A stretch of DNA of 57,811 bases, filler included, from Platydemus manokwari (Eukaryota): assembly GCA_037951405.1 (NCBI GenBank). It is 5 parts of 5 records of this genome, joined end to end, with 100 filler letters (N's around TTAATTAATTAA, not from the genome) between each part and the next. Parts side by side here need not be neighbours in the genome. Positions count along the whole stretch, not along the records: positions 47,450 to 57,811 come from JBBMOY011140550.1; 4 more parts are not named here. The stretch is one strand, 5' to 3'. Both the position numbers and the translations under genes were made by a program. Below, piece by piece: positions 1 to 57,811 of the stretch. The notes under the pieces were generated by a model. The model ran no database searches. It saw only the letters and a list, made by a program, of their open reading frames with translations, and had not been told where the DNA came from. Position 1 is the stretch's first letter; every line of letters starts with the position of its first letter.

Positions 1-136
1 TATATATATATATATATATTCTTGTACTAGTGATAGATTATTAAAACCTGTAAAAAGGGAAAAAAATCTGATTTGAATTTGATAAAAAAGAATTCAATCA
101 ATTATCTTCTTGCTGGATTTGGTTTTCGAACATCAT

Positions 137-412
137 GTTAATACCATATATGTTTTATGAATTCTGAACACAACGCTAAAAGCCAAGGTTCCAGTAACCT
201 CGGTGTTTCACAATTCTAATAATCCAGAAACACAATAAATCCGAGGGATAAAAATCGAAAATTTTATCACGTATGTCTTTAAAATCATTCCCCGATTATA
301 TATTTAATATTAAAGAAATAACATCAAGAATTGAAGAATACCTTATGTGATCCTTATAAGATCCTCGCCACTTAGCGTTCTGTTCAGAATACATAAAATA
401 CATATGATTAAC
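137..412. mobile_element. Degenerate MITE-like element with ~55-bp imperfect terminal inverted repeats
   Basis: Left arm GTTAATACCATATATGTTTTATGAATTCTGAACACAACGCTAAAAGCCAAGGTTC is an imperfect reverse complement of the right arm (GATCCTCGCCACTTAGCGTTCTGTTCAGAATACATAAAATACATATGATTAAC); no ORF inside; no clear TSD. Confidence 0.5.
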
Positions 413-1307
413 TAAATAAAGTTTTATCCATGCTGTATATATAAGTTTAAAACCGTATTCCGCCGAAAGCCAATCTGTGGGTTATATATTTTTAGAGGTT
501 GACGAGCATTTAATTGTAAAATCTTAGATAACTCTCACTGTATTAGTCTTCTGTTGATTTCAATTTCGATTTTTTGTAATAATGATTTTTTTTTAATTTC
601 TTTTAACGTTTCTTTTCATTAATAAATATTATTTTGATTCATATACCAGTCTATTTTTAAACAATACCTACCTATTATAAAGGAGAGAGACATTTATTGT
701 GCTCATCGTCATAATCATATTTATTACCGATACCGTATATAAATTTTTTAAACTGAGTGTTATCAAATAATAACCATCAAATGTTTATTCTATTAACCCT
801 GACTAAATTCAGAAATATCATTCTACTTCATCAAAAATTCAACAGTATTCTAAATAAGGGACACATTAATTGCTAGAAATTTTGCTTGTCAATTCCGAAT
901 CGACAAAAAACGATAACAAAAATAAATAAGCTATTGATTAGTTGGCATCTGTAACAGGAAAGTAAGAAATAGGTTATCTTTCAATCTATCAGAATGTCGT
1001 CATCACCATAAGAAGTAGGAGTTCTTCATATTAAACGATTGTTATAAAAAGATTCTCGGAAATTATATCGATGGAGCACGAGATTCAGCATTGGACAAAA
1101 ATAATCAAAACCACTCGCTGATTTTTCAGAGCTGAATAACAATCAGTCATGGGATAAGAGAAAGCCAGGCAAAATTAGCATAACATAACGAGTATCGTAA
1201 ACAAAAGCATTAATCTTAATCTAAATTCGAAAATAATTCTTCACGATTGTGAGTATTTTAAATTGAATTAAAATTTTATATAAAATTTAATTTGGTATAA
1301 ATTTTTT

Positions 1308-1911
1308 GACTTAAGTTAAACAAAGGGTTCTAAAATGAAATTTTAAATCTGTTGAGTGTATTGCAAAAATCCATATAGTTTATTTAATTATATTCTTTAA
1401 AAATATTTTGAATTATTTATTTAAATACTTAAGAAGAATTTAATTTTTTGAAATCAAATATTAAATACACTGGAGCTCGAAAATCTCCTAAAATTTGGTT
1501 ATCTGGAAAAATGAAAAAAGTAGATCGAATTGTAATTTATTGAAAATTACCGATGATCCCTTTTAACATTGAAAGCAAATTGAGAAATACTCTTAATTTT
1601 TACAATCATTTTATAAAAATCAGCAATGATATTATTAAACATGTCTGTAATTAACTAAGCCGATTTATAATTATAAAAATTTAAATTTAAAAAGTCAAAT
1701 AATCATGTAGAAGTTTTGTGATTAGAATGGGAACTTGGTTTTAAAACTAGGTTTTGTCACTATTAGACATCTTAAAAATGAGATATTAACTGAATTATAT
1801 GAATAAATCAAACATCGCAATTATATATAAAATTAAATTATAAAATTATCGATGCGCGAAAATTCATTATAACGAAAGTAGGTCAAAGGATCCCTTTCAT
1901 TAAACGAGGCC
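1308..1911 (+). mobile_element. Merlin-like MITE, copy 1 (diverged)
   Basis: Colinear over ~600 bp with 45277-45872; imperfect TIRs GACTTAAGTTAAACAAAGGGTTC ... GATCCCTTTCATTAAACGAGGCC; no clean TSD; abuts a truncated TRIM LTR start (TGTGAGTATTTT near 1248). Confidence 0.75.
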
Positions 1912-2700
1912 GAAATATTAAATATACAACTATAATATAATAGTTTATGGAAAAGTAAAACAAGGGATAATTATTGGACAAAAAACCATTATTTACTTTT
2001 AGTTTTTAAATTATTGCTATCGCTCCTGTTACGATCGAAAATTTTATCGGATTAAATGACTCATATGCCGTTGACGGTAATCGACACCAGGTGTCTGTTT
2101 GGAGTTCAATTTAATGATTGCGATTATTTATTTAATTTTAGTTGAACTGGGTTCATTACTGAAGGTTTGATTTTGTTTGTTAGAGTGAAATAATTGATTT
2201 TTACGGCATCCTAATTGAATGGAATTTCTTTAGTTCCTTTCGATTAAATTTTAGTGCAATTCTAATTGATTTTGATCGTTTAGCAATTCTTCTCTACGAA
2301 GAAAAGTGGTGTAGCACTTGAGAGTTTTGTAGAAACTTCGCTGGCGTTTTCATGAGTTATTTAACTCATATTTGTATTGATTTTTTAATTCCTTATCAGA
2401 TTTTCACAGCTTTATTATTTTTTATTTCTTAATTATTATTTTTACAGTTTCTTATTTCTTTCCTTCATTTTAAGTTTTAATGCAAACTATTTTAAATTTT
2501 AACCCATTTTAATTCACGATTCGTTGATTTTGTTAAAAAATTATTTATTATTTTGATTGGACTGGGCTTTGGTACCTAACGAATTCATCAATTGTTTATT
2601 ATAGATAATTTTAATTTATTCATAATATTTTCTTTACAGCGCAATGCAAAGGAAATTTCAAAATCGCACTGATTATTTTAAATACAATGGACATTAAGAT

Positions 2701-2888
2701 TGTAAGCCGCTACTATTTCACAATGCTCGCATTAAAAATAAACTGAAAAGTCACGACACCAAACAATATTTAAAAACAATTATTTCAACAAATTAATTTG
2801 ATTTTATACTCAAAAAATTTTATACTTAATTAAATTTTATTTAAAATCAAATCCTTCAAACTTTGCAATTCAATTTAAAATACTCACA
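2701..2888 (-). mobile_element. Solo LTR of the TRIM family
   Basis: On the minus strand it begins TGTGAGTATT and ends GTAGCGGCTTACA, and contains the family core GGTGTCGTGACTTTTCAGTT; homologous to 53824-54002. Confidence 0.7.
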
Positions 2889-3518
2889 ATTATGAAATTT
2901 CTGTTTCACAATCCAATAAAACCATGACAACAACCTCGACGACTTTATTTTACGGATAGACATTCGAAGATATGTTTTATTGATAATTTTCGAGAACCTA
3001 AATAATTTGTCATTTTATTTGATAAGACAAACACCATTTGTTAAAAGTCGTCGAATCAAGTTAATCCTCCTTTAATCGAAAAATCCTTTCTGCTTATACA
3101 ATAGATTATCAGTTATTTATTTCACTTTTACATGGTCATGTATGGACGGTTTGAAAATCACATTAACATTGTGAGGTTTAAAATTGAAATTGAATTATTT
3201 AAAATTTAATTTAAAAATTTTAAAAATTAAATTTAATAATTTAAAACAAAGAATATTTTTAATTAATTATATTAAAAATATTTAATATTTATATTGCTCA
3301 GACTGTTAATGTAACCTCTCAAAATGTTTTAAAAAATTATTCATAAAATTTAAATGTGTTTAAAAAAATATGTTTTATAAAAAACGGAATTTTTAAAAGA
3401 CTGAATATTTGTTTGAAAAATATGTAATATGAAAATATTTTTTTTGCACGTTAATAGTTATGAGTTTTGAGTATAACCTAAAAAGCGACGAAGTGTTAGC
3501 AATTAACATGGCGATATA

Positions 3519-3578
3519 AATTCAATATAAATTAAATTCTATACTAATTCAAATTGAATTCAATTTGATATTCTCACA
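3519..3578 (-). mobile_element. TRIM LTR 5' fragment
   Basis: Near-exact reverse complement of the first ~60 bp of the LTR at 53824 (TGTGAGAATATCAAATTGAATT...). Confidence 0.65.
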
Positions 3579-5518
3579 AACAGAGAGAGCAATAAAAGAA
3601 GTTTCTCTTAATTTGGCATATAAATATATAGTAGTTAGTTTCTGTTGGACTTTACGATTTTTATATGAGAAATGATCCCGATTTTTTTCCAAATGCTAAT
3701 CAAAACCGGATTGAAAAAGTTTTATTTTCATAAAACCAATAAAAATTTTATGGCACAAACGAAAACACTGATCTCAGGGATCTCAAATTTTACAAATTCA
3801 AAAATGTGAAAATTTGAAAATGTCAAATTAAGAAGTGTAAATATTTCGTTAGATGTACCGCATAATAGGAAAATTGATTTGGTGATATTTTCGGCTATAA
3901 ATTCGTAACGAAACAGGAGTATTTAAATTCTAGATATGCCGCATAAAACAAGATATTTTAAGAACTGTTAATGGAATGTAAATGCAAATATTCTGTGACC
4001 CGGTACCTAATACAGTTTATTGGCGATATACCACTTATATTTGGTTCGGTTTTGAGTTCCCTACATGTATTTATCAGTTTTTTCCGTTTAGATAAATTGA
4101 AATATTTTTATCTTCAGTTTCACCATTTTAACCTACATCGAATTGAATTTTTGACCACATTTTTGAATGATAATGATCCACTCAATACATTCCTCTAAAT
4201 AGATTATAAATAAATAATTATACTTGATTATTGCAACTATTTTTCAGTTCTGATTTTCTTTTATTTTTTAATATTAAATAAAATAATGTTTCGTCCATTC
4301 AGAACTATTCCCAGTGAAATAAACACAAATTTTTGATTGGAGTTTAAATCATAAAAAAGTGTTAAAGAAATATTCTCAACTTGAAGCTTTGGTGTATATA
4401 AACTCTTGTTATGAATGGGTCTCAATGATATTTATTATTGGCTGTTTAATTTGAGGTGAAAAACCTAAGAAAAAATTCGACCGTTAATTGAATCGGGATA
4501 AAACTGGTGGCGTAAAAATCTTTAACAATTTACCGAAAAACTGAAAAATTTTAATAAATTTTTTTATAACTGTTGCAGATCATTTAGATATTGTTCTGCA
4601 AGTCGAATCTTTTCAAGTTATTATCTTAAGAAACATTTCTCGATTTTATGTTTTGATATTATTTTGTTCTCTTTTCGGTACAATTATCGATTATAAATAG
4701 ATTCGGAAAACATTTTTTAGCTATTTTATTGATTATATTGACAAAGAAAACGAAATAAAAATGGAAAATAAACAAGTCGACATGTTTCTTAAGCGGCACA
4801 TGAATCTTTAACGATTTTTCCATAAAACAAAAATATTAAAAATGATATTCTTCATTTATCATCATTAAAGATATATTAGAAATCATTCTACCATTTGAGA
4901 GAATGTTTCCCTAAAGTCAATCGGCGAAATTTTCTCGATTAAAATTTTTTTTTTCATTTTTTCTCGTTTTTCAATTCTTGATTACAAATAGATTTTACCA
5001 ATAAATTTTTAGCTGTTTCGAGATGTGATTGAAAACCAAAGACAAAGTTGAAAGATTTTTAATATCCTTTTAATCAATAGATTTCCCCACTTAAGTGGTA
5101 AATTTGTAAAAAAAATGTTGTCGTCTAATACAAACAAGTTCATTTTTAAAGGAATACTATTTAATTGTTTCTCTAAGTTTACTACTTAACCAGATCAATT
5201 TATCATTTCACTTAATTCATAACTGAATTGGCAACTTCCGCCTTGAAGTCAGAGATTCCACTGTCGTTTGTAAATTTTGAAACACCGCAATTAACAGCCA
5301 GCTAAATTCGAGATTGGACTTTCCACACAGGAACATCAATTCATCATCTGAATTCAGATCAGTCCAAGAATCAGTGACAATTCACGCCAGTCGATAACCA
5401 CTATCCAGTTTATGATCGTGTCTCAAACAGGTTTATCAGTCATTTCGAATATGTGTTATTTTACAGATGATTTGCTGAAAATGAATTTCTTTATTAAGGA
5501 GTTTCAGAAAATGACTTT

Positions 5519-5895
5519 TGTAAGCCGCTATTGTTTTATAAAGAACGCTTTGAAAGCCAACTGAAAAGTCACGACACCAAATTATAATTTAATTCCTTTT
5601 TACAAACAAATTATTATTTCACATAAATAGGAGATTTTTAATTTCGGTCTATTATAAACCCTTACACCAATTTTCCTCATAATCTTTCATGTTCTCTGAA
5701 TTCTACATGATATATCTATCAAATTCTCTAGATATTTATCTTTATAAAAATTTTTATTTCTCTTCTACATCTTCTATACAATTACGCCATATCTTCTTCA
5801 TATCCTTTCTGTATCTCCCTTCTCTTCTAGACTTCCATGTCATAAACATTTTCAGAATCGATACATTGTCGCCATGTAAGTCGCTGGTATTTTTT
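5519..5895 (-). mobile_element. TRIM copy: truncated 5' LTR, PBS, purine-rich internal region and 3' LTR
   Basis: Minus strand reads ...CAGCGACTTACA|TGGCGACAA...TCGATTCTGAAAA, then a GA-rich internal region, then the LTR TGTGAAATAA...GCGGCTTACA (5623-5519). Confidence 0.7.
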
Positions 5896-7207
5896 TCAAA
5901 TTCAACTCATTAAAAATCCTCACAACTTTCAAATACAATGGATACAGAAAATCGTTATTCGTCATCAACAAATATTTCATATCTATCAACCAGAAACTTT
6001 TATTCATCCGCAAATTTACAAAGCTCATAAACCGAATCACACAACATATTAATGTATCGATTGTAATTCCAGAAGAAAGCGAAAAAAATAAATCAAATGA
6101 AAGCTTATTCTGAAATGTATTGAAATAGATATTTGTCAAGTGCATCATTGGTGTGTTCTATTGTGTGTTATGCGTTACGATTGAAAATATCTCACAGAAA
6201 ATTACGACATAAAATAATGTGAATCTAAAAATTTTCGATTTCAAACCGAATTTTCAGATATTTATATAAATATTTAATTAATCCAGATCGATTCGGTCCA
6301 GTAATTTTGTTAAACAAGTTGCTCCATTCTATCGTTGGAAGGTACTGTATTAATATGTGAATATTTTCTACAATAATAATCAATATTTAATGTTCCAACC
6401 TATATGACGTGTGAAATAGGAATCAATTGATGGAAATCGAACAGTTGAGTGAAAATATCAAAATCAAAATAATAAAAATATTTCCATTATTTTACTGTTT
6501 CAAGGTCATTGTTGAAAATCCGAGCTTATTCTTCCATTTGATTAAAGTACGAATGAGAATTATTCATGAATATTAGAAATTATCACGATCGTGTACGGAA
6601 TTGTGGATGAAATTATTTCTTTTTCTCCCACATTGCCACGTCTCATGAAGCTGCTATGACGAAATGCAATGAATAACGATTATCGATTTCATAATTCACA
6701 GACAGTTCCCGATGACTTTTAATAAATTTTCACTTTCGATTGTTTTGAGTGAGAATTCGTGAGTCACATGGAGGAAAATTTGTCTTTAAATCAGTGGATT
6801 CTAAAAATATCCTCTTCGAAAAACTCGTTAGCGATCTATGTGATTGGAGAAAGAATTGAATTTCTTTAGCATTTTTGGAATCAACAGTATATGGAACGAG
6901 TGGATAGAATGATTGATATCGATGAAGGAGGAATTTTGTGGAAACAAATCATTACCGGGAAAAATAATTAAAATCATCAACAAATTAAAAGCCTTACGCA
7001 AAAATGAATTTGGGTGAAGAAAAATTGTCTTATCTCATATCGGAAGAGATTTATAAAATTCTCCGATGAAGCGAGAAAAATCGATTCTATAAATGCAATT
7101 CTGAAACGGTACATATTGAACAATTTTCAAGGAGATTATTTTTAAAGAATATTAATAATGCCCAATATCTATTTAGGATTTTAATACATTATTATTATAT
7201 TATTATT

Positions 7208-7307
7208 ATATTAGCGATACAAAACAAATACTACAAATACTAATATATTTTATATCTCACGTTTACGATAAGAGAATCTTGTAGTATTTGTTTTGTATCG
7301 CTAATAT
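7208..7307. repeat. Perfect 29-bp inverted repeat with a 42-nt spacer (hairpin or micro-MITE)
   Basis: 7208-7236 ATATTAGCGATACAAAACAAATACTACAA is the exact reverse complement of 7279-7307. Confidence 0.9.
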
Positions 7308-7369
7308 CATAATAATTATATTAATCAAATTTTAAATTTAATTCTAAACCATTTTTAATTCACATTTAA

Positions 7370-7525
7370 TTCAAATTTTATTCAAATCTAATTCTAATTT
7401 TATAAAAAAATCATATTAATATAAAATTAAATTTATTTGTTGAAATATTTGTTTTAAAATAAATTTTTTGTGTCTTGATTTTTCAGTACGTTTTTAGTAT
7501 GTGATTTTTAAAATAGTAGCTTACA
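7370..7525 (+). mobile_element. Solo or degenerate LTR of the TRIM family
   Basis: Contains GTGTCTTGATTTTTCAGTACG...TTTTAAAATAGTAGCTTACA, matching the LTR 3' half at 54660-54724; left boundary approximate. Confidence 0.6.
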
Positions 7526-10500
7526 TGTCTTATATGTTTACAAATGTACATATCATGCGGTTCTACTTAATACAGGATTTTGTAGATATTTTCTGTTGTC
7601 ATTTGGTTGTAAATAGACATCGGAGTTTTATAAAAAACTTATTATTTTCTTGAATTATTTGATATTATTATTTTTAATGTTTTTAAACTTTAATTTACTT
7701 AAAGCTTTTCATTTTTCTTTATTGGGTTGCATTTATTAGCTTAAATAAATAATTTATCATTTTCTTTATTGAAAACCGAATATTTCAGAATCTATTTCAG
7801 TGCAAATCCACTCACAATGTTAAGCAAAAATCAAAAGTCATTACCGGAAAAGTGGTTTCGATTATCTCTGAATATGAAATAAATAATCATGTTAAAACGA
7901 TGTATTGGTTTTTTCGTTTGTTTTAGAAAGACTCGCTATTGAATTTGATAAAATCGGAAAATATAAAAAGAATATTTCACTGCCATTTTATTTGAAAATA
8001 AATTTTTGTTGAAAATTTTTACAAAATAAATCACACAGATCGAGATCAAGTGCCAGGTTATTAAATGAAATCGAATACGAAACTGGTTCAGATAAATTAT
8101 TCTATAAATAACCCTTAGAATCCGGTATAAGAAAAGTGTTTATGAAAAATTTTAAGTGATAAACCAACAAGAATATCGCTAAATTTTAAAGTAATATAAA
8201 CAATTATTACGGTTCTTATGAACCCAAAAAGTTTGTCTGTGACTAACAATGAAAAAAAATATATTTAAATTATTATCATTCCAGGACAACCCATTTTAAA
8301 TCTTCAATCGACATTTAGGAAATCGGCTTTCCAAACACATTCTTTTCAACAAATTCGAATAACGTTTCCTAGACATTTGATATGGTTTTATAAATCATTT
8401 CCCTTACCTATGTGATAAAATTTTAATTTATTTATGAAAGAGATTTCAATTATCTGGAGGATTTTTAAATTAATTGGATTTATTTAAGCACCCAGACCGA
8501 GATTTGGAAATAAAATCACCAAGTCGATATTGGAAATCCATCGAAGGAAATGAATCAAATACTTCATTGACTGAAGATGTGTCCCTGGGTATGAAATAAA
8601 AATATTTTTACTGGAAAATCGATTAACTTAAAAAGAATTGACATTACAGCAATAAACCGTTTAGAAATGTTTTTAGGATTTAAAAATAAATGTTATTAAT
8701 TAGCTGCACGAATATTTATCAAAACGGATATTATCAAATCGTTTGTGGAGCATGACATCAATAAAAATTTTAATGTGACTACATAAACTGTATTATAATG
8801 GAGATAAATTCCCAAAATGATCTCTCCATTCAAAATGTTATCGCAACGATAAATGCATCCTCCATTAGTCGTCTCGATATTCCATGCTCGAATCAAACTC
8901 ATTGTGATAATAAGAGGTAATTAAATATAATAATCATCTCTAAACAACTTTAAATATTTTTTCATCGAACTCAAAAGAAAAATTATACTTATCAATGTCT
9001 GTTTATTTCAGGAGAATAAACAAAGAAATTTTACTCTCTCTGTGGAAAACAGTAAAATTTCCCCTATCAAATATTTTTCCCTTTAATACAGTCGGCATAC
9101 CGAACTTGTGTTGGTGATTTCTACACTTCAAAACTACCTATCGGTTGGTGATGGTGAGAAATGCTCGGTTAATAAATACGAAATGAGGTACTCAGTTGAC
9201 GACGAATTTTTCGTATCGTAAATCAACCAAAATTAAATGATATTAATATGATTGGGTTTAAAAATAATTCCAGTTTTAGAGATTTCTATTTCATAATCTA
9301 TATAGTATTTCCAAAGGATAGGTGTGTGTTCATTAAAAAATTTATATACGCGGTTGAATTCCTAATATCATCTCGTGGATTCTGGATAAAATAGTAAAAC
9401 ACATCAAGTTTTAATAAAAACTAAACACAATCGATGTGGGATCAAAGATCCACCTATGATCACTCGAAATAGAGCCCTCATTTTATCTTAACTTATGTCT
9501 TGTTGATAGAAATTGCCTAATATTTATTGTCATCGATTTAACCAATCATATTTAACCACATCTGATAAGGAGATATTAAAAATTTCAAAAAGCTAAATCT
9601 GATATCGTTTAAACAAATTATGAATATATGACATGCTAAATAAACACATGATTTCCTTCAATTTACACTCCGGATAGCTTGTAAATATTCAAATAAATCA
9701 GACTCGTATCGAACATCCTTTAATAATTTATTATAACGAGACCTTTATTTTTATTCTCACTTGAGAGCATCACTTTTAAAAATAAAATTTAGAATTTCAT
9801 CCTTTATATAATATCTAATAAATTTTCATAATATGAATAATAATATGATTTTTATAATTATATTTTATTTGTGTGAACCAAGTCTTACTTGAATGATGAC
9901 TTATAAAAAAATCGTATTACTTATAAATGAAAGCATGATAAGTAGTAGTGACTATATTAAGACATTTATCAATCTAAAAAATAAGAAACTATAAATAACA
10001 ATTTCCATTAATGGATGAGCTGCAATCAGGGAATGCAATAACAGTTTCTCATGATTATGTTCTTTATATAAATGAGGTAAATAAATCTCATAAAAATCAT
10101 CAAATCCCGAAAATGTTGTTATAAAACTATATTGTATAACTATAAAGTCTAATTAGAGATTATCGTATTGTTTATCGCTAATATAACGAAAAAGTCTGTA
10201 TTAGCTTCGCCTGGCTGTCGTTAAGTCACATGGATTTATAGTGCAAATAAATGAAAGATAAATCATGGAATATTATTTACGAAAACCAATGAACAAGTAT
10301 GGATCTGAGGTTCGATAATTATAACAAGTTCACATTAATGACGGTAATAAAATCTCAATACATGTCTTGTAAATATGACAAAAACCATTTCAGGAATGAC
10401 ATGCCATCATATTTAGATTGTATTACATCACATAAGTTGATTGGAAAACCCAGTTATCATGATTATAAATCAATATTCTTGAATAACGATTTATTGTGAC

Positions 10501-11398
10501 GCTTAAATAATCATTAAACTAATGAAATTAACGCCAATACTATCAGTGTGTGTTTGCCAGTTTTCAAGTCAATGTAAATATTCATTAAAAAGTAAAAAAT
10601 CAAACTCTAGAGATCAAATTTATCACAAATATTTAAATTAAATCTGGAAAATTTGAGCCAAATCATATCAATTGTTTCACGGATTTCACGTATTAGAAAG
10701 AACATAAATCTGACAGTTATCACATTAAAGGGAATGAATTTGACCCCAAAAAATAAATAAATAAAACAGTTGAAATTGGACTGGAGTCAAGGGGGGTATG
10801 GGCGAGTGTCTATGGATTGAATTAATTTAATCGATATTGGAAATCGAACAGAATATTGGAGAATAATTATAATCAATTTAGAAATGTAGATAAATAAATG
10901 TCGTTTGCTAAATTAACAAAGGGAAAAATGAAAAGAAACGGATATTGTGATCAATGAAAGAATTCGAGAAATTATTGATAAAAAATAAATTTAAATAAAG
11001 CCATTTGCATTGTGACGGGAAACAATGTTAGAAATCAGATGGGAATTTATTATAAATGCGTGAAAAACTATTGATTATGAATAATAATAATTAATTTTTC
11101 AGGAATATTTGATTGTAAATAAAATATATTGCTCAGTATAGATTTAATATAAAATCGATAATCTTCAGCCAATTAAATTATATTTCCGAATGGAGAATCA
11201 TTAAGAAATAATTAAAAATAAAATATTAGGAATATATTTAGTTATTATAATAATTAGAAATAATATTTATTAAAATGATATTGATTTATTCCTTATAATA
11301 ATAATAAATTAATTAATAAATTTATCAATAATAATTTATGTGATTATAATAACTAAATTTATTTAATTATAATTGATATTATAATTTATATATATATA

Positions 11399-11830
11399 CC
11401 GTGCGATTCATAAGACTCCGTCTCTAAAACTAAAATAAAACAATGTTTGATTTGAAGAATATTCCAAAGGTTTTATTTTTTATTCCTTGAGATATCTGTG
11501 GACAGAAGTTTCTCAAGTCATACACATTTGTGCAGTTTCTCGTTGATTTGTGCCATCACTGTCTTTTACAAAATTTACCACCTTTTCCTTCGTGATTTCA
11601 TCAGACGGTCTTCCTGATTGCAAAGTAGTGGATAGGTTTCCAACATTGCACTGTCGGCCTAGCTGGTGGTGCACGATTGAAATGCTGTTGAAACTCTTGG
11701 CAAGTTTTGCCACTACTCTGGTACACTATTACATGGCTAACTATAAACACTCTATCCGCAAGTGAAAATTTAACATCAGCAGCTGCTTACGCCATATTGT
11801 AATAATGCAACTGATTAATAAGGAATAAAG
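11399..11830 (-). mobile_element. Internally deleted Tc1/mariner element with a frameshifted N-terminal HTH transposase remnant
   Basis: TA followed by TIR-like CCGTGCGATTCATAAGACTCC at 11399. Minus strand from ATG 11795 reads MA*AAADVKFSLADRVFIVSHVIVYQSSGKTCQEFQQHFNRAPPARPTVQCWK, then frameshifts to LQSGRPSDEITKEKVVNFVKDSDGTNQRETAQ. The GRP motif and double-HTH pattern are typical of mariner/Tc3-type transposases; no DDD/E domain; right boundary approximate. Confidence 0.7.
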
Positions 11831-11911
11831 TTCGTTAATCAGTGAATAATAATTAATATCAATGAGTATAAATATGTGAGTATAAATTATATTGTGTTTT
11901 GTTGTTTTATT

Positions 11912-12011
11912 NNNNNNNNNNNNNNNNNNNNNNNNNNNNNNNNNNNNNNNNNNNNTTAATTAATTAANNNNNNNNNNNNNNNNNNNNNNNNNNNNNNNNN
12001 NNNNNNNNNNN
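11912..12011. other. Artificial contig linker
   Basis: 44 N + TTAATTAATTAA (stop codons in all six frames) + 44 N. Confidence 0.98.
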
Positions 12012-25740: not shown

Positions 25741-27280
25741 ATATTTTAAATTCAAAAGTTTGCTAGCTGGGTAATAAATAACTTAAATTTATAATAAAGC
25801 ATTTTAAATTTTACAAGGTCTATCTGCTTTACGTATTATCAATGTAGCACCTGCCTAAATTTCCTAAAGCAAATTGTTCGAACTACCCTATCTGATTACA
25901 TATATAGGATTTGTAATTAACATTTGAAAGTTTTGTTATTGTTGGTAATAAGTTTTATGACAATTTCCTTTGGATAGTAAAAAAATTATACAGTATGACA
26001 CATTCGTTGTTTTATATTTTTGAGACTGATTAATTCTACGAATAGTACTTGACCAACCAAATAGTTGAACAAATACTTGTAAAAATAATAAAGTACCCAC
26101 AACCCAGCATTATCATTGATTCAACGAAGTATCAAATTCAATTGTAATAACAATTAAAACCTTTTTAATGTTTTTAAAATCATCTTTATCAATGCTGCAC
26201 AGAATAAATGTGATCAATTTATAACTCGAGCTTAGTGTGAAAGTAATATAATTTATGCAATAATTCATATAATAGTTTTCATATTATTATAGAACACTTT
26301 CCAAGAGATAATATCTGTCTATCATTATCTATACTTCCCATTTATAGCCAATTATTATTAACCACAACATCCACATCTAGACATTTGAATTTAACGAAAC
26401 ACTGCAGACAAACCAAATAAAATAGATAAAAATGCTTGATTAAATAGCGATCTGTAAAGAGAAATACGTCTGGTAACGCATCCTTCATTTTCCATTAAAG
26501 CATTAATATTAAGTTTAACATACATTATACATACATTAACATACATAATATGTTGTTAAATATTACAATGTTTTGACTTACCTAAGTAGTCACTTCCAAA
26601 TAACAAATTTCCAAAGTAATCAATAAAACGATTTCTAGATTAAATAGTTTAATGCTTTAACTAGAGATTTAAGATGAAAAAGGCGAAGTATTGACTTTTT
26701 TATATTTACCAATAACAACGATCAAATTATGAAAAAGACGTTGGTTGAATCCAAGTTTTAAGATAAAATAATAAGAATATTAAAAAATTACTCAATAAGT
26801 ATAGGTTAACAAAACAATTAAAATTTTCATGATTTTTAAACAAAGTAAAAAAATATCTAAATGTGTGAAACATACATTTACATATTTTCAGAAACATAAA
26901 ATTTTTAGGTATTAATCACTGAAAATTTAAGACGAACTTTTATATAAAACTGTAAAAATTTAATGAAACAATAAATACACCTGAAATAATAATACAATAA
27001 ATAATATTAACAAAATACAATATACTTTGTATTAAAATGTTATATTTCAGAACAATTGAAAATCATGTTCCGTTATCCATAAACGACTACTATTTAATAA
27101 GTTAATTTTAATTAGAATTTTTCTAGAGATTTCACTGATAAGATATAACTTATCCCATTAGGCTGAAATTTTTCAAGCTTTACCAGTTAAATGAAAATTG
27201 CATAATTTAGAATTTTAGTTTAATAGTGAATCTCTTTATTTATACCATTTGAAACCACAATGAAAACAAATTCTTTGTTT

Positions 27281-27865
27281 TTAAACTGTAAAATCACAAA
27301 TTTTTTCAGTAGATCTTTGTCTATGTTCGCTATTTATGCAATAATGATGATTTGTATTAATTTCAGAACCGGTAACATCTGAGTTATTTGAACTATAAAG
27401 AGGCATAATAGTGCACGTGCAAAAATGCTTTTTCCTTGGTGGACTTGCAGAATCAGAATCATCATCACTGGACATTGAATGTGAATAAGACAAATTAATA
27501 GACTCATCAACTTTTCGCTTCATGCAATTCTTGATATTTACACGTGCTATTTTAACATTTACTAATTTTGAATTTAAATTATCACTGGAATTTGTAACTG
27601 GGCGTAAATATGAATTAAAGACGTTTTCATCACTGATTGATGATGAGTCATCAAATAACGACGTCAGTGGAAACTTTCCATTTTTGTTAATAACGCGAAA
27701 AAAAGAATTGTCCAAAAAAATTTCTTCCTTCTTAACCAGTTTTATTGACGATGGCCCATCTCTGCTAGTTGAAAAATACAACATTGAATGTTTTGAGTTG
27801 TCCTCGTTTGACAAAGGAGTGAAATTGGAAAAACTTGCAGAACTTCGTACTGGAAAACTGTACAT
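27281..27865 (-). CDS. Orphan Ser/Asp-rich protein, 194 aa (single or terminal exon), with putative NLS
   Basis: 585-bp open frame with higher GC than its flanks; possible acceptor TTTATCAAG|G just before the ATG; KRK and PPRKK basic motifs; no recognisable domain. Confidence 0.55.
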   Translation of the reverse strand: MYSFPVRSSASFSNFTPLSNEDNSKHSMLYFSTSRDGPSSIKLVKKEEIFLDNSFFRVINKNGKFPLTSLFDDSSSISDENVFNSYLRPVTNSSDNLNSKLVNVKIARVNIKNCMKRKVDESINLSYSHSMSSDDDSDSASPPRKKHFCTCTIMPLYSSNNSDVTGSEINTNHHYCINSEHRQRSTEKICDFTV

Positions 27866-30800
27866 CCTTGATAAATAAATAAATAAATAATTTAATTAAT
27901 TAATAATTACAACTAACGTATCAAAAACAGTTAAACCAACACAAAATAAACAAATTACTTTTAAAAATTAAAATAAATTAAAACAATTTTTATCATTTAC
28001 TAAATATAAAGAATAAGTATCTTTAATTCAGTCTTAAAGACAACTGTGAAACAGATCTACTTATGATATAATATGCTAATTAATAAAAGATGGTTATAAA
28101 AATTTAGACTGAAAATAAAATAAAAACATTAGGAATCTTATAAAAATCTGATCACTACTCAATCTAAAGTTTAAAAATACTTTTGGTTATTTTAAGTTCG
28201 CAAACGAAAAACCCACATTTTAAAATTTTTATTAAATTTAATTTTGCAATATTTGTTTAATTTTAATTTCATATTTAATTTTTATTGTATATTTATATTT
28301 TCATTTTAATTATATAATAATTTATGACCATAATGCTGGGAATAAATAATTTATTTGAAAAGAAATTATTCAATATAATCCTAATACATTTATAACCACA
28401 ACTAAACATCAGAACATGAAAAAGAGGTATCAATTGGGAAAAAACATTTAAGTAAAATTATTCACCATCTCTATTGATATATTTGTTAGACATAAAAACT
28501 GTACCGGTTTGTCTTAAAGTAACGCATATACACGCTTCTTCTTTATAGATTGTTTGTGAGTAACATTTGTTCCGATTCATTTTTAAATTCATTGAAGTGG
28601 GTTTATGAAAAAAGTACTTTCTTCGAGACTACTGGTACCGAATCTGGTCCAAAAAAGAAAGCAGGTATTCGAATTGTTTCTTGAATAATATGTATGACTT
28701 GTTATATATATTTTCAACCATATTTGTAAGTAACTAACCAACTCTCTTTTGATCGATGGTTTGATGCTTCAATAATATCTTGGGTTTAAGCATCATTATA
28801 AAATTAGCAATCCAAATTACTGGCTAGTAATTGCATTTAATTTGAATACCACTCATCACATTAAAATTCCCTCTTGTTTGTGATTCATTATAAGGGATTT
28901 CATTTGTTTTTGTGAAGACAAGCTACTGAAAGTAGACGAAAAGGTCAAAGTTAAATCAATGCAAATCTTAGTTGTTGTTAATTAAATTATCAGATTATCC
29001 ATATTAGGAGACAATAGTTTTGAATTTTTAAGAGTGTCATTATACAAAAGAGACAGATCATAGTGCGAATTTGTGTATGAATATTCTTGATAAATTTTTT
29101 GAGGATTCACCCACATAATCGAACATATCAAATCATAATTCCTTAATCAGTTATCCGAATTCGTTAATCAAATGTTACATCATCAATTCTAATTCCTTGA
29201 CCAAATCCAAATCATAAAAACCAATCCAAATATGAAATTCCAATTCAAACAACAATCCCAATTCTTTAATCAATTCTTCTTGAATCAATTCTCATCAAAT
29301 GATTAAGTTTCAACTCAATTGCCCAACAGTATCTCTTACCGATCTCGACTCCCATTCACCGACTTCGATTACTATTCAACAACAATAAACTACTAACCGT
29401 TATTGATTCGACATTCATTTGATTCAAATTTTGACTTTATTCGACTTACGTCTTAATTTAGTATTGATTGCTAAACGCTTAAATTATGTTTGCTTTGCTT
29501 TAATTACCCCTGTTTGTAAAATAATTATCTAGTGACTGTGCAATCATTCTTTTAATTTGTGAACCTGAAAGAGTAAGAAAGTGGCACAGGATTAAAATAA
29601 TAATGACAAAATAAATAGCAATTAATACACGAATAGCAGCAATAATATAAATAAAAATAATATAAAGGGTAGTAACAATAATATTGGTAATAGTTCGATA
29701 AGAATAAAAATGATAACATAACAAATAAATAATAATAATGATTAATAATAATAATAATAACCGCAATAATAATAATAGTACAATTCATAAGTATAGAAAA
29801 AATATTTAGTTTTATCTGATCGAGAAAAAAGAACAGAACCAAACATCAAAAGAAATAAAAATAGTAACATCACATTTGATATTATCTCAGCAGAAAAAAC
29901 CTGTAACAAAAAGAGCATAATACATCGCAAAAGAAAAATAAATATAGTAACGGCCATTATGCCGTATAACTGAACAAATAAAATATTAACACAACATAAA
30001 AAATCACATCATAGGAATGGCACCAAGAAAAAAAAGGTATATAAACTTATAACAGTTTAAGTAAAATACTAAAAAAGAATAAGCCAAGATAACAAGCCAT
30101 CGCTACTAAGCTAAAAGAAGAAAATATATGAATAATCATATTAATTTGATTTATCAGAAGCTGCAAGAAAATTTTGCTACAATTTATCCGATTCAAATCC
30201 TACCGAGGCATTTTCTATAATTTCATTTAAGTGTAGGTTATTTTGTTATTTGCTAGAAGTATTGCCTATATAATCGAGTTTAACTAAATTCATAATTAAT
30301 TAACTTATTCGTTTAATTAAATTATATTCTTGTCGCTCCTTTCAAGCTCTTTCCCCGTATCCAGAACTTTGGGTGTCACACAATAATCTACTTTCGTGGC
30401 ACACTGCATAATTTGGCAAAATCTTTTTGTTATTCTTTTAGTGTTAATCTTGTTTTCGATTTCCTAAATAAAATCTTATAACGAATTTTGCTTATTAAAT
30501 CATTGTTTCATAATCACTATTTAATCAATTAATTTGTGCAACAGGCAGTAACTGGTTACAGTGGGACATTTGAATCTTTGTTGTAACAGCCAATGATTAT
30601 CGTGTTTCTCAATAAAACTTTCAGTTAGATTCTGATAGCTTCGTCCTCGTACGAGCTATTGAAGCCCATATCATATTTATTTAATAGATTTTTTGGTAGT
30701 TAGTCCTAGATCTATTACCAACTCATTAATTAGCAAATAGATCTCCAACCACTTGATTCAAAATATAAATAATTATAATTATAATATAAGTAATTAGACT

Positions 30801-33244
30801 TATTAAAAACATCATAAATAGTAAAATTGAACCTTAACAACGTGGACTTAATCAAAACTAAATTCTCCTATGCTTCAGTATTTCCAAAAAATTAATACTG
30901 TCAGAGCCTGTAAATTTTTAAACAAATTATTTTAAAAATGTCCATATTCTAACACATTGGTTCAATTATGTAAAGCCCTACCATTATCTGAAGTTCATAA
31001 TTGAAATCTTAATCTGATTATTCGTAGACATCTAAAATTTAATTTTTGAAAGATCAAATATGTTTGAATTGTGGAATCAACTGTTATCGGTTATTATAAA
31101 TATTTGAAATTAGTTGTCATTTATAAAAAATCACTGACACTCAAAAATTATCTTATAAGTTCCTATAATAAGTACAAGTCGTTAATTAACAAACTTAAAT
31201 GTTAATCAATGATCACATGATTTTCTAGGTTAAATAACCAGCCAAGAAATACTTAAACAAATGATAATTTTTTGTAAACATGTTTTGTGTCTGTTTTTCA
31301 AGCATTATGGACTTGTATTGAAAAAAAGGAAATTTAACTGTAAATATTTTAATATTTTCATAAACATCAATGAATTGGCCACATAAGATAAAGCTTAAAT
31401 AGAAACCCAATTAAACCTTAATTAAACCACGATAAAATGAGTACTAATTTTAAATTTTTAGTGGAAGGTTGAGGAAAAATTATCTTTTGAGAACAATAAT
31501 GAGACTTTACTTTTGGAAGAATTTTTTGCGCTTTTATATTTCTGTATAATAATATTGAATCGTAAAGGGTATTCACAGGACATACATAAACCAGTATGCA
31601 ACTTATATGTACTCACTAGCATTAAATTATTTATATTAAATCTCCTACCATGCCCGTAAATATAATCCATTAAAATAGATCTGTGAAATATCGAAATACT
31701 GATTAGAATAAACAGCCAAATTAATATAGTTTAAATTGTGACTTTAAAATGTGACAATTGTACAATCTCAATCAAAATAATCTACTATTTAACATTGACA
31801 AATACTCGATTAGCATATTTACCAAGCACTAGGTCTCAATAAATCTTCTATGAACAACCTGAAGCATCTAATCATAGTCCAAATCTACTAATTCCTAGAG
31901 CAAACTCATTGAGAATATCCAACAATAATTCAATTAGAGTTATACAATGACTTTTACCATCTTGATATTGTTGGTTAACAATTTTGATAAGGCCGAATTT
32001 GAAACACGGAAGCAATAGATTTTAAGATAAACGACAATGAAAAAAATCGAATAAAATTCCACCCAACTCAATCCAGCACAACCGATTCGAATTCAACTTA
32101 TTGGACTAGATGCTCCAATAGATTTCGAAAGCTGATAATAATTTCTAGTAGAGCAATAAGGTGACAATCCTATCGAATTAGTCGATTTAAGAGTTGATTG
32201 GTATACTGATGGGTAGAACGAAAAATGATCAAACTATACTCAGAGATAGTAACAGAGTTTTAAGATTTTGTTATTAATTAAGTCATTGATTTCTTACTCA
32301 TGTTTGGTTGTGTTTGATGTTTTTATTGATGCTTTTATATTTGTAGCTCAACAGTGTGACTTTAACAATTTATTATTATATTTTATTTATCAAAATAATC
32401 ACACAAAATTTCAATATAAAGATTTGCTTAAAATATTACACAACAAATTGTACACACAAAATTAACTCAATTAATTTAACTCAATCAAATTTCACTACAA
32501 ATGGGTTAAGTTATCTCACCGGGGACGTGAGAACTTGTTTTATGCGTTACTACAATTTTAATATAGATTTTATAATGCTGATTTCAAAGGGCTAATCTTT
32601 TAGAACAGTTGTCACTTAATTTAATTTAGTATTATTTATTATTATCATTGAGTAATATTAACAAGGATTATTTCAAGCTTCAAAATTTATTTTCAAAAAA
32701 TGTTTTTAGCAATAAGTTTTTCAGTAAATGTCTATTTACTTTCAGTTTCGTAAATTTTCGTAAGTGTGAATTGTGATGGAAATCCACCAGCTTATTTAGA
32801 TGCTGAGATTCAGTACTTTCTACCAAAGATCTTATATCACTCGTACACATTCTTATCATTTTTGTTAGTTTGTTCTTTAATTATGTATCAATTTTGTTAA
32901 TTATTTATCAATTTACATAAAAACAATTATTTTTTCTACAAAAATAAATCATGATTGAAAAAATCACATATCAATGAAGTCAAATATTATAAAAAGAGAT
33001 GAATTAAATTTTCACAAATCAATTAAATGTTTATCAATGTCTAGGATTAAATAAATGTTCGATAATTGTGATTGTTGAATATGATGATCATGTTCGAATA
33101 TTGAGATTTTGGAATTTGTCTAATAAAAATTTTCAAATATTATGATTTTCGGATGTGAATGCGCAACCAGGACAGTAATATAGAATCTTTCACTGACTCC
33201 TAGACATCTAGGTCCACATTTTAGTTCTTCGTTCCCCATGATTT

Positions 33245-33469
33245 TCATTTTGGATTTGGTTTCATTAGTGGCGTCGGCTTTTTGAAATCTGGAACTTTTT
33301 GGGATTCTTGGGACTGTAATGTGTTCAACTCCGTTGTAGCTTGCAGAGCTTTCATTCCTGATATTTTGCTCTTCCATCCACCATATGAGTTGATGGTGAT
33401 TGAAGTCTTTTCTTCTTCGTTATCCTTACTCTCTGGGTAGAGCACTAGCCGGCTAATGGTTTCCAAACA
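33245..33469 (-). CDS. Putative terminal coding exon of an unidentified gene
   Basis: Acceptor TTCCAATTTAG|TGT; only the phase-0 frame stays open from the acceptor (CLETISRLVLYPESKDNEEEK...KPNPK*); GC-richer island. Confidence 0.35.
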   Translation of the reverse strand, partial: CLETISRLVLYPESKDNEEEKTSITINSYGGWKSKISGMKALQATTELNTLQSQESQKVPDFKKPTPLMKPNPK

Positions 33470-35379
33470 CTAAATTGGAATGAAAATAAACTGTAAGTCG
33501 CGTGGATTAATTATGTGAGTTTTGTCAAAGTTGTTATTAATATGGACTTCATTGTTTTTGTTTAGATTTTGGTAAATTAAATTAATTATTGATAATAAAT
33601 TAATAATTTAATTTAATTTAATCATATTTGTATATATATTTATATACTTCTTATTTACTGCTAATAATAAGATATTTGATAGAATAATTTCAACCACACA
33701 TCAATCTATTGCTGCTAATTTAAGTCATTTCAATCTTTAATAACATATGCCCTCAAACCTAATATGTACCTAATTATTAAAGACAAGCACACAGAACCAT
33801 AAATATGATTAGTTGATTTTTTGAACAAGGAATCGTTACAAGCTTATTTTTCAAATGATTAAAATTCATTCAGGTAATTTAAAATAAGTGAAAGTAACTA
33901 TATTTGTCAACAAAAAAAACCTAAGCCCATTATTCAATATTGTTGTCTAAGAACATTGTTTATTATCTTCTTGCATTTGATGGAATTTAGTGACATAATA
34001 TGTATTTTTCAAGCTGTGAGGGTAGATATATAGTAAGATAATTCCACCAATATCTGACTTGTCACACTACCGTAGCATATATTTATTTTACCATATATAA
34101 AGCAAATAAATAAATAGCAATTTATACGATACGTTTATTTATATATTTCTACAACAATTATTAATACAATTTTAAAATTAATATGAGTGATTTTAAATTT
34201 TGATGATTTTAAATTGAAAAACCACTGTTGGGAACTATTGCCACTCGACTCTGGTGAAAAAAGATCTATAGAAAAAGTAAGTTTTGAAAGAAGTCAAATA
34301 TTCTTTGAGAACTTTGATGATAACATTTTATGTAGTAATAATCCACTTTCGGGCATTATTAACATTAAATTTAAATATGATTGTAAATAATAAATAAAAT
34401 TTACCCATTAGACGAGATCCCATCTTTTTATAGATAAACTCAGAAATTGCTTAAAAAGACTTAGTGTATCTTTTGCCTATTTTTGTTTTCTTATATACTT
34501 ATTTTTTGCTGTGTGTTTTCCTCGTTGATTGTTTGTTTTCCTTGCCTGATACTTGGTTATTTTCCTATCTTTCTACAACACACCTGCTGGTTGTCACGGT
34601 AACGTAGAAGTTGTCATAACTATGTGTTATTATTACTGTTTATATTTATTATATTAATTATATTATTTGTATTGTTTATTATATATTTTTTCATGTATAA
34701 TATTATTAAGGCAATATTATTTATAATATTTTAATTAATCATTGCTGGCCAATGAATTTTATATTTTTTATCGTTTTTCTCACACATTAATTCATTGCTC
34801 ACTAAGGAGAAAATCTTGACAGGGAATCATCTCTCTTGATAGTTTCAATTTCAACAATAATCTTGGCATAAATATTGTCATCGAGTGTGCCAAATATTGC
34901 TTGGAATTTTAGATTATAAACCCTGGAATTAGGTAAAAATGGTAAGCACACCAACATAAATATACACCATCAAAGGTCCTTTAAATCTGACTATATATCA
35001 GCTTTCAATGGAGACATATCAACAGGAAAGAATAATGCCGAAATTTTCCGAAAATACCATTTGATACCACATGGAAATCTTGACCAAATAAGAATTAATG
35101 TACAGGTAATTAATCTGTACTCACAAAAGTAATGCCAGAAACTCTGTGAGTTCTTGGTAGAAATTGTCAGTCTTTTTGGTAATTAACCTTTTGGTATATT
35201 TTCCTTCTGCTTGGTCCAGAAAAATTAGGGGTTGCAAAATTTTTATTTTTTCTAATTCGTGATATTAAGCACATACTGCAACAATTCCCAAGTTCACCAA
35301 AAGATACTTCACAAATTAAGTGCAGAAATGTCATATTGCTCGACTTTACACTGAAATTTGGTCACCTTTACATCAAATA

Positions 35380-35720
35380 TTTATACTTGAGATTTGTGTG
35401 TATTTTGTGTATCAGTTTTGATTTGATCTTTTGTGTCTAAAGCTTCAATTTATCAAATTTCTATTACTGGGATTTCTCAACCCCTGTATGCGTTACTGTG
35501 TAGTAATATCCTCTCTTATTAGCTGGTTGCTATGCATGTTTGGTTGTCTAGACAGATAATTATTGAGTAATTATAAACAATATGTTACAGAATGGAATCA
35601 ACAAGCTCAGCCTCAACAATGTCATCTCTATCATCATCCATATATCAAAAGATCAAGCTTCAATCACCTCATCAATCAACCTCCTCTTATCAAAGTCTAC
35701 AATGGAAGGTAGACATGGAT
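35380..35720. repeat. Repeat family A/B composite copy
   Basis: Reverse-complement arrangement of 20745-21200. Confidence 0.55.
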
Positions 35721-36049
35721 GAACAACACTTACATTTTACTTTTTGTGATTATTTTTGAATTATCTGACTATACCTTTTGTGAATTTGAGTCTTTAATCT
35801 TGCATGAAAAAATTGTATTTATGATTTTGATTTATTTATGTGAAAAGTTGTATATATGTTACGTTTTGCTCTTGGAGGGATCTGACTATTATTTCGGTTG
35901 GGTGTAAATCGAGATGATTTTAGATAGTAGTGATTTATTATTTTTAGTATTAACAATTAACAATCAATAAATAATAATCAAATATCAATAATCAAGAAGA
36001 CTATGGTTAAATATGCACTAAATATATATTGTTATTTAAAACTGAATAT

Positions 36050-36149
36050 NNNNNNNNNNNNNNNNNNNNNNNNNNNNNNNNNNNNNNNNNNNNTTAATTA
36101 ATTAANNNNNNNNNNNNNNNNNNNNNNNNNNNNNNNNNNNNNNNNNNNN
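36050..36149. other. Artificial contig linker
   Basis: N44-TTAATTAATTAA-N44. Confidence 0.98.
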
Positions 36150-36166
36150 ATAAAGAAAGAATAATA

Positions 36167-36202
<36 letters not shown>

Positions 36203-37171
36203 GAAATAATAATTATTCGAAATATGTTTACGATACTGTTAAAAAAGTATACAAATATATCTATATCATGAGGATTGACAGTGGAAAAAAGTATTAAATC
36301 GATTTATAAAAATAATTCCAAAATATTTCGCATAAGACTTTGCATGAGAAAAAAGAAATCTAGATATATAAATATAAATCCATGGGGAATAAGTGTTAAT
36401 GTAGCGATTTAAAAATTTGATGCGTGACGATAAAACATCTTTCAGGAAATTGTATAAAGGGATTAAGCATACATAAGAACCCTAACACGCTGAGATTTAC
36501 GGAAACCACTAGATTACGTGATTTTGAAGAACCATTGCTCTCCAGACGTATATGCCACTTTGATCAGCAAGTCATTGTCAATAAACGTGAGTCCGATGAT
36601 TATGTAAAATATTGATCATTACTATTGTATTTATTGTTTATTGTCTTGTTATCGAGCTGTGTCTCAAAAACTCCTACGAAGGTGAAGTTTTTTACTCCAA
36701 GAGCGTATAGTGTATTAACCGTAACTTATTCCAGAATTTGTTAGGACAGATCGTTTGAGTGTACTTATTATTTGGTGTATATTGGCATAGTAAAATCATT
36801 GTCGTTTTTATTTGGTGTTTGAATTGTTGTATAGCCTGTTCATTGACTGAGAATTGTATAATATTAATGAGTTAACCATAAATTGAGACTGCTAGGAAAT
36901 AAAATATCAACATCATTGTTGCCACTCATATTATCTTCATATAATATTGAGTGTGAGTCGAAGAAAGAAAGTTACATCAGGTTTAGAATTGTACCTTGTG
37001 TTTGGTTAGAAACATATGAGACTGATAAGACGGCATTGATCTTCAACAATAAAATAATCGAATTAAAGACTGATAAGTTAACCAAAAAACTAACAACCTG
37101 AAACACATCATATCCATGGAAATTTCTTATTGGAAACAACAAGTCTAATAATTTTGATTTTTCAATAAATA

Positions 37172-37536
37172 ATCGATATTTCTAAAAGGCTTATATGATT
37201 TTAAATTTTTCATCAGCAAACATTGTGAGCAAAAATATGTTACATGATACGATGTCAAATCAATCGATTATAAATTAAATCAGATTTAATTAATTCTTTT
37301 AGCGGAAAGTATAATATTCGATATTACATGATCGATAGAACACATTTTGTATAGAAATTTTGAAATTACTTTCACTTGTAAAATTGAAATTTTAGGATCA
37401 GCAAAACAATAGATTGATTAATCGATAACAATAAACAATTCTCATTTTATTCATCACATACATCGATTATTGTTTTTATTATTAATACTATGTGAGATAT
37501 TTTCATTCATCGATTATTATAAATAGATTTATCGAT
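37172..37536 (+). promoter_or_regulatory. Putative promoter: ATCGAT motif cluster plus TATA box
   Basis: ATCGAT at 37172, 37263, 37331, 37421, 37462, 37509 and 37531; TATAAATA at 37518, ~45 bp upstream of the ATG at 37564. Confidence 0.5.
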
Positions 37537-37563
37537 TTCCAATAATCAATAATTGATTCAATC

Positions 37564-37970
37564 ATGAAATTCATTTTATCGATTTTATGTTTATCGTTAA
37601 TATTGTCATCATTTTGTGATGGATCAATGTTTATTGGTACTGGAGATTTCGATACTGAAAGTAAGATTTAAACAAATATGATAATAAAGATATGAAATGA
37701 AATATAATTTGTATTGAAGATACTCCATATGTAATCATCAATGGAATCATGTTCGATGCTTCTGAAACACGAAATGTCAAAGTTGGAGAAGGCATAGCAT
37801 GTGTCAAATGTGAAATCAAAGCTCCGGTATCGAAAACAACTCCTCCAACATTTACATGTTATGGGTGAATATTGATAATATTGATAATGATATTGAAATA
37901 TAATATAAATATTTGTAGATCATCGATGGTGATGAGAGATGGTAAAAAGAAATACATATCGAGCTGTTAA
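37564..37970 (+). CDS. Small secreted 4-Cys protein, 97 aa, 3 exons (37564-37660, 37720-37864, 37919-37970)
   Basis: GT-AG introns of 59 and 54 nt with compatible phases; the spliced 294-nt ORF encodes MKFILSILCLSLILSSFCDG-SMFIGTGDFDTENTPYVIINGIMFDASETRNVKVGEGIACVKCEIKAPVSKTTPPTFTCYGSSMVMRDGKKKYISSC*; AATAAA at 38007. Confidence 0.85.
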
Positions 37971-40624
37971 AATGATGTTGTTGAAGAATCAATTTTGATC
38001 GATATCAATAAATAAAAATTTTCTTTAAAATCGTCATTTGTTTCAATATTTTATTGATGATCAAATAACTTGATGAAAGAACATATTTGATTCACTCGTC
38101 ATAAATATAACGAATTTGAATGAAAGAAGATTTTGAATCGATAATCTTGATTCTTCTCTAAATAAAAATTACAGAATTTATTGAATAGAAAATGAAAGAC
38201 ATTTAAAATCCAATGGATTCCATTTCTTCAAATAAACAATAAATACTGCAGAAATTGTTTTTTCATCTGGTTTATAAATCTTGAAAACGAAAATCTGAGA
38301 TTTAAAAATACGAAATGATGAGGTCGGAAATTTTTGTTTGAAATTTATAACAATGATGGATCTGTGTTATTAGAGAGGCTATCATAATTGATTTAAAATC
38401 TGTAACTGTATCTAATATGCTATAATGTATTCATATAGACAGAATAAGAAGCCATAAAGGTCATCATAAAATTTCTAAAGATAAAAAGGTAATCCATTCG
38501 ATTTCCGATCAAGCTTTGAACCTCAAATGCACAGAAAATTTATCTTTTAACTGTTGTTATTTCGATGTGGTTCTCCATTCCTTTTTTCATTTCAATCATC
38601 ATTATTTCGTATATTTTTTCAAAATATTTTGCAATCAATAATTTTCACCCATAATTTAAATAAGCAGTGTATTTTCCAAAATATTTTCCATCATTCAATT
38701 TGAGTAACGATCATGTTTCATTGCCAATAAACGTTACGATAAACATCTATGATTGTGATGGGTGAAGGATAATTTATGAGATAATTCTTTTCTGGCAAAG
38801 AATTCTCTCAAGCAATTTTACCGAATTAAATTTAATAAATCTCAATAAAAGTTTTTGTCGGCTTATCAAAGTCAATGAGCAGAGAGATTATATCGAAAAC
38901 ATAGTAAATTCTTAGTCATCGGAAGATCATAATTTCTAGATAATTTCTATTATTTCCTTCATTCGACTTTCGTTACGAACAAAGTTTATTTTTTACTGCA
39001 ATAATCAGCGAAAAAATCAGACAACAGAAACGAAATTAAATTGTATAAATTCTCACAAAACTAATTTAATATTCCAGTAAAATATGCCACATGAGAAATT
39101 GGATAAGAACCTCGTTTGATTTTCAAAGGAAAATTAATTAAAAATCCTTTTGAAATTGTGTTAAAAAATATATTTATTAATTTGATCTGGAATAATTATA
39201 TTATTCTGGCGCTCTTATATCGATGTTCGGTCGTCAAGAAATATTAGCTGACAAATAACAAAAATTGGGTAGATATCACATTTGATAACCCGAAATTGTT
39301 GACAAAAATGTCGTATTACTGTTTTATTTAAGATTTCTCGTCTTAATTTAATTATGTTGGAGATATTTTTTCAGTAGATTATTTAAAAATTTTAATATAC
39401 ATCGATTATTGTTTTTATTATTGTTGATGTTTATTGTGCTGTTTGTTGTGCAGTACTCTCAAATTTCAACCAGAACCAAAACATAAATTTAGGTATGACT
39501 TGAACTCATGATTATTTTTACTATAAGTTAACTCAAGAAAAATTACTATCAAATCTTACTCAATCTCTGGCCTTATAGTATAATATAAAATACATTAAAA
39601 AGGCAATCATACTTGCAAAAAATGTTTTATCCATTTTCCACTCAATTGACTGTCCAGATCTGTCAAAATTCGCTTAAGTCTCTTTGTATCTATCTTCAAT
39701 TTTTCGAAGAAGAAACGATATCTTTCAGGCCTTCGTGAATGACTAGTTGTAAAGTATGATGAGTTTTATTTGACCTATAACTAGGCCAACTAACAAATTC
39801 ACTCAAAATCATTTTGATTTCTATGTTTTCATCTACAACCAGTACATTAATAATAAAATAAGCCCGTGGGTTCTTACTATTTGGGTTCTTACCCAGGCAT
39901 TGGCAAAGCTTAAGTAATATTAATAAGATATATGTGTACCCCAATTAAACACAAAGGGTTTGACATCCAGCAAATAAGGCGATAAAATGGAGTTAGCTAC
40001 GATATAAATTTGATATACTTTACAGAATCTTCTCTTGGTTGTATTAAAATATCACCTAACATTTAAGGAATTATCTTTCTACTGTACTGTACATTAAAAC
40101 AATACTAAGATAATACCATGCAACCTCTGTTTCTCGAGTGAGCTCTGCAAGAATTGTATAATCAATAAAAATCATCGTGCTTATTTAATTTACCTCACTA
40201 TGGATATTCTTTTCTCTGTATGTATTGGTATAGTCCTTACTGTGAATGAGAGAAAGAAATCATTTACTAATTATTGAATTTCATTGGTTGATTTCTAGTG
40301 TATTGGCACATGTGGAGTTTTATTTTTGAATTTTTTATTTTTTATTTGTTAGATATAAAGTAGAAAATGTATATTTCATTTAGAACATTTGTGTTCCATT
40401 TGAATTATTGATATTTAATTAAGGTTAATAAAGGAAACATAAGTTACATGCATTCCTTATTTCACATTAATAACAAATCATTCTTAATTATTCATACTAA
40501 TGGTAAATTTCTCATGTTTCAATAAAGACTGATTAATATTGATTAATACTTAAAAACCTAAGATTTATTAAACATAAGCATCACAGTCTTCATGATTCGG
40601 TGGCACACGTCCTCAAGTCGACTT

Positions 40625-40953
40625 TTAAATTGAATCCTCAAAATCAATGTTTCTGATATTCTGATTTGATATTTCTCCTTTTGAATTTTTCTCATTTGCC
40701 TTGCAACAATTTTCAATAGCTTCTAATATTGACTTGTAGTTTTCATTGGCCACTGATAGAGAATTAGTACTCGATTTAAAACAGACATTTTTTGGTTTCA
40801 ATTGGACCGTATGAGCCTTGTAAGTCGCGTTGGCATCTCTGAACAATACCGCTATTAGGAACTTCGAGATAAAAATGATTTGCTTCTTGTCGAGTCCGAT
40901 TTTCGATAGGACTTTCTACCGTACCCAAGTACACCGATGCAGATGACATCGAG
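40625..40953 (-). mobile_element. 3' fragment of an REL-endonuclease non-LTR retrotransposon (NeSL/R2/R4-like), frameshifted
   Basis: LDVICIGVLG, then frameshift, then KVLSKIGLDKKQIIFISKFLIAVLFRDANATYKAH; resembles the C-terminal 'IVIGxLG..VL..LG....Y..H' end of the REL domain. Confidence 0.55.
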
Positions 40954-41553
40954 GTAATTTTAATCAGATAAACATTATAAATTACTGATTATACGGTAGG
41001 CAACTGCAATGAGAAAATCAAAATTTAAAAAGGAATGAAATTGAGAAAGGATAAAAATTAAAGATTTATCCTAAATTTATGCAATTGGTAAAAACAAGGG
41101 TGCGGCTGTTGTTATTTTTACAACGTCTCAATTAGAATGAATTAATATTTTGTTGATTGAAAAATTGCAAGAATTTTTCAATAGCAGTTTTCTGCAATTT
41201 ATACAAATTAAATTTTCCTTCAAAGAAAATGTATCTTGGATTGAAACAATTTATAAATTTTTGAGCTATTAATATCTCCATTTAGAAGCAATTTGTTGTT
41301 TACAAATAAATGAAATAATAATATAATATCAATTTTAAACTCAGTTGTATAAAAATAATTAAATTCTACGCGAAAATTAAAAGTTAATTGAAACATACAA
41401 AGCTTTTACAATTAAGAAAGTAAAGCTTACAAATTAGTTTAAAATTATTCATTTGTTTTAAAATTGCTTATAATCAATTTCTTTTAAAACTTCGAATTTG
41501 AAAATTTCAAGTTTATTTTCTGCCACTATATATTTAGAATATATTGTTATCAA

Positions 41554-44500
41554 ATGAATACATTCAATGGAGATGATCCGTCAGAACATTTTTTCTTCGA
41601 AAAATTTTTACAATTGCAAAAAGGAATTGACCTAGGTCAGTTATCTGTTGCGAATGCATTGAGAGAGATTAACAAGATTAAGTCAATACAAATAAACCAA
41701 TTCACTCTAGACCAGGAATTAATTGAATCTTTAATAAGTAATGCATATAATGAAGTGAAAATTTTAAGATTGAAAATAGAAGAAAGTGCTGAAAATTTGA
41801 TCTGTGAGAACGAAATGTTGGTAGACTCAAAATCAAATAATAATTTAATAATCAATGATATTCGCAGTGAAAATACCAAATTAAAAGATTTACTTAATGA
41901 GGAAGTCGAGAAATCAAAGATGTATGAAAATTATAATGTAACTTTGAAACAGTTGATTAACAGTTGGATTACGGCAATAGATAGAGATAATTTAACCATT
42001 GAAGACGAAATTGAGTCTGATAGTATGGATTTAGTGGATTACATTCAATATTTCAAAGCGAAAATGGATTCACAAATTAAAATTAGGGATGAAAAAATTT
42101 CAGAATCAAATTTTAAAGTAGTTCAAACTTGTGAGAATTATGAGAGTTCTATATTCAATGTTAGATCAGAAAATGAGCAATTAAAAAATGAAATTACTAT
42201 TCTGCAGAACAAGTTGTCTTTATCGGAATTGCGTAACAGTGATATTAATATAGCAATTCAATCAATGGATGATCAGGTTATGAAATATCGATTATTACAA
42301 GATGAATTACAAGCAGCTAAAAACTTAAATGATGATTTGGAAGATTCATTAATCAAGTCCAATCAATGCGTGGAATCTCTCAAATTAGAGATTGAAAATA
42401 TTCAACAGATGTTTGAAGAAGCCGTTAATAAAAACAAGAAATTAACCCAAGAATTGAACGAAAACGTGAAAGTTTCCGACGAACTCATTGAAGAATCAGG
42501 ATTGATTTCAGCCGAATTGAAAGAAACCAAAACCCAATTAGAATTAATTGCAACACAATCGACAACACAAGAAGCTCAATACAAACAAACCATTGTTTCA
42601 TTGGAGGAGAAAATAGATGAATTGAGTGGTGAATTGAATGCCATTCAAGAAAAGTCTCACCGTTTGCAATTAGAATTGGATGAAGTTCAACACGACAAAT
42701 TAGTGGTTGCGGAAACTCGAGAACAGGAAATCGAAAATTTGAAAATCGATTTGAAAACGGCGAATGAAAAATGGGATTTGTTGAATAATGAAAACAAGGA
42801 AATGAAAAACGAATTGGAGACGAATATAATTGTTGTTAACGATTGCAAACAGCAATTGGAGTGCTCCCAACAGAAGGTCTTTTCATTAAAACAAGAAATC
42901 ACCGAGCTTCAAACGTCTTTCAATATTCAATCCGTCGAATTGGAATCGGCATTTGAAGATTATTTGAAAATATCCGAAGATCTGGAAAGGATCAAATCAC
43001 AATCGGATGAAAACAATGAACAATTCGAGAAATTAATTGCAGAAAAAAATGATTGCATTGAAAAGAAAGAAGAAGAAATGAAAAATTTGAAGAGAGAATA
43101 TCAACTCATCATTGATGAATTGAAATCGATTGAAATGAATTTGGAAAATAAATGTGGTGAATTGGAAAAAGATATGAATCATCGAAATGATTTGATTGGT
43201 CAATTGACAAATGAAAATCGAATTTTATTGGATAAGATTGAAGATATCGATAAATTGAAATGTGATATTGAGATTGGTTTGAAAGAGAAATGTGAACAAA
43301 TTGAATGTTATAATCAACAATTAAATGATTATCAATTGAAAATTATTGAAATGGAAGAGATGTATAAGAATGAATATAAGGAATTGAAGAATCAATTAGA
43401 GAAACAACAATCGATGAATAATGATTTATTAAATGAAATTAATGTGAAAGAGGAGCACCAGCTTATGATGATTGAGAATAATAAAATGGAAATGAATAAT
43501 TTATTGGATAGAAATAATAAATTGGAACAAGAAATCACTTTGAATGAAGATTTGTTGAAAGAGAAAACCGAATATGAAGAGATTATTCGAAATGAACTTC
43601 AATCGACGAAAGAAAATTGGAATAATGCTTTGGAAGAAGCAAATAATTATAAATTGAAATATGAGATGGCAGGAAATAATTTGACAGAAGCAAAATTAGA
43701 ATTAGAAAATGTTAGAAATATGTTAAAGGATAGTGTTTTAGCAAAACAATCGATGGAAGAAGAATTGGAAGAGAAATTGAAAATTATTAAAGATAAAGAT
43801 GATTTAAGTGATGAAAGCATGAAGGAATTGGAAATATCAAAGAGAACGATTGAAGATTTGAAAATGGATTTATTATCCATCACCGATGAATTGAATCAAA
43901 TGAAATTCAGAATTGAACCACCGAAAGAGAATGAAAATCGAATCGAAGCATTGGAAACTGAATTGAAGGATAAAGAGACGAAATTAGCTCGAAGTGAGGT
44001 ACAAATTAAATCATTGACCAATGATTTGTACACACTGACTGAAGAAGAAAACATGTGGAAACAAAAAACCAAAGAAGCCAATTTATGTTTAGTGAAGGAA
44101 AGAAATAAATTTAACAATCAAATCTCGTCACTTGAAAAAGAAGTCGCTATTTTGAAATCCAAATTAACCGTTGTCCATACAGAATTGGATTGTCAACAAA
44201 ATGATTTGAAAAGAAAACGTTCATTGAATGAAAACTCGGATGGATTAAAGAAATCAAAAATCGATATTGATATTGAGAATGAAGAAATAAAATATTTTAA
44301 TGAAGAATCATCGAATTTGAAAAGTATTTCGGAATGTTTGATTGCAAATTCAATGAAAACACCGGCAATGAGTATCGCGAAAGAAACATGTACGATTTGT
44401 GAAACGATGAAAGAAAATTTGGACAAATTGCTAATGAATTGCGATGAGAAATCTGTGGACATTGATAATTTGAAAATGGAATTGAATCATTTGAAAACTG

Positions 44501-45030
44501 AATGTGAGGAAAAACAAGCAGAAATTGAAAATTTGAAGGCCACCGTGGTTGAATTTGAATCTTTAAATGACCATTATAAAGAATTAAAGCTTCGATATGT
44601 GGAAAAGAGAAATGTGATTAAAAATTATGAAGATAAAACGAAAAACTTGGTCAAAGAAATCACTGATTTGAAACAAACCAACAAGCCAGCAGGCTCAAAC
44701 TCGAAAGCCAAGTGTGTTGATTGTGAAGTATTGAAAAATGAGTTGGTAAAACTTCGAACGAAAATTGATGAAAAATCTTTGGAAATAAAAAGTTTGACAA
44801 ACGATTTGAATAATATCAAAGTTGAACGCGATGATAAACATTCAGAAACTGATACGACAGGCAAATTTGGTGAATATGATAGTTTGCTTAAACATTATAA
44901 AGAATTAAAAATTCGATATCTGGAAAAGAGAAATCAGATTAAAACTTATGAAAACAAAATTAATAATTTGGAGAAGGAAATAGATGATTTGAAAAATTCA
45001 ATAAGCAATTTGGAACGAAATAATTGTTAA
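41554..45030 (+). CDS. Intronless long coiled-coil protein, 1158 aa, with bipartite NLS and two C-terminal CxxC-headed 108-aa repeats
   Basis: 3477-bp uninterrupted ORF in AT-rich DNA; E/K/L/N/Q-rich heptad composition; KRKRS-x8-KKSK; CTIC at 44389 and CVDC at 44713, 324 nt apart, each followed by HYKELK(L/I)RY(V/L)EKRN. Confidence 0.92.
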   Translation: MNTFNGDDPSEHFFFEKFLQLQKGIDLGQLSVANALREINKIKSIQINQFTLDQELIESLISNAYNEVKILRLKIEESAENLICENEMLVDSKSNNNLIINDIRSENTKLKDLLNEEVEKSKMYENYNVTLKQLINSWITAIDRDNLTIEDEIESDSMDLVDYIQYFKAKMDSQIKIRDEKISESNFKVVQTCENYESSIFNVRSENEQLKNEITILQNKLSLSELRNSDINIAIQSMDDQVMKYRLLQDELQAAKNLNDDLEDSLIKSNQCVESLKLEIENIQQMFEEAVNKNKKLTQELNENVKVSDELIEESGLISAELKETKTQLELIATQSTTQEAQYKQTIVSLEEKIDELSGELNAIQEKSHRLQLELDEVQHDKLVVAETREQEIENLKIDLKTANEKWDLLNNENKEMKNELETNIIVVNDCKQQLECSQQKVFSLKQEITELQTSFNIQSVELESAFEDYLKISEDLERIKSQSDENNEQFEKLIAEKNDCIEKKEEEMKNLKREYQLIIDELKSIEMNLENKCGELEKDMNHRNDLIGQLTNENRILLDKIEDIDKLKCDIEIGLKEKCEQIECYNQQLNDYQLKIIEMEEMYKNEYKELKNQLEKQQSMNNDLLNEINVKEEHQLMMIENNKMEMNNLLDRNNKLEQEITLNEDLLKEKTEYEEIIRNELQSTKENWNNALEEANNYKLKYEMAGNNLTEAKLELENVRNMLKDSVLAKQSMEEELEEKLKIIKDKDDLSDESMKELEISKRTIEDLKMDLLSITDELNQMKFRIEPPKENENRIEALETELKDKETKLARSEVQIKSLTNDLYTLTEEENMWKQKTKEANLCLVKERNKFNNQISSLEKEVAILKSKLTVVHTELDCQQNDLKRKRSLNENSDGLKKSKIDIDIENEEIKYFNEESSNLKSISECLIANSMKTPAMSIAKETCTICETMKENLDKLLMNCDEKSVDIDNLKMELNHLKTECEEKQAEIENLKATVVEFESLNDHYKELKLRYVEKRNVIKNYEDKTKNLVKEITDLKQTNKPAGSNSKAKCVDCEVLKNELVKLRTKIDEKSLEIKSLTNDLNNIKVERDDKHSETDTTGKFGEYDSLLKHYKELKIRYLEKRNQIKTYENKINNLEKEIDDLKNSISNLERNNC

Positions 45031-45276
45031 TTTGAATTCTATCTTAGAGACGATATTGATAAAAACAAATGTATAAATTTTATTATTAAAATATGTATCT
45101 TGTTGTTATATTCTCTTTATATATTAATTCGTTACCGTTAATATATAAATCATTTTTTATTTGAATTGTGTATATTTATCATTATTTAGTCATACTATTG
45201 TTTATTTATATAATAAAAATGAACTTTTTGTCATTATATGGTTATCTGTTTATGTTATTAATATATTTCCATTTTC

Positions 45277-45872
45277 GGCTAAAGTTAAAAAAAGGGTCCT
45301 AAAATGAAATTTTAAATTTGTTGAGTGTATTGCAAAATTCTATATAGTTTATTTAATTATATTCTTTAAAAACACTTTGAATTTTATATTTAAGTACTTA
45401 AGAAGAATTTTATATGTTTGAAATCAAATATTAAATACACTACAGCTTAAAAATCTCCTAGAAATTGGATATTTGAAAAAATGAAAATGGTAACTCGAAT
45501 TGCAATTTATTGAAAATTAGAGAGGCCCCTTTTTGCACTAGAAGCAAATTGAGAGATATTCTCTATTTTTACAATTATCTTATAAAAATAAGCAATGATA
45601 TTATTAAACTTGTCTCTAATTAACTAACTCGATTTATAATTATAAACATTAAAAAACTCAAATCATCATAAAGAAGTATTGTGATTAGAAACCGAACTTG
45701 GTTTTAAAGCTTTTTTGTCACTATTATACATCTTAAAAAATGAGATATTTACTACATTATACAAATTAATCAAACATAGCAGTTATATATAAAATTAAGT
45801 TATAAAATATCTCATGCGCGAAAATTCATTATAACGAAAATGGGTCAAAAGACCCTTTTCTTAACTTAAGCC
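45277..45872 (+). mobile_element. Merlin-like MITE, copy 2, 596 bp, with 8-bp TSD
   Basis: TIRs GGCTAAAGTTAAAAAAAGGGTC / GACCCTTTTCTTAACTTAAGCC; exact TSD CCATTTTC at 45269-45276 and 45873-45880; GG...CC termini with an 8-bp TSD fit the Merlin/IS1016 superfamily (superfamily call is inference). Confidence 0.85.
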
Positions 45873-46745
45873 CCATTTTCTTATTTGTAGATTTCCAACG
45901 AACGTTAGAATCTTGGTATAATATTTTAAATTTCTTTGTCCGATGTGAGATTTTATTATATTTACTGTAATTGATTTAGTCGGTATATATATTAGCAGAA
46001 TCGGAAAGTAATAAAGTTACAATATTAAAATTTTAATTAAAAACTACCACTATATTTTAACAGTAATTTATTAATTAATAATATTCATTAAAAGTTTTAA
46101 TGATTTATCGGGTAATATTTATTTTTTAAATTTAAAATTATTATTTAAATTATCGTAATGATATACAATGTAAAGAATTAATTTCAATAAAATTTTCAAA
46201 TGATCTACAATTTTAAAACCTGTTGTTGAAATCAGCATATTTTTATTATTTTATTTTTATTAATATGTTAGATGAAACCTTGGTTCAAAATTTATTATTA
46301 TTTAATGTTGATTTCGTTTTCAAATATGTACAACTTCGTCAGTTTCTGCGCGTTTCTTATGTTTGTAATGTTGTGGAAATTGGTCTATAAGTGTATGTGA
46401 TTATTTCTAACAATTTGGCTCAAATAATATAGATAACCAATCTCAATCCTAACTCTTGGTGAGGACTTGAATTACAATTGATTTGCTTTTGCTTATTATG
46501 ACTGTAAGCCATTACCATTTTATAAAGTATGTATTGAAGACGAACTGCCGTTCTTTTCAAAGCGAGTGCCCAAAACACTCACTTCAGATCCACTTTAATC
46601 GGTTTTGCAATACTTTACGGTAATGACTTCAAAAATGGACTAATCTAAATAAATAAAAAATCACTTACAAAGAGATTATTATTTTCTTCTACTCACAAAA
46701 GTTTTGTCGAAAATTTAAAAAATTAATCCTGTAGCCATATCTGTT

Positions 46746-47349
46746 CTAAAAGACAATCATACCAGTACTTGTCTGAATATTTTGATAAATATAAAGTTGG
46801 CAATTTCCTCTAATTTGTATGTCTGAACCATCATTCACGTTAAGAAGCACCTCAGTTTGATGGTGATTCCAGATCCAAGCAGAGTGCCAAATATTCGAGG
46901 TAGAGAGCAGTTTTGCCAGTCTTTTTTTACATTCGAGTGCGAGATTCCAAGAATTTTTAGGATGTTTAAGGTTTTCTGAGGAACAGAGTTTAATAATCAC
47001 ATCAAAATGGTGTAAAGAGTTACAGTACAATAGGGTTTATATTGCTTAACCATCTCACTTAGTGAGGCATAATGAGCAAAGTTCTTCTCGTCGGCTTGCA
47101 CCATGTGTCGCTCTTCATCTAATGGGCACTTGACATTCATCAGGAAAATACGCCTTATCCAAGCCGCTCTCTATGTAAAGATCAGCTCGAAGTGTCGAGA
47201 CAGTGTCACATTTACATTTACCAGTAAGGTTATCTAGACTAAATTGTCGTTTCTGGTCATATGTCAACCTATTATATATTAGGTTGTCCCATATGAAATG
47301 TCCGATTTTCATGCACATATTTGAAGAAGCATAACTCATAAGAAAATAT
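46746..47349 (-). mobile_element. Decayed REL-endonuclease domain of a NeSL/R2/R4-type non-LTR retrotransposon, cut by the contig end
   Basis: Across frameshifts: TLRADLYIE / RIFLMNVKCPLDEERHMVQADEKNFAHYASLSEMVKQYKPYCTVTLYTI / NILKILGISHSNVK / RLAKLLSTSNIWHSAWIWNHH, matching the RPD..DVxCP..A..K..Y..LG..S..IW..H signature. Confidence 0.75.
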
Positions 47350-47449
47350 NNNNNNNNNNNNNNNNNNNNNNNNNNNNNNNNNNNNNNNNNNNNTTAATTA
47401 ATTAANNNNNNNNNNNNNNNNNNNNNNNNNNNNNNNNNNNNNNNNNNNN
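47350..47449. other. Artificial contig linker
   Basis: N44-TTAATTAATTAA-N44. Confidence 0.98.
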
Positions 47450-48281
47450 ATTATTCTTTATTTGCCCCAATTAGATTTATCAAGTTAATAAATAATAATA
47501 ATTATTCACATTATTATTATTACCATTATCGTTATCTTTATTATTATAAAGTTAGAAATTTTTGATACTTAGCGTGATATTTTTTCTATAGCTCACTTCT
47601 TACACTATAAAGGTTTGCACTGAATTGATCTACAACTAATTCTAATTATAGATTTATAATCAATGTGACATCTTTTACAAAGAATTTATCGCACAGAGTA
47701 TAAACCTGTTTTAAGTAACTGACTTATTTTAAAAAAACAAGCACAGTCCCGTGTATCTTCTGAATATACCAGCACAGAAACTACTGGCTGCTATTGCAAA
47801 CTACCTATGTATCAGGTCTCAGTGCAATACCAGTTAGTGATTTACTAGCTGACCAAAAATACAGCATAAATGAATAATTCTTATCTGAGTGATTTCGTCG
47901 GATTGAATTGCTATTAAAAGAGTTATCTCTGCTCTAAATTTTCAGTGCTCATTCAATGGATGTGCCTGTTGATCATGTTTTCAAATGAATGTGATCTTTG
48001 TAATTTATATGGCCGATCCTACTGTTTCTCGATCGTTTTACTTAATATATTATTGTCTTGATATCTTAAATCTTTAATTACTTTTAATTATAATTGTATT
48101 AATATTATTTTATTTCTAATAATAATAATTATTAATTATTTTTGTATCTTATTTTATACATTTTGATTTTATGTCATTTATATTTTTTCTGTTTGTCTTT
48201 ATAACTCTCCTGTTTTACTTTTACCTTTTATTTTTAATATTATTCTCTAGTATACCATTATAACCATTATCATTATCTTTA

Positions 48282-48312
<31 letters not shown>

Positions 48313-48788
48313 AATTGGTATTAATAGTCGTTATCATAATCAAAATTGTATTATTATTATCATTATTATAACTATTATTATTATTATCATTATTATAAAT
48401 TGAATTTATTTTATCAATAAATATTATAAGCATCAATTTAAACATTTCTATATTTATATGGAATAGTTATAAATAAATATTTATCAATATTTAGATCGAA
48501 TCTCTGTCAATAATAACATTGAAGTGAAATATATGATAAGATATGAGAGTTATAATAATATTTTATTTAATATCGATAATCATAAAATCATGAATTCAAT
48601 GGGGCTTTAGATGGGGATAAATATGGCCATATTAACAGTATTATATTCATATGATTTAAATAATATTGCCATAGAAAGGTGTTTGAAATATAACTCATCA
48701 TTATCTATTATTTTAATTATATGATTATTATTTATATTAAAATCCAACAACTATAATCTGAGATTATATTTGACAATCATATATCCAG

Positions 48789-49173
48789 TTCATTCTGGCC
48801 GTCATTCGTGACAGTGTCAAAGGTTTGCTGAGAACGTCTCATCTAGCTGATAATATGGTTGCTATTCGCACATACGAACAAGAGATTCTCGGCATAATAG
48901 AACAGAAATTGTTGATTCCCATTTGCAAAGCCATCGAAAATGATCTTCGTGTCCAAATGTATAGTCACATATTGAAAACACGGTCTGAACTGAATCCCTT
49001 TACTGGCAGTGGAGATATCGTATCTTCATCAGCTACTGGTGTGCCTGGCTCCACAAACACTGCTGGTAATGCACAGAATTCATCTAATTCAACACATTTG
49101 ACATCGGTTAATATGATCCATTTTGTCAAAACAAAACCAATTCGATTTTTTGATCGCCATATACGAATTAAAG
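48789..49173 (+). CDS. WASHC4: WASH complex subunit 4 (SWIP/KIAA1033), internal exon A
   Basis: Acceptor ATATCCAG|TTC; FILAVIRDSVKGLLRTSHL...LLIPICKAIENDLRVQMYSH...NPF...PIRFFDRHIRIK matches WASHC4; donor G|GTGCTA; 59-nt intron follows. Confidence 0.9.
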
Positions 49174-49232
49174 GTGCTAATCGATCACAAAATCCATTGA
49201 TATTGTCAATTAAAGGAAATTATTGTTTGTAG

Positions 49233-49663
49233 ATTATGTCGAACATCATCTGGAAACAGTATTCTATAATTTGACAGCAATTTATCTTAGTGATTGGAGG
49301 AATTATGCTGAAATGCGCAGATTAGCTCAAAACCAATACAATATCTGCATTTCTACACCCGATATGCACTTGCCTAGCCAAAGCCTTGAACAAGGTCGTG
49401 ATGTGCTCAACATCATGCGTGGAATGGCCGAATTTTCTTCGCATTATACATACAATCTCAATACTCAGGTGTTCTTGGAGAAACAATCCGATAACAAGTT
49501 TCTCAACACAGTCAACATTGTCCATGTTGCAAACTCGATCAGAACTCATGGTTGGGGAATCATCAATACCACAATCAATAATGCATATGTTTTTCTCAAG
49601 GATAAGTTCTTCCAGTTTTCTGAATTTCTCTATGATGAAAGGATAAAGGGAAAACTTATAAAG
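49233..49663 (+). CDS. WASHC4: WASH complex subunit 4, internal exon B
   Basis: Acceptor TTTGTAG|AT; contains hallmark segments HLPSQSLEQGRDVL, YNLNTQVFLEK, HVANSIRTHGWGIINTT and YDERIKGKLIK; donor AAG|GTTTAT. Confidence 0.93.
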
Positions 49664-49685
49664 GTTTATTTAATTAAATATGATA

Positions 49686-49977
49686 NNNNNNNNNNNNNNN
49701 NNNNNNNNNNNNNNNNNNNNNNNNNNNNNNNNNNNNNNNNNNNNNNNNNNNNNNNNNNNNNNNNNNNNNNNNNNNNNNNNNNNNNNNNNNNNNNNNNNNN
49801 NNNNNNNNNNNNNNNNNNNNNNNNNNNNNNNNNNNNNNNNNNNNNNNNNNNNNNNNNNNNNNNNNNNNNNNNNNNNNNNNNNNNNNNNNNNNNNNNNNNN
49901 NNNNNNNNNNNNNNNNNNNNNNNNNNNNNNNNNNNNNNNNNNNNNNNNNNNNNNNNNNNNNNNNNNNNNNNNNNNNN
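49686..49977. other. Scaffold gap (292 N)
   Basis: Run of N without the linker sequence. Confidence 0.97.
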
Positions 49978-50230
49978 CTGAATATTTCTACTCAAATCCT
50001 ATCATAAACCTAAATTTCATCCCATATATTGACACGAACGATATTCTTAACGAAGTTAATTATAAAGTTTGATTAATCGAGTCGGTCAGTGAAAAAAAAT
50101 TATGCTACTCTTTAAGTAGGGCCATATATTTAGTTTTGATAAATTTTAATAAATCATTCATTTCGGTTAAGTTAATTCTTTCATAAATTAATATGAAATT
50201 GGTTTTAATATCTGATGTTGTTGTTTTCAG

Positions 50231-53057
50231 ATATTTCCGTGTAAATATCTAATGTTTTGGATTTGGTGTGTATGTTTACTGCCGAAAGAAGTCAAATCAC
50301 AAATCGAGATCCATTTCAAAGTAATCGAAGAAAGTTTAAGCAACTCTATCATCGGCAACATACACCAACAATCATTAAAACAAAATGGTGGAATCACATC
50401 GAGCGATTACTCTTACAAGTCAGTCACAGATATTGAACCGTTCACTCTTGATCTCAGAACGTACGATTTCAAAGTGGCTAAACGTGTCGACAGAGAGGCC
50501 TTATGTAAAACACCACCAAAGAATCCCCAACAAAACTGTTTGAAGACATACAAATTCATTCAAACCAAAATATTCAAAGAAGGGAGCCAAAACGAAGGCA
50601 ATCCAATACAAATCATTATTCTCCACGTGGAAATCATTGATATAAATGACAACGCACCAAAATGGCCCAGTCCTCAGTTTCATTTTTATATACCCGAACA
50701 TTCCAAAATAGGAACTGAAATTTCATTGCCTCTGGCAATAGACTCAGATCAACCCCCAATGAATACAACTCAGAAATATGTCATCGGTTATCAGTCAATT
50801 AAGGACGGTTTTATTTTGAAACATACCGGTAGAGACACTAGTGGAGAGAAACTATGGCTCATGGTTAATAAAGATTTTGATCGAGAAATACAGGCAAGCG
50901 TTAATATCAAATTGAAAGCTTATGATGGGGGACCACAGCCATTAAGTAGTCAGCTGGATATAAACATTTCTCTCACCGATATTAACGACAAACAACCTCA
51001 ATTCAAGCGACATAATATCCATAAAACTATATCCGAAAATATAGCATTACGAAGTCTGATATTGCAACTTGAAGCCAGTGATGAGGACGAATCCAATAAG
51101 CAAAACCTGCGATTTCAATTCGATAATTCCGTTGATGAAACAGTAAGAAACAGATTCTACATCAATCCAACAACGGGGGAAATTTTCACTGCTGGATACA
51201 TTGATTATGAAACCAAATCTGAATATTCAATTCCCGTGTTGGTGACTGATGGAACTCATTTCGACAGAGCTCTGCTGACAATAGAAGTGAAAAATACGAA
51301 TGATAATCATCCAGAAATATCTGTTCTTTATCTGAGTGGATCGAATTTTAAAGCTCCCAGACAAAGTTCCCAATATCGAGCATTTATAGCGGAAAATAAA
51401 GAACCCGGTTTCGTATTGGCAAGTTTATCGGTATCAGACAAAGATTTTGAATCTAAAAGAGGATTAAGTCAATTGGATTGTAAAATAGAGCCGAGTAGAG
51501 AAAATCTCGAACTGAAACGATCGCAAATGAAATTAAACGACCATTTTCAGATCGTTACAACCAAGAAATTTGATCGAGAAGAAGCATCGCAATATTTTAT
51601 TCAACTGATTTGCTTTGATAGCGATTCAATACCGCTCTCAACTAGTGTTACGTTTGAAATTTCTATTATCGATGTAAACGACAATCCACCGGTCTTTGAA
51701 GTACCATTTCCAGAATCAAGAGGAATCCCAAATTATAGTATTAAAGAAGGAGCACCGATTGGAACAACAATAGTTCAGGTCAAAGCAACTGATCGCGATA
51801 TTGGCAATAATGCCAATATTCAATACTCGCTGGATTCAATGTCGAATACTTATTTCAGTATCGATCCAATCACCGGTGAATTGAGAAATGTAGATGTTTT
51901 TGATTTTGAAAAGACAGAGAAATTCGAAATAACTATCAATGCTTCAAATCCCATAGTTGAGAGGAAAAATTCCGTTCTTCTCAGTACATTGCAGAAAATT
52001 ACAGTTAATATTGAAGATGTTAATGACTGTCCACCGGTGTTTATGAAGGATCTCTATACATTTTCTGTCAAAGAAGGACCAAGCAAGGACGTTTTTGTCG
52101 GTAGAGTCGACGTAAAAGATGACGATACAAGTGCTATATACAATACAAACTATTTTCGAATAATATCCAATCCCAATGATTACTTCGAATCATCCGATTC
52201 ACATGTTAGTTCGAATGTTAATTCTGATCCATCACAATATTTTCGAATCGGTGAAACCGGTTTTATCTATGTTAATGTACCTGTACTCGATCGGGAAAAG
52301 GTTTCCAGTTTTTCCTTCAAAATATTAGCTGCCGATCGCAGTGAAAAACCGTTGAGCAGTACAGCAATCATTCAAATACAAATTCTCGATGTTAATGACA
52401 ATCCACCTCTGTGGATATTCCCAAATACTCATACTTATACGGTGAATGTTTCATATCAAGAAGCAGTGGGCCATTGCATTGCACAATTGAAGGCCAACGA
52501 TCCCGATCTCGAGGATAATGGAAAAGTTTCTTACAGAATAGTGCCATCAAAGTCTTCATCATTTCCACCACAATCGATACAAAATTCTGATCTCAAATCC
52601 GCCGAAACTGCACAATCATCGGACAGTTTATTCAAACGGCATGATATATTCGATCTTGACAGTTCGACCGGCAATATATACATTGCACAAAAAATGACAA
52701 TCAATGATGTTGGTCTCAAAGCTATTTGGGTCGAGGTGAGCGATCATGGAAGTCCACCATTAAAAACATTCGAAAGATTGTTGGTATACATCATCAATAC
52801 AGACAATAACGGTCACGGTTCTTCTCAAGGTCAGTTGAACAAACGTTTCGGTTTGTCTCGGGCGGGATTTGAAAATGATTTAATGATCATGATTGTTTTG
52901 GTGGCAATAATTATTCTCGTTGCTATGGTTATGGTAATTATCATACTCATGTTGAGGTGCAGAAATACCGGTAGACGACTGGCATTAACGAAAATGTGCC
53001 AAGATACCCCTCAAAGTATAAGCGCTAGTCGATCATTTCTCGAAAGGCGACCCGATG
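50231..53057 (+). CDS. Protocadherin (7 cadherin repeats, delta-1-like): large exon encoding the signal region, ectodomain, TM and juxtamembrane segment
   Basis: Acceptor TTGTTTTCAG|ATA in frame with ATG 50252; DREALC..C in EC1; linkers DINDNAP, DINDKQP, NTNDNHP, DVNDNPP, DVNDCPP, DVNDNPP; TM LMIMIVLVAIIILVAMVMVIIILML; phase-1 donor GATG|GTAAAT. Confidence 0.95.
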
Positions 53058-53632
53058 GTAAATTGATTATCGTTAATTATTTTATTAATAGTAACTAAAA
53101 TCATTATCAATTAAATATTTCAATGATTTTTTCAATGGGATTTATTATCAAAATTTTCGTTTTCCGACAAAAAAAATATTCTTCAAACGATTGATGTAAA
53201 TAAAATATTGTTTTGTATTTGATGAACAAAAATATGTCGCTTAATACACGCGTATCGCACGAATTATAAGTTGTATTCGATCGATAATGATATTAAATGA
53301 TAGAATTAACTTAATGTGATGAAATAATCATATTTTGTTTTAATTAAGTCGACATTTGATTAAATCCTAATTCATAATTTGATATGATTTAAAGCTGAAA
53401 TTTCAAGTGAAAGAGAATGTATCAATTTTCATAATTACACTTGCTGTATCAGAAAAATCAGAACAAAAAACACATTTCACCGATTCAAGAATGTGTGATT
53501 AATCCTTTAATATTTTTATCGGATTTTTTAAATAGAATTTCTTTGATATTTATTATTTGAAAACAGCGAAATCCGAATGTTTTATCGTCTAACATATTTG
53601 GGGGAATTATTAATGAACAATATAATTGCTAC

Positions 53633-54724
53633 TGTGAGATATTTTCAATGAATGAAACTTTTGTATTTAAAAAGATTTTTGGTGTCTTGACTTTTCAGTT
53701 TGTTTTTAATGTGTGGTTTTTGAAATAGCGACGGCTAATATGGCGACCACCCATCTGTATTCGATTCTGAAAAGATAAACGTCTGAAAATTATGGGAAAG
53801 AATAATGAAGATATTGAGACCATTGTGAGAATATCAAATTGAATTCGATTTGAATTAGTATAGAATTTAATTTTATATTGAATTTAATTTGGTATTAAAT
53901 TTTCTTTATTTGTTTAAATAATTGTCTTTAAAATATAATTGAATGTCGAGTCTTTTCAGTTTGTTTTCGATGTGTTTTTTTGTAAAACAGTAGCGGCTTA
54001 CATGGCGACCACGCATCTGGATTCGATTCTGAGAAGATCGATGACTGCGAATTAAGGAAAAGAAGTAGAAAGATGTTGATACTGTATAGAGAATATATAA
54101 AGAAGGTAAAAAAATGAAGATTAAATATAAAGAAGATATAGAGAAGACATAGAGAAGATATATAAAATCTATAAAAGATAGAAGAATAAGAGAGCTTTAC
54201 GTAGATAAATATTACGAGTTTTCAATACAATGTAAATTAAGAATACAAAGATTTAAAAAAAGTGGGATGTGAGAATACCAAATTGAATTTAATTTGGTAT
54301 TAAATTTTCTTTATTTGTTTAAATAATTGTCTTTAAAATACAATTGAATGTAAAATCTTTTCAGTTCGTTTTCCATGCTTTTTTGTAAAACAGTAGCGGC
54401 TTACAACCATATTGAGAACATATAAAGAAAATATAAGGAATATGTAAAGAAGTTGTAGAAGAGATAAAAGAGATATAAATGAAGATATTAATAAAAGATG
54501 GAAGAATTATATTTTTCGTGTAATGAAATATGTAGAGTATTCGCTACAGAGACAATCAACAAAATCAAAGATTTTAAAAAAGGGGCATGGATTTTGTATG
54601 AAATATATTTTAATTCTAATTTAATATAAAATCATAAATTAAATTTATTTGTTTAAATATTTGTAGTGTCTTGACTTTTCAGTTCGTTTTTAATGTGTGG
54701 TTTTTAAAATAGTAGCAGCTGACA
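53633..54724 (+). mobile_element. Older TRIM copy (outer), interrupted by a younger copy
   Basis: 5' LTR ends CGACGGCTAATA (53740) followed by PBS TGGCGACCAC; internal region resumes colinearly at 54411; PPT AAAAAGGGGCA; 3' LTR ends GTAGCAGCTGACA (54724); outer TSD not recoverable. Confidence 0.75.
53824..54405 (+). mobile_element. Complete miniature LTR retrotransposon (TRIM), 582 bp
   Basis: 5' LTR 53824-54002 and 3' LTR 54268-54405, both TGTGAGAATA...GCGGCTTACA; PBS TGGCGACCACG at 54003-54013; PPT AAAAAAAGTGGGA at 54255-54267; 5-bp TSD ACCAT on both sides; no ORF. Confidence 0.92.
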
Positions 54725-54773
54725 ATATATTAATATATAAAATATAAGTAAAAGTCTCGAATAAAATTTCTAA

Positions 54774-54776
<3 letters not shown>

Positions 54777-54812
<36 letters not shown>
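54777..54812. repeat. (AAT)n microsatellite
   Basis: Trinucleotide repeat visible directly. Confidence 0.9.
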
Positions 54813-54813
<1 letters not shown>

Positions 54814-55699
54814 CTTATAATAAAATTAATAATCACAAATTTACATTTATTATTAATTGATTTTCGCGGTGCTAAAATTTATACAAATTTTTCTCGAAAC
54901 ACCTCATAATGACATCAAATTATCCCGACCGAAAAAGAGTTCCTACATTCCCACCGAAATATTTTCAGTGATATAAAAATATTATCATATAATTATTATA
55001 TAATGTTTTGGTTGAATTTTATTGATTTATTATTAATAATGATTATATATTGATTTTATACAACAAATTATTTGACAACAAATAATTATACAATAGGAAA
55101 TACAATAATGCTTTTACAAAACCCACCTGATTCTGACGGAAATAAAATATATTCAGTGGAGTGGGGAGAAATAAATGGTCATATTTACATAATTGATCTA
55201 ATAAACTTAACAATTTAAGGTCAATAAAATAAGAACTAAAAACTTCTTCAAATATATAAATTGATCTACTAAATAAATTAACATGTGTACACATTTTCTG
55301 TTGAATAGATTTAGGTTTCTTTTAGTTAAACTTTATAAACTTATTTGAATCACTCGATCCATAGGTGTAACGGATTTCTCGGGAACAATATTTTTCGTCA
55401 GATTAAAACAACAATCCAGGAATGAGTTGGATTTTTTAATCAATTCCAAAACTCTTACAATCTTACGCATGTTTACAGAAATCGACAAAATAAACTTGCT
55501 TGAAAATTCGATATTTGGCATTCTGTATTTTTCTATAAAACCTTGAACACGAAAATCTGTAGTTAAATCGATTAATAAAGACTACCAAGCCAAAATGTAA
55601 TTGATATAATGTAATTTATCCGCTTCAGTGAGGATTTTAAAAATAAATTAATATTTAATTGATTATTTTGAATAGAAAATATATTGATATTAAACAATA

Positions 55700-56155
55700 T
55701 AAATGATCGATTTCATGTGATATGATTTTATAATTAAATATGCTTTTGTGATTTGAATTTCTCATATTTGAAATGGAAGCAGCAGACACGGCTAACCAGT
55801 ATTTGGATTCGATTATGAGAGAATCAACGTCAAATATATTTAGAGAGTACAGGCAAGTGGATATATATAATATGATTTTATAAATTGGTAAATATATTGA
55901 TAATTCGACACCAAGAATATAAAAAATATCTGGATAATTTCAGATATATAATACAGACAACGAGTAGAGATTTCGATTTCAACAAAATTGAAGATTTTAA
56001 GGAATCTGGAGATGCGAATATTTTAAAATCAATTAATATAAGAAGGGTCATTTTAAACAGAAAATATATTTATATTAAAAAATATAAATTTTTAATTTAA
56101 TTTGTTTGAATATTTAGATTACATATATTTTTGTGGGTTGAAGTTCTCAAATTCT
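55700..56155 (+). mobile_element. Highly diverged TRIM-family copy
   Basis: GCAGCAGACA LTR-end-like sequence, degenerate PBS, conserved TGGATTCGATTATGAGA, PPT-like AAGATTTTAAGGAATCTGGAGA, then TGCGAATATTTT; boundaries approximate. Confidence 0.5.
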
Positions 56156-56543
56156 TATTTTATGAATTATTATTAATGAATTTTTTATAATTATAATTTA
56201 TAAAATTATTAATAAGATCCCAATACATTTCTGCAAACAATATTTTTACAATTTTTGAAACAGTTCTTAATATCGACTTCCGAAATGGCTTTCAACATAT
56301 TCTCCTATTTAGTTTCATCGCCTCTAAATATATTCATGTTGTGGATTATGTGCTTATTAAATAACTAGAAGTTACGATATTGGTTCACCTTTGACTCGAT
56401 CGATAGTCGCTCAGTTGATACGTTGTTTCCGACTTACAGATATAGATCCGAAATTTAATGCAACGTCAATGCTCATATAAATCCAACATTGTATATTTCG
56501 AATAAGACACTTTATCTTGATAATTATTAGCTTAACTTTTTAA

Positions 56544-57051
56544 CCAATGAAAATAGTGACATAATATTTGACTTTGATGTCATTGACAGTAATACCAATC
56601 TAAACGAATTATTTGTAAAAATCGATAATTTTAAATTGAAAATTCCCCGCCATATTTGATCAAAATTTCACAGTGATAATGATCTTCATTTTGCACACAG
56701 AATGACCAATTGAAATTTATTGACCAATGAGGTCAATTGGTAGAAATTGTATGACATCAATAGGAGAATGAAATTCATCAATAAAAATGGTTACTCGCAG
56801 ATTTTTACCCATAAATTGAATTTTATTTTTCGTATGTATCGATTATTTCTGAGGTTATTTAAAATGTTCAATTGGGAATGTTTTGGTCATCAAAATCTTT
56901 CAAGTTAAAATCCTCAACTGCCAAAAATGGCAACTTTTCCTTGAGACAGGGCTTCGTCGTTTGTATATGAGCGAACCAATACTGGTGCGTGCTTTGAGTT
57001 TTTAATAAAATTATATTTAATACGTTATGATTGGCCATAAAATATAATTGG
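56544..57051. promoter_or_regulatory. CCAAT-box cluster with a GC/E2F-like element (putative NF-Y promoter)
   Basis: CCAAT or ATTGG at 56544, 56595, 56706, 56724, 56736, 56871, 56976, 57030 and 57047; TTCCCCGCC at ~56643. Confidence 0.45.
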
Positions 57052-57811
57052 TTTATAATTCAATAATTAGTTTATAAATTATATTTTTACTGAAACATTG
57101 AACACGAGAAATTGTTGGTCATTATTTTAGTCACATCCCCATTGATTAAAATCATTGAATTATCATGAAATATTATTCAATATTTTCTGTCAATAACACA
57201 TTGATATTTAAAATCTACTTCTTCAAATGTCAAATCTGCGGGATTTTATCATATTTATCAAACGTTATTATAATAATATGACACTTCAATGGCAGATCGA
57301 TAGATATAAATTTTTAAAATTTTTTCATCAATTTTATTGCAACATATTTTGAAAACTAAAATTTTATTGATAGATTATTTTAATCAATAATTTTAATATT
57401 TTATTCAATATTTTTAATAAAAATAATTTAAAATTGTAAGTCTATATTTGATTGTGCTCACTGTAGTAATTATTTTCTCTTTCATTTATATATTGGTCGT
57501 AGACAATAGAATTTATTCCAATCCTATTATGATGGAAAATTTTAATTACATAGCGTAGATCGCTATTGTTTTCTCAGAATTTCGGAAAGAAAATAATCGC
57601 AACCAGTAAAATTCATCCCAAATAAACCGAGAGTGATTCCAGTTTAAAATAAACAAAGCAAAATTAATCTGATAATTCTATTTTTATTATTATTAATGAA
57701 ATAATAGTATTATTATTATCATTATTATTATTATAAATCTAAGCTTTTATAATGAATATTAATAATAATAAAATTGCTCAGAATTGCGATGACAATTTAA
57801 ATGACATTTTA

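What the first reader, a model, noticed from the sequence alone, without database searches (positions are those of the whole stretch)
53633..54724. Miniature LTR retrotransposon (TRIM) nested inside an older copy of itself
Seen in the sequence: a 582-bp non-coding element with TG...CA LTRs (179 and 138 bp; the 5' LTR has a ~40-bp internal expansion), PBS, PPT and an exact ACCAT 5-bp TSD. Removing it and one TSD rebuilds a second element whose internal region is colinear with the inner one (GATATTGAGACCATATTGAGAACATATAAAGAA versus GATGTTGATACTGTATAGAGAATATATAAAGAA). Established knowledge: TRIMs are non-autonomous LTR elements known mainly from plants and a few animals, including taeniid cestodes. 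Inference: this is a possibly undescribed flatworm TRIM family, active over a long period, mobilised by a Gypsy/BEL-type helper, and perhaps prone to self-insertion.
Basis: partly seen in the sequence, partly recalled or inferred. Interest (0 to 1): 0.8.

Follow-up and report, generated by a model that had tools for sequence, protein, structure and literature searches.

The report
Nested miniature LTR retrotransposon (TRIM) copies
A 582-base non-coding "miniature" LTR retrotransposon sits inside an older copy of its own family, which has thousands of copies in this AT-rich animal genome: a real but ordinary kind of mobile element, probably a new family of a known type.

Summary
The inner element (53824-54405) has two LTRs of 179 and 138 bp with TG...CA ends. 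They differ by 8 substitutions in 138 aligned positions, plus a 39-bp and a 2-bp indel. A TGG-type primer binding site abuts the 5' LTR, a purine tract abuts the 3' LTR, and an exact ACCAT duplication flanks the element. Removing it and one ACCAT rebuilds an internal region that aligns without a gap at the junction to the inner one (81% identity).

The outer copy is much more decayed. Its LTRs align only over their last ~80 nt (80% identity), its 5' LTR ends TA rather than CA, and it has no target-site duplication.

A third, older paired-LTR copy lies at about 55628-56175. Contigs of the one public run holding this locus pile up on the element at roughly 260-5000 times the depth of the unique flanks, so the family is very abundant.

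No ORF exceeds 48 aa. No tRNA, 5S or hammerhead RNA was found. The family shows no sequence likeness to the cestode ta-TRIM.

Verdict: a genuine TRIM-type non-autonomous LTR element with a nested insertion, and a new member of a known kind. At this copy number nesting is expected by chance. The helper element, the flatworm host and expression remain untested.

The parts
53633..53740 (+). Outer (older) copy, 5' LTR. The start is uncertain and the end has mutated to TA.
   Evidence: TGTGAGA at 53633 matches the start of the inner LTRs 7 of 7. The last 81 nt are 80% identical to the outer 3' LTR. Upstream of 53660 there is no significant similarity to the outer 3' LTR.
53741..53823 (+). Outer copy: PBS (TGGCGACCACCCATCTG) and the 5' part of the internal region, up to the insertion point.
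   Evidence: Aligns with the first ~83 nt of the inner internal region. The PBS pattern occurs twice in the window against 0 expected.
53819..53823 (+). Left copy of the ACCAT target-site duplication of the inner element.
   Evidence: Chance of a 5-mer match is about 0.002-0.003.
53824..54002 (+). Inner copy, 5' LTR (179 bp, TGTGAG...TTACA), holding a 39-bp tandem expansion at about 53838-53876.
   Evidence: TRF finds a 17-nt unit in 2.6 copies at 53859-53902.
54003..54020 (+). Inner copy, primer binding site TGGCGACCACGCATCTGG, directly after the LTR.
   Evidence: Sequence. The first 11 nt are identical to the ERV9/HERV-W PBS tggcgaccacgaagggac, which is labelled tRNA-Arg or tRNA-Trp (PMC4724089).
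54003..54267 (+). Inner copy, non-coding internal region (265 nt) with 11-nt purine-rich tandem units.
   Evidence: No ORF over 48 aa. No Pfam hit. TRF array at 54125-54162. RNA fold z-score -1.1.
54255..54267 (+). Inner copy, polypurine tract AAAAAAAGTGGGA, directly before the 3' LTR.
   Evidence: Sequence. In other copies of the family the same PPT-to-TGTGAG junction is seen as the joint 54585->53824, depth 186.
54268..54405 (+). Inner copy, 3' LTR (138 bp).
54406..54410 (+). Right copy of the ACCAT target-site duplication.
54411..54587 (+). Outer copy: 3' part of the internal region, ending in the PPT AAAAAAGGGGCA (54576-54587).
   Evidence: Aligns with positions 83-263 of the inner internal region.
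54588..54724 (+). Outer copy, 3' LTR (137 bp, TGGATT...CTGACA).
   Evidence: Contigs of other copies run on into mutually unlike flanks at 54716 and 54724, with agreement 0.45-0.49.
55628..56175 (+). Third, oldest copy of the same family, with two LTRs (about 55628-55789 and 56013-56175) and a decayed PBS at 55790. The ends are approximate.
   Evidence: The LTR pair 55634-55768 / 56020-56153 scores 108 against 38 +/- 6 for shuffles. It is colinear with the inner element over ~530 nt.

Best explanation
This is a family of terminal-repeat retrotransposons in miniature (TRIM): non-coding, non-autonomous LTR retroelements of about 530-580 bp.

Likely mechanism (inferred from the general LTR-element mechanism):
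- An RNA is transcribed from the 5' LTR to the 3' LTR.
- It is packaged by the proteins of an unidentified autonomous LTR retrotransposon.
- Reverse transcription of the minus strand is primed by a host tRNA whose 3' end pairs with TGGCGACCACG (an Arg/Trp-type acceptor end). The plus strand is primed from the purine tract.
- The helper's integrase recognises the TG...CA ends and makes a 5-bp staggered cut, which produces the ACCAT duplication.

At this locus a younger copy (53824-54405) integrated into the internal region of an older, same-strand copy (about 53633-54724). A still older copy lies 0.9 kb downstream.

Shown here: the anatomy, the nested order of events, the relative ages and the high copy number. 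Inferred: mobilisation in trans, the identity of the primer tRNA and the type of helper.
For: - Exact LTR boundaries with TG...CA ends, and PBS and PPT abutting them.
- An exact 5-bp duplication whose removal restores an ungapped alignment with the inner internal region.
- No ORF over 48 aa and no protein domain.
- Three independent copies of different age share the same short LTR-internal-LTR layout, so the miniature form itself is what propagated.
- In the one public run holding the locus, 9007 contigs at 90% identity or more lie on the element. Summed depth is 3,700-70,000 against about 14 on the unique flanks.
- In the same run, other copies show PPT-to-LTR-start and LTR-end-to-PBS junctions, and mutually unlike flanks beyond the LTR end.
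- The first 11 nt of the PBS equal a known retroviral PBS type (PMC4724089).
Against: - No RNA data exist, so transcription is not shown.
- No host tRNA was available to test PBS pairing.
- No helper element was seen.
- The outer copy lacks a target-site duplication and its LTRs match only in their 3' part, so calling it 'one element' is weaker than for the inner copy.
- Short-read contigs do not bridge the nested structure (table 8), so the assembly of this exact arrangement is not independently confirmed.
- Depth of collapsed contigs is only a rough guide to copy number.
Confidence: 0.85

Rival explanations
1. These are LTRs of a larger autonomous retrotransposon, already catalogued or not. 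The short interiors would be local deletion derivatives rather than a self-propagating miniature family.
For: LTR bins are about 4-19 times deeper than internal-region bins. That is more than the 2:1 expected for intact short elements, so many LTRs may belong to solo LTRs or to other element forms. Repbase and Dfam could not be consulted.
Against: Three copies of different age share the same colinear short interior of 258-265 nt, and of comparable length in the third copy. The internal bins still reach 260-410 times the unique depth. No gag or pol remnant lies in the piece.
Confidence: 0.08
2. The four LTRs arose by unequal crossing-over or tandem duplication (an LTR-interior-LTR-interior-LTR array, as described for some ta-TRIMs), not by insertion of one copy into another.
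For: Tandem ta-TRIM arrays produced by unequal crossing-over are reported in PMC4558846.
Against: The two outer interior pieces are complementary halves (positions 1-83 and 83-263 of the interior), not full interiors. They are separated by a complete element bounded by an exact ACCAT duplication. The inner LTRs are far more alike (94%) than either is to the outer LTRs (about 68-87%, depending on the pair and the stretch compared).
Confidence: 0.03
3. The nested arrangement is an assembly artefact: reads from different copies of a very abundant repeat were joined wrongly.
For: The family has thousands of copies, and no contig of run X1 spans 53689-54823 (table 8).
Against: A chimeric join would not be expected to produce an exact 5-bp duplication at exact LTR ends together with an ungapped restoration of the interior.
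Confidence: 0.03

Closest known systems
Plant TRIMs as first defined (Witte et al. 2001, as cited in PMC4558846)
   Same: Same overall plan: short LTRs of 100-250 bp, a non-coding interior of a few hundred bp, a PBS and PPT abutting the LTRs, a total length of about 0.5 kb, high copy number, and nesting or clustering with other copies. The 5-bp duplication and the size range of the plant elements are quoted from my own knowledge of that literature.
   Different: No sequence relation is expected. The host is an animal. The PBS is of the Arg/Trp type rather than the tRNA-Met type usual in plant TRIMs (own knowledge, not tested here).
ta-TRIM of taeniid cestodes (Koziol et al. 2015, PMC4558846)
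   Same: An animal TRIM with TG...CA LTRs, PBS and PPT, no coding capacity, hundreds to thousands of loci and many solo LTRs.
   Different: ta-TRIM has LTRs of ~198 bp starting TGTAATAC, an interior of ~590 bp, a tRNA-Leu PBS (TGGCAGCGG) placed 4 nt after the LTR, a PPT 3 nt before the LTR, a 4-bp duplication and GC-rich sequence. Here the LTRs are 138-179 bp starting TGTGAG, the interior is 265 nt, the PBS TGGCGACCACG and the PPT abut the LTRs, the duplication is 5 bp and GC content is about 25%. There is no sequence likeness.
[quoted passage not shown]
   Same: The other metazoan TRIM family named in PMC4558846. It is the same kind of reduced LTR element.
   Different: The TRIM families of different groups are reported to be unrelated to one another.
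Retrozymes and Cassandra-type TRIMs
   Same: Small non-autonomous LTR elements.
   Different: Those carry a hammerhead ribozyme or a 5S RNA gene in the LTR. An Rfam scan at E<=10 finds neither here.

Membership tests
TRIM (terminal-repeat retrotransposon in miniature) | Two short direct terminal repeats (about 100-250 bp) with TG...CA ends | tested here: met
   The inner copy has LTRs of 179 and 138 bp, TGTGAG...TTACA, 94% identical. In the outer copy the ends have decayed (TA end; 3' LTR starts TGGATT).
TRIM (terminal-repeat retrotransposon in miniature) | A PBS next to the 5' LTR, complementary to the 3' end of a tRNA | tested here: inconclusive
   A TGG-type PBS abuts the LTR. Its first 11 nt are identical to the ERV9/HERV-W PBS. 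No tRNA of this host was available to test pairing.
TRIM (terminal-repeat retrotransposon in miniature) | A polypurine tract next to the 3' LTR | tested here: met
   AAAAAAAGTGGGA at 54255-54267 and AAAAAAGGGGCA at 54576-54587. The same junction is seen in other copies.
TRIM (terminal-repeat retrotransposon in miniature) | A target-site duplication of the length made by an LTR-element integrase (4-6 bp) | tested here: met
   Exact ACCAT on both sides of the inner copy. The outer copy has none.
TRIM (terminal-repeat retrotransposon in miniature) | No coding capacity and a total length well under 4 kb | tested here: met
   582 bp. The longest ORF is 48 aa and there is no Pfam domain.
TRIM (terminal-repeat retrotransposon in miniature) | A dispersed multicopy family in which the short form itself is repeated | tested here: met
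   Three short copies lie in the window. 9007 contigs lie on the element at 260-5000 times unique depth, with unlike flanks beyond the LTR end. No genome-wide count of full copies was possible.
TRIM (terminal-repeat retrotransposon in miniature) | Mobilised in trans by an autonomous LTR element that shares the LTR ends, PBS and duplication length | not testable with these tools
   Only 10 kb of this genome is available and no gag or pol sequence lies in it. Metagenome scans gave nothing.
ta-TRIM (taeniid cestodes) | LTR of ~198 bp starting TGTAATAC; tRNA-Leu PBS 4 nt after the LTR; 4-bp duplication; interior of ~590 bp | tested here: not met
   Every one of these features differs (searches compared).
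Retrozyme / Cassandra TRIM | A hammerhead ribozyme or 5S RNA gene inside the LTR | tested here: not met
   The Rfam scan at E<=10 gives only noise.
tRNA-derived SINE | A tRNA-like head with no LTRs | tested here: not met
   ARAGORN and Rfam find no tRNA, and paired LTRs are present.

The most novel reading that the evidence does not exclude
This would be an undescribed, lineage-specific TRIM family unrelated to ta-TRIM and to the ant TRIMs. That would make it a further independent origin of miniature LTR elements in animals. It would have amplified to thousands of copies in a poorly sampled AT-rich invertebrate (possibly a flatworm), and it would tend to land in clusters or in its own copies next to genes.
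Probability: 0.35. Interest if true: 0.4.

Novelty: new member of a known kind. Interest (0 to 1): 0.3.

Why it matters
TRIMs are well known in plants. In the literature searched here they are reported for only two animal groups, ants and taeniid tapeworms. In tapeworms their LTRs drive abundant stem-cell transcripts and new gene isoforms.

A very abundant TRIM family in another animal lineage would add a case of convergent reduction of LTR elements. It would also be a useful marker for insertion polymorphism and a possible source of promoters or polyadenylation sites. This cluster lies only 0.5 kb downstream of a protocadherin gene, on the same strand.

It does not change how such elements are thought to work.

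Tried and rejected
- Two exact-pattern scans of the metagenome collection with the PBS region found nothing.
- Exact-product look-ups of two short ORFs inside the element and of the protocadherin ORF found nothing on record.
- The homologue search with the protocadherin gave no close relative (best ~30% identity), so the host could not be named. I ran no further search on taxonomy.
- Only one public run holds the locus, kept as contigs. There is no RNA run, so expression could not be examined.
- No empty-site joint (53823 to 54411) was among the joints listed.
- An alternative, longer outer 5' LTR starting near 53599, suggested by a lenient BLAST hit, was rejected. Similarity upstream of 53660 is below that of shuffled controls.
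- Apparent family hits at 48066-48464 fall on both strands of low-complexity AT-rich DNA and were set aside.
- The internal region shows no unusual RNA folding (z-score -1.1).

Full report
**What is in the sequence**

The piece (47450-57811) is AT-rich: 22-27% GC outside genes and about 36% inside them. It carries exons of a WASH complex subunit 7 gene at 48825-49684, interrupted by an N gap at 49686-49977. It also carries one long protocadherin ORF at 50252-53098, on the + strand. The finding lies 0.5 kb downstream of that ORF, on the same strand.

**The inner element**

- Region 53824-54405 is 582 bp long.
- Its terminal repeats are 53824-54002 (179 bp) and 54268-54405 (138 bp). Both start TGTGAG and end TTACA.
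- Aligned with a long-gap-tolerant scheme, they differ by 8 substitutions in 138 columns (6 transitions, 2 transversions, K2P 0.061), plus a 39-bp and a 2-bp indel. The BLAST E-value between them is 5e-41.
- The 39 extra bases in the 5' LTR are additional copies of a 17-nt tandem unit. Contigs of other family copies also diverge at this point (loose end at 53873), so this is a variable mini-repeat in the LTR.
- TGGCGACCACGCATCTGG follows directly after the 5' LTR. AAAAAAAGTGGGA lies directly before the 3' LTR.
- ACCAT flanks the element on both sides (53819-53823 and 54406-54410). At this base composition an identical 5-mer at two fixed positions has a chance of about 0.002-0.003.
- No ORF exceeds 48 aa and no Pfam domain is found.
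- ARAGORN finds no tRNA. Rfam at E<=10 finds no tRNA, 5S RNA or hammerhead.
- The internal RNA does not fold better than shuffled sequence.

**The nesting**

Joining 53741-53823 to 54411-54587 gives a 258-nt sequence. It aligns end to end with the 265-nt inner interior, at 81% identity over 246 columns and with no gap at the junction.

BLAST places the two outer pieces on positions 1-94 and 83-263 of the inner interior. They are therefore complementary halves that share only the duplicated 5 bp.

This fits insertion of one copy into another. It does not fit a tandem LTR-interior-LTR array made by unequal crossing-over, which has been described for some ta-TRIMs.

- Its 5' LTR (53633-53740) ends TA instead of CA.
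- Its 3' LTR starts at 54588 with TGGATT.
- The two outer LTRs are 80% identical over their last 81 nt (K2P 0.23). Upstream of 53660 their similarity is lower than in shuffled controls.
- The start at 53633 rests on a 7-of-7 match (TGTGAGA) to the inner LTR start.
- There is no target-site duplication (GCTAC versus ATATA).
- On LTR divergence, the outer copy is roughly four times older than the inner one.

**A third copy**

A still older element lies at about 55628-56175.

- Its LTR pair (55634-55768 and 56020-56153) scores 108 against 38 +/- 6 for shuffles.
- A decayed PBS follows its 5' LTR (family D5).
- The whole copy is colinear with the inner element.

Three copies of different age share the same short layout. 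This shows that the miniature form itself was the transposing unit, rather than a one-off deletion.

**Family size**

Only one public run holds this locus, as assembled contigs. It may be the sample from which the window was assembled.

- Laid on 52000-56500, the unique flanks have a summed word depth of about 14.
- The element bins reach 3,700 (interior) to 70,000 (3' part of the LTR).
- 9,007 contigs of 90% identity or more lie on the stretch.
- Contigs from other copies show the PPT followed by TGTGAG (joint 54585->53824, depth 186) and the LTR end followed by the PBS.
- More than 100 contigs run past the LTR end (54716 and 54724) into mutually unlike AT-rich sequence (agreement 0.45-0.49).

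This is the signature of a dispersed family with thousands of LTR copies. The excess of LTR over interior suggests many solo LTRs, or faster decay of the interior. Depth of collapsed contigs is only a rough copy-number guide.

No contig bridges the nested structure, so the arrangement is not independently confirmed. A mis-join would nevertheless hardly produce an exact duplication and an ungapped restoration of the interior.

**Primer binding site**

The first 11 nt (TGGCGACCACG) are identical to the ERV9/HERV-W PBS tggcgaccacgaagggac, which is assigned to tRNA-Arg or tRNA-Trp in different resources (PMC4724089). These 11 nt correspond to CCA, the discriminator base and the 3' strand of the acceptor stem. 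The host tRNA could not be examined.

Just 3' of the 18-nt PBS, all three copies keep GGATTCGATT. Its complement resembles a T-loop but lies 2 nt out of register with a canonical tRNA. This is my own reading and is untested.

**Comparison with known families**

The anatomy meets the structural definition of a TRIM.

The only flatworm TRIM in the searched literature is ta-TRIM. It differs in every diagnostic detail and in sequence:

| Feature | ta-TRIM | This family |
|---|---|---|
| LTR | ~198 bp, starts TGTAATAC | 138-179 bp, starts TGTGAG |
| Interior | ~590 bp | 265 nt |
| PBS | tRNA-Leu type (TGGCAGCGG), 4 nt after the LTR | TGGCGACCACG, abutting the LTR |
| Target-site duplication | 4 bp | 5 bp |
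| Composition | GC-rich | about 25% GC |

That paper also reports no ta-TRIM-like sequence in other flatworms, and it states that TRIM families of different groups are unrelated products of convergent reduction.

**What remains open**

- The host. The protocadherin has no relative above about 30% identity. Its only near-full-length hit is a Clonorchis protein at 28% identity and 95% coverage. That is a weak hint of a flatworm.
- The helper element.
- Expression.
- Whether the family is already in Repbase or Dfam.

Self-insertion preference is not needed to explain the nesting. With thousands of copies, some insertions into older copies are expected by chance.

**Verdict**

The TRIM and nesting interpretation is supported. 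The claims about the helper, the host and a self-insertion bias are untested or unnecessary. This is a new member of a known kind and of modest interest.

Noticed in passing
window 55628-56175: A third, older paired-LTR copy of the same family with a decayed PBS at 55790. That makes three same-strand copies within 2.6 kb, just downstream of the protocadherin ORF.
   Followed up: yes
window 54021-54031, 53759-53769, 55808-55817: GGATTCGATT(C) lies directly 3' of the PBS and is kept in all three copies. Its complement (GAATCGAATCC) looks like a tRNA T-loop and T-stem but is 2 nt out of register with a canonical tRNA 3' end. No tRNA is called by ARAGORN or Rfam.
   Followed up: partly
window 54125-54162, 54415-54451, 54458-54492: Purine-rich tandem units of 11-12 nt (such as ATATAGAGAAG) make up much of the internal region of both nested copies.
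   Followed up: partly
window 54776-54833: An (ATA)n microsatellite of about 20 units lies 50 bp downstream of the outer 3' LTR. The reads tool skipped this repeat.
   Followed up: no
window 50252-53098: A 948-aa single-exon protocadherin ORF (six cadherin repeats and a FAT4-like N-terminal domain). It has no relative above ~30% identity in a 5.8-billion-protein collection, so the host lineage is poorly sampled.
   Followed up: partly
window 48825-49684 and 49686-49977: Two adjacent ORFs in different frames match the middle domain of WASH complex subunit 7. The gene runs into a 292-base N gap.
   Followed up: no
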